A DNA stretch of 43,207 nt from IMG/VR virus record IMGVR_UViG_3300017700_000313, positions 1 through 43,207 of that record, one strand, 5' to 3'. The DNA is from a virus (lineage: Duplodnaviria; Caudoviricetes). Positions 1 through 43,207 of this stretch are shown here, in pieces. Every line of letters begins with the position of its first letter. Position 1 is the first letter of the stretch. Position numbers and translations under genes: made by a program. Under the pieces are notes generated by a model. That model was not told the origin of the DNA and did no database searches. It saw only the letters and a program-made list of their open reading frames with translations.

Positions 1-123
1 CCTGAACTTGCTGCATGAACTGAGCCTGCTGCTCAGGATTGCGCTTGAATTCATCCAGCCAGTAAGCACCGCGCAACTTGAGCCAGTAGATGTACATGCC
101 CATGAGGTCGTACTCTGCCACGA
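1..123. repeat. Terminal direct repeat (assembly circularisation overlap), copy 1
   Basis: 1-123 (cctgaacttg...tctgccacga) is identical to 43085-43207. It lies inside the portal ORF, so it is most likely a contig overlap and not a physical terminal repeat. Confidence 0.95.
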
Positions 124-1876
124 ATCCAGGAATGGCTTGGCCAGTCTGCATCATGACAGTCAGCGTTTCTGCGTTCATCATCTTGTCAGCTGGCAACATG
201 CCATCAGTCATCTTGAATTCCAAGATAGCCTGGCGCATCTGCACAGGATCAACTTCGACAACTTCTTTCTTGTCACGGTTGAGGATGCTGCCAGCTGCTT
301 GGAATTGCAGCGTGTTGCTCTTGATGATTTCCTTGACTGGCGTCATGAACTGCTGCTCGATCGACAGTGACGACAACTGCTGACGCGAGTTGCTGTTGCC
401 CATCGTTTCTTCAAACTCAGTCTTGGTCTTGTTGCCCTTCTGGAACTGACCACGATCAACTTTGTTCTGGCCAGTGGCTTGATCTGCCATGCCAGAAATC
501 ATGTCGCTCATCTGCAAGTTGCTGGCAGAGTTGTCTTCACGGTATGGAATCTGGAAGATGGCAGCAGCCATGGCATTTGCGTCTTTGCCGATGTTGGCAT
601 TGCGCAGTGGGATGCGGCTGGTGGAACTGACAGGATCAATGTCCTTCTTGTCAATGAAGCGTGGGTTGTACACCAGACGATCAAAGATCAAGCGACGCTT
701 GGATTCCAGTGAGATGTTCCACAGTGCGCTGCTCATGTCTTGGAATGGCAGAGCATTGTCCAGCATGGATTGCGTCTGATAGCCAAGGCCATCTTCGTAC
801 GGCTGCATGATGATTGCAGGCAGGAAGTCATGAGCAGTGTTCATCTCTTCCACGAACAGCACAACTTGCCAGTTGACAATGATGGCGTGGTAGATTTTGA
901 CTTGGTTGCCAGGAGCACCAAACGTAGCACCTTCTGCACGGCAGTAGAAGTGCGTGACCACGTAGTGATCTTTGTAGTTGATGCGCGACTTGGTGTTGCT
1001 GCCAGTGAGGCCCATCCAAGAGCCCCAGTTCGTAGCACCTGGCAATGCATGTGTGCCACCAAGTGTCATGAAGCGGTTGATATCTGGGTGATGGTACTGA
1101 AGACCATAGCCAGTATCTGTGGTGCTACCGGCAAACTGCGACTCGTAGGCTTCTTTAGCCTGAGTTGTCTTTGCGCCATCCAAGGTAGAGATCAGCTGCT
1201 TCAGCTTGACACGAGACATGATCGTGTTGTAACCAAAGAACTCACCATCCGTGTGCAAGTTGGCAGGAGCAACTGTCATATCCATGAAGCAGTTGTATGG
1301 GTCAACAGCAGTGATGCAGTTTCCACCGTAGCTGTATTCTTTGATGGCAGCCATGCCCGCAGCACTGATGTTGGTGTCAGTGACAATTGCTTTCAGTGGT
1401 GTCTTTTTCCACTGCACAACAGCTGGCGCGAAGTTGTACTTGTAGCCGTTGCGGAAGACTTTGATGAGTTCACGTGCCCAACCGTAGCGGATGGATTGCT
1501 CACCAAGTGCAGTTTCAAACTGGCTGGCAGCTGATTGCATCTGCGGAGTGCTGATGACACCGAAGATTGGATAGCTGGTCAGAAACACACCTGCCTGGTA
1601 AGCAACAGCAGATTCGATCTGCGGCATCACAATTGGCACCGTCATGTTCTGCACTTTGCGGGCATCGCCACGCATGTTGGCACGGACAGCTTTGATCTGC
1701 TCAGCAGTCACATCCAGCTGCCGCTGGTAAGCTTTGTCACGATATGCCAGCAAACTGCGGAAATCACCGAGTGATCCCTCAGCCATACGTGCGCGATCTT
1801 TTGCGTAGAAGAGGAAGGCTTCACGCTGCTGGAGTGTCAACGTATTGACAATGCTAACTTTGGAGTTGGTGGCCAT
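1..1876 (-). CDS. Portal protein, N-terminal part. Continues across the junction into 43084..43011 (about 649 aa in total).
   Basis: ATG at 1876 (MATNSKVSIVNTLTLQQREAF...VPIVMPQIESAVAY). The frame matches the 43011..43205 ORF through the repeat. Size and position directly after terL fit a podoviral portal. Absent from the ORF track because it runs off the edge. Confidence 0.8.
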   Translation of the reverse strand, partial: MATNSKVSIVNTLTLQQREAFLFYAKDRARMAEGSLGDFRSLLAYRDKAYQRQLDVTAEQIKAVRANMRGDARKVQNMTVPIVMPQIESAVAYQAGVFLTSYPIFGVISTPQMQSAASQFETALGEQSIRYGWARELIKVFRNGYKYNFAPAVVQWKKTPLKAIVTDTNISAAGMAAIKEYSYGGNCITAVDPYNCFMDMTVAPANLHTDGEFFGYNTIMSRVKLKQLISTLDGAKTTQAKEAYESQFAGSTTDTGYGLQYHHPDINRFMTLGGTHALPGATNWGSWMGLTGSNTKSRINYKDHYVVTHFYCRAEGATFGAPGNQVKIYHAIIVNWQVVLFVEEMNTAHDFLPAIIMQPYEDGLGYQTQSMLDNALPFQDMSSALWNISLESKRRLIFDRLVYNPRFIDKKDIDPVSSTSRIPLRNANIGKDANAMAAAIFQIPYREDNSASNLQMSDMISGMADQATGQNKVDRGQFQKGNKTKTEFEETMGNSNSRQQLSSLSIEQQFMTPVKEIIKSNTLQFQAAGSILNRDKKEVVEVDPVQMRQAILEFKMTDGMLPADKMMNAETLTVMMQTGQAIPGFVAEYDLMGMYIYWLKLRGAYWLDEFKRNPEQQAQFMQQVQ

Positions 1877-1899
1877 GCTGGTACCTGTGGTTGGATCTG

Positions 1900-3369
1900 T
1901 TAGAATGGCAGCGCCAAGTCCTCAGCATGAGCTGCTGGAGAATGGTCGCTATCGGTGTCAAAGATGTTCTTAACGATGAGCTCTGGATAGTCACGCATGA
2001 CTTCTTCAACATACCCGAGTCCATCGATTATATCATCTGTGTTGTTGATCTTCAGGGGGTTCCAATCCACCACTTGCGTGATAACCAGCGAACGTACACG
2101 CGGGTGCAAACCAGTCTCACCCTTGAGAACACGGATAAGTCCGAGCTTGATACGACCATTCTTGTTTCTATTCTTTGGGCTGGTTGGCTGAAACTCGAAG
2201 CCTGAGATGCCATTCTCATCACAGTATTCGTTGAACCAGAAGAGCAAGGTGCTTTGGTATGCAACGTCTTCGACACAGATAAGCCGAGTGTTCCGCTGTA
2301 AGCCAAGTTTGATTGCCGCTTCGATAGTCTGTTTAGGAGTAAAAGTCCCAGCCAGTAGGTCATCAAAAATAGGCTTGCCATCAATAACAGAATAATGCTC
2401 AATAGTGCAGTCATCGCCGCGCTTCTTTCCTGATGATGGGTCAATGAGAATGAAACTGCCTTCAGCATCTGCATCCAAGTAGTAGTCTTCCAGCTGTGGA
2501 AACTTGTGTGGATCGATGCCACTCATGCCAGAGAGCTCTGTGTTGTTCAGAATCTCACTGGTGAAAATCTCAGGCATTCCAATCTCAATCAGTGCCTGGT
2601 ACTCAGATAGCAGTTCTTCTGCTGGCCGTAGTTCTTCCCACAGAGATGTGAGGTCAGCCAGCAAACCACCAACGATCAGCGAAGTCCACTCACTGTTGTT
2701 CTTGAGCTTCTCCAGAATGCAGTTCTGCGGATACATGTTACCCACGTAGATGTATGTACAGCCACGGTTGCTACGAGCCATGGAGAGGGTACCCAGAATC
2801 CAGGTCAGCAGCTCCTTTGCCATGTCAGCATTAGGTGCATCTTCTTTCTTCTGCACGTCATCCATGATGATAACGTCTGGTCGCTCATTCTTCCTGTTGA
2901 TACCACGAATAGCAGTGCCTGCACCAATGGCGCGAAGGATGATGTTCCTGCCACGGAAGTGAAACACCTTGAGTGACTGCGTGTCTACCTCAATCTCAAT
3001 GTTCCAGCGACCGAACAAAGCAATAATGTTTGGCTGGTCAAGGAAATCACAAATGTCAGCAAGCGTGTTGACTGCCAACTCCTCTGCCGCTCCGACAATG
3101 AGGATGAACTTCTTGTCACTGAACAGAATGTACCAGAGACACAGCAGCTTGAGGAAAGTTGTCTTTGCAAATCCACGGGGAATGCCAATAGCAAACCTCT
3201 CTACTTTCTTCTTGAAGCCTGTGAGAAGCTGGAAGAGTGCAATGTAGAATGTGGGAAATGCAAAGATAAAGTGCTCAGGCGCTGCCAGCAATCCCAAGAA
3301 GTTCAGGTCAGACTTTGCTAACGCTGCGGCTTCCTGTGATTCTGTGCTGATGTCTACTGTTTCGTTCAT
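1900..3369 (-). CDS. terL: Terminase large subunit
   Basis: Walker A-like IPRGFAKTT, Walker B IIMDDVQ, coupling motif YVGN, RNase H-like nuclease acidic motifs IDPSSG..GDD and TDDIIDG. Confidence 0.92.
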   Translation of the reverse strand: MNETVDISTESQEAAALAKSDLNFLGLLAAPEHFIFAFPTFYIALFQLLTGFKKKVERFAIGIPRGFAKTTFLKLLCLWYILFSDKKFILIVGAAEELAVNTLADICDFLDQPNIIALFGRWNIEIEVDTQSLKVFHFRGRNIILRAIGAGTAIRGINRKNERPDVIIMDDVQKKEDAPNADMAKELLTWILGTLSMARSNRGCTYIYVGNMYPQNCILEKLKNNSEWTSLIVGGLLADLTSLWEELRPAEELLSEYQALIEIGMPEIFTSEILNNTELSGMSGIDPHKFPQLEDYYLDADAEGSFILIDPSSGKKRGDDCTIEHYSVIDGKPIFDDLLAGTFTPKQTIEAAIKLGLQRNTRLICVEDVAYQSTLLFWFNEYCDENGISGFEFQPTSPKNRNKNGRIKLGLIRVLKGETGLHPRVRSLVITQVVDWNPLKINNTDDIIDGLGYVEEVMRDYPELIVKNIFDTDSDHSPAAHAEDLALPF

Positions 3370-3375
3370 AACTAC

Positions 3376-3969
3376 TTACAGCATGTCCGTGGACAGCTCC
3401 AATGGTGACTTGCGGGGAGCACGAGGTGCCAGTGGCATCAAAGATCCCAGGCGCGAAGCTGCTTTGTCATCTGCAGTGACAGCTGGGACCAGTTGTTTGT
3501 TGATGCGGGCGTTCATCGTAGCTTCCAGGCTCTTCGGAGTCGCAGAAACAAGCGTCTTGCCTTCCACTTCCACGATTTCACTCTGGCTGTTAACCACATA
3601 ACGAGGCAAAGCACTCGCTGGCAGCGTGAGTGTGACGTTGATGTTGGTAACTGGAGCTCCGATTGGGCCATCTTTGCGACGACGAGCCTGATTCAGCGTG
3701 CGAAACGCAGCCAATGCTTGTGGCAAGTTGGCAAATGGCGCAGTTTTCTCGATGCGACCAAGCAAAACTTCCTCAGCCGTGTTCAAACGCTCGTCAAATG
3801 CAGCATCTTTGATGGTGACTGACGAGGTTTGCTCGGTAACTTGGCGTGCAATCTCAGGATCAGCACGAAGTTGGCTGATGTAACTGGGATCGCAGCCAAG
3901 AGCAGCTGCAATTTGGTCAGTTGAGATGCCTTGTGCCATGTACTTGATGGCAAGTTGCTTGTCTACCAT
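3376..3969 (-). CDS. terS: Putative terminase small subunit (N-terminal HTH)
   Basis: HTH-like STDQIAAALGCDPSYISQL; immediately upstream of terL. Confidence 0.65.
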   Translation of the reverse strand: MVDKQLAIKYMAQGISTDQIAAALGCDPSYISQLRADPEIARQVTEQTSSVTIKDAAFDERLNTAEEVLLGRIEKTAPFANLPQALAAFRTLNQARRRKDGPIGAPVTNINVTLTLPASALPRYVVNSQSEIVEVEGKTLVSATPKSLEATMNARINKQLVPAVTADDKAASRLGSLMPLAPRAPRKSPLELSTDML

Positions 3970-3973
3970 GACT

Positions 3974-5110
3974 TTATTCTCCTAACAACATCTTAATGAG
4001 TGACTGCGTGACTGGATCAGCATCAACCTTGGGCATAAGTGGCACAGACTCAGGGTTGATGATGTTAGCTGGATTTACACCCATGCGGTTTTCCAAGATT
4101 GCTGATGGAATGCCAATATCATTCCTGCTGAACAACCGCTGAACAAGGCGAGCTTCTGCCTCACCTGCAATGTTTTCATAGTTGCTGTGAGCCTGCTTCT
4201 CAACTTTGGTCAGCATCCCAAGCACAGAGTTGATAGCATCAGGGTTGCTCAAGATATCTGATGGCCCTTTTGCAGATGAGAAAGCTTGTATGTCACCTAC
4301 GGGTTTCTTGCCTTCGCGCGCCAGCCCAGCTAGCAACTGCTCACCACGCATCTTTGCAGTGCTGAAACGCCCGTAGTCACCATAGAAACTTACAGGACTT
4401 CCACCACGTGGCATGTCGTACAGATACTGGCTACCGTGCTGCATCTCATGGAGCAAGTTGCTGGTCAAATCCATTGAAGATTCTGCAGTTCCCAGTGTCA
4501 TCCTGCCACTCTGTGAGTAGCTAGCACCAGGCCCAGGAGTTGGTGCCACTGTGATACTCTTCAAGTACTCTGCCAAGTCAGGCGGATAACGCTCAAGGTC
4601 AACAAGTTCTCCCAGTTTGTATGGAGTCATGCGACCTTCATTGCCAGCCTTTAGCCGCACCAATCCATTGGGTAACACTGTGACGTGCTCACCTTTAATC
4701 AACTGACCTTTGTCACTGATGTTCTTGACTGCTTGACCTGTCAGGTTCTGGCGAAAGACTCCCTCATTGATGAATGCAGCTGTCGGGTTTCTACGCAGCA
4801 GATCTGTTGTCTCAATCGAAACTCTGCGAGTCATCCCTGGAACAGCGCCAATAGGAACAATGATGCCAGCACCAGCAACAGTGTTTGCCATGCGATCAAC
4901 ACTTCGCTCACGTGCAGCAGCTTTTTGCTCTGGTGGCAGAAGCACGCTCTTGGACTCTGCTGTCAGCATGTCTGCTGTTTGTTCATTCAGCCGATCAATA
5001 CCATAACCCACAGCTTGCTGCGCGTATAGCAGTGGCTCACTGAAGGCATTGTTCAATGCACGCTTCAGGGAGTCTGCTTTAGAATAGATGCCAGCAAGTA
5101 GGTTGCTCAT
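3974..5110 (-). CDS. Zincin-like metallopeptidase-domain protein (LPD23-like)
   Basis: LLHEMQHGSQ...PRGGS and YENIAGEAEARLVQ match the remembered pattern of LPD23/zincin domains of phage polyvalent proteins. Confidence 0.7.
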   Translation of the reverse strand: MSNLLAGIYSKADSLKRALNNAFSEPLLYAQQAVGYGIDRLNEQTADMLTAESKSVLLPPEQKAAARERSVDRMANTVAGAGIIVPIGAVPGMTRRVSIETTDLLRRNPTAAFINEGVFRQNLTGQAVKNISDKGQLIKGEHVTVLPNGLVRLKAGNEGRMTPYKLGELVDLERYPPDLAEYLKSITVAPTPGPGASYSQSGRMTLGTAESSMDLTSNLLHEMQHGSQYLYDMPRGGSPVSFYGDYGRFSTAKMRGEQLLAGLAREGKKPVGDIQAFSSAKGPSDILSNPDAINSVLGMLTKVEKQAHSNYENIAGEAEARLVQRLFSRNDIGIPSAILENRMGVNPANIINPESVPLMPKVDADPVTQSLIKMLLGE

Positions 5111-5458
5111 GTCATGCTTTCAGGGTCGTTGCCGGGAGGTCCATGCTAAGAATGATACCGGCAAGGAAGCAAACTACTAGACAGCCCATTTGCGAACGGC
5201 TTGAAAACAGCAAGCTCAGAACAAGAGTTACTACTACGAACTATACGGCTCACTTTGAAAATTTAGAAATTTTGGGAGGATGGCATAGGATATGCGCCTA
5301 GCCTGGCAGTGAAAAGGCCCTCCACCCCCTAGTTGCTACAAGAGTATTGCTATGCATGTGCGAAGCACACTAGAGTGTAAGGCGTGGCTATAACTACAAG
5401 ACTAGTCGGAGAAGAGGATTTTTTTTTGAAGTAAGTACTCACTTACATACTTGGTAAT

Positions 5459-5484
5459 AAAAAAGCCCACTGCTTAGGTGGGCT
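5459..5484 (-). terminator. Rho-independent terminator after the 5519..6157 gene
   Basis: On the - strand: agcccac-ctaagca-gtgggc followed by TTTTTT. Confidence 0.75.
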
Positions 5485-5518
5485 CTAGCAGCTAGGCTGC
5501 TATTAGCTGCTTGCTAGT

Positions 5519-6157
5519 TCAAAGCAGGTCAGCGATGTTATATGCTGGCTTTGCTGGCTTGTTGCGAATCTGTTCAACACGGCGCAGGACGAAAGCACCA
5601 AGTTCTGATTCGAGGTCGCTGCTATCCATCTTGCTTACGATCACGTCGAGTTCGCTCTCGTCGTACTGTGTTGTCTTGCCTGCGAGCTTGAGCACCATAT
5701 CCTTATAAGCCTCCACTGCTTTGCGGTAAGCAGCATTGCTAACGTAGTTCGGGTTAGTAGTGAACTTCTGGCGCGTTGCGCTTGCGTCCCATGCTGCTGA
5801 CAGTTCCTCCTTCGTCATCCACTCGCTGTTACCGCTTGTGGCTTCTGCCAAGATGGCGTCAGCACTGAATATGCTCGTATCAATCTCCACCGGGAACAAC
5901 TGCATGTCTCCGATACGGCGGGTCAAGATGGCTTTAGCTGCTGTTTCCAGTACTGCTGCCATGAGTGGTTTATAGGCTGCTGCTTCTGGCGTGGCCAGTG
6001 CTGCCTCCATAGTTGTCCAGGCGTCGGCGTTGATGACTACTGATGCCATGCGCGCAGGATTGCGGAAACGTGCAGTAATGAGTCGTTGTGCTGCTGTCAT
6101 CGCCAGTGCTGCTGCTTTGCTGCCTTCTGCGGTGGTGTTCAAGTGTTGCATTGTCAT
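5519..6157 (-). CDS. Hypothetical protein (212 aa), probable distant paralog of 12681..13322
   Basis: Clean helical-looking ORF with its own terminator; collinear motif similarity to the 213-aa protein. Confidence 0.75.
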   Translation of the reverse strand: MTMQHLNTTAEGSKAAALAMTAAQRLITARFRNPARMASVVINADAWTTMEAALATPEAAAYKPLMAAVLETAAKAILTRRIGDMQLFPVEIDTSIFSADAILAEATSGNSEWMTKEELSAAWDASATRQKFTTNPNYVSNAAYRKAVEAYKDMVLKLAGKTTQYDESELDVIVSKMDSSDLESELGAFVLRRVEQIRNKPAKPAYNIADLL

Positions 6158-6274
6158 GATGGATTCTCTCAGTAGCTCGGGTTGATAGGATTTTGTAGGC
6201 TAGAGCTATCGCGCTACATATGTTGGAGTACTTGTTAGTTCCATGAGTTCCTGCCGTTCGTCGGATTATCAATG

Positions 6275-6313
6275 TGTGTATCATGTGGATAACTTACTCA
6301 CAGGTTATGCACA
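6275..6313. promoter_or_regulatory. Cluster of DnaA boxes
   Basis: TGTGGATAA at 6284-6292 (perfect) and TTATGCACA at 6305-6313 (fits TTATNCACA), with near-matches TGTGTATCA at 6275-6283 and TTACTCACA at 6294-6302. Confidence 0.6.
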
Positions 6314-6501
6314 ATTCTGCTCTTAGTTATTATCTATCATGTGTGGTGTGTTATAGGTTTTTGCTATTGGATTCTTATTGGCATGGCAGTTATGTATCAG
6401 GAACTATACAGCGTTGGTATTTGTTTGTTATTAACTGTCGATTGACTTGTTTGTTTATTGTCTAAATAGGATAGCTCGAAAAATATAGGTGGGCATTCTC
6501 A

Positions 6502-6708
6502 CCCCCTTTTATATGCACAGTATTGTTGCCATCTATTCTATGCTATCCATGTATCCAGTGAGTGTTATATGGTATATAGTAGTTTATTATTTTCTTTCTT
6601 TTTATTTTAATATACCCTATAGAATCAATCCCATAAGACACACAATCCTGCTAACTCACAATATCATGCACTGGTGAGTAGATAACAATGCATGAGCCTT
6701 TTAGGGGG
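6502..6708. repeat. Nested imperfect inverted repeat around a T-rich core; putative replication origin
   Basis: Paired blocks ccccc/ggggg, attgtt/aacaat, atctattc/gagtagat, ccagtg/cactgg and ggtatat/atatacc flank the very AT-rich segment 6578-6609. Confidence 0.5.
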
Positions 6709-6775
6709 CGCATATGTGTAGGGTCCGATGAGGTCGAATCCGATTTAGACTGTAGTTAACAATGCCGATCGACAC

Positions 6776-6804
6776 TTGACAATGTGTATATAGCATGAGA
6801 CACT
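6776..6804 (+). promoter_or_regulatory. Sigma70-type early promoter
   Basis: TTGACA-17 nt-GACACT with an extended -10 TG, upstream of the first + strand gene. Confidence 0.55.
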
Positions 6805-6878
6805 ATGATCTGTAACTAAGCCACGCGACTGTGTCGTGTTCAATGCTGTTACTAACAACTTAACTACTGGAGTTTATC

Positions 6879-7388
6879 ATGTCACTTGTTTGCTTGGTTG
6901 ATCTTAACAATGATCTGCAATCTATCAACAATGAATTACCGCCCGGCGTAAGAGCCACGCTGCGTATGGATAACAATAGAATCTATGTTAACTACTCTGT
7001 GAGGTATGAGCATAAGGGTAAGAAGCATAGCCTTGGTGTGTTCTTGGATAGAGAGTCTGCTATTCGTGCATTGCTTGAGCATAAGTATCGATCAGCTACA
7101 GTCACCCCGGCGGCAGAATTGCAGGCACGGACTCAGTTGATGGCTATTAATGCTACGAGTCAACGTGACACTGCAATGATTGAAGTAGCTAAGCCACGCG
7201 AAGCACTGACGAGAGAGCGGATTGTGGAATTGCTTGCTATCAAAGGAATGTACGATTGGCAGCTGACTGGTGATGAAGCCATTGATGTGATGGATGATGC
7301 TGGTGTTATGCATACAATCACTGTGGAAGATCAACGCAACTACAACGATTGGAAGCAAGCAGGTATTGACGCAGAAGATAACACTTGA
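6879..7388 (+). CDS. AP2-like DNA-binding domain protein
   Basis: GGAG RBS; YSVRYEHKGKKHSLGVFLDRESAIRA fits the AP2/integrase arm-type beta-sheet DNA-binding pattern (G.F...E.A..A). Confidence 0.6.
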   Translation: MSLVCLVDLNNDLQSINNELPPGVRATLRMDNNRIYVNYSVRYEHKGKKHSLGVFLDRESAIRALLEHKYRSATVTPAAELQARTQLMAINATSQRDTAMIEVAKPREALTRERIVELLAIKGMYDWQLTGDEAIDVMDDAGVMHTITVEDQRNYNDWKQAGIDAEDNT

Positions 7389-7414
7389 CAAGCTAATAGC
7401 ATGGAAGATATAAT
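7385..7414 (+). promoter_or_regulatory. Consensus sigma70 promoter
   Basis: TTGACA (7385-7390), 18-nt spacer, TATAAT (7409-7414). Confidence 0.8.
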
Positions 7415-7504
7415 GGGAACTTATTTCTTCTAATAGAGTCAAACATATGTGTGGATTATCCATGCGCGTGTGTTTTGTTTGTTTATCAACCGGAGTTTAT
7501 TACT

Positions 7505-7630
7505 ATGATCTTCGTTCTTGCTATCGCTGCTTTCATGAGCATCAATCAATCTCATATGACCTATGAGCGTTTCAACAACATGCAAGCTGAGCCTGTTGCT
7601 TATGTTTGCCACTCGGGAGAATGCGCATGA
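7505..7630 (+). CDS. Small hypothetical protein (41 aa, hydrophobic N-terminus)
   Basis: RBS GGAGTTTAT upstream; MIFVLAIAAFMSINQSHMTYERFNNMQAEPVAYVCHSGECA; ATGA overlap with the next gene. Below the ORF-track length cutoff. Confidence 0.6.
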   Translation: MIFVLAIAAFMSINQSHMTYERFNNMQAEPVAYVCHSGECA

Positions 7631-7857
7631 ACACGCCTAACAACATGCCACTGTCACAAGATGACAAAGACTTGTTGCTTGACTTTGTTGAGCATGACCT
7701 CACTTACTCGGTGTTCATGATTGCTGAGAAGTATGGGTATTTCAGCGCAGCTGATCGCCATGATGCTCTGTATCTAATTGAGAACATCAGGCATTTCACG
7801 ACTACTCGCTTGATGATAGCAATGATAATGCTGATGGACAATGGCGAGGAGTTTTAA
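7627..7857 (+). CDS. Hypothetical protein
   Basis: ATG coupled to the upstream stop (ATGA), with GGAG upstream. Confidence 0.65.
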   Translation: MNTPNNMPLSQDDKDLLLDFVEHDLTYSVFMIAEKYGYFSAADRHDALYLIENIRHFTTTRLMIAMIMLMDNGEEF

Positions 7858-7861
7858 CATC

Positions 7862-9715
7862 ATGGCAACCAACAAAAGAATAGAAGATATTGTGGCAGCA
7901 GCGCGTCAGCGTATGCAGCAGCGAGAAGTGGAAAAGCTTGTTGGCAAGCTCAAGGCCAATGATGCTGATGCTGCAACCAAGGGCGTGCTTAGTAGCATGA
8001 ACTGGAAGCTGCCAACTCCTGTTGCTAGCAACGTTGTTGATGCTGACAAGATGAAGCTGGTGCTTAGTCAGATGGTTGGCAATGAGTCAACAAGCGCCAT
8101 GACTTTCAATCCTGAGCAGCTTGCTGCTATTGAGCTAGGATTGCAGGGCAAGAATATGTGCTTGATTGGTGCTGCTGGTACTGGTAAGACCACAGTTACT
8201 CAAGAACTTATTGGCCGAGTGCAGCGGGCTGCTCACATGTTGCCATTGTCTGCAAGCACCAAGCATTTGCGTGCTGATGCTCCGGGCATCGTTATCTGTG
8301 GCTACACAAACAAAGCAGTGAACAACATTCGCAAGAAGTTGCCACCAATGCTGCAAGGTCATTGCATTACCATTCACAAGCTGCTTGAGTATGCACCTAC
8401 ATACTACGAAGTACCTGATCCTTATCTTAAGGGTGCAATGGTCAATACCATGCGCTTCGAGCCAAGCAGGAATGCAACCAACCCGCTGCCACACATCAGC
8501 ACTATTATCTTTGAAGAGAGTTCCATGATTGGTACTGATCTTCACGATCAAGTGCTTGATGCGTTGCCATTCCCAAGCAGGACTCAGTTCATCTATCTTG
8601 GTGATCTGAATCAGTTGCCACCAGTCTTCGGTCCAAGCATCTTGGGCTTCAAGCTTGCTGAGTTGCGTACCATTGAACTCAAGCATGTCTATCGTCAAGC
8701 TCTGCTGTCTCCCATCATCAGCATTGCAACTGCTGTTCGTACCAACCAAGTACAGAAGCAGGGCTTTGTCAAGGCAGCACAAGAATGGCATGAGCTTGAG
8801 GACATGAAGCTGCCAACCAATCTTACTGAAAAGATTGTGCTTGATCGTGGCGAGCATGGCAAGCTGACTCTGCATCCTTGGAAGAAGCGCGTTGACTATC
8901 TCAATGCTACCAACATGATGAAGAGCTTCTTGCCTGCCGCGATTCAGTCTGGTAACTACAACCCAGAAGAAGACATGATCCTCTGCCCGTTCAACAAGAG
9001 CTTCGGCACTATCGAGTTGAACAACATCATTGCTGACTATCTTGCCAAGCAGCGTGGCGAAGTTGTGCATGAAGTTATTGCACGCTTTGCTACTACCTAT
9101 TGGGCTGTTGGTGATCGTGTGATGCATGACAGGCACGAAGCTGTTATCACCAAGATTTACCCAACTCCCGGCTACAGTGGCAAGCCACCACAGTTGGCAA
9201 GCAAGACGCTCAATCGCTGGGGCCGTGATCCAGAGAACAAGAACTCTGTTATCACTCGCACTGCTGATGAGATCATGAACGCGCTTGATACGATGGCGGG
9301 TGATGGTGAAGCTGCTAAGAACTTGGCAAGTCATACCATCCACATCTACATTCCTGATCTTGACAAGGAAGAAGTACTGAATACAGCTGGCGCTATCAAC
9401 CAGCTTATCTTTGGCTACGCTCTTACCATTCACAAGTCGCAGGGTTCTGAATGGCAGCGTGTCTTCCTGTTTTTGCACAACACTCATGCTACCATGCTCA
9501 GTCGTGAGCTGATCTACACTGGCATCACTCGTGCCAAGCATGAACTCTATATCATCTGTGAAGGTGATATTAGCACGTATGGCAATAGCCTTGTTCGTGC
9601 TGCTGAGCGTCCTATCATTCCTGGCACTAAGCTGGAAGAGAAGATTGCTTACTTCCGTGGTAAGGCTAAGGAAACTGGCCGTGCTATGGACCGTGACGAT
9701 GAAGCGCTCGTTTAA
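7862..9715 (+). CDS. SF1B (RecD2/Dda-like) DNA helicase
   Basis: Motif I GAAGTGKTT, II EESSM, III GDLNQLPPV, IV VYRQA, V YALTIHKSQGSE, VI YTGITRAK. Start chosen after a GAGGAG RBS. Confidence 0.92.
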   Translation: MATNKRIEDIVAAARQRMQQREVEKLVGKLKANDADAATKGVLSSMNWKLPTPVASNVVDADKMKLVLSQMVGNESTSAMTFNPEQLAAIELGLQGKNMCLIGAAGTGKTTVTQELIGRVQRAAHMLPLSASTKHLRADAPGIVICGYTNKAVNNIRKKLPPMLQGHCITIHKLLEYAPTYYEVPDPYLKGAMVNTMRFEPSRNATNPLPHISTIIFEESSMIGTDLHDQVLDALPFPSRTQFIYLGDLNQLPPVFGPSILGFKLAELRTIELKHVYRQALLSPIISIATAVRTNQVQKQGFVKAAQEWHELEDMKLPTNLTEKIVLDRGEHGKLTLHPWKKRVDYLNATNMMKSFLPAAIQSGNYNPEEDMILCPFNKSFGTIELNNIIADYLAKQRGEVVHEVIARFATTYWAVGDRVMHDRHEAVITKIYPTPGYSGKPPQLASKTLNRWGRDPENKNSVITRTADEIMNALDTMAGDGEAAKNLASHTIHIYIPDLDKEEVLNTAGAINQLIFGYALTIHKSQGSEWQRVFLFLHNTHATMLSRELIYTGITRAKHELYIICEGDISTYGNSLVRAAERPIIPGTKLEEKIAYFRGKAKETGRAMDRDDEALV

Positions 9716-9750
9716 TCATGAGCTATCTACTATTAACCTTGGAGAATTTT

Positions 9751-9957
9751 ATGTCAGCAACTCAGCTTCCAACCCACAAGCGCCCAATGATCTGCAAAGA
9801 GCAGACATGGGAACTGTCAGCAGATGGCCATACGTGGATGCCAACTGGCAAAAGCGTCTATGTGCTGTATGAGAACAGCAGCAAGAAGACAGTGCTCACC
9901 TACAAAGACAAGTGGGTTGACATTGTTGCAGCAGCCAAGCTGGTCAACGGAGCTTGA
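9751..9957 (+). CDS. Hypothetical protein
   Basis: GGAG RBS and ATG; tiles the operon. Confidence 0.6.
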   Translation: MSATQLPTHKRPMICKEQTWELSADGHTWMPTGKSVYVLYENSSKKTVLTYKDKWVDIVAAAKLVNGA

Positions 9958-9959
9958 TC

Positions 9960-10184
9960 ATGGCAATGGACTATGTTCTCTGCTCAATGCGTCAGCCACC
10001 CAAGAGCGGTGTTTATACTGTTCGTTGCGGAGTTAGCAAGAGCTACTTCAAAGCTTACTGGAACAAGACGCAAGACTGCTGGTATGACGAGCACTGCTCC
10101 GGTCCGATTGTCTTTGGCACTGATGGCCGCAAAGGCATTGACTGCTGGAAGAAGAACTCCAACCTTCGTATCAACCGCAAATAA
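9960..10184 (+). CDS. Hypothetical protein (DUF551-like pattern)
   Basis: PPKSGVYTVRC...AYWN...W...IDCW resembles small phage early proteins; GGAG RBS. Confidence 0.55.
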   Translation: MAMDYVLCSMRQPPKSGVYTVRCGVSKSYFKAYWNKTQDCWYDEHCSGPIVFGTDGRKGIDCWKKNSNLRINRK

Positions 10185-10194
10185 TCCTATCAAG

Positions 10195-11367
10195 ATGACT
10201 ACTACTCCTATCACTAGCAAGTACGCAGCTTTGCCTAACAACATCATCTACTGCCCGCGCAGTGGTGTGCCGTTGGCTAAGGTTGAGGCTCTTTGCTCAC
10301 ATGGCTGGCCTGTTATCAACCAGCTGGCGTCAGTAACAACAGGCTTGCTGCATCCAGTGTACGCAATGCCACTCGACAAGCTGATTGTCAAACTCAAGAA
10401 TGAGTTGCACGCAGCAGAGCAGATTGCTTGGTGCTCAGTTGATGCAGACCAGCGTGAGATTCAACTCACCATGTCAGCCATCATGTACAGCATCGATGCT
10501 ATCTGGCAACCATCAGCAGAAGCAACACACATCTGGAAGAAGATGGTGCCATCATTGCCAATGTGGCCAGTAGCAGTAGCGTCAGGTGGAAGACTGCTGC
10601 GCTTGGCAAGCTGGTATCACTACGCAACCAGCAAGCGTCTGCACTTTCCAAGCTACCGCATTAGCCACGACAACAAGAATGTCCATTGGGATAACTTGTC
10701 AGCTTGGCTTGATGATGCGTATGAAATCAAGGAAGAGTGGGAACGTGGCCGTGACAACCTGCAACACGCAGAAGAAGTCAAGGCTCGCACTGAAGCTCTG
10801 TTGACAGTACGTGCTGATGCTATCTACAAGCGCATCGATCTTAACAAGGTGTGGAATTGGGTTGACATTCAGATGCGACTCGATGCTAACTATCCAGCTG
10901 GAAGGCGCGAGACTTTCAAGACAATCTTCATGACTGCTGACATGCACCCAGAAGACTGGAACACTGATGATGTTGAAGATGTGCAGATGGCTATCTTGGA
11001 AACATGTGATGTTGGCAACGACATTATGTTCTTCATTCGCACCCGCTTGAATAGCATTCATGCAATCATCCGTGACTTCTACTCTAGCTTCACGCTGGTA
11101 CGTAGCGTTGCTAAAGAAGGCAGTGCTGCTCTTGATAGCGTGTCGCAACTGGAACAAGATCGCACGACTGAGTTCTTCGGCGGCTTTGACAAGCGGGCAG
11201 AAAGCTTGGAAGCAATGCCAGAAGAGCCCAAGCGTGAACACTTCGCAACTCCTGCTAAGTATCTGCAAGCAGCAGCACAGTGGCGCATCCTCAAGAAGCG
11301 TTACGATCATGTCAAGCAAGCAGCAGCGGCTGTCCCTGCAAGCAACAATTTGTTGGAAGGACTGTAA
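10195..11367 (+). CDS. Hypothetical protein (about 390 aa, N-terminal YCPRSG)
   Basis: Long ORF with phage-typical codon usage; start placed after the upstream stop. Confidence 0.75.
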   Translation: MTTTPITSKYAALPNNIIYCPRSGVPLAKVEALCSHGWPVINQLASVTTGLLHPVYAMPLDKLIVKLKNELHAAEQIAWCSVDADQREIQLTMSAIMYSIDAIWQPSAEATHIWKKMVPSLPMWPVAVASGGRLLRLASWYHYATSKRLHFPSYRISHDNKNVHWDNLSAWLDDAYEIKEEWERGRDNLQHAEEVKARTEALLTVRADAIYKRIDLNKVWNWVDIQMRLDANYPAGRRETFKTIFMTADMHPEDWNTDDVEDVQMAILETCDVGNDIMFFIRTRLNSIHAIIRDFYSSFTLVRSVAKEGSAALDSVSQLEQDRTTEFFGGFDKRAESLEAMPEEPKREHFATPAKYLQAAAQWRILKKRYDHVKQAAAAVPASNNLLEGL

Positions 11368-11369
11368 TC

Positions 11370-11756
11370 ATGGGACTCTTCAAACAAATGCTGGTTCCTG
11401 ATCGTCAGCAAACACAGCTTGCTTACCGTGTTAAGTACTGGCCATTCCGTGAACTGTCACCTGCTGCCAAGGAACTGATTGCTTATCGCAAGTTCAGCTT
11501 CATGAGTAAGCAGATGGTTGTTGACCGCTGCTCAGAAGACTTGACTGACTTCATTGTTAAGGGCAGGTCTTACAAGATTGTCTGGGCTTACAACAACCAG
11601 CCAACACAACAAGAGTGGGAAGCTACTCATGACAAGCGGCAGATTAACGTAGAGCTTCGCTGCTCTGCTGCTATCGACAGCTTTGCTGTTGCTATTCTTT
11701 CTTATGGCATTCCATCCGAGCGGCTTACTGCTCACAGACAAGGAGAGTTCTCATGA
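11370..11756 (+). CDS. Hypothetical protein
   Basis: ATG 2 nt after the upstream stop, with AGGA upstream. Confidence 0.65.
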   Translation: MGLFKQMLVPDRQQTQLAYRVKYWPFRELSPAAKELIAYRKFSFMSKQMVVDRCSEDLTDFIVKGRSYKIVWAYNNQPTQQEWEATHDKRQINVELRCSAAIDSFAVAILSYGIPSERLTAHRQGEFS

Positions 11757-12106
11757 CTGACAACTACCGCACACCACACCCGCGCAAGACGCTTGTACTA
11801 CTGCAAGATCACATCATTGTGCTTGAGCTCATCGAGCGCACAGTTCACGGCCCTTGGACGCACTTCCAGTCTGTTGCCAACAAGCGTACGCTGGTGCGCT
11901 GGCTTAACCTCTACGCTGGCAAGTGGCTCATGGAAGATGAGAAAAAACTTATCAACGACTCAGTAACAATCTGCTGGTGGGACAAGAACCCAGAGCTTCT
12001 TGCTGTTAGCTACCAGTTCCTCTGCGATCTTGTCACTACTGTGCTGTATGCACGTGGCATGGATGTGTGGGAAATCATCTTGGCAACACCAATCGAAGGA
12101 GATTAA
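11753..12106 (+). CDS. Hypothetical protein
   Basis: AAGGAG RBS, ATGA overlap. Confidence 0.7.
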   Translation: MTDNYRTPHPRKTLVLLQDHIIVLELIERTVHGPWTHFQSVANKRTLVRWLNLYAGKWLMEDEKKLINDSVTICWWDKNPELLAVSYQFLCDLVTTVLYARGMDVWEIILATPIEGD

Positions 12107-12108
12107 TC

Positions 12109-12525
12109 ATGATTACCATTGAATACGATCACGGCGATATCAGCCTGCTTGCTGCATGTGCAGCTGCTAAGCAACTCATTCAGTACCGGCCTACTGGTAC
12201 CAAGTGCATGGTGCGTAGCCGCAGTAACAAGATGACACTCATCATGACATTCACTGTGGATGCCAATGGCAACTGCACTGAAGACACTGACATGATTCAG
12301 CATGAGAAGCCAGCACTTGGTCCTGTTCAGCGTGCTTACGGTGGATTGTTGCATCAAGTTGGCAACAGTGACATGGGGCTGCAAGCTATCATCATTGATG
12401 ACACACTGCTTGGCGATAAGCTTAGTCCGCACCACCGCTATCTGTTCGATCCACGTCACTACAAGATTGTTAACAACACAATCTGTGCTGATCCAGAAGG
12501 CCGTGCTCGTAGGCCATCAACCTAA
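12109..12525 (+). CDS. Hypothetical protein
   Basis: AAGGAG RBS before ATG 12109. Confidence 0.65.
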   Translation: MITIEYDHGDISLLAACAAAKQLIQYRPTGTKCMVRSRSNKMTLIMTFTVDANGNCTEDTDMIQHEKPALGPVQRAYGGLLHQVGNSDMGLQAIIIDDTLLGDKLSPHHRYLFDPRHYKIVNNTICADPEGRARRPST

Positions 12526-12545
12526 ACATCAGAAGAAACAGGGGG

Positions 12546-12574
12546 TTGACAACACATCTACCCTCTGTCATACT
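12546..12574 (+). promoter_or_regulatory. Sigma70-type promoter
   Basis: TTGACA-17 nt-CATACT with a TG extension, in intergenic DNA. Confidence 0.7.
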
Positions 12575-12680
12575 TCTGTTTCTGGTTCGGGAACACCAGC
12601 CAAAAAGATCCCGTCAGTTGCAACCGGCAATTCTGCCAACAACCCGCTAGTAGCTACTAGCTTTTCTCCGGAGTTATCAA

Positions 12681-13322
12681 ATGCCCACCACCAAAACCCA
12701 GAAGTTCAACTTCAAGTCGCGCTCCATCCGTGACGAAGCTGGCAACGTCATCGGCAAGAGCAAGAAGCAGCCAAGCATCGAAGTGGCTTTGCCGCTGCTG
12801 TCGGCTGACGAGATTGCTGTCTATCTGGCAGCTCCCGATACCAAGGAAGCACAGCTGATCGTTGACGCTGTTGCCCGTCTCTACATCGACAATGCTCGCG
12901 AGCAGTTCGACGAAGTGATCGAGTCCTTTGGTGATGACCAAGAGAAGGAAGTCTCTGCTCAGCATCTGGACTACAGCAAGCTGACGCTGGAATTCATCGC
13001 TTCCATCCCGCCAACTCAGCGCGGCGCTGCTGCTCTCACCGAAGAAGACTTCGCAGCTTTCTTCGAAGACTACCTGGCCGTCATGGTTGCCGCCACTGGC
13101 AAGGAAGCCGTCAAGATCACCAACCACATCAACCTGTTCAAGAAGCCCACCAAGGCCAAAGCGAACAAGGAAGTGCTGGCGCTGCTGGTGGAAAACCTGG
13201 ACATCTACATGGCCAGCTCCGCCAACATGGAAGAAAACGGCTTGGTTGCCAACCGCATCCGTGACAAGTTCGATCGCTGGATGAAGGCTGACGAACCAGC
13301 AATGAACCTGGACCTGCTGTAA
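12681..13322 (+). CDS. Hypothetical protein (213 aa), probably highly expressed
   Basis: GGAG RBS, own promoter and downstream terminator, visibly C-ending codon bias. Confidence 0.85.
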   Translation: MPTTKTQKFNFKSRSIRDEAGNVIGKSKKQPSIEVALPLLSADEIAVYLAAPDTKEAQLIVDAVARLYIDNAREQFDEVIESFGDDQEKEVSAQHLDYSKLTLEFIASIPPTQRGAAALTEEDFAAFFEDYLAVMVAATGKEAVKITNHINLFKKPTKAKANKEVLALLVENLDIYMASSANMEENGLVANRIRDKFDRWMKADEPAMNLDLL

Positions 13323-13394
13323 TCAGCAGCCGGCCGCGATGATCTAGTTTCTTGCCGGAACAATCAGCATCGCGCCCGCTAATGATTGCAAAGT

Positions 13395-13483
13395 GCCACG
13401 TGAGTACATGCGTACCAAGCAGCAGGTGGTTTGTCTCCCTGATAACTGCTGCTCATTGCCTAAGTTGCGTTAGGTAGCGTGGT
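13395..13483 (+). ncRNA. Candidate cloverleaf sRNA with anti-SD loop
   Basis: Four-way junction: gccacg/cgtggt, gtac/gtac, agcagcag/ctgctgct enclosing a 20-nt loop with UGUCUCCCU, and ttgcctaa/ttaggtag; directly before a terminator. Confidence 0.55.
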
Positions 13484-13486
13484 TTT

Positions 13487-13523
13487 AGAAGGATCGTAGT
13501 TAACTCTGCGGTCCTTCTTTTTT
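13487..13523 (+). terminator. Rho-independent terminator
   Basis: agaaggatcgtag-ttaact-ctgcggtccttct followed by a T run. Confidence 0.85.
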
Positions 13524-13556
13524 GCTAGTGCATTCTTACGAGTGTGCTAACAAAAA

Positions 13557-13796
13557 ATGAGGCAGTATGATAGTATCTGGCATCAGATTAAGACAACAGG
13601 TAGCGCATCAGTTACCGTGTCTAAAGACCATGCTCGCACTATGATTGCCGGCGTCATTGAGACTAAGAGTGACGAGAATACCATCCGGCGCAAAGTCGGA
13701 TTGATCGGCTGGAGCAAGCTGGTCATCAAGCGTACCAAGTTATCTGATACACACATACGTGTGGACTTCTCACTTGCGTACCTCACCAACCTTTAA
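13557..13796 (+). CDS. Hypothetical protein
   Basis: 79-aa basic ORF filling the gap; weak RBS. Confidence 0.6.
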   Translation: MRQYDSIWHQIKTTGSASVTVSKDHARTMIAGVIETKSDENTIRRKVGLIGWSKLVIKRTKLSDTHIRVDFSLAYLTNL

Positions 13797-13829
13797 CTGC
13801 CACCTTGCGTGGCCATTGCCATGCTTGCT

Positions 13830-14492
13830 ATGAAATGTCCGCTGCCTTACTTGTCACCTGACTTGCAAGAGCGCACGCTGATTCATCACACAGCGTTTGG
13901 ACTAGCAAGATACCTTAAATCTCCAGCGATAAATCCTACCAAGGATCACCCGCTGGATTTTGCGTTTCTGCTCGGTCTTGGGCAGATGGTAGATTGGTGG
14001 CCAAAGAAAGATGTGCCAGCTTTTGCCTTGCAAGATATGGGAACTAACTTCCTGTTGCAAGTAGCAGCTGACCACTGGAGCCATGAACTTGCAGACCTCG
14101 ATGTTCGTACGCTGGCAAGAGTTCTTGCACGCATCCCCATGCACAACAGGTTCCTTTGTTGTGAGCTTATCCGTGACACACTAGCAGGAGTTGATATGAA
14201 ATCCATCCCCGAAAACAGCAAGCTTCCCAAGGAAGTTCATGATCGCTTGCTCATGAACCTTGCAGCACTTGAGCAATCATTGCTTGCCAAGGACCCGTCA
14301 ATGCCCGGCCATCTGCGCAACAGCCATGCCATTCTTGTTAGCTACCCTGAGACTGTTCACTTGTTGGACGATCAGGAAGTTGCTCGCTTGATTGACGCTG
14401 CTGAGATTCACACCAAGACAGAGATTGTCAAGGCAGTGGCAGCTGGCAAGGGCGCAGCCAGCAAGAAGAAGCTTGACGTCTCTGATCTGTGA
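13830..14492 (+). CDS. Hypothetical protein; probable second in-frame start at 14196 (98-aa product)
   Basis: Open frame from 13809 with an uncertain 5' start; strong AGGAG RBS before the internal ATG 14196. Confidence 0.65.
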   Translation: MKCPLPYLSPDLQERTLIHHTAFGLARYLKSPAINPTKDHPLDFAFLLGLGQMVDWWPKKDVPAFALQDMGTNFLLQVAADHWSHELADLDVRTLARVLARIPMHNRFLCCELIRDTLAGVDMKSIPENSKLPKEVHDRLLMNLAALEQSLLAKDPSMPGHLRNSHAILVSYPETVHLLDDQEVARLIDAAEIHTKTEIVKAVAAGKGAASKKKLDVSDL

Positions 14493-14499
14493 GGCTGTC

Positions 14500-14847
14500 A
14501 TGCGTACTTATCCTGTGCGTAGGGAACTTAGTTTAGCTGGCCACTATTCTAAGCGAGAGTCGCTCAAGACAGAACTTGAGTATTTGCAAGCAGATGTGCT
14601 CAGGACTTTCCGCCAGTACTGCAATAGCTATAGACTCGGCAGATACAAGCGGGGAAATCCAATGGATACTTGGTTCTCTGGCTGTGTATATGGTCAGTAT
14701 AGCGGCAAGCTCAGCAGCATGTGGAGCGATCTGCATGACTACGATTTGACGGAGTATAGCGACATGCTGGCTACTGCCGCGTGGAATGAGATACGGTTCT
14801 TGCTTCGGTATGCTGAGCAGCTTGACAACTTTGGAGATAAAGAATGA
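14500..14847 (+). CDS. Hypothetical protein
   Basis: GAGG RBS; ATGA overlap with the exonuclease gene. Confidence 0.6.
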   Translation: MRTYPVRRELSLAGHYSKRESLKTELEYLQADVLRTFRQYCNSYRLGRYKRGNPMDTWFSGCVYGQYSGKLSSMWSDLHDYDLTEYSDMLATAAWNEIRFLLRYAEQLDNFGDKE

Positions 14848-15857
14848 ACTTCGATGAACTCATGGACGCTAGTGTTACTGGTATCACACCGGGCACTGGC
14901 TCCTCTGTCTCTGCATTCCAAGATGTTTACAACAAGCTTGGTGCACATGGCAATCTGCGTACGTTCTCCACCAGTGAGAACTTCCACCGTTGCCCACGCA
15001 AGTACGCGCTTAGCAAGATGCAAGCAGCGTCAGGTGACAACCCCCGCTTGAACACAACAACCTTTGCTTTCGGTCATGCCGTTGGCGCTGGTGTTGCCAA
15101 GTTTGATCAGACTCAGGACTTGCGTCAAGCTGTCTGGGCTGCGTTCTTGGCATGGGATATGGACTTGTTCTCTGATGAGCGCAAGCAAGGGCGCCGTAAT
15201 GGCAAGTCTTTTCATGAAGCTATCTGGGCATTGTATGTCTACAAAACCTTTGTCGAAGAAGAGACGGACCTGTCTGATTACGAGGTTGTCGGAGCCGAAC
15301 AAACCGTGGCCATTGATTTCGGTGATGGACATTATTTCTCCGGTCACATTGACGAGCTGCTTCGCAATAAGTTCACAGGGGCTTATCGAGTTAAAGAGAA
15401 CAAAACAACAGGCTTATCAAATATCGACCCCGCTCTATACAGTAACAGTGACCAAGGTCTGGGTTACAGTATCGTGATCGACAGCTTCGGTGCTGCTGAC
15501 TACGAAGTCATGTATACCATCTACAGTTCTACGGAACAACGGTGGGCTACGTTCAGCTTCATCAAGCAGACCTTCAAGAAGGCTGAGTGGATTCAAGATC
15601 AGCTGCTCATCAACCAGCAGATTGATACGTACTCAGAACTGAAGTTCTTTCCCAAGCGTGGCGGTGCTTGCTTCAGTTACATGCGGCGCTGCGAGTACTA
15701 CGAAACCTGCGACACTAGCTTCAAGAGCTTGTTCGCTTCCGAGTTTGCTGATCTTCCAAAGATTCGCAACATACAGGATATCAGCGACATTGAGTTCGTT
15801 GACTATCCGACTTCCCTCCAAGAACTTGTCGACAGACAGAAAGAGAGCCTCAAGTGA
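14844..15857 (+). CDS. PD-(D/E)xK exonuclease, Cas4/RecB-like
   Basis: N-terminal CPRKY, GHAVG, E..V, GHIDELL, ENKTT, and a C-terminal C-x5-C-x5-C cluster. Confidence 0.85.
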   Translation: MNFDELMDASVTGITPGTGSSVSAFQDVYNKLGAHGNLRTFSTSENFHRCPRKYALSKMQAASGDNPRLNTTTFAFGHAVGAGVAKFDQTQDLRQAVWAAFLAWDMDLFSDERKQGRRNGKSFHEAIWALYVYKTFVEEETDLSDYEVVGAEQTVAIDFGDGHYFSGHIDELLRNKFTGAYRVKENKTTGLSNIDPALYSNSDQGLGYSIVIDSFGAADYEVMYTIYSSTEQRWATFSFIKQTFKKAEWIQDQLLINQQIDTYSELKFFPKRGGACFSYMRRCEYYETCDTSFKSLFASEFADLPKIRNIQDISDIEFVDYPTSLQELVDRQKESLK

Positions 15858-16456
15858 CCCAACGCTCAATCGATCCAGCAATCAAGACAGAAGGCCATGA
15901 GCCACCATTTCTGGTGTCAACTCGCTTCGGTCGTCATGGTGCTGATGGCAACGTGGTGGTAGAAGTTCCACAGTTCAGTGTGCAAGTGTCCATCTGCCTG
16001 ACACCAAGCTTGTACATGCATCCAGACTTCGGCGACAACTGGCTGCACTACATTGCAGTCACAAGCGCGCACAAGAAGCTGCCGCCAGATGAGCTGACAC
16101 AAGCAGTTGCCCTGGCTGTTGACTTCATTGGCATTGACAATGTGCTGCCACGTACAGCTGAAGGTGAAGGCAATGGCGTTGACATTGCAGTTATCTACAA
16201 CGAAGGCTTTCCACAGGAACTGGCTGCTGTTGCAGCTGGCTTGCATCTGGAAGGACTGCTGGTCTGTGTGCCAACTGACTCCTCTGTGTTCGAATCAGCA
16301 TCAGTCATTGCTTCCTCCGCTGGCCTTGCTGCCATGATGCGTGGCGGTCCTGCCAAGAAGATGGCAGAAGCAAGCAAGACCATGGAAGACATGGCAAACA
16401 ACATCACTGGCCGGCGTCTCTCTGATGCTATGCCTCCCTCTGACACCAAGCACTAA
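15854..16456 (+). CDS. Hypothetical protein
   Basis: GTGA overlap with the upstream gene; 200-aa ORF. Confidence 0.7.
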   Translation: MTQRSIDPAIKTEGHEPPFLVSTRFGRHGADGNVVVEVPQFSVQVSICLTPSLYMHPDFGDNWLHYIAVTSAHKKLPPDELTQAVALAVDFIGIDNVLPRTAEGEGNGVDIAVIYNEGFPQELAAVAAGLHLEGLLVCVPTDSSVFESASVIASSAGLAAMMRGGPAKKMAEASKTMEDMANNITGRRLSDAMPPSDTKH

Positions 16457-16468
16457 GGAGTTTACAAG

Positions 16469-17305
16469 ATGAACCTCGACGAATACACAGACAGCTCGCG
16501 CGTCAAGCTTCTGATCTACGGACCGCCGAAGGGTGGCAAGACAGCACTTGTCGGCAAGCTGGCAGAAGCAGGATTCATTCTGCACTTCCTTGATCTGGAT
16601 CATGGCATCAAGACTCTGCTCAACCCAGAGATGCTGAAGCCACAGTTCCGCAAGAACGTGCAAGTCTACACGCTGCCAGATCATCGCATGTATCCTGTTG
16701 CCATCGACACGGTGCGTGCTATTCTCAAGGGCGGCCTTCGCAGGTTCTGCCATGCACACGGCAAGCTGACGTGCCCCCTGTGCAACAAGCAGCCTGATGC
16801 CAAGTGGTATGAGCTGGACATTACCAAGTTCACTGACCGTGATGTGCTGGTGATTGACACTGTCAGCCAGCTCAGCAACTCAGCCATGAACAAGGTTGTG
16901 CACAAAGATATCACCAACGCCCAGACTGGTGAAGACTACAAGGCTACCTTCAATGACTACGCCAAGCAAGGCGCACTCATGGAAGAAGTCTTCTCGTTGA
17001 TCCAAGTCATGGACGTCAACGTGATCTGCATCAGTCATGATGTTGACAGCGAGAAGGCTGACTCTCCAAAGGAGTACCTTGTTCCTGTTGCTGGTACTCG
17101 CAACGCAAGCAAGCTGGTTGCAAAGTACTTCGATGAAGTGGTGTATGTGAACGTCGTGAACAAGAAGCACAGCGTCATGAACACAAGCACCAGCTCTGGA
17201 AACGTCTTGACAGGCGGTCGATCAGGGGTTAAACTCGATCTCTTGAAGGATGCAGAAATCTCTCTGCTGCCATTGTTCGCGCGACTTGGAGTGAAACCAT
17301 CATGA
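16469..17305 (+). CDS. Sak4-like (AAA_24/RecA-fold) ATPase, ssDNA annealing; CxxH...CxxC insertion
   Basis: Walker A YGPPKGGKT, DLDHG, Walker B VIDTVS, ICISH, YFDEV; lies between the exonuclease and an SSB-like gene. Confidence 0.8.
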   Translation: MNLDEYTDSSRVKLLIYGPPKGGKTALVGKLAEAGFILHFLDLDHGIKTLLNPEMLKPQFRKNVQVYTLPDHRMYPVAIDTVRAILKGGLRRFCHAHGKLTCPLCNKQPDAKWYELDITKFTDRDVLVIDTVSQLSNSAMNKVVHKDITNAQTGEDYKATFNDYAKQGALMEEVFSLIQVMDVNVICISHDVDSEKADSPKEYLVPVAGTRNASKLVAKYFDEVVYVNVVNKKHSVMNTSTSSGNVLTGGRSGVKLDLLKDAEISLLPLFARLGVKPS

Positions 17306-17814
17306 GCATTCAAAACGCAGCCCACGGAATTGGCAACGCAACTGGCGGCTATGGCAGCAGCACCCCAGATCCACAACGCCTGAAAGAAATTGCTGAAGAT
17401 ATGCGCAAGGGTGTTGAACTTGCTGCTGGCATCGTTGACAAGCGCGAATCTGCTGACCAGATCAGCAAGGTGCTGAATGAGCGCGGTGCTCGCTACGGTG
17501 ACTTCACTCACCATGCTGAGGTTTGCCAGAGCATCAAGAACACGCTGCTGTTCCACCGTTACAGCAAGTATGGCCAGCTGTCTGCTGACAAGAAGCAAGC
17601 TCTTGATGTGATTGCTGACAAGATCGCACGCATCTTGACTGGTGATCCTGAGTACGATGACAACTGGATTGACATTCAGGGTTACGCAAAGCTGGCACAA
17701 GAGCGGCTGCGCAAAGAAGCTGTGTGCGCTCCTGCTCCACAAGCTGCTGCGCAGCCGCCTTACGGCGTTGGCCAGAAGAACTCAATGGTGCGTGGTGATC
17801 GCAACTACGAGTAA
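17302..17814 (+). CDS. DUF6378-family protein (all-alpha nucleotide-pyrophosphatase-like)
   Basis: ERGARYGDF...KIARILTGDPEYDDNWIDIQGYA signature. Confidence 0.75.
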   Translation: MSIQNAAHGIGNATGGYGSSTPDPQRLKEIAEDMRKGVELAAGIVDKRESADQISKVLNERGARYGDFTHHAEVCQSIKNTLLFHRYSKYGQLSADKKQALDVIADKIARILTGDPEYDDNWIDIQGYAKLAQERLRKEAVCAPAPQAAAQPPYGVGQKNSMVRGDRNYE

Positions 17815-17906
17815 GAATTAAGTAGCAATCCTGCTGCTGATCCGCTGGCATATCGGTTATATGCTGTTTGTTTTGTTTGCCTTACTAGGCTTTGATTGGA
17901 ATTGAC

Positions 17907-18374
17907 ATGAGCAACAATGCTGCACTGACTGACTTCGACGCGTTGATGGATGCATCGATGGATGACATTGATGACCTGCCGCCGATTGGCGTACCGCCCA
18001 CTGGCAACTACACGCTGGACATCACAGCCAGTCGTGAGAAGAGTGACAAGGGCAGCGAGTACGTCAAGTTCTCCTACCTGATCGAAGAAGTCAACGAAGT
18101 GAAAGACGAAGCAGAAGCTGGCGACGCAGCTGCTGGTCAGAAGTTCATGGAGATGTTCTCCCCATTCAAGAAGGATGGCACCGTGAATGAGATCGGCATG
18201 GGCATGATGAAAGAACGCTTGGTTCCTTTCTCCGCGCACTTCGGAACTCCCAAGGTTGGCGAGACGCTGACGCAGATCACGAACATCAAGGCTGTTGCCA
18301 GTCTGGTTCGCATGGCAGATCGCAAGGAAGAAGGCCGCTTCCGCTTCGTGCTGAAGGACGTGACCATCCTCTAA
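17907..18374 (+). CDS. Putative ssDNA-binding protein (DUF669-like OB fold)
   Basis: Acidic N-terminus, P.G.Y...I beta-strand pattern, and position near Sak4. Confidence 0.6.
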   Translation: MSNNAALTDFDALMDASMDDIDDLPPIGVPPTGNYTLDITASREKSDKGSEYVKFSYLIEEVNEVKDEAEAGDAAAGQKFMEMFSPFKKDGTVNEIGMGMMKERLVPFSAHFGTPKVGETLTQITNIKAVASLVRMADRKEEGRFRFVLKDVTIL

Positions 18375-18398
18375 TCTGCTGATCGCAGGTTGTGAGTT

Positions 18399-18431
18399 AG
18401 CTCGCTGGGTTACAAGCTCAGCGGGCTTTTT
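18399..18431 (+). terminator. Rho-independent terminator
   Basis: agctcgctggg/ctcagcgggct stem followed by TTTTTGTTT. Confidence 0.75.
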
Positions 18432-18572
18432 GTTTGTGGTGGGTTCGATTCCCACAGTCTAGAGATGGGTGGCGCAGTTCAATTCTGCGAAGGCGATTGG
18501 GGTCTGGTGCCCAGCCGACAACTGCGTAAGCAGCGGGGTTCAGCCAATCTCTAGACACCACAAACAAGAAGC
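18425..18572 (+). ncRNA. Candidate structured RNA with two T-loop hairpins and an ACCA-ended stem (5' leader of DNA polymerase)
   Basis: 16-bp and 10-bp closing helices; hairpins GTGGG-TTCGATT-CCCAC and CGCAG-TTCAATT-CTGCG; GNRA hairpin CTGC-GTAA-GCAG. Confidence 0.7.
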
Positions 18573-18588
18573 TAATCAAGGAGATAGT

Positions 18589-20910
18589 GTGAGTCTGCCA
18601 TTTGTTATTCCCAAGAAGCAGCCAGCAGTTGCAAACGTGCTGACAACTCAAGCTAATGATAAGAGCGCAGCCGGTAAGGTGATTGCGCTTTTTGGTACGC
18701 CTGATGATCGCAGCTTCTTGCCGCAGTTTCGTGAGTTGGTTGGACCTGTTGCACTCAAGGTGCTGCTTGATCCTGTTGAGTATCCAACCTCAATGGCAGC
18801 AAAGATCAAAGCAAATGGCATCACAGATATTATCTGCACCTGCCCTGACACCATGCTCACACTGCTGCGCATGTTGCCTGACTTCCGTCGTCCGTTGAAT
18901 AAGAACGGCAGCTTCAAGAAACTTCCACTTGACGACTATCATGGTAGCTTCGTCACACTCCCTGCGGAAACTCTCAAGACTGACTACGATGTTAAAGTCC
19001 TCATCCTCAATCCGCTCAAGCATCTCCGCACTGTGCCTGAAGCTCCGTTTGTTTTCAAGCGGTTTATCTCTAAGATTACGAAGCCGTCCAGCTGGTTTCC
19101 TCAAACGCAGTTTACGTGGGAAGTCTGGACACCAGCAAAGAGTCAGCAACTACTGGAAGACTTCAGCAAAGCGCGTCTTCTTGCGGTGGACATTGAGACT
19201 TATCATGATGATGAACTACGCCTCATTCGCTGCGTTGGCTACTGCGCTCTTTTTCCTGATGGCAGCACTCACACTGTGGTCGTTCCCTTCAAGTGCATGG
19301 TTGCTCATGCCTTTGTTCGGGCTCTGAATGCTACGCCAGTAGCTAAAATCTTTCAGAATGGAATGTATGACAACCTCTACTTCTGGCGATGGAACGTACC
19401 AGTCACTAATTGGCTTCATGATACTCAGCACATCTTTCACTCGTGGTACGCAGAACTCCCTAAACGCCTCGACTTCATCGCAGCGTTTGCAGTTCGTGAG
19501 ATTAGGTATTGGAAGGACGATGCTGCGGGAAGTGACTACAACGTCTACGAATACAACGGGAAGGATTGCTGGTCTACGATGATGGCATACCTGTCCATCT
19601 TGCAAGAGATTCCCAAGTGGGCACTTGACAATTACCTTGTTGAGTTTCCACTTGTGTTCCCTTGCATTCACATGGAAGGTGATGGCCTACTCGTTAACAA
19701 GGAACGCTTCGAGCGTAACAAGCTGCGGGCAGAAGAGAAGCTCAAGGCTGTTGCTGAGCCACTGGCTAAGTGGTTCGGTCCTAAGTTCAATCCTCGCAGT
19801 CCTGACCAAGTCAAGCGGCTGCTCACTGTGCTTGGCATGGGCAAAGATGTTGACAGTTCCAACGTCAAGGAACTCAACAAGTGTGCTGCTGCGCACCCGT
19901 TCAACGAACTTATCATCTCTGCGATCATTGAGTATCGTGAGCAGGCTAAGCTGCTGTCAACCTATTTCAAGTGGGAGAAATTCTGGAATGACCGACTCTA
20001 TTACAAAACCAACCCGGCAGGTACTGATAGCGGCAGGCTTGCAAGCACTGAGTCAAGCTTCTGGTGCGGGCTACAGATTCAAAACATCCCTGGCGGAACC
20101 GAAGTCAAGGACTGGATCGAGTGTGATGCTGATTGGGACGGACTTGCAGAAGGAGATTACGCTCAATCTGAAGCTCGATGTGTCGGCTATCTTTCTGGAT
20201 GCACAGCTCTCATTGATCTCGTCGAATCCGACAAAGACTACCATTCCTGGAATGCACACAAGTTTTTCGGTGTCGCATACGAAGCTGTCGACAAGAAACT
20301 TAGAGACCTTTCTAAGCGGGTTAACCATGGCAGCAATTACAATATGGGAGCAGCAGTCCTCCTAGATACCATGGGTCCCAAGAAAGCAGCTGAGGCTCGT
20401 ATCTTGTTGCAGCTTCCTGCTAAGTGGACACTCACTCAAGTCTGCCAGCACTTGCTTGACACGTATGCCAAAACATACCCTGAAGTCAAGAAGGATTGGT
20501 ACGACGACCTGACTCGCACAGTGAAGATGACGAAGAAGCTGGTATCACAACTTGGCTGGACTCGTCACTTCTTTGCTGATCCATCAAGCAGCAAGCCTGC
20601 ACTCAATTCAACGGTGGCACATGGACCTCAAAACCTTTCTGCTGGCATTATCAATCAGCGCTTTTACTCTATCTGGCATGATTCTGTTTACGGCGATCTG
20701 CGCGGAAAGGTTCGGATTAAAGCCAACATTCACGATAGCATTCTGTTCACTTATCGTGGGGTGGATACTCCTAGCATCGTACGTGATCGCATGAAAAACC
20801 CAGTACAGATTCGTGATATCAAGGGAGTCACTCGGACAATGCTGATCCCTCCAGATATGTCAGTGGGCAAAGGTGATAAACTTGCTCGCTTCTGGGGAGA
20901 CCTCAAGTAA
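18589..20910 (+). CDS. polA: Family A DNA polymerase with 3'-5' exonuclease and degenerate UDG-like N-terminal domain
   Basis: ExoI VDIET, ExoII QNGMYD, ExoIII YNGKD, motif A DYAQSEAR, motif B RDLSKRVNHGSNY, motif C IHDS. GTG start 5 nt after AAGGAG. Confidence 0.93.
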   Translation: MSLPFVIPKKQPAVANVLTTQANDKSAAGKVIALFGTPDDRSFLPQFRELVGPVALKVLLDPVEYPTSMAAKIKANGITDIICTCPDTMLTLLRMLPDFRRPLNKNGSFKKLPLDDYHGSFVTLPAETLKTDYDVKVLILNPLKHLRTVPEAPFVFKRFISKITKPSSWFPQTQFTWEVWTPAKSQQLLEDFSKARLLAVDIETYHDDELRLIRCVGYCALFPDGSTHTVVVPFKCMVAHAFVRALNATPVAKIFQNGMYDNLYFWRWNVPVTNWLHDTQHIFHSWYAELPKRLDFIAAFAVREIRYWKDDAAGSDYNVYEYNGKDCWSTMMAYLSILQEIPKWALDNYLVEFPLVFPCIHMEGDGLLVNKERFERNKLRAEEKLKAVAEPLAKWFGPKFNPRSPDQVKRLLTVLGMGKDVDSSNVKELNKCAAAHPFNELIISAIIEYREQAKLLSTYFKWEKFWNDRLYYKTNPAGTDSGRLASTESSFWCGLQIQNIPGGTEVKDWIECDADWDGLAEGDYAQSEARCVGYLSGCTALIDLVESDKDYHSWNAHKFFGVAYEAVDKKLRDLSKRVNHGSNYNMGAAVLLDTMGPKKAAEARILLQLPAKWTLTQVCQHLLDTYAKTYPEVKKDWYDDLTRTVKMTKKLVSQLGWTRHFFADPSSSKPALNSTVAHGPQNLSAGIINQRFYSIWHDSVYGDLRGKVRIKANIHDSILFTYRGVDTPSIVRDRMKNPVQIRDIKGVTRTMLIPPDMSVGKGDKLARFWGDLK

Positions 20911-22181
20911 TGTCCACTGTACTCTTTGACAAGTACTTTCAATTCACCAAGGACACTGAGCCGCCAATGGTATTCCACCGTTGGAGTTTGCTCACTGGTC
21001 TTGGCGCTTTGCTTGGCCGTCAGTACTACTTGCCATTTGGCAACTTCAACATCATGCCCAACATGTACGTCATGTTGATTGGTGATCCCGGCACGCGGAA
21101 GTCTACTGCCATCAAGCTTGGCAAGCAGGTCCTGACTGCGGCGGGCTACGATAAGTATTCAGCACAGCGGACTTCTAAAGAGAAGTTCCTGCTTGACCTT
21201 GAAGGGATTGAAGATGATACAGGAACAGTGGTTGATTCCAATAAGGTCATGGCCAATCTCTTTGGCGACGACTTTGTGGGCGGAGAAGCTAAACAGGTGT
21301 TCATCGTCGCCGATGAATTCAACGAGTTTGTGGGATCAGGCAACCTTGAGTTCCTTAGCTTGCTCGGCAGCCTCTGGGATTGGGACGAACCAAGCCAGCC
21401 TTTCAAGCAGAGACTTAAAACGTCTCGAAGTGTTAGCATCTACCAGCCAACCATCTCACTGCTCGGTGGAAATACTCACGCAGGATTCGCAGAAGCTTTT
21501 CCCCCTCAATCTATCGGTCAGGGATTCCTCAGTAGGTTGATCCTTGTATATGGGGAAGGGTCAGGAAACAAGATTGCTTTTCCCACAAAGCCAGACGAAG
21601 GAATCAAGAACGAGCTGACACAGACATTGCAGCAGATACGTGAGCAAGTAGTTGGCGAAGCAACGATGACCAAGAAAGCTCGTGAGATGCTTGAGGTTAT
21701 CTACCGCACATTCCAGCCACTTGAGGACTCGCGCTTCAAGCACTACAGTACTCGCCGTCAGACTCACTTGCTTAAGCTGTGCATGTTGACAGCTGCTTGC
21801 AATCTGCGCACAGAGATGAATGCTGAGGATGTTCTGTTTGCCAACACGCTGCTGACATTCACTGAGCATCGTATGCCCAATGCAATGGGCGAGTTCGGTA
21901 AGAGCAAGAACTCTGACGTTGCTGCTCGTATCCTTGCTGTGTTGTCAGAGGCTGGCAAGCCAGTAGATATCAATGATCTTTGGAAACAGGTTCAATCTGA
22001 CCTTGATCGTATTGACGATCTGAACAAGATTATGGCTGGTCTTACACAAGGCGGTAAGGCTCAGTATGTTTCACGCAGCAGGACTAGTGATGCTCAGGGA
22101 TTCTTGCCAGTGCGCAGGATGCTCAGCAACAAAGCTATGTACTGTGATTTCAAACTCCTCAAAGAAAGTGGGATGACATGA
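20910..22181 (+). CDS. DUF3987-family AAA+ ATPase, putative replicative helicase (no primase domain)
   Basis: NMYVMLIGDPGTRKSTA (Walker A), ADEF (Walker B), GFLSRLI; TAATG coupling to polA. Confidence 0.8.
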   Translation: MSTVLFDKYFQFTKDTEPPMVFHRWSLLTGLGALLGRQYYLPFGNFNIMPNMYVMLIGDPGTRKSTAIKLGKQVLTAAGYDKYSAQRTSKEKFLLDLEGIEDDTGTVVDSNKVMANLFGDDFVGGEAKQVFIVADEFNEFVGSGNLEFLSLLGSLWDWDEPSQPFKQRLKTSRSVSIYQPTISLLGGNTHAGFAEAFPPQSIGQGFLSRLILVYGEGSGNKIAFPTKPDEGIKNELTQTLQQIREQVVGEATMTKKAREMLEVIYRTFQPLEDSRFKHYSTRRQTHLLKLCMLTAACNLRTEMNAEDVLFANTLLTFTEHRMPNAMGEFGKSKNSDVAARILAVLSEAGKPVDINDLWKQVQSDLDRIDDLNKIMAGLTQGGKAQYVSRSRTSDAQGFLPVRRMLSNKAMYCDFKLLKESGMT

Positions 22182-22366
22182 ACAAGATAACGGTGAGCAA
22201 GAAGCAGGCTGAGTTCCTCAAGCAGCAGGGGCGTGATCCACGTAGCGTCAGCATGGATGATGTTCGTGCGTATCGCAAGATGCCTGTGATTTCTGATCTG
22301 GATGCCATCAAGCGTCACAACGAAATGATTGATGCTAAGAAGGCTGCAAAGAAAGCGAGGAAGTAA
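22178..22366 (+). CDS. Hypothetical basic protein
   Basis: ATGA and TAATG overlaps with both neighbours. Confidence 0.65.
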   Translation: MNKITVSKKQAEFLKQQGRDPRSVSMDDVRAYRKMPVISDLDAIKRHNEMIDAKKAAKKARK

Positions 22367-22641
22367 TGGCTATTGGTGTTGGCTCGCCACCTTACGGCAG
22401 CATTCAACCAAGAGCTTGGGGTACTGTTAGTCTAACTCCTAGCTTGCAATCTTGGGTAGAGAAGCACAGCTCATTCATGCTTGGTTGCAGAATGTCTCAA
22501 GCTCCTGCCAGCATGACTACCTTTGAGCAGTTCCAAAAGAACACAGGCAAAGGCCTGAAGGAATACAAGGACTTCTGCGATGGTCAGCTGTTTGACATGG
22601 ACCTGCGCAGGCAGTTAGGAGAGCCACATGGCAAGGTATAG
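22366..22641 (+). CDS. Hypothetical protein
   Basis: GAGG RBS, coupled start. Confidence 0.6.
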   Translation: MAIGVGSPPYGSIQPRAWGTVSLTPSLQSWVEKHSSFMLGCRMSQAPASMTTFEQFQKNTGKGLKEYKDFCDGQLFDMDLRRQLGEPHGKV

Positions 22642-22831
22642 CAAATCCCACACGGGAGTTCCTGGCCCAAGCGGTGGCTACAAACCTGTGACCTGCCGTG
22701 AATGCGGCAGCACAGTTCGACTGTTTGTGCAGTGTCAGAAATGTCTACTGCGCTTCATCAACGCCACAGACGTGGCATCCAAATCAAGCTATTACAAGCC
22801 TGAGCATCTTCACCAACAAAGGAGTTACTGA
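22628..22831 (+). CDS. Small Zn-ribbon-like protein
   Basis: AGGAG RBS; CREC...CQKC. Confidence 0.55.
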   Translation: MARYSKSHTGVPGPSGGYKPVTCRECGSTVRLFVQCQKCLLRFINATDVASKSSYYKPEHLHQQRSY

Positions 22832-22832
22832 T

Positions 22833-23312
22833 ATGATTTCCCAATTCGCAAAAGACATTCGCAAGTTCAACACCATGTATGGCTTGCCAGTGAATGACTT
22901 CCCAACCATTCCCTTTCGGCTGCACATAGATAAGGGCACAACTCGCCAGCAGCTGATCGACCGGCTCAAGCAATTCAAGAAGATTCTGCAAGATGAGATC
23001 AAAGAAGTTGACGACATTGTTGACAAGGTGGAAGCTGGCGAAGAGCCGCTGGACATTCTTACTGATCTTGCCGATTGGCTTGGTGACATTCAAGTGTTCT
23101 GTGCCAGCGAGATGCTGAAGTTTGGCTTGGACAATGAGATGGTGCTGTCTGTCATCATGTCCAGCAACTTCTCCAAGCTGCAAGCTGATGGCACTGCGCT
23201 GATGATTGACGGCAAACTGCAGAAAGGTCCAGGCTACTGGAAACCTGAGCCGAAGCTCAAGCGCTTGTTGCAAGCCGCACTTCACGCAGCTGAGGAAGGA
23301 GAGCAGACGTGA
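22833..23312 (+). CDS. MazG/PRA-PH-like NTP pyrophosphohydrolase
   Basis: DEIKE...LADWLGD...SNFSKL...GKLQKGPGY.KP pattern; AAGGAG RBS. Confidence 0.8.
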   Translation: MISQFAKDIRKFNTMYGLPVNDFPTIPFRLHIDKGTTRQQLIDRLKQFKKILQDEIKEVDDIVDKVEAGEEPLDILTDLADWLGDIQVFCASEMLKFGLDNEMVLSVIMSSNFSKLQADGTALMIDGKLQKGPGYWKPEPKLKRLLQAALHAAEEGEQT

Positions 23313-23587
23313 ACTACGATCTGATCTATATGTTTGCTACCAACAACAAGCTTGACTACAATGAGCTTTGTGAGTTGGTGAAGCAGGCAGCTACTCCGCA
23401 GCCCGCAAGTGAACCAGCGCAGGCACGCGAGTGGGGCAAAGATAACTTGAATTGCGCCGTGTCTTGGAATAGCTTCAATCTCTTTGGAGATGATAAGTCC
23501 GTAGCTGAGCTGCGCCGGTTGATTCACATTGATGGCTGCTATGCTGATTTGCAGCGCGTGCTTGCCGCTGAGAAACAAAAGCCATGA
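23309..23587 (+). CDS. Hypothetical protein
   Basis: AAGGAG RBS, GTGA overlap. Confidence 0.6.
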   Translation: MNYDLIYMFATNNKLDYNELCELVKQAATPQPASEPAQAREWGKDNLNCAVSWNSFNLFGDDKSVAELRRLIHIDGCYADLQRVLAAEKQKP

Positions 23588-23817
23588 ACCTGATCTACCT
23601 CAACCACTGGCGTGCAATCGTTACCTGCACCAACAAGGGCATTCTTGTTCTTGATGTTGTTGCAGATAGCGAAGCAGAAGCTAAGGGCAGAGCAGACACT
23701 GCTGCTGTCACGCACCTTGGTGCAGAAGGTGTGCAGAATGTCATTGTCATGCGGCACGTTGACATGCCAATCGAATGGCTGAATCGCAAAGTCAACCATC
23801 AAGCCACCAAGCACTAA
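23584..23817 (+). CDS. Hypothetical protein
   Basis: ATGA overlap; last gene of the + arm. Confidence 0.6.
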   Translation: MNLIYLNHWRAIVTCTNKGILVLDVVADSEAEAKGRADTAAVTHLGAEGVQNVIVMRHVDMPIEWLNRKVNHQATKH

Positions 23818-23819
23818 AG

Positions 23820-23858
23820 AAAAAGCCCCCAAGGAACTTAATCCAAGGGGGCTTTTTT
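23820..23858. terminator. Bidirectional terminator between the convergent arms
   Basis: AAAAAGCCCCC...GGGGGCTTTTTT between the convergent stops at 23817 and 23880. Confidence 0.88.
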
Positions 23859-23879
23859 ACGTCTGGACTTTTTACCAGC

Positions 23880-26800
23880 TTACTCTTGCGGAACTTCCTG
23901 CTGCGGAGACAGCGCCTGACTGCGGTAGTCTTCAATCAAGTCGCCACCCATGATTGATTGCAGCTTGCGACTGTATGGATTGCCCATCTTGTTTGCCATC
24001 TGATTCACAATGCTGACGTTGGCATCACGACTCCAGCGTTGCATGGCTTGAGAGAAGTTCTCAATGCGTCCACCACTGCGAGTGTATCGCAGCATGAAGT
24101 CATCCAGCTCATCAGAAGTTGGCAGCTCATTGTTGTAGAGCTTGGTCTTGACAACTTCACCCAGCCGCTCAATCCTGCTGCGGTCCATAGCTTCGTAAGC
24201 TTTGTTGCGATACAGTGCATTCAGTGCCACTGCTTCGTTCATTGGCCGCGCTCCCATCAAGCGAGTCACACCTTCCATGCTGACAGTTCGCTCAGCCAAA
24301 GCACCAAGCATTGTGGTAGCTTGATAGTCGTTGGCAGCAGATACCAGCGCACCTTTGTTGTCAGTTGCTTGTCCTGCCAGCAGCTGTGCAAAGCCTGCAA
24401 GTGGACGGTTCCAACCTTGGTGTTCCAGTCCTTGCAGCATGGCATCGCTAACATCAGCACCGCCCAGAACGTTCTTGCCAGTATCAAGCAAGCTAGTCAC
24501 CAACTTGATGGAAGCACTGACAGCTGGCACATCAGCAATGGCAGTTGGCAAGATCAGCGCATGGCGAGGGTTAATGTCACCGCGCGTGAAGAATGCTGGC
24601 GCCGAGCCTGCGAACAGTGGGAAAGCAGAAGCTGTTCCGTAGAGCATCCAGTCACCGAGTTCTTTGTTGAATGCTGGCAAGACGCTGTACGCATCTTTGT
24701 GCTCAGGATTCTCTGCCACCATCTTGCCAAGCAAGTAAGTGTTGGTAGCATCAAAGAACGGCAGACCGTTCATTCCGAAGATGGAGCCTTGCAGTCCTGC
24801 GAAGATGGCAAGGGTTCGCTTGTCTCCTCGTTCCATGTGGCGGTGGAGTTGCTGGAGTACGTTGAAGGCGTAGGTTTGGAACAAGCTGACAGCTGCTCCC
24901 GTGGTACCTTGGAAGATAACAGGGCGTTGGCTCGTGACATAGTTTCCCTGAACACGATTGACGAAGGTTGAGATATAGGCATCTTGTTCCTTGAATGTCA
25001 TCTTGCCGGCAGACACCAGCGGTTCAGAAAGCTGGCGCATAACGTCAGCACTGATGAAGCGAGTGAAGTCTTCAGAGAACGTGTTGCCACTGATGCGTGC
25101 AGCAATCTCAACTGCCTTGTCTGCATTCTCAGCGAACTTGCTCATTGGCAACCGAGGATCATAGCTTGCCATATCAAGCAAGTCATGGTACATGGCGCTC
25201 ACATCTTTCATGGCACCCATGTCTTTGTACCGGCCAATCAACGCACCTTTGTCAGCGCCAAAGAAGTTGCCGATAGCATCACCAATCAGCTTGGTAGTAG
25301 ATGGCACGCGCACCTGACCATTGCTGCCCGGCAGCGACAGCGTTGTCAGTTCACGAAGCTTGCCAGCCAGTGCATCATCTTTGCCGATGAGCTGCTTGAT
25401 GCTGGCCATCTCAGTGCCAAGCAAGATTGGCGTACTGATGATGTTCACCAAGCTGTTGGCAAAGTCAAACCGCAGCATGGTTGTAGCCAATGCCATGTTG
25501 ACTTTCTGGAAAGTTTGCTTGATGAGGTTCTTCGGGAACTTCTCGTTGGCTGACAGATACTGCTGTTCGTTCTGGTACATGCGACCCAGACCTTTAGCTT
25601 CCATCATCTTGTTAGCTTCTTCCCAGGTGATGAGGCCAGCTTTGGCATCACGGAAGCCACGATTCACTGCATCGCCAGCAGCCAAGCCAACCTTGTCCAC
25701 GAATTCATTCAACGAATCCAGCAGTGGGAACTCTTGCTGCTTGCTGATGTTCAGTGCTGTCTTGATGTAGTCGCCGAATGGGTCAGCAACCTTGCTCTTG
25801 AAACGGCTGCCAATACCACGAGCAACAGACTCATCTACCTTGCGGTACTGAGCAGACAGCAGCTGCATCTCACTGAAGAACTCACGCGACTGAGTCTGCA
25901 CAGCATCACGCACCAGCTTCTCTTCTTGCCGGTTGTGCCATTGCAGCCAGTCTTCGTTGACGTTCTCGAAGCGAGTTTCTGGGAACACGTCAGCCAACTT
26001 ACCACGACGTGCCAGCTCACTGTTCACGCCAGATTCATTCAGCGTAGACTGGTAGTCGTACTCGCCTTTGATCTTGAAGTAGTTGTCAGTGTCAGCTTTG
26101 AAGAACACATCAAAGTCATCACCAAGCGAGTTGGTCAGCTCACGCAGCTGCTCAGCATTCTTGGCTGTCACCATGCCAACGTCAGTACTCAGTCCAAGCT
26201 TTTCCTTGGTGCGGACAAACGCGTGATGTGGGTAGCGTACTGTGTTAATCGGAGGTGCGTAGACAACTGGCTCGTCTGGGATGCGACGTACCAATCCGTT
26301 GGCGTTGAACAACGTGGTGAAGCGAGCCTGACGATTGTGATTGATCTTGGCACTCGTGTCGAGGAAGTCGCGAGCAGCAGTTGTGCGAAGCTGAATGCTA
26401 GCTGGGCTCTTGACATCGGTAGTGAACTCCAACAGTGCGTCATCAACAGAAATCTTCCGCTTCCTTGCCAGCTTCATGACTTCTTCTGCAATCATGCGAG
26501 TTGGGTCTTCTGGATCAAACACGTAACGATGCTGACTCTTGCGCAGCATGGTAGTGACAATGCCAAGCTCAGCAGCTGCGGCAGGATCAGTACGCATTGC
26601 ATTGATGGAAGGAGCCAGCGTCATCATCGTAGCATCGACACGCTTCTGCGTGACAAGTGCAACTGACTTGCCAGTGTTCTGTACCCACAGCTTTGCACGC
26701 TCACCGTAGCCAGCATTGGCTGCACCAAACAGCGTGGCACCAGCTCCCTCCACAGATGAGTCCATGGACAGCAGGCTGTCAGCAGCTGCAAACTGGCGAG

Positions 26801-28973
26801 CATCTTCGCCGAGAACTTGCACAGCCGCAGTCTCGTTGATTGCACGACGCACAGTACGCTGATACTCCTTAGTGAGCTCTTGCGTCACAAGATGTGCAGG
26901 TCCCATGTTCATGCGGTAAGCTTCTTCAGGAAGCATACGTGGCGTGATGCCGAAATCCCAGGTAGCTTGCACAGTGCGTGGATTCAGGGAAGCAGCAGTA
27001 TCCAAAGCACGGCCAGCCTGCTGAGCAGACTGAGTAGGACGGTTGAATCCATTCTCAATCATGCTTTCCACGAATGCGTAGTCAGTGTTCAGCTGAGCAG
27101 CAAGCACGCGGGAATCTGGCACAGAGCCCATAGCTTCTGTCCAGTTTGCGAACTGTGCTTCTGCCCATTCAAGGCGGCGCTCTTCCAGCAGCTGACGCAG
27201 ATTGACAACGTCATCCCATTCAACTTCCTCAGCACCATCCATGAGCTTGAGAGTGCGCAGCTGATCTTCCTTCAACAAGCCAGCTTCTTGCAACTCAACA
27301 ATGCGAGTCAGTACGGGGAAGTCGTTGGTATCCACAGTGCTGCCAATGGACTTCTTCAGCATTGCTGCATCCATCTGCGATACCCAGGCCCACCGCGCGG
27401 AAGCTTCCAAAGGAGAGTCGGCTAGCGTTGCCGTCTTACTTTTAACCTGTGAATAGCGCTTGCCATTAATGTAGACTGCATCTTCTTGAATTGCCAGCTT
27501 GCCCTTTTGCAGGATATCACCGACAACGGCTGCTGTTTCATTGGTGAGTGATCCAGTCTCCAGGTCGATAAGTTGCTTGATCTGCACTGGATTCTCCCGC
27601 ACACGAAGCACGCGAGATGACTTGGGGTTGATGCGTACGGTTCCATCTGGCAACTGGATGACGTCAATGTCTGGGTTCTGCTTGAAGATATCCTTGAGCG
27701 TGCTTTGTGGCAAGTCTTCGAAACGTGCGATTGCCAAGTCTTCCTCAGTCACATCGTCTGCCAGACGGAACGGAGTCTTGCTGGTGTTCTTCGTGCGCTT
27801 GGGAGAGAACATGCTGAATGCACGCTCAGCTGGAGTCTCACCTTCAAGGGAGAGATTCAGGTAGAACTTGCGCTTGTCCAAGCCAATCTGTTCCAGATCA
27901 AGCCGGCTGATGTTGTCGAGGTTGGCAAGATAGCCGTTCAACTTCTGCACGATTTCCGTGGGAGCCAAGCCAAGCTCCTTACTTGCAGCCACTGCATTCT
28001 GCAGGAAACCAAAGTAAGCTTGACCGATACGCTCATCACCTTGTGCCAGCTCATTGAACTTCATGGCAAGCTTGTCGTTGCCCATCTGTTCAGCTTCCAT
28101 GCGCACGCGCTTGAAGGCTTCGCCAGTTTCCAACTCAATGGGAACTTTCTTGCCATCGAGCTTGTAGCTGAAGTTGATGTTGTCGAATTGATTTGGCAGC
28201 TTGAGGATGCTCTCTGCCATGATGAGCGCGTCAGTGCCTTTGCTCAGGCCCAAGCGCTGAGTGTCACTGATAACATCGTTGATGCGAGCGCCAGCTTGGA
28301 TTTCTTTCTGCGCAGACTTCAAGATACCTTTGGCCATGATGCTGCTCACAGCACCGCCAATGCCGCCAGACAAGCCAGCACCAAGCATCACGTTCCAGCT
28401 GAAGTCACCGAGACTGTTGTCATCAAAGACTGGTGAGTCGTTCATAGCAGCAACAACGCCAAGCTCAAAGGCAGTGCCCATGATTGCTTGGTCAGCCACT
28501 TCCCAGCCAGTGTACTTCAGGCGGTTCTTGCTGAGGATGCTCTTGATGACACCGCCAGACTGAGCAGTCTCTTGCAGTGCAGCTTCAAGGTATTTCTTCT
28601 TGTTGCTGCTTGCCAAGTTCAGGTACTTGCCGAAGTTGCCAAGAGCATTGCCGCCGCGAGCAACCTGCAAACCTTTGATGCCAAGCGTACCAGGAATCAG
28701 AGACGTGCCAACAAAACCAACAAGGTCCACCGCGCTGGTGTTTTCCTTGTAGTAGTCCCCCATCTCATCACTGCCAAAGCGCCGCACAGCATCTTCAGTT
28801 TGCACCTGATCCTGACCAGTGTAGTCAAGGAAAGTGTTGTAGATGCTCATAGCACCGGAGATAGCCGCAGCTGGAGCTCCTTTGCTGATTGCAGATTGAA
28901 TGCGGCTGAGAGTGCCTGCTTGATAATCAGTCGTGTCAGCTGCCATCGCAGCCGGATGATATTCAAAAGCCAT
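23880..28973 (-). CDS. Large internal virion (ejection) protein, 1697 aa
   Basis: Largest ORF, last of the structural arm, helical with Gly/Ala-rich hydrophobic segments. Assigned by position and size. Confidence 0.7.
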   Translation of the reverse strand: MAFEYHPAAMAADTTDYQAGTLSRIQSAISKGAPAAAISGAMSIYNTFLDYTGQDQVQTEDAVRRFGSDEMGDYYKENTSAVDLVGFVGTSLIPGTLGIKGLQVARGGNALGNFGKYLNLASSNKKKYLEAALQETAQSGGVIKSILSKNRLKYTGWEVADQAIMGTAFELGVVAAMNDSPVFDDNSLGDFSWNVMLGAGLSGGIGGAVSSIMAKGILKSAQKEIQAGARINDVISDTQRLGLSKGTDALIMAESILKLPNQFDNINFSYKLDGKKVPIELETGEAFKRVRMEAEQMGNDKLAMKFNELAQGDERIGQAYFGFLQNAVAASKELGLAPTEIVQKLNGYLANLDNISRLDLEQIGLDKRKFYLNLSLEGETPAERAFSMFSPKRTKNTSKTPFRLADDVTEEDLAIARFEDLPQSTLKDIFKQNPDIDVIQLPDGTVRINPKSSRVLRVRENPVQIKQLIDLETGSLTNETAAVVGDILQKGKLAIQEDAVYINGKRYSQVKSKTATLADSPLEASARWAWVSQMDAAMLKKSIGSTVDTNDFPVLTRIVELQEAGLLKEDQLRTLKLMDGAEEVEWDDVVNLRQLLEERRLEWAEAQFANWTEAMGSVPDSRVLAAQLNTDYAFVESMIENGFNRPTQSAQQAGRALDTAASLNPRTVQATWDFGITPRMLPEEAYRMNMGPAHLVTQELTKEYQRTVRRAINETAAVQVLGEDARQFAAADSLLSMDSSVEGAGATLFGAANAGYGERAKLWVQNTGKSVALVTQKRVDATMMTLAPSINAMRTDPAAAAELGIVTTMLRKSQHRYVFDPEDPTRMIAEEVMKLARKRKISVDDALLEFTTDVKSPASIQLRTTAARDFLDTSAKINHNRQARFTTLFNANGLVRRIPDEPVVYAPPINTVRYPHHAFVRTKEKLGLSTDVGMVTAKNAEQLRELTNSLGDDFDVFFKADTDNYFKIKGEYDYQSTLNESGVNSELARRGKLADVFPETRFENVNEDWLQWHNRQEEKLVRDAVQTQSREFFSEMQLLSAQYRKVDESVARGIGSRFKSKVADPFGDYIKTALNISKQQEFPLLDSLNEFVDKVGLAAGDAVNRGFRDAKAGLITWEEANKMMEAKGLGRMYQNEQQYLSANEKFPKNLIKQTFQKVNMALATTMLRFDFANSLVNIISTPILLGTEMASIKQLIGKDDALAGKLRELTTLSLPGSNGQVRVPSTTKLIGDAIGNFFGADKGALIGRYKDMGAMKDVSAMYHDLLDMASYDPRLPMSKFAENADKAVEIAARISGNTFSEDFTRFISADVMRQLSEPLVSAGKMTFKEQDAYISTFVNRVQGNYVTSQRPVIFQGTTGAAVSLFQTYAFNVLQQLHRHMERGDKRTLAIFAGLQGSIFGMNGLPFFDATNTYLLGKMVAENPEHKDAYSVLPAFNKELGDWMLYGTASAFPLFAGSAPAFFTRGDINPRHALILPTAIADVPAVSASIKLVTSLLDTGKNVLGGADVSDAMLQGLEHQGWNRPLAGFAQLLAGQATDNKGALVSAANDYQATTMLGALAERTVSMEGVTRLMGARPMNEAVALNALYRNKAYEAMDRSRIERLGEVVKTKLYNNELPTSDELDDFMLRYTRSGGRIENFSQAMQRWSRDANVSIVNQMANKMGNPYSRKLQSIMGGDLIEDYRSQALSPQQEVPQE

Positions 28974-28996
28974 GGTATCTTTCTAGTTGTTAACAG

Positions 28997-30784
28997 TTAC
29001 TGGGGCGGGGTAGCAGTGGGGCGGGGAGTGAACAAGTCGCTGGCAGTAACGCCACGGCCACCAAAGGATGAGCCAACGCCCAAGCCAACAGCGCCAACAC
29101 GTTGCTCACGAACCATCTTGGCAAGGTTCAGTTTCACGTCAGCTGGATTCATCAAGTCCATCTTGTATGGATTGCCGAACGTGGTGACAGGTGGCAGACT
29201 GACAATGGTAGACGTCTGCTGTGGCAAGCCAAGCTGCGTGTAGTTGAACATCTGCAAGTTCTTTGCAGCAGCAACTTGGTGCAAGCGAACAAGGTCACGA
29301 GTTGCAACGTCCAATGGCAACTTGCCACTTGCAACCTGAGCAACCAGCGAGCCAACCAAGTTCTGCATGTCTTTGCCACGCAGGTTGTTGTCAGTTGGGC
29401 CAAGCTGTTGACGCAGTGTGTTGACAGTTGCCAGTGCCACGTTGCCATCCAGCTCAGGCAGTTTGCCACCAGCTTGTTGATCTGCAAGCACAAGGTACTG
29501 TGGCTTGTATGGATTGAACACGCCATTGCCATCCCACTTGCTGGAGCTCAGGCTGTTGGGAGCAGTGTACTGGCCCATGGAACTGGCAAGTTCAAACTCG
29601 TAAGCAACGCCAGCTTCCTTGGCAACGTCAGTGTTCTTGGGCAGACGGCCAGCGCCAATCTCACGAGTCACAACGTCTGCGTAACTGCGCAAGCCATTGG
29701 CCATATACTCAATGCCTTTGCCCATGCCGGGGTTGGTTTGTACGATGGCACCAAGCTGACCAGAGTTGCGCACAGTCTTGAGAGCTTCTGGCAAGTTCTC
29801 GCCAAACTGCCCAGACATGGCAACGCTGACCAAGTTGTCTTGCTTGGCTTTGTCAAGCAACTTGATGCTGAGAACTGTGAACGGCTCCTTGTAGCCAAGT
29901 GCGTAGCTTGCAGCAGCAAGTCGCTCATTGAGCACAGCTTCCATTTCATCCTTCTGCTTGGCATCCTTGAGACGCAGGCTTGCAGCTTCACGACGATCAG
30001 CCGCAGCAGCAGCCGCAGCTTCACGTTGCAGTTTCCACTGCTCAAGCTGAATGCCTTTGTTCAGCAGATCAGATTGAATCTGGAACTTGTCATTGCCAAG
30101 GCGGTACATGTCAAGACTGCGTGCGCCAATCTTGCTGATGTTGTCAGCTGTTGCCTGACGAAGTTCAATGTTCGCAGCACGCGTGGCATTCTCAGCTTTC
30201 GCCTTGTTGATGCCAAGCATGGTATCGGCAGAGTTCACAGCGATCAAGCTGTCCTTCTGGCGGATCATCTCAGCACGAGCAGCAATGTTCCGGCTGGCAG
30301 CATCACGGCGTGCGATCACTTCAGTTTCCTGATTCAGGATGCTGTTGTGTTTTGCTGCCACCGTTGGCAATGCGAGCTGAGCAAACAGGTACTCAACTGG
30401 ATTGTCCAGCAAGTTCACACCTGCCATGCCTTCTGCCTGACGCATCAATCCAGCACGCTGCTGTTCAAGCGTGGTGCGAGTGCGCTCAGCTTCATCGTAA
30501 GCTGCAACGCTTTGCACGAACTGGTTGTTGGCATCTTCAGGATTCATGCCAGCCACAGCTGTGTAAGCTTCCTTGGCTTTGGCAGTGCGGTAAACAACCT
30601 GAGCTTCTTGGCCAGCTGTTTGTGCCGCAGCTTGAATCACTTGTGCAGCTTCCTGCTCATTCGTGGTCAGCAAGTTCGTGATGCGCTGAGTGTCAGACTC
30701 CATGCGCTGAAGTTGCTGATCGACTTGCCCCATCTGCTGCTGCGAAGCACCAGTGAATTGAGCAAGCAAGTTGTTGATATCCAT
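28997..30784 (-). CDS. Internal virion (ejection) protein, 595 aa, coiled-coil rich
   Basis: Q/A-rich helical sequence; position in the ejection block. Confidence 0.65.
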   Translation of the reverse strand: MDINNLLAQFTGASQQQMGQVDQQLQRMESDTQRITNLLTTNEQEAAQVIQAAAQTAGQEAQVVYRTAKAKEAYTAVAGMNPEDANNQFVQSVAAYDEAERTRTTLEQQRAGLMRQAEGMAGVNLLDNPVEYLFAQLALPTVAAKHNSILNQETEVIARRDAASRNIAARAEMIRQKDSLIAVNSADTMLGINKAKAENATRAANIELRQATADNISKIGARSLDMYRLGNDKFQIQSDLLNKGIQLEQWKLQREAAAAAAADRREAASLRLKDAKQKDEMEAVLNERLAAASYALGYKEPFTVLSIKLLDKAKQDNLVSVAMSGQFGENLPEALKTVRNSGQLGAIVQTNPGMGKGIEYMANGLRSYADVVTREIGAGRLPKNTDVAKEAGVAYEFELASSMGQYTAPNSLSSSKWDGNGVFNPYKPQYLVLADQQAGGKLPELDGNVALATVNTLRQQLGPTDNNLRGKDMQNLVGSLVAQVASGKLPLDVATRDLVRLHQVAAAKNLQMFNYTQLGLPQQTSTIVSLPPVTTFGNPYKMDLMNPADVKLNLAKMVREQRVGAVGLGVGSSFGGRGVTASDLFTPRPTATPPQ

Positions 30785-30793
30785 GATTGTTCC

Positions 30794-31708
30794 TTAAGCC
30801 TGCGAAGAACCAGCACCGGAAGCATTGCCGCCGTTGTTACCAGGACCAGGGCCGCCATTGTTGCCAGATGGTGAACCACCACCTCCACGACCGCCACCAA
30901 ATCCAGAGCCCATGCCATTGCTGCCAAATCCAGACGTAGCTCCTGGGCCAGTGCTTGTGTAGCCACCACCAATAGAGCCACCAACAGGACCAGTCGGAGG
31001 ACCAAGTGGAGTGCCGACAATGCTACCAAGCGTACGGTCACCAACACCAGTAGAAGTCACGCCATTTCCTTGGTCGCCAGCATCACTCCAGCCAAACTTG
31101 CCAGCAGCAAAGCTACCAATCGTACCGATGCCAAGCATGCCAGCAATTGCATTGATGGCCCCAATCGCTGGGTTTGCAAGAGACAGCGCGCTGTCAATGC
31201 CAAGACCAATGTTGCCAGTCATGGCTGCACGGCCAAGGCCAATAGCAGCTCCAGGCACACCAGCTACGTTAGCTCCCAAGGTACCAAAAGCACCAAGTGC
31301 ATCGCCTGGACTCATGCCAGCAACGTTGCCAGCAAAGCCGGTAATGCCACCGATAGCAGCAGCATCTGGATTACCAGTAATTGCACCAAGCGCAGAGATA
31401 CCTTTACCAAGCGCAGCAGCAGTTGCAGCTGAATTTGGAGAAGTTCCAGTATTGAAGCCGCCTTGGCTTGTGTTTCCAGACTGGTTGTTTCCTTGGCCAG
31501 TTGCTGTAAAGCTGCCACGGCCAAATGCCTCAGCAACAGAGTTGCCAGCATAAGCATCACCAACAACACCTTGAGTTGTGGTGTCAAAGATCAGCTTTCG
31601 CAGCAGATCAGGATCAGCAACAACTGCTTGTGAGCGAGTGGGATCAACTCGTTCGTACGTAGGAGCTGCGCTGCGGCGTGCACCGCGAGCAATGATTTGT
31701 GTTGCCAT
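30794..31708 (-). CDS. Gly-rich putative ejection/membrane-active virion protein
   Basis: GxxxG glycine-zipper-like core and low-complexity G/S/N tail. Confidence 0.55.
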   Translation of the reverse strand: MATQIIARGARRSAAPTYERVDPTRSQAVVADPDLLRKLIFDTTTQGVVGDAYAGNSVAEAFGRGSFTATGQGNNQSGNTSQGGFNTGTSPNSAATAAALGKGISALGAITGNPDAAAIGGITGFAGNVAGMSPGDALGAFGTLGANVAGVPGAAIGLGRAAMTGNIGLGIDSALSLANPAIGAINAIAGMLGIGTIGSFAAGKFGWSDAGDQGNGVTSTGVGDRTLGSIVGTPLGPPTGPVGGSIGGGYTSTGPGATSGFGSNGMGSGFGGGRGGGGSPSGNNGGPGPGNNGGNASGAGSSQA

Positions 31709-31719
31709 TATGCTTCCTA

Positions 31720-32670
31720 TTAGTACCAGCTGCCAGGATCAATGTAGCCAGGATCAAAGTCACCGCCGCCAATCAAGAACTGATCGAACTCAGGACCAAG
31801 TCCCCCACCAAAGCCACCACTGCCGATATTGCCAGGCAGATAAGCATCACCTGCCACGTTGCCGCCACCAAGATCAAATGGCAGCGCTCCGAAATCACGC
31901 CCACCAGTTCCAGGCATGAAGGCATCACCAGCTACAGGATTGCTGCCACCAGTGAGGAAAGGAGCCAAAGAATCCAGGAAAGCTGAGTTGTCCACACTTG
32001 TGATTGCGCCGTTGGAGCTCATAGCACCAGGCATGGTTGCATCACCATAGCCAGACATGATTGCGGCAGCAGGCATTGCAGGCCCCGCACTTGTCACTGG
32101 GCTGGTTGTGCCTGCTGTACGGTTGCCACCAAGTCCAAACTTGCGACCAAGTTCATCAAGGTCTTTGGCACCAGTTGCCATCTTTGCAGCTTGGATCAAG
32201 CCAAGAACACCAGCCAACTGCGGAGCAGCACCTTTAGTTGACTGCGTTTGCGTGGTGCCTTTGGTTGCTTGAGCAATGGAGCTACCAGCAGTTGCTTGCA
32301 GTTGCTGATTCTGGAGCTGCTGATCTGCCACCTGCTTCTGACCTGCCAGTGTGGTTTGCTGCAACAGCTGGCTGAGAGCAGCTTGCACTGCACTGTTGTT
32401 GCCAGAGCGTGCGCCAACTGCATTGCTGAACGCAGCCTGCAATCCAGGAATCTGACCGCCAGCTTGCTGAAAGATTGCCTCCAGCGTCTTGCTGTAGTCA
32501 GCACCTTGCAACTGGCCAATCAACTGCTGGAGTGCAGTCGTGTCGCCAGAATTGCTGGTTGTTGTTTGCTTGGTGCCAAACAATGCCGGCAACAGTTCCA
32601 TGAGCTGAGCAAGTTGGTCACCGCCAGCTGCAATTGGTTGACCTGAAGTTGGGGTGCGGGAAGTTGCCAT
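31720..32670 (-). CDS. Putative ejection protein (Q/T-rich N-terminal half, Gly-rich repeats)
   Basis: AAGGA RBS before MATSRTPT; composition typical of small pilot proteins. Confidence 0.55.
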   Translation of the reverse strand: MATSRTPTSGQPIAAGGDQLAQLMELLPALFGTKQTTTSNSGDTTALQQLIGQLQGADYSKTLEAIFQQAGGQIPGLQAAFSNAVGARSGNNSAVQAALSQLLQQTTLAGQKQVADQQLQNQQLQATAGSSIAQATKGTTQTQSTKGAAPQLAGVLGLIQAAKMATGAKDLDELGRKFGLGGNRTAGTTSPVTSAGPAMPAAAIMSGYGDATMPGAMSSNGAITSVDNSAFLDSLAPFLTGGSNPVAGDAFMPGTGGRDFGALPFDLGGGNVAGDAYLPGNIGSGGFGGGLGPEFDQFLIGGGDFDPGYIDPGSWY

Positions 32671-32737
32671 GACTGTTCCTTGACTGAAGATTACAAACAG
32701 TATAGCAGCCGAAGCTGCTAACCTGAACATCCTATTC

Positions 32738-33304
32738 TCACTTCTTCTTGCGCATCAGCAAAGCTGAATCGAAGCCCTTGCCAATCTCACGCAAGCCAGC
32801 GTATGCCCACGGGAGCGTGAGAAACAAGCCAAGCACGAACTCGTCAACTTCTCGCTGATGGTAGACTTGGTAACCAGCATAGGCAATGGAAGCGATCAGC
32901 GACAGCCAGCTTTGCAACGGACGCGTGCGGCGCACAACAATATCTTCTGCGTTGTCACCGCTGCGAATGGTCAGCTGCGTCTGCTCATGAGATGCCTGTG
33001 CATCCTGCATCTTCAGTTCTTCCATCGCTTGGATGTGCGCACGAATGCTGGCTTCTTCCTGAATCGCCAACTCACGCAACTTGATGACAGTTGCAGGATC
33101 AGTTTGCAGTTGCTGAAGCGCCTTGGTTGCATCGTTCGTGCCAGTCGCGCTGCTAACAAGAGCAACGCCGGCAGCCACAGCACCTGGTACATTGCCAGTC
33201 AGCAAGCTGCCAACAAGAGCAGCCCCAGTTCCAGCGTTTCCTTTGAGCCAGTTGCCAACTTTAGCCCAGCCGCTGGTATCAGCCAGCACAGTTTCTTCGC
33301 TCAT
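32738..33304 (-). CDS. Holin (3TM, GTA-holin-like)
   Basis: Gly/Ala hydrophobic N-terminus, coiled coil, then RRTRP...TM...TM...AGLREIGK; overlaps the endolysin stop. Confidence 0.72.
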   Translation of the reverse strand: MSEETVLADTSGWAKVGNWLKGNAGTGAALVGSLLTGNVPGAVAAGVALVSSATGTNDATKALQQLQTDPATVIKLRELAIQEEASIRAHIQAMEELKMQDAQASHEQTQLTIRSGDNAEDIVVRRTRPLQSWLSLIASIAYAGYQVYHQREVDEFVLGLFLTLPWAYAGLREIGKGFDSALLMRKKK

Positions 33305-33699
33305 GGGTACACCTTACGGTTGAGTTCAAAATGGGGACCATCCTTGAAAGTTGTCCAGTCACCTCCCCAGATGATGCTGACGCCAAGCTCACCAGCAGCT
33401 ACTTTCATGGCAGCAGCAATGCGGTGATACAGCGGCCAATCCCAGCGAACTTCGCCACGGTTGGCAGATGTGTTGACCCAAGCAGCAAGATCAACTGCAT
33501 GGCCAGTGAGATGCCGGCTGTTCATGGTTGTACTGGCACCCGCGTTGAACAGTTGCTGCTGACGAACCTTGGTGCGCAGCCCTTCAGTCACCATGAAATC
33601 AACATCAGTGATTTCAATGGCACGTTGCACGACTTTCACCAGATCAGGATGAACACCTTGCAAGTTCTTGAGACTGCGAGCAGAGAGATTGAATGCCAT
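33301..33699 (-). CDS. Endolysin, peptidase M15 (T5-type L-Ala-D-Glu peptidase)
   Basis: LQGVHPDL, EGLRT, SRHLTGHAVD, WGGDW, DGPHFEL. Confidence 0.93.
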   Translation of the reverse strand: MAFNLSARSLKNLQGVHPDLVKVVQRAIEITDVDFMVTEGLRTKVRQQQLFNAGASTTMNSRHLTGHAVDLAAWVNTSANRGEVRWDWPLYHRIAAAMKVAAGELGVSIIWGGDWTTFKDGPHFELNRKVYP

Positions 33700-34256
33700 T
33701 AGGCACCTCCAGGGATGATGTTGAGAAAGAAACCAGCACTACCAAGACCAACGCCAACGATCTGGATCAAGCTGCCGGGAGCAGTTGGAATAACAAGCTG
33801 CACGTTGCCAGCTGTACTCAGGAAATAACGAGCACCAAAGGTTGTACCGCCGATGCCCGCTGACCTGCCATTCATAAGAATGACTTCGCCATAGCCACCA
33901 GCAGGAATGCCATCAGGTACATCAACGATTGCATGAGCTGGTAGAGTAGCACCAGTTGCATCTGCCAGCCGTGCTTCTACTCTGCCGCTGACAAGGTGCA
34001 GATTCACCAGCTTACCAAACGTCAGAGCAACAGATGCTCGTACGAACACCTTGTTGTAGCGCTGGCTGAGCACCTTGCTGAACTGATCTGCCAGTGCCAT
34101 CTCAGCAGTATCGTACGTGACAGTGCCAGTAGCTGCTGACACCTGTTGGGTGAGAGCAGCAATAGCACGATACAGAGGAATGACAAGAGCAAAGTCTTTG
34201 TCACTCAGGCCAGCTGGCTGAGATGGCAGGCCAGACTGTAAGTCAAAGCGTGGCAT
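33699..34256 (-). CDS. Putative structural (tail/needle or fibre-like) protein
   Basis: N-terminal helix followed by a beta-rich domain; directly after the nozzle gene. Confidence 0.5.
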   Translation of the reverse strand: MPRFDLQSGLPSQPAGLSDKDFALVIPLYRAIAALTQQVSAATGTVTYDTAEMALADQFSKVLSQRYNKVFVRASVALTFGKLVNLHLVSGRVEARLADATGATLPAHAIVDVPDGIPAGGYGEVILMNGRSAGIGGTTFGARYFLSTAGNVQLVIPTAPGSLIQIVGVGLGSAGFFLNIIPGGA

Positions 34257-34258
34257 GT

Positions 34259-35968
34259 TTACACCTTGCCAGCAGTTGTGGCTTCAAGGATGATGGTACT
34301 CAGATCGAATGATCCTTCAATCACCAAGTTGAAGTTCTTGCAGTCAATCATCTCGCCTGCACACAGGTAGCTGGCAGTACGCTCGATCTCCACGAGTGGC
34401 AACGTAGCTACCAAGTCACGGCCATTGTAGCTGGGAGTGATGAATGCGTTGCCAGCTTCCAAGCCCTCAGCTTCAACTCGGTTGAACTGTGAGTTGCTGC
34501 TACGAGTTAGCTGAATACGCCCGATGACAACCACGGCTGGATCATCTTCCGTACGTGCATCATCTGACCAGATAGCCGTGCGAACTTCTCCTGTTGCCAG
34601 CAAGAATGACAGCGAGTGCTGAGCAGTTGATACGCCTTCGCCAACTCCTGTCACATCCTCGTAAGCAGTTGCTGCCAAGTCATCGTACCGCACATCAAGC
34701 AGCATCGAGTAGGTCAGGCCAACTGGCAACTGCTCTTGCGTGTAGTAAAAGCAATCACGATGCACAATGCGCAGCTTGCCAATCCGCTTCAAGAACAGAT
34801 CAACAACCAGCGCGTAAGAGTAGATACCAGGGAAGAAGCCGTAACTCAGCACCAGATAGCGACTGGAGACAGCAGTAACCTTCGTGAAGAAGTCAACTGA
34901 AGTTCCACCGCGAATCAGGCTGTGACTCAGAAAGTCGTAGCGCTCAGTCCTGCGTCCGGCAATGAAGTCAGAGATTGCTGGGTACAGCGGCTCAGCAGAG
35001 TTCAAGCTGATCTTCTGCAATCCAGCTGTGGTGTATGCAATCACATCACCAAGGTTGCCCTCAAGCGTAGCTTGTTCGTAGGACTCCAAGCCACCAGCGT
35101 TACTGATTTCCCGGAACACCCACGGGCTGGCAATCGACTGTGCGTAGTAGTTCGCAGACACAGCATTGCGAGTGGTAAAGATCAGGAAGCCACCAGGCAG
35201 TGGCAAGATGGCAGTGATGTTGCCTTTCACATCTTCTGGAATCTGACTGCCAGAGCCAGTGAAGTTGCCGTTCAAGTAGCTGATGTAGTTGAACTGCGTG
35301 CCATTGAAGTTGGCCCAAGCAACTGACAAGCCAGACCAAATCAGCAAGAAGCCGTTCGAAGCTGAAATGCCATCGATCTCACCAGCTGCAAATGGAATGT
35401 TTGCCAGCAGTGGAGTTGCAGGAATCAGAGTCTTCGTGACGCTGTCCCACTCCATGATGCTCATGTCAACAGCTGGCGTGCCATTGCTTTTGAGGCGGGA
35501 ATAGCAGACGAATGTCTTGCCATCCACATAAGCATACGTGACTTTGCTGTTAGCTGGAATGCTGCTAGCATGGAACACCAGCGGTGTCCAGATATCAGCA
35601 CTCAGATCACTGGCCCATGCACCAGCGGTATCATCGTAGACGTAGTTCTTCCCCTTGGCAGGTGAGTAGAGAACAGTGTTCTCATCCGCATCGCGCAAGG
35701 GGAAGACAGTGTCAAAGTCAGTTTCAACAGTTGGTGCGATGATCTGCTGGTAACCAACACTTCGCACGCCACTGCTGACTGGCATGAAGTTCTCGCCATA
35801 GATGATCTGAGCGACGTTCTGATCTACTGAATCTTCGGAGCCAACGAACCCTCGCGCAAGACGTGGGGCAGAATCCAGCTGCGGAATGAATACGGCTCGT
35901 GGAGCTTTTGTCGAGACGAGCGGAAACACTGCGTTGTTCAGTGGAACTTTGAAACGTTGCACAGCCAT
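34259..35968 (-). CDS. Tail nozzle/head-closure (P22 gp10/T7 gp12-like beta-propeller) protein
   Basis: 569-aa beta-rich protein with ENFMP...G near the N-terminus and FTGSGSQ.PEDVKG.I; position fits a podoviral nozzle. Confidence 0.65.
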   Translation of the reverse strand: MAVQRFKVPLNNAVFPLVSTKAPRAVFIPQLDSAPRLARGFVGSEDSVDQNVAQIIYGENFMPVSSGVRSVGYQQIIAPTVETDFDTVFPLRDADENTVLYSPAKGKNYVYDDTAGAWASDLSADIWTPLVFHASSIPANSKVTYAYVDGKTFVCYSRLKSNGTPAVDMSIMEWDSVTKTLIPATPLLANIPFAAGEIDGISASNGFLLIWSGLSVAWANFNGTQFNYISYLNGNFTGSGSQIPEDVKGNITAILPLPGGFLIFTTRNAVSANYYAQSIASPWVFREISNAGGLESYEQATLEGNLGDVIAYTTAGLQKISLNSAEPLYPAISDFIAGRRTERYDFLSHSLIRGGTSVDFFTKVTAVSSRYLVLSYGFFPGIYSYALVVDLFLKRIGKLRIVHRDCFYYTQEQLPVGLTYSMLLDVRYDDLAATAYEDVTGVGEGVSTAQHSLSFLLATGEVRTAIWSDDARTEDDPAVVVIGRIQLTRSSNSQFNRVEAEGLEAGNAFITPSYNGRDLVATLPLVEIERTASYLCAGEMIDCKNFNLVIEGSFDLSTIILEATTAGKV

Positions 35969-35977
35969 GGTATTCTT

Positions 35978-36298
35978 TCAGTGCTTGTCAGCTTTGTTCT
36001 TCAGTTCATCGTAGAGCTGGGAGAGGTTGGATTCCATCTTGCGTTCGATCTGTTGGAATCCAGTCCGGACTTCCCCCGTTACTTCACGCATGATGTCTTT
36101 CAACTCCTCCCGCTTGACGTAGTCACCAACCACAAGAATCTTCAGAGCAGCAAGCTCTGTGGTATGGTTGTGCTTTGCCGCTCGCAAAGCTTTGATTTCC
36201 AGCCAGATGTTGCCCACGAGTGCTCCTAGGATAAGCATCAGAACACTGACGAGGCCGTTGACAACCCAGATGAGGTCGATAGTTGCTGTCGAGGCCAT
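35978..36298 (-). CDS. Membrane-anchored coiled-coil protein (XhlA-like/holin-like)
   Basis: Single N-terminal TM segment, then YVKREE and a coiled coil ending KADK. Confidence 0.6.
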   Translation of the reverse strand: MASTATIDLIWVVNGLVSVLMLILGALVGNIWLEIKALRAAKHNHTTELAALKILVVGDYVKREELKDIMREVTGEVRTGFQQIERKMESNLSQLYDELKNKADKH

Positions 36299-36648
36299 TA
36301 GCAGTGTCCCTTGTCAAATGGATTCAACCAGCTGTTGCAAATGTAGCTGGCAAACTTAGCTTTCTTAGGAGCGATCGTCGGCATCGATTTCCAACGTTTG
36401 AGCCGTCTCGTAACGGTAACTTCCTTTGGGAGTTCCCAGAACAAGATAGTCAAAAGGAGTTGCAGGAATATATCCAGCAACCAACTCAGGAGCGCTGGCA
36501 ACAGCCCAGCTGCCTGGACTTCCCACCGGAGAGTTTTGAATTGCTCCTTTAGGCTCATGGTGAGGATGTACCCCATCCACAGGAAGTAGAACGCCAGCGA
36601 GAGTATCCACAGCAAATCGCTCCAGTAAAGAGTGAATGTGAAAGTCAT
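36298..36648 (-). CDS. Small membrane protein
   Basis: Two hydrophobic segments; C-terminal ICxxxLNPFDxGHC; TAATG coupling. Confidence 0.65.
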   Translation of the reverse strand: MTFTFTLYWSDLLWILSLAFYFLWMGYILTMSLKEQFKTLRWEVQAAGLLPALLSWLLDIFLQLLLTILFWELPKEVTVTRRLKRWKSMPTIAPKKAKFASYICNSWLNPFDKGHC

Positions 36649-36651
36649 GGC

Positions 36652-37080
36652 TTATTCAGCCAAGCACTTGCGCAGCTCTGCTGTGTCGGCAGCTGCATCA
36701 ATGGCAAGTTGCCGCTTGGCATCCTTGTCACGAATCTTCTGGCGCTCATCTTCTGCACCTTTTGCTTTGCCCGGCAGTTGCTTGGCAATCACTTCATCGT
36801 GGGGTGCGAATTCAGCAGCACGCTTGGCACGGCGCAGTTCGTGAGCAATCTCCTTGCTCTTGACTGGGCACTCCACGCACTTCTTGCCTTCAGCTTTCCA
36901 CGCGCCACGGAACAGGCGATCTTGTGGAATGTCAGCAACAGTGACAACTGCCACATCAGTTGCATCATCTGGCACATCTTGCATGACGCGAGCAAGCTCA
37001 ACGTCAGGTGCAGGGATGATGACAGAAACACCACCATCAGGGCGGGTGAAGATGATTCGTTTGTCTTGTGGATCAGACAT
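36652..37080 (-). CDS. Putative tail fibre assembly/chaperone-like protein
   Basis: IIF.RPDGGVSVIIP...DIPQDRLFRGAW...RQKIRD pattern; follows the fibre genes; AAGGAG RBS. Confidence 0.6.
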   Translation of the reverse strand: MSDPQDKRIIFTRPDGGVSVIIPAPDVELARVMQDVPDDATDVAVVTVADIPQDRLFRGAWKAEGKKCVECPVKSKEIAHELRRAKRAAEFAPHDEVIAKQLPGKAKGAEDERQKIRDKDAKRQLAIDAAADTAELRKCLAE

Positions 37081-37106
37081 GAGATAAGCTCCTTGGATTG
37101 AGAGAA

Positions 37107-37472
37107 TTAGCGGAAGGCCACAGCTGATACTGCGCCAGAATCAGAACCGGCAGCGCCAGCACCTGTCACGGTCTTAACAGTAAAGCCGGTGGTGCTGTAC
37201 GAGTTAACGTCGAGGATGTTACCGCCCGCACCAGACTGGAATGCGGCAACGGCTGCATAGTTTGCGTCGGACATGGCAGTTGCAAAGACAACTTTCCACT
37301 CACCCACTCCGATATCTGTGATGCTGCTTACGTTGAATGCAGCCCGAATTGTGACGGTGCCAGCCCCAAGGAACTGCACCCACGCCTTTGCGCTGCCATC
37401 CACAACAGTGGCCATTGGCACCGACTTGCTGCCAGCGACGTTGCTGAGAGTATCTGTTTTGAGTGTGCTCAT
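37107..37472 (-). CDS. Tail fibre tip module (AKAWV..G..NVSSITD type)
   Basis: AKAWVQF.G...AFNVSSITD.G.G...F.TAMSDANYAA; paralog of 37482..37832. Confidence 0.7.
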   Translation of the reverse strand: MSTLKTDTLSNVAGSKSVPMATVVDGSAKAWVQFLGAGTVTIRAAFNVSSITDIGVGEWKVVFATAMSDANYAAVAAFQSGAGGNILDVNSYSTTGFTVKTVTGAGAAGSDSGAVSAVAFR

Positions 37473-37481
37473 GATTCTCTT

Positions 37482-37832
37482 TCAGCGGAAGATGGCCACG
37501 TTCACCAGTGGGAGGTCTTGCCCTACGGCTGACCCGTTCTGCGCACGAATTGCAATACTGCCAACAAGGCGAGCGGTATTGGTGAGCTCAACGTAGAATA
37601 CGTTTGCCACGGCCTCCGCACTCACCCCCATAACCGCTGCGTAGTTGGCGTCTGCCATTGCCGTCGTGAAGTTCACAACGTACAATCCAGTGCCGTTGTC
37701 AGTGATGGAACTCACATTGCCAGCAGCACGAATTGCAATGGTGCCAACTCCATTGAAGTTAACCCACGCACGGCACTTGAAGTTCTCCGTGTTGTCAGAG
37801 TTGAGCCACTGATTGAATTTGATTGTGCTCAT
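37482..37832 (-). CDS. Tail fibre tip module, paralog
   Basis: CRAWVNFNG...GNVSSITDNGTG.Y.VNFTTAMADANYAA. Confidence 0.7.
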   Translation of the reverse strand: MSTIKFNQWLNSDNTENFKCRAWVNFNGVGTIAIRAAGNVSSITDNGTGLYVVNFTTAMADANYAAVMGVSAEAVANVFYVELTNTARLVGSIAIRAQNGSAVGQDLPLVNVAIFR

Positions 37833-38296
37833 TATGCGGCCCTCACAAGGAACATATCTGCGTTACCTGCTGCTGCCGGAGATGATCCGGTGATGTTCAC
37901 CCAGATTTCAAGGTAGTCGGTTGTGCCGTTCATTTCTATGGCCGCCCCCACTACTACTCGCCCATTGGAAGTTCCGTTAGAGGAACCTGCGCGAACTTGA
38001 ACACCGTTCTTATAGACGGCCATGGTAACGTTAGTTGTAGAGACACTGCCAGAAGAATCCAACACACCCTGCACCGAGTACAGTCCTGGCACTTGTGGAA
38101 TAAACCTGAAGTTGGCCGCATCCCAGTCGCTTGTTGGATCAAACGTGACTGAGTTGTACTGCATCTTTGTCCAGGTAGCAGAAGTTATTCCTTGTGACCC
38201 AGAAATACGAACAACGCTTACAGCAGGAGCGTTGTTAGCAGACGGGACTCCAGTTCCTGCTGCATTCTGAATGGTGTTAACTCGAATCGTGGACAT
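37832..38296 (-). CDS. Tail fibre module with C1q/TNF-like domain
   Basis: Start at the TAATG overlap (MSTIRVNTIQ); FD...WD...RFIP.VPGLY...VYKNG...MNGTTDYLEIW. Confidence 0.7.
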   Translation of the reverse strand: MSTIRVNTIQNAAGTGVPSANNAPAVSVVRISGSQGITSATWTKMQYNSVTFDPTSDWDAANFRFIPQVPGLYSVQGVLDSSGSVSTTNVTMAVYKNGVQVRAGSSNGTSNGRVVVGAAIEMNGTTDYLEIWVNITGSSPAAAGNADMFLVRAA

Positions 38297-38991
38297 TACA
38301 GCACCACCAAAGTTGCGCCAATGGCGATTGTCAGAGTCTTGGTAGCAGCGATGCTCCAAGGGCCAGTGATCGAGGCATTCTTGGTGCCAACAATCGTGTA
38401 ATCATCCAAGAGAACTTGATCGTTCTCGTAGAACATGGGGTTGTTGGTAGGGCCAGAAGCGCCAGAGCCAACAGGCGACCACGTGCCGCCGTTCTTGCGC
38501 ACTTCAAGTGCATCAAGCGTGGTGTTAAAGCGCGTGTAGCCAGGAGAAGGAACTGCATCACGCTGCGCAGTCGTGCCTGTTGGCATCACAGCAGAGCCAG
38601 TTGCTCCGGTTTGCGACACCTTGCCTGCCAATGCAGGAATAGCAGCAACAGCTGCATTGATGTTTGCAATGTTGTCAGAGACAATGACGACATCGACAAT
38701 GTTGTCTGCAACAGTTTCAATGTCCAGAATCTGTGCTTGCGTGATGGTCCAGTCTGTCAGCAGCGGACCAGGAACTGGCTGACCCGTGACTTCATCGAAT
38801 GCCAGAAACTTGCCAGCACGTGAAGCAGCAACAGGCAATTCACCCAAGTTGCCAGGAGCGTCAGCAGCAGGAAAGCGAAGTCCGCGAACTTCCTGAGTCT
38901 TCAGAGTACGAAACTCCAGCGCCGCAGACTCAACAAACTTGTCTTCTGTTGGCTGCGTGGGATCAGCTGCGTTTGGAATATACGTTGCCAT
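38296..38991 (-). CDS. Proximal tail fibre protein
   Basis: N-terminal attachment region, coiled coil, MPTGTTAQR...RFNTT..LE repeat unit, and C-terminal FYEND...NA..TGP..I...TLTI..GATLVVL. Confidence 0.75.
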   Translation of the reverse strand: MATYIPNAADPTQPTEDKFVESAALEFRTLKTQEVRGLRFPAADAPGNLGELPVAASRAGKFLAFDEVTGQPVPGPLLTDWTITQAQILDIETVADNIVDVVIVSDNIANINAAVAAIPALAGKVSQTGATGSAVMPTGTTAQRDAVPSPGYTRFNTTLDALEVRKNGGTWSPVGSGASGPTNNPMFYENDQVLLDDYTIVGTKNASITGPWSIAATKTLTIAIGATLVVL

Positions 38992-39002
38992 ACTTGCTCC
39001 AG

Positions 39003-39608
39003 TTAAGCGACGTTACCGAGAAGGTGGCTTGCAACCAGCATCTCTTTGAAAGGACCAACGTGAGTACGCATGGTGTCTTGTGCCATCTCAGCAAAGCCAG
39101 TACGTGCCCACACAATGCCAGCTGCCCACTGAGCAACTTCATCTGGATACAGGTCAGCAATCCAGCTGTTGTAGGTCAGGCCAGCAGTCAGTGGATTCTG
39201 GTAATACCAGGCTTCCAAGCGACCAGTTGCCAGCTGTGGCCAGACACGAAGCGTGTCACCAATCAGCGTGTAGCAAGAACGGCGCAGTTGGCCGTCATTG
39301 TCATAGGCATCATCAGAATCACGATACTCAAGTTTCTCCACGGGCCGGAAACTTGCATTGTCCAGTCCATTGATAAACTTGAGTGACCTCAATCGCGGCA
39401 ACGTGCTGCTGATGTTCGGCAAATCGTAGTAATTTGCAGAACTGTCAACAACGTACGTCACAGGCGCAGATGCCTGATCGCGCGGAAAGAAGTCAACGTG
39501 GTGAGCACGAAGAGTTGCACTGCGGATAGCAGCTTGCGTGATCGCTGGAATCTCAGGACGGCGCGTTTGCGCAATCACGAGAGCTTCCATTTCAGCAAAT
39601 GTTGTCAT
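39003..39608 (-). CDS. Head-tail adaptor (tail tubular A-like)
   Basis: About 200 aa, MTTFAEM...TRRPE, YTLIGDTLRVWP, SWIADLYP; position after the capsid genes. Confidence 0.65.
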   Translation of the reverse strand: MTTFAEMEALVIAQTRRPEIPAITQAAIRSATLRAHHVDFFPRDQASAPVTYVVDSSANYYDLPNISSTLPRLRSLKFINGLDNASFRPVEKLEYRDSDDAYDNDGQLRRSCYTLIGDTLRVWPQLATGRLEAWYYQNPLTAGLTYNSWIADLYPDEVAQWAAGIVWARTGFAEMAQDTMRTHVGPFKEMLVASHLLGNVA

Positions 39609-39634
39609 TTCGTGCTCACCTGTTGTGGCTGCAA

Positions 39635-39997
39635 TTAAGCAGCAGTACCATCGCCTTGGGTCTTGCTGGCATCATCAGCAGCAGCTTTTTCAGCATTCAA
39701 CACAGCGGCAACGTTTGCCTGCTCGGTGAAGATCATGCTGGCAGACTTGTTGGCCACCTTGTTGAGTTCAGCGATCTGGTCAGCATCGTCAGTCACCAGA
39801 CGGCCACCCAGGAATTGCAGAGCCAGGCCATCGGGCATGATGAACTTGGCACCAGCAACGCGATGGAAGAAGGTCTTGCTGTCGGGATTCTTCAGAGCTT
39901 CAGCAGTGGAAGCTTGGCTTTCACCAGAGCGAAGAATCGTGGGAGCAGGTGCAGCAGCACCAGTACGAGCAGCAGAAGAAACAGTTCCGACAGCCAT
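39635..39997 (-). CDS. Hypothetical virion-associated protein
   Basis: AAGGA RBS; lies between MCP and adaptor. Confidence 0.7.
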   Translation of the reverse strand: MAVGTVSSAARTGAAAPAPTILRSGESQASTAEALKNPDSKTFFHRVAGAKFIMPDGLALQFLGGRLVTDDADQIAELNKVANKSASMIFTEQANVAAVLNAEKAAADDASKTQGDGTAA

Positions 39998-40045
39998 GAT
40001 GAATTCCTTTGGAAGATTGATTGGATGAGAGTGGACTCTCAGCGG

Positions 40046-40075
40046 AAAAGCCCCACACCGTTTCCAGTGTGAGGC
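40046..40075 (-). terminator. Terminator downstream of the major capsid gene
   Basis: On the - strand: gcctcacac-tggaaacg-gtgtggggc followed by TTTT. Confidence 0.75.
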
Positions 40076-40097
40076 AATTCAGTTGAAGCTTGGCAGA

Positions 40098-41297
40098 TTA
40101 GCCAGCCACACCAGCGGTGAAGTTGTAGATCACGCCGAAAGCTGAGGGGTTCTTGATCGTGCAAGTCAGCTCAGTCGTCAGCGTGCCGCCTTCAGCATCG
40201 ATGCCGTTGTCCACCAGTGCGCCACTTGCGTTGTAAGCAGCATCGCTGGTTTTGCGCAGGTAGGCCAAGCTGAACGCGTTCAGATCAGCAACCACCGCCA
40301 TCTTCGCCCACATGCTGGCAGCGCCATAGGCGTTGAACAGCGGATGTTCGATGATCTCGAAAGTGCCACGTGGCGTGCGGATCATGTTGATCTGCAGGCC
40401 CCAGGTGCTTTCGGTGGTGGTGATTTCGTACGAGCTATTCAGACGTGCGATGTTGTGAATCACACGACGAGCAGTACCACCCACGAACATCGTGCGGATG
40501 TTGCCACCTTTGGGATCGGTGACAGTCTGCAACGTGGGATCAAGTGCAGCTTCGAACTGAGTCCAGTTCGTGGTGGCACCGAGCGTCACGATGTTGCCAG
40601 GAGCAGCAGCCAGCACGCGTGGGATGATGCCTTCCATGGTGTGGAAAGGCTGGCCTTTCAAGGTGCCCATGAACTTCTGACCGAAGAACAAAGACTTCTC
40701 GATTGCCTGTGCGTGCATGGCAGCGCAGTCTTGCTTGCTTTCCGAGACGGCGCCAGCACCTGCGATCTGCGGAATGGCAGCAGCAGTCTTGGTCACAGCC
40801 CACGAATTGCGGAAGATCTGCGTGTTGTTGGTGTAGCGAGTTGCCACGATGCTCACAGCGGAAGGACGGATGGATCCTTCTTCGAAAGCATTGCCGATGA
40901 CACGAAGCTGGTCAGCCGCGTTCAGAGCAGCAGCAACAACGGTACCAACTGCACGTTGCACAGTCACGGTGGTGCCAGTTGGCGTGGTGAGCACCAGCAT
41001 CACTTCCTGGGTACGCTCGTTCATGAGCATGTCACCAGGAACAATGTCAGTGTAGGCGGCCAGAGTCAGCGTGGTTGCGCCAACCAGATCACCAGCAGAA
41101 GACACTGCGGACGGGAAGATCATCGTCTTCGTGAAGTAACCGTGCTCGATGTCGCTGGCAGTTTCGTCTTTGAGCAGACTGGTGAGTCCGAACAGAGGCG
41201 CAGTGCCGTTGGGCATCAGACGGGTGATTGCAGATGCGAACGAAACTGCGTTCAGGTCTGCTGGGGGAGTTGCCGAGGAAATGAGACCGACTGCCAT
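40098..41297 (-). CDS. Major capsid protein (HK97 fold, SU10/DUF5309-like with inserted beta domain)
   Basis: IGNAFEEGS, NNTQIFRNSWAVT, IEKSLFFG, TMEGI, TPRGTFEII.HP, TTELT; follows the scaffold and is followed by a terminator. Confidence 0.88.
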   Translation of the reverse strand: MAVGLISSATPPADLNAVSFASAITRLMPNGTAPLFGLTSLLKDETASDIEHGYFTKTMIFPSAVSSAGDLVGATTLTLAAYTDIVPGDMLMNERTQEVMLVLTTPTGTTVTVQRAVGTVVAAALNAADQLRVIGNAFEEGSIRPSAVSIVATRYTNNTQIFRNSWAVTKTAAAIPQIAGAGAVSESKQDCAAMHAQAIEKSLFFGQKFMGTLKGQPFHTMEGIIPRVLAAAPGNIVTLGATTNWTQFEAALDPTLQTVTDPKGGNIRTMFVGGTARRVIHNIARLNSSYEITTTESTWGLQINMIRTPRGTFEIIEHPLFNAYGAASMWAKMAVVADLNAFSLAYLRKTSDAAYNASGALVDNGIDAEGGTLTTELTCTIKNPSAFGVIYNFTAGVAG

Positions 41298-41342
41298 GAT
41301 GGTTCCTTTGAAGGTTTCGACCTAGCTGTTAAGCTGTGATGG

Positions 41343-42116
41343 TCACTTGTTGTCGAGAAGATACGAAAAGTCTTGGACTTTTGGAGCGTTCTTGGATTGT
41401 TCAGCTTGGCGCTGAGGAGCAGTCATCGCATCCGACATCTCGGAGAAATACTGTTCGGCTTCTTTGTGCACATCTGCTGGTGCCAGTTGGGGATTGTTCA
41501 TTGCGATCTGGGACTTGATTGCGTTGAACACTGGTGCCACGGCGGGGTTCGCAAGTACCGCGTTAGATGTATTCTGCCCCTTAATGAGCGAACTGCGAAT
41601 GCGCCCATCGAGAGAACCACTGACACGCTCGGCAACAGTGCGAGCGCTGTGCTCAGAAAGACCGTGCGACAGCGTGGTAGCAGCAGAGAATGCTTCTTGT
41701 GCTGCCATGTTGATTGCCTGAGCAAGAGCAACTGGATCACCAGCAACTGCTTTGGCCATCACATCAGCAGGGATGGCAGCAGCAAAGTTTGCATTCTGCA
41801 CTTGTGCTTTGAAAGCAGTGGGGTCCAGCGGAGTCAGGTAAGGATCGCTGAGACCGGGAGTCTTTGGAGCAGCAGGATCAGCTGCCTTCGGTGCGAACAT
41901 CTCAGCGAAGCGATCAAGCTTCGGAGTTTCTGGGCCACCAGCGTTTGGCGTGCCAGTTGCACCACTCATGTTTGCAGGATCAGCGCCACTGTTGACAGGG
42001 CCTGGATTTGCTTTCATTTGCACGCTCATGGGACCACCAGGATTTGCTGGTGCTGCGGGAGCTGCTGCTGGTGCTGGTGCTGCGGGTTTGTTGAAAATGC
42101 CAGTGAGGAAAGCCAT
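41343..42116 (-). CDS. Capsid scaffolding protein
   Basis: Pro/Ala-rich disordered N-terminus, helical C-terminus, immediately upstream of MCP. Confidence 0.7.
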   Translation of the reverse strand: MAFLTGIFNKPAAPAPAAAPAAPANPGGPMSVQMKANPGPVNSGADPANMSGATGTPNAGGPETPKLDRFAEMFAPKAADPAAPKTPGLSDPYLTPLDPTAFKAQVQNANFAAAIPADVMAKAVAGDPVALAQAINMAAQEAFSAATTLSHGLSEHSARTVAERVSGSLDGRIRSSLIKGQNTSNAVLANPAVAPVFNAIKSQIAMNNPQLAPADVHKEAEQYFSEMSDAMTAPQRQAEQSKNAPKVQDFSYLLDNK

Positions 42117-42121
42117 GGTAA

Positions 42122-42421
42122 TTACTCCGGATCAGGTTGGTTGGATTGTTGCGCTGCTTCTGTCAATTCGGCCATGAGCTCTTTGTAAGCTGAAACGTAG
42201 TTCTTCAGCCGCTCATGCTCCACGATTGCCTTGACTTGCCGAGTTGGATCGGGGTCGTAAGGCAACACGTTTTCAATCGCTGCTTCTGCGTAGTTTGCAA
42301 TCTTGTTCTGCAAATACGCGAAAAACAGCGGTGAAACTTGCATGGATAGTTTCTCCGTCTCAGCATTCATGAGGAGACGGTTGAACGATCCATTCAGATC
42401 TGGTTTGATTTCATGTGTCAT
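42122..42421 (-). CDS. Hypothetical head-associated protein (99 aa)
   Basis: ATG 42421 (MTHEIKP) just after the upstream stop; the longer track ORF overlaps the neighbouring gene. Confidence 0.65.
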   Translation of the reverse strand: MTHEIKPDLNGSFNRLLMNAETEKLSMQVSPLFFAYLQNKIANYAEAAIENVLPYDPDPTRQVKAIVEHERLKNYVSAYKELMAELTEAAQQSNQPDPE

Positions 42422-42422
42422 G

Positions 42423-43001
42423 TTATCTGCCTTTGGGGGGCTTGGTTGATTGGTCACGCATTGCCAAGTCAAGCAGGATTTGGAATTCCGTTGCCATCGT
42501 TGCATCAATGTGGGGAGGAACAGGGTAAGTGCCACGACTCTCAACTGACGAGTTGCCCATGCCAAATGCTTGCAACTCATTGCCACTCTTGCGGTATGCT
42601 TCTGCATTCTTGACAAACTCAGGATTAAGCAATGCTGCTACTTCCTTTGTTTTGTCCTTCAACATCAGCTTCTCATAGCCTTGCTTGTACTGGGGACCAG
42701 CACGATCTTTCGTGTCGTAATACTGCTGAACAAGTTGGCGCTGAGCACCGTGAGTTAGCTCATGGATCAGAGTACCGACAGACTCACTTGGTCCGTTCCG
42801 GCTATTCAGAGTGACCTTGCCTTGTCGTGGCAGATCATTACCAAAGAACGTGTTGTACTCATACTTACCATTGGTGTTCTCACCAAGGTAGCGCTCTTCA
42901 ACAGGCGGAGTTGCACGTCGCGCCATCAAGTAGTCAGCAACAGCCCGGTACTCAGGCTTGTCACTAACAGCACGAAGTAAGAACGCTACATTCTTGTCCA
43001 T
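42423..43001 (-). CDS. Zincin-like metallopeptidase (HExxH)
   Basis: GKY...VTLN...TLIHELTHGAQ...NELQAF, with a downstream Glu as likely third ligand; AAGGA RBS. Confidence 0.7.
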   Translation of the reverse strand: MDKNVAFLLRAVSDKPEYRAVADYLMARRATPPVEERYLGENTNGKYEYNTFFGNDLPRQGKVTLNSRNGPSESVGTLIHELTHGAQRQLVQQYYDTKDRAGPQYKQGYEKLMLKDKTKEVAALLNPEFVKNAEAYRKSGNELQAFGMGNSSVESRGTYPVPPHIDATMATEFQILLDLAMRDQSTKPPKGR

Positions 43002-43010
43002 GAGACTTCC

Positions 43011-43207
43011 TTAAGCGGTTGGTGCAGCAGCTGCAATTTGCGCAGGACCTGCGGCTTCACCTGTGGATTGAGCTGCTGCCATGCCCTGAACTTGCTGCAT
43101 GAACTGAGCCTGCTGCTCAGGATTGCGCTTGAATTCATCCAGCCAGTAAGCACCGCGCAACTTGAGCCAGTAGATGTACATGCCCATGAGGTCGTACTCT
43201 GCCACGA
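43011..43207 (-). CDS. Portal protein C-terminal end (continuation of 1876..1)
   Basis: In frame across the repeat; Q/A-rich tail typical of podoviral portals. Confidence 0.8.
   Translation of the reverse strand, partial: VAEYDLMGMYIYWLKLRGAYWLDEFKRNPEQQAQFMQQVQGMAAAQSTGEAAGPAQIAAAAPTA
43085..43207. repeat. Terminal direct repeat, copy 2
   Basis: Identical to 1-123. Confidence 0.95.

Follow-up and report, generated by a model that had tools for sequence, protein, structure and literature searches.

A family of small RNAs, which is apparently undescribed and absent from Rfam, is found in bacteriophages that, to judge from their genes, are unrelated to one another. We are nearly certain that the family and its secondary structure are real. 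The RNA is predicted to fold as two tRNA halves, each circularly permuted and one nested in the other, which together provide two T-arms and two GG loops; the scattered occurrence of the family points to a mobile phage small-RNA gene. One member lies in the 43,207-nucleotide stretch of DNA analysed here (the window), a 43-kb virus record from a freshwater phage which has terminal repeats and is complete. All features of the window described below are on its + strand.

The element is situated between a gene for a protein of 155 amino acids (17907–18374) and the gene for a family A DNA polymerase (polA; 18578–20910 including its Shine–Dalgarno sequence). Of 36 related loci, 35 have a homologue of the upstream gene ahead of polA, and the 36th has no upstream DNA; the first-pass annotation had called it SSB, a name which is only putative because the gene has no match in PHROG. 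It is followed by an intrinsic-terminator-like hairpin with a U tract (18399–18436; stem of 13 pairs at 18399–18427), laid out as in the relatives, the last bases of which double as the 5′ arm of the outer stem of the RNA (P0). No sigma-70-like promoter was found in 17700–18700. Downstream, the element ends 5 nt before the Shine–Dalgarno sequence AAGGAG (18578–18583), as had been noted (i.e., 5 nt past 18572), the position of which fits a GTG start at 18589 for a polymerase of 773 amino acids. This polymerase is 29–35% identical to those of Aeromonas phage P5, EBPR podovirus 3, Polaromonas phage Tiera and the Pseudomonas PaP2/119X group, and is a neighbour of the RNA element, lying outside the family. 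Its residues 1 to about 190 (window 18589–19150) are outside the PHROG polymerase match, yet they are conserved in relatives. There is a further predicted hairpin (18378–18402) right after the stop codon of the upstream gene, a place taken by a different inverted repeat in two of the related loci (L019 and L026).

The helices, T-arms, hairpins and ACCA that had been read from this stretch are all present. The 5′ arm of P0, a predicted processing stem, occupies 18425–18438, and the outer helix as a whole (18425–18440/18557–18572) has 16 bp, including one G-U. The RNA core (18435–18560) scores 92.2 bits with the family model and is likely to be the mature RNA, by analogy with a member that is bounded by tRNAs (L216). 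T-arm 1 (18439–18455, loop 18444–18450) is continued by the 5′ strand of an acceptor-like stem, P1 (18457–18466), which pairs over 10 bp with its 3′ strand (18547–18556). Within P1 are P2 (18468–18470, paired with 18543–18545), which is the equivalent of the anticodon stem of the inner module; T-arm 2 (18473–18489, loop 18478–18484); P3 and P4 (18492–18516), which form the loop-closed acceptor-like arm of the inner module and bear a D-loop-like GG at 18506–18507; an optional GNRA hairpin, P5 (18522–18533), in a region that is variable or absent in most members; and a segment (18537–18545) made up of the junction GG (18537–18538), UUCA and the 3′ strand of P2. The ACCA (18557–18560), which is not conserved, begins the 3′ arm of P0 (18557–18572). 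The middle hairpin at 18492–18516 had been recognised as such, but its comparative register, 18500–18503/18509–18512, differs from the one then given.

The minimum free energy of the 148-nt stretch is −68.6 kcal/mol (z −5.66; none of 200 shuffles was equally stable), compared with −62.4 when the stretch is constrained to the family fold. Simulated windows (200, order-2 Markov) contained 0.16 T-arms per window and no pair of T-arms less than 60 nt apart. In agreement with the earlier reading that the element is not a tRNA, ARAGORN called no tRNA in the window and no Rfam family matched at gathering score, the best weak match being to tRNA-Sec (24 bits, the cut-off being 47). The suggestion of two folding states did not hold, since the outer helix and T-arm 1 compete for 2 bp only (18439–18440; pair probabilities 0.63 and 0.37 at 18439), which is too few for a switch.

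A pattern describing the double T-loop gave the first three homologues. Further patterns were run on viral, metagenome and genome collections, and blastn added the Klebsiella phages KP13-27 and Kpn BU9 as carriers; the stretch from the window itself had only short blastn matches among cultured phages, two of them to the Klebsiella phage records which hold the family. Pattern matches, many of them due to chance, were dropped by inspection and model score, so that 21 of 39 metagenome loci were kept (16 distinct after removing repeats, a duplicate of a viral locus and L186, which is identical to the window) along with 2 of 16 genome loci. The family comprises 33 distinct sequences scoring 75.7–126.1 bits with a covariance model built from 30 of them, whereas the best non-member scores 34.8 bits; the three members left out of model building score 81.0, 93.8 and 85.5 bits. 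Members have a mean pairwise identity of 68%, with four pairs above 90%; no other member is more than 68% identical to the window copy. They match no Rfam family at gathering or E-value thresholds, and the plasmids searched contained no member. No description of the family was found in the literature covered, a coverage that left most subscription papers outside; the spreadsheets of one phage RNA catalogue (PMC10690425) have no match, and the alignments of that catalogue could still list the motif.

The carriers have little in common besides the RNA: no protein cluster spans more than three of the nine formed by the window and eight viral contigs. The 135 open reading frames within 1.7 kb of 30 other members have assorted Pfam matches (integrase, SSB, ligase, lysozyme, HNH, methylase), among which there is neither a family A polymerase nor a TROVE protein, and no recurring neighbour gene or protein common to the carriers was found. 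Both of the members from bacterial genomes sit among phage genes, in prophage-like regions. A core chromosomal gene was rejected as an explanation: the RNA is present in one of five genomes in the genus concerned (that of G011), and both genome matches are among phage genes. A remnant of a phage attachment site (attP) was also rejected: an integrase gene precedes only two members (L159 and L231), and the helices covary beyond a tRNA fragment. In two loci, ARAGORN miscalls the 5′ half of the RNA as tRNA-Ser(cga), taking T-loop 1 for the anticodon (L159, 2520–2603; L216, 2518–2608), and such miscalls may hide more members in annotations. In KP13-27 the RNA, at about 39680–39795 of the phage record, lies in an unannotated gap of 1.08 kb (L219, 1851–2930) together with a second T-arm element near 2230–2300, and a short frame near 2353–2385 of the same locus presumably resembles a tmRNA tag.

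Members share a common order: P0, T-arm 1, P1, a joint, P2, T-arm 2, P3–P4 (with a YGG loop), the variable region, the GG junction, and the 3′ strands of P2, P1 and P0. In an unfitted MAFFT alignment, 96.3% of the cells are paired and double changes are seen at 11 of the 21 pairs, so that the covariation in homologues on which the first-pass annotation had staked its reading was found; it exceeds that in all 500 shuffles and in every slid register. Together with the 33 members and the want of a gathering-score match, it bears out the earlier view of a conserved non-coding tRNA-mimic RNA without an Rfam family. Five helices covary, among them T-arm 1 (three of five pairs), T-arm 2 (four of five) and P2 (two of four across the family), and P1 has at least five pairs in 27 of 30 members. 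The invariance of P3 and of two P4 pairs is partly imposed by the search patterns; members found by patterns without those letters (L230–L234, and L293 for the 3′ strands) also have P3. The joint reads AGUAC/GGAA in 17 of 30 members, which we take to resemble the bulged-G motif of the sarcin–ricin loop, whereas the window copy has Watson–Crick pairs there.

In tRNA, the T-loop residues U55 and C56 are contacted by G18 and G19 of the D-loop. The inner module of the new RNA shows a permuted tRNA order, and T-arm 1 with P1 makes a second permuted top half around it. We infer two such contacts: the P4-loop GG is the predicted docking site of T-loop 1, and the junction GG that of T-loop 2. In 27 of 30 members T-loop 1 is canonical, and these 27 are also the ones that have the P4-loop GG; the remaining three combine G55 with A18. 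A canonical T-loop 2 and the junction GG likewise go together, in 29 of 30 members, both having been lost in the remaining one (L223). Every T-loop change is accompanied by a change in the predicted GG partner, and the patterns that found the three G55/A18 variants had left both sites unconstrained. In a ranking by corrected mutual information, eight helix pairs come first and the U55/G18 pair shares ninth place with another pair. Two members (L230 and L231) have a hairpin inserted ahead of the P4-loop GG, which is kept. Each tertiary contact is supported by a single evolutionary event, the G55/A18 change being confined to one branch and the loss of T-loop 2 to one sequence; a scan for further G55 variants found none. 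That A18 can pair with G55 is our assumption from tRNA geometry, and no paper on such a swap was found in the literature searched. Covariation is silent on whether the contacts are made in cis or in trans. On balance, modelling the RNA by analogy with tRNA, we think it probable that both elbows form. This differs from the earlier suggestion of T-loop pairs as in T-box leaders and RNase P; in these, and in the L1 stalk of the ribosome, interdigitated T-loops lock into each other and bind the tRNA elbow. Two T-loops are common to both arrangements, but here they are on full tRNA T-arms of 5 bp and 7 nt which apparently form elbows themselves, and their changes track the GG loops rather than each other. 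With regard to T-boxes in particular, there is no Rfam match, the terminator is upstream of the element, and the neighbours vary.

The outer stem has at least 13 pairs in 20 of 30 members (13–24 bp), compared with 17 of 862 swapped controls, and has no shared sequence. Of the ten members that have no long outer stem, only one or two are directly next to a tRNA. L216, which has no outer stem, occupies precisely the interval from a tRNA-Met gene to a tRNA-Leu gene; its bounds map to 18435–18560 of the window, with T-arm 1 included. Another member (L211) comes after a tRNA-Met, and two (L162 and L234) lie 120–140 nt from a tRNA, making 4 of 31 members within about 140 nt of a tRNA gene. A long outer stem would suit RNase III. 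Because the stem flanks 20 of 30 members and L216 fills a gap between tRNAs, the RNA is probably released, and we think it likely that it acts in trans. Release had been proposed before; the 104-nt product then proposed (18457–18560) is not retained, as it would drop the T-arm 1 that is found in all members and in L216.

The explanation which we favour, tentatively and at somewhat below an even chance for the whole, is that of a mobile, released, double-elbow decoy RNA. Transcription would be by read-through of the upstream terminator, which is assumed because no promoter was found near the element, and the RNA would, to judge from its flanks, be cut free by RNase III at the outer stem or by tRNA processing where it lies among tRNAs. 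The product of 100–130 nt (about 120 bases) would fold into two tRNA-type elbows and would divert, as a trans-acting decoy, host proteins which recognise the T-loop and elbow of tRNA, e.g., tRNA-cleaving defence nucleases. Without an anticodon or a conserved CCA, it could soak up elbow-binding proteins and yet stay out of translation. An elbow surface that is conserved twice, with no anticodon, CCA, partner gene or fixed neighbour, fits an optional and mobile trans-acting RNA aimed at an elbow-reading host factor. Defence nucleases that cleave the T-loop exist (Cash), cutting at its UUC motif (PMC13462974), and it is for this reason that we commit ourselves to the decoy. The decoy role itself is a guess, with a substantial but minority chance of being right. 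Nothing so far links the carriers to hosts with tRNA-cleaving defences, nucleases may cut T-loops poorly if these are buried within the elbows that they form, and, as the terminator is upstream and no promoter was found, amounts of the RNA in the window phage may be low. The RNA is also dispensable, as the window copy has no bulged-G-like joint and relatives of the phage do without the core.

A released double-elbow RNA could instead be directed at translation or at tRNA maturation, its targets being the L1 stalk, elongation factors, RNase P or enzymes that modify the T-arm. The structural evidence for this is the same as for the decoy, to which the sarcin–ricin-like joint of 17 of 30 members and the proximity of 4 of 31 members to tRNA genes can be added; given the plain pairs at the joint of the window copy, and the lack of an anticodon and of a conserved CCA, we regard it as unlikely, although not strongly so.

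There is a smaller chance that the RNA assembles with itself, T-loop 1 of one molecule docking on the P4-loop GG of another to give dimers, rings or chains. A long helical path separates T-loop 1 at one end from the P4 loop at the other, covariation would look alike for contacts in cis and in trans, and no protein partner was found. ROOL and GOLLD, as described in 10.1101/2024.12.08.627333, are phage RNAs without a clear protein partner which are often near tRNA genes and form RNA-only cages, of which the new RNA would be a small analogue. They are several times longer, whereas the new family is far smaller than known cage RNAs and has no Rfam match; no palindromic or kissing loops were noted in it, and the fold is possible in cis.

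A similarly small chance attaches to a cis-acting cassette for mRNA processing or stability, in which the outer stem and core direct cleavage of the phage transcript in which they lie or block exonucleases in it. The long outer stem in 20 of 30 members would suit this, and so would the relatives without the core, in 24 of 33 of which a hairpin pairing with the U tract is kept at the same spot (rough fold). However, the stem alone is enough in those relatives, so that the core is not needed for this, and one member lies between two tRNAs (L216) while another faces convergent lysis genes (L168). The U-tract-pairing hairpin after the terminator, which occurs with or without the core, is possibly a conserved processing site (window 18399–18436 and the gaps of L001–L036).

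It is very unlikely that the element is a polA leader which senses tRNA or switches its fold, although control of polA had been the first suggestion and the element does lie between a terminator and the polA Shine–Dalgarno sequence, with P0 pairing with the U tract. The 3′ arm of P0 is transcribed past the point of termination, and the Shine–Dalgarno sequence is outside the element. Moreover, among 36 IMG/VR loci with a related polA, of which 35 include the upstream gene, none of the 35 gaps before polA has a T-arm. The four closest polA relatives keep the terminator plus a hairpin which pairs with its U tract, and two loci (L019 and L026) have recognisable arms of the outer stem enclosing a short loop, with ACTA in L019 at the position of the ACCA. 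Two public contigs from one study (X2 and X3) have 30 other letters in place of 18436–18573, whereas a third (X10) covers the entire stretch and a fourth (X6) covers it as far as 18532; thus, the core comes and goes between close strains. The other 30 members have unrelated neighbours, with no family A polymerase beside them. The gap before polA is also a hot spot for insertions (L002, 2482–3001; L033, 2464–3001; L026, 2780–3001): in L002 and L033 it contains about 400 extra bases which by eye resemble HNH endonuclease genes, and in L026 it contains another insert.

An RNA matured by RNase P to a CCA end (18457–18560), serving as a primer or being aminoacylated, is highly improbable, and the ACCA does not stand as an acceptor-like end. 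It does follow a 10-bp helix in the window copy, and the 3′ end equivalent to that of L216 would fall at 18560. NCCA, whose partner strand is the conserved UGG ahead of T-arm 1, follows P1 in only 3 of 30 members, and T-arm 2 sits on the 5′ side of the helix, which is opposite to the tRNA order. As to the primer that had been proposed, there is no conserved CCA, close relatives are without the core, and the phage already has a primase-family gene. The C4 antisense RNA of P1/P7 (RF01695) and the CI RNA of P4 are small cloverleaf-like phage RNAs released from a longer transcript; the new family differs in that its loops are conserved T and D motifs of tRNA across unrelated phages, not antisense loops, and in having no conserved CCA. 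RF01695 matched neither the window nor the members scanned, and the control likewise gave no match.

Just as improbable is a divergent Y RNA of the YrlA type, bound by a host Ro60 protein. As described in PMC4201824, YrlA contains a circularly permuted tRNA module ordered as stem, T-arm, loop-closed acceptor stem and D region, and the inner module of the new RNA has this order. YrlA (RF02553) shares with it a T-arm, a loop-closed acceptor-like stem, a D-like GG region, a length of about 110 nt and an occurrence in phages. In the new family, the T-arm and the GG loop each occur twice in a nested arrangement, a conserved D stem is missing, and the outer stem is long and variable; the family is also without the Ro60 gene and the 5′ motif of YrlA. 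No Ro60 (TROVE) gene was found within about 4 kb on the same strand, or elsewhere, in 11 of 11 carrier contigs, six of them at least 90% complete (the control was positive in 2 of 14 genomes), and it is on these 11 carriers that the RNA is judged not to be a Y RNA. The motif GNCGAAN0-1G is upstream of T-arm 1 in 1 of 30 members, although 10 of 30, the window copy not among them, have a match within the core. RF02553 matched neither the window nor the carriers tested, and in the scan of five carriers the control genomes were also below the cut-off.

There is virtually no chance that the region codes for protein, with polA starting at 18469: the frame is open from the GTG at 18469, but nothing in 36 polA loci significantly matches the 40-residue extension (best E 0.15), the Shine–Dalgarno sequence fits 18589, and 13 of 30 members have the equivalent frame open while 14 of 30 core lengths differ from that of the window by a non-multiple of three, which marks the region as non-coding.

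As far as can be told, the RNA is a variant of the tRNA-mimic kind which would work in the manner of YrlA. tRNA-like RNAs of T4 and T5 with unknown function have been annotated for decades, and tRNA-cleaving defences keep being found. In GenBank, T4 rnaC and rnaD and the stable RNAs of T5 (RNA2, RNA1, RNAI, III and IV) are annotated as RNAs of 100–170 nt among tRNA genes, those of T5 as being of unknown function. They were rejected as members, as the best scores with the family model are 18.5 bits in the T5 region and 17 bits in the T4 region. T5 RNA2 (L279, 6460–6584) resembles the new family in having two T-loop hairpins, but these are in normal tRNA order with a terminal acceptor stem.

Other phage loci have two T-arms 14–36 nt apart (L037–L157), and about 410 such stretches are estimated to exist in IMG/VR. 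Both stems have at least 4 bp in 99 of 121 of these loci, and 75 of the 99 have UGG in the spacer. There are recurring types (L130, L145, L085, L088, L120 and L104; L041 and L066; L060, L069, L136 and L137), including one in tRNA arrays (L046, L049 and L075), and an Rfam scan of 20 loci gave no match except as tRNA.

The new family is compact and well defined by covariation. Both the fold and the decoy idea are directly testable, since natural mutants exist (the G55/A18 swap, the loss of one elbow, and the loss of the entire core) and one carrier, Klebsiella phage KP13-27, is in culture. Should the decoy idea fail, the architecture would still be new if the model is right: a natural RNA that forms two tRNA elbows by itself. 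A stand-alone, protein-free double-elbow RNA that moves between unrelated phages may also, though this is doubtful, amount to an RNA-only counter-defence against immunity that attacks tRNA; it would then be one of many multi-T-loop phage RNAs, because so many of the double-T-loop loci (99 of 121) have two intact T-stems.
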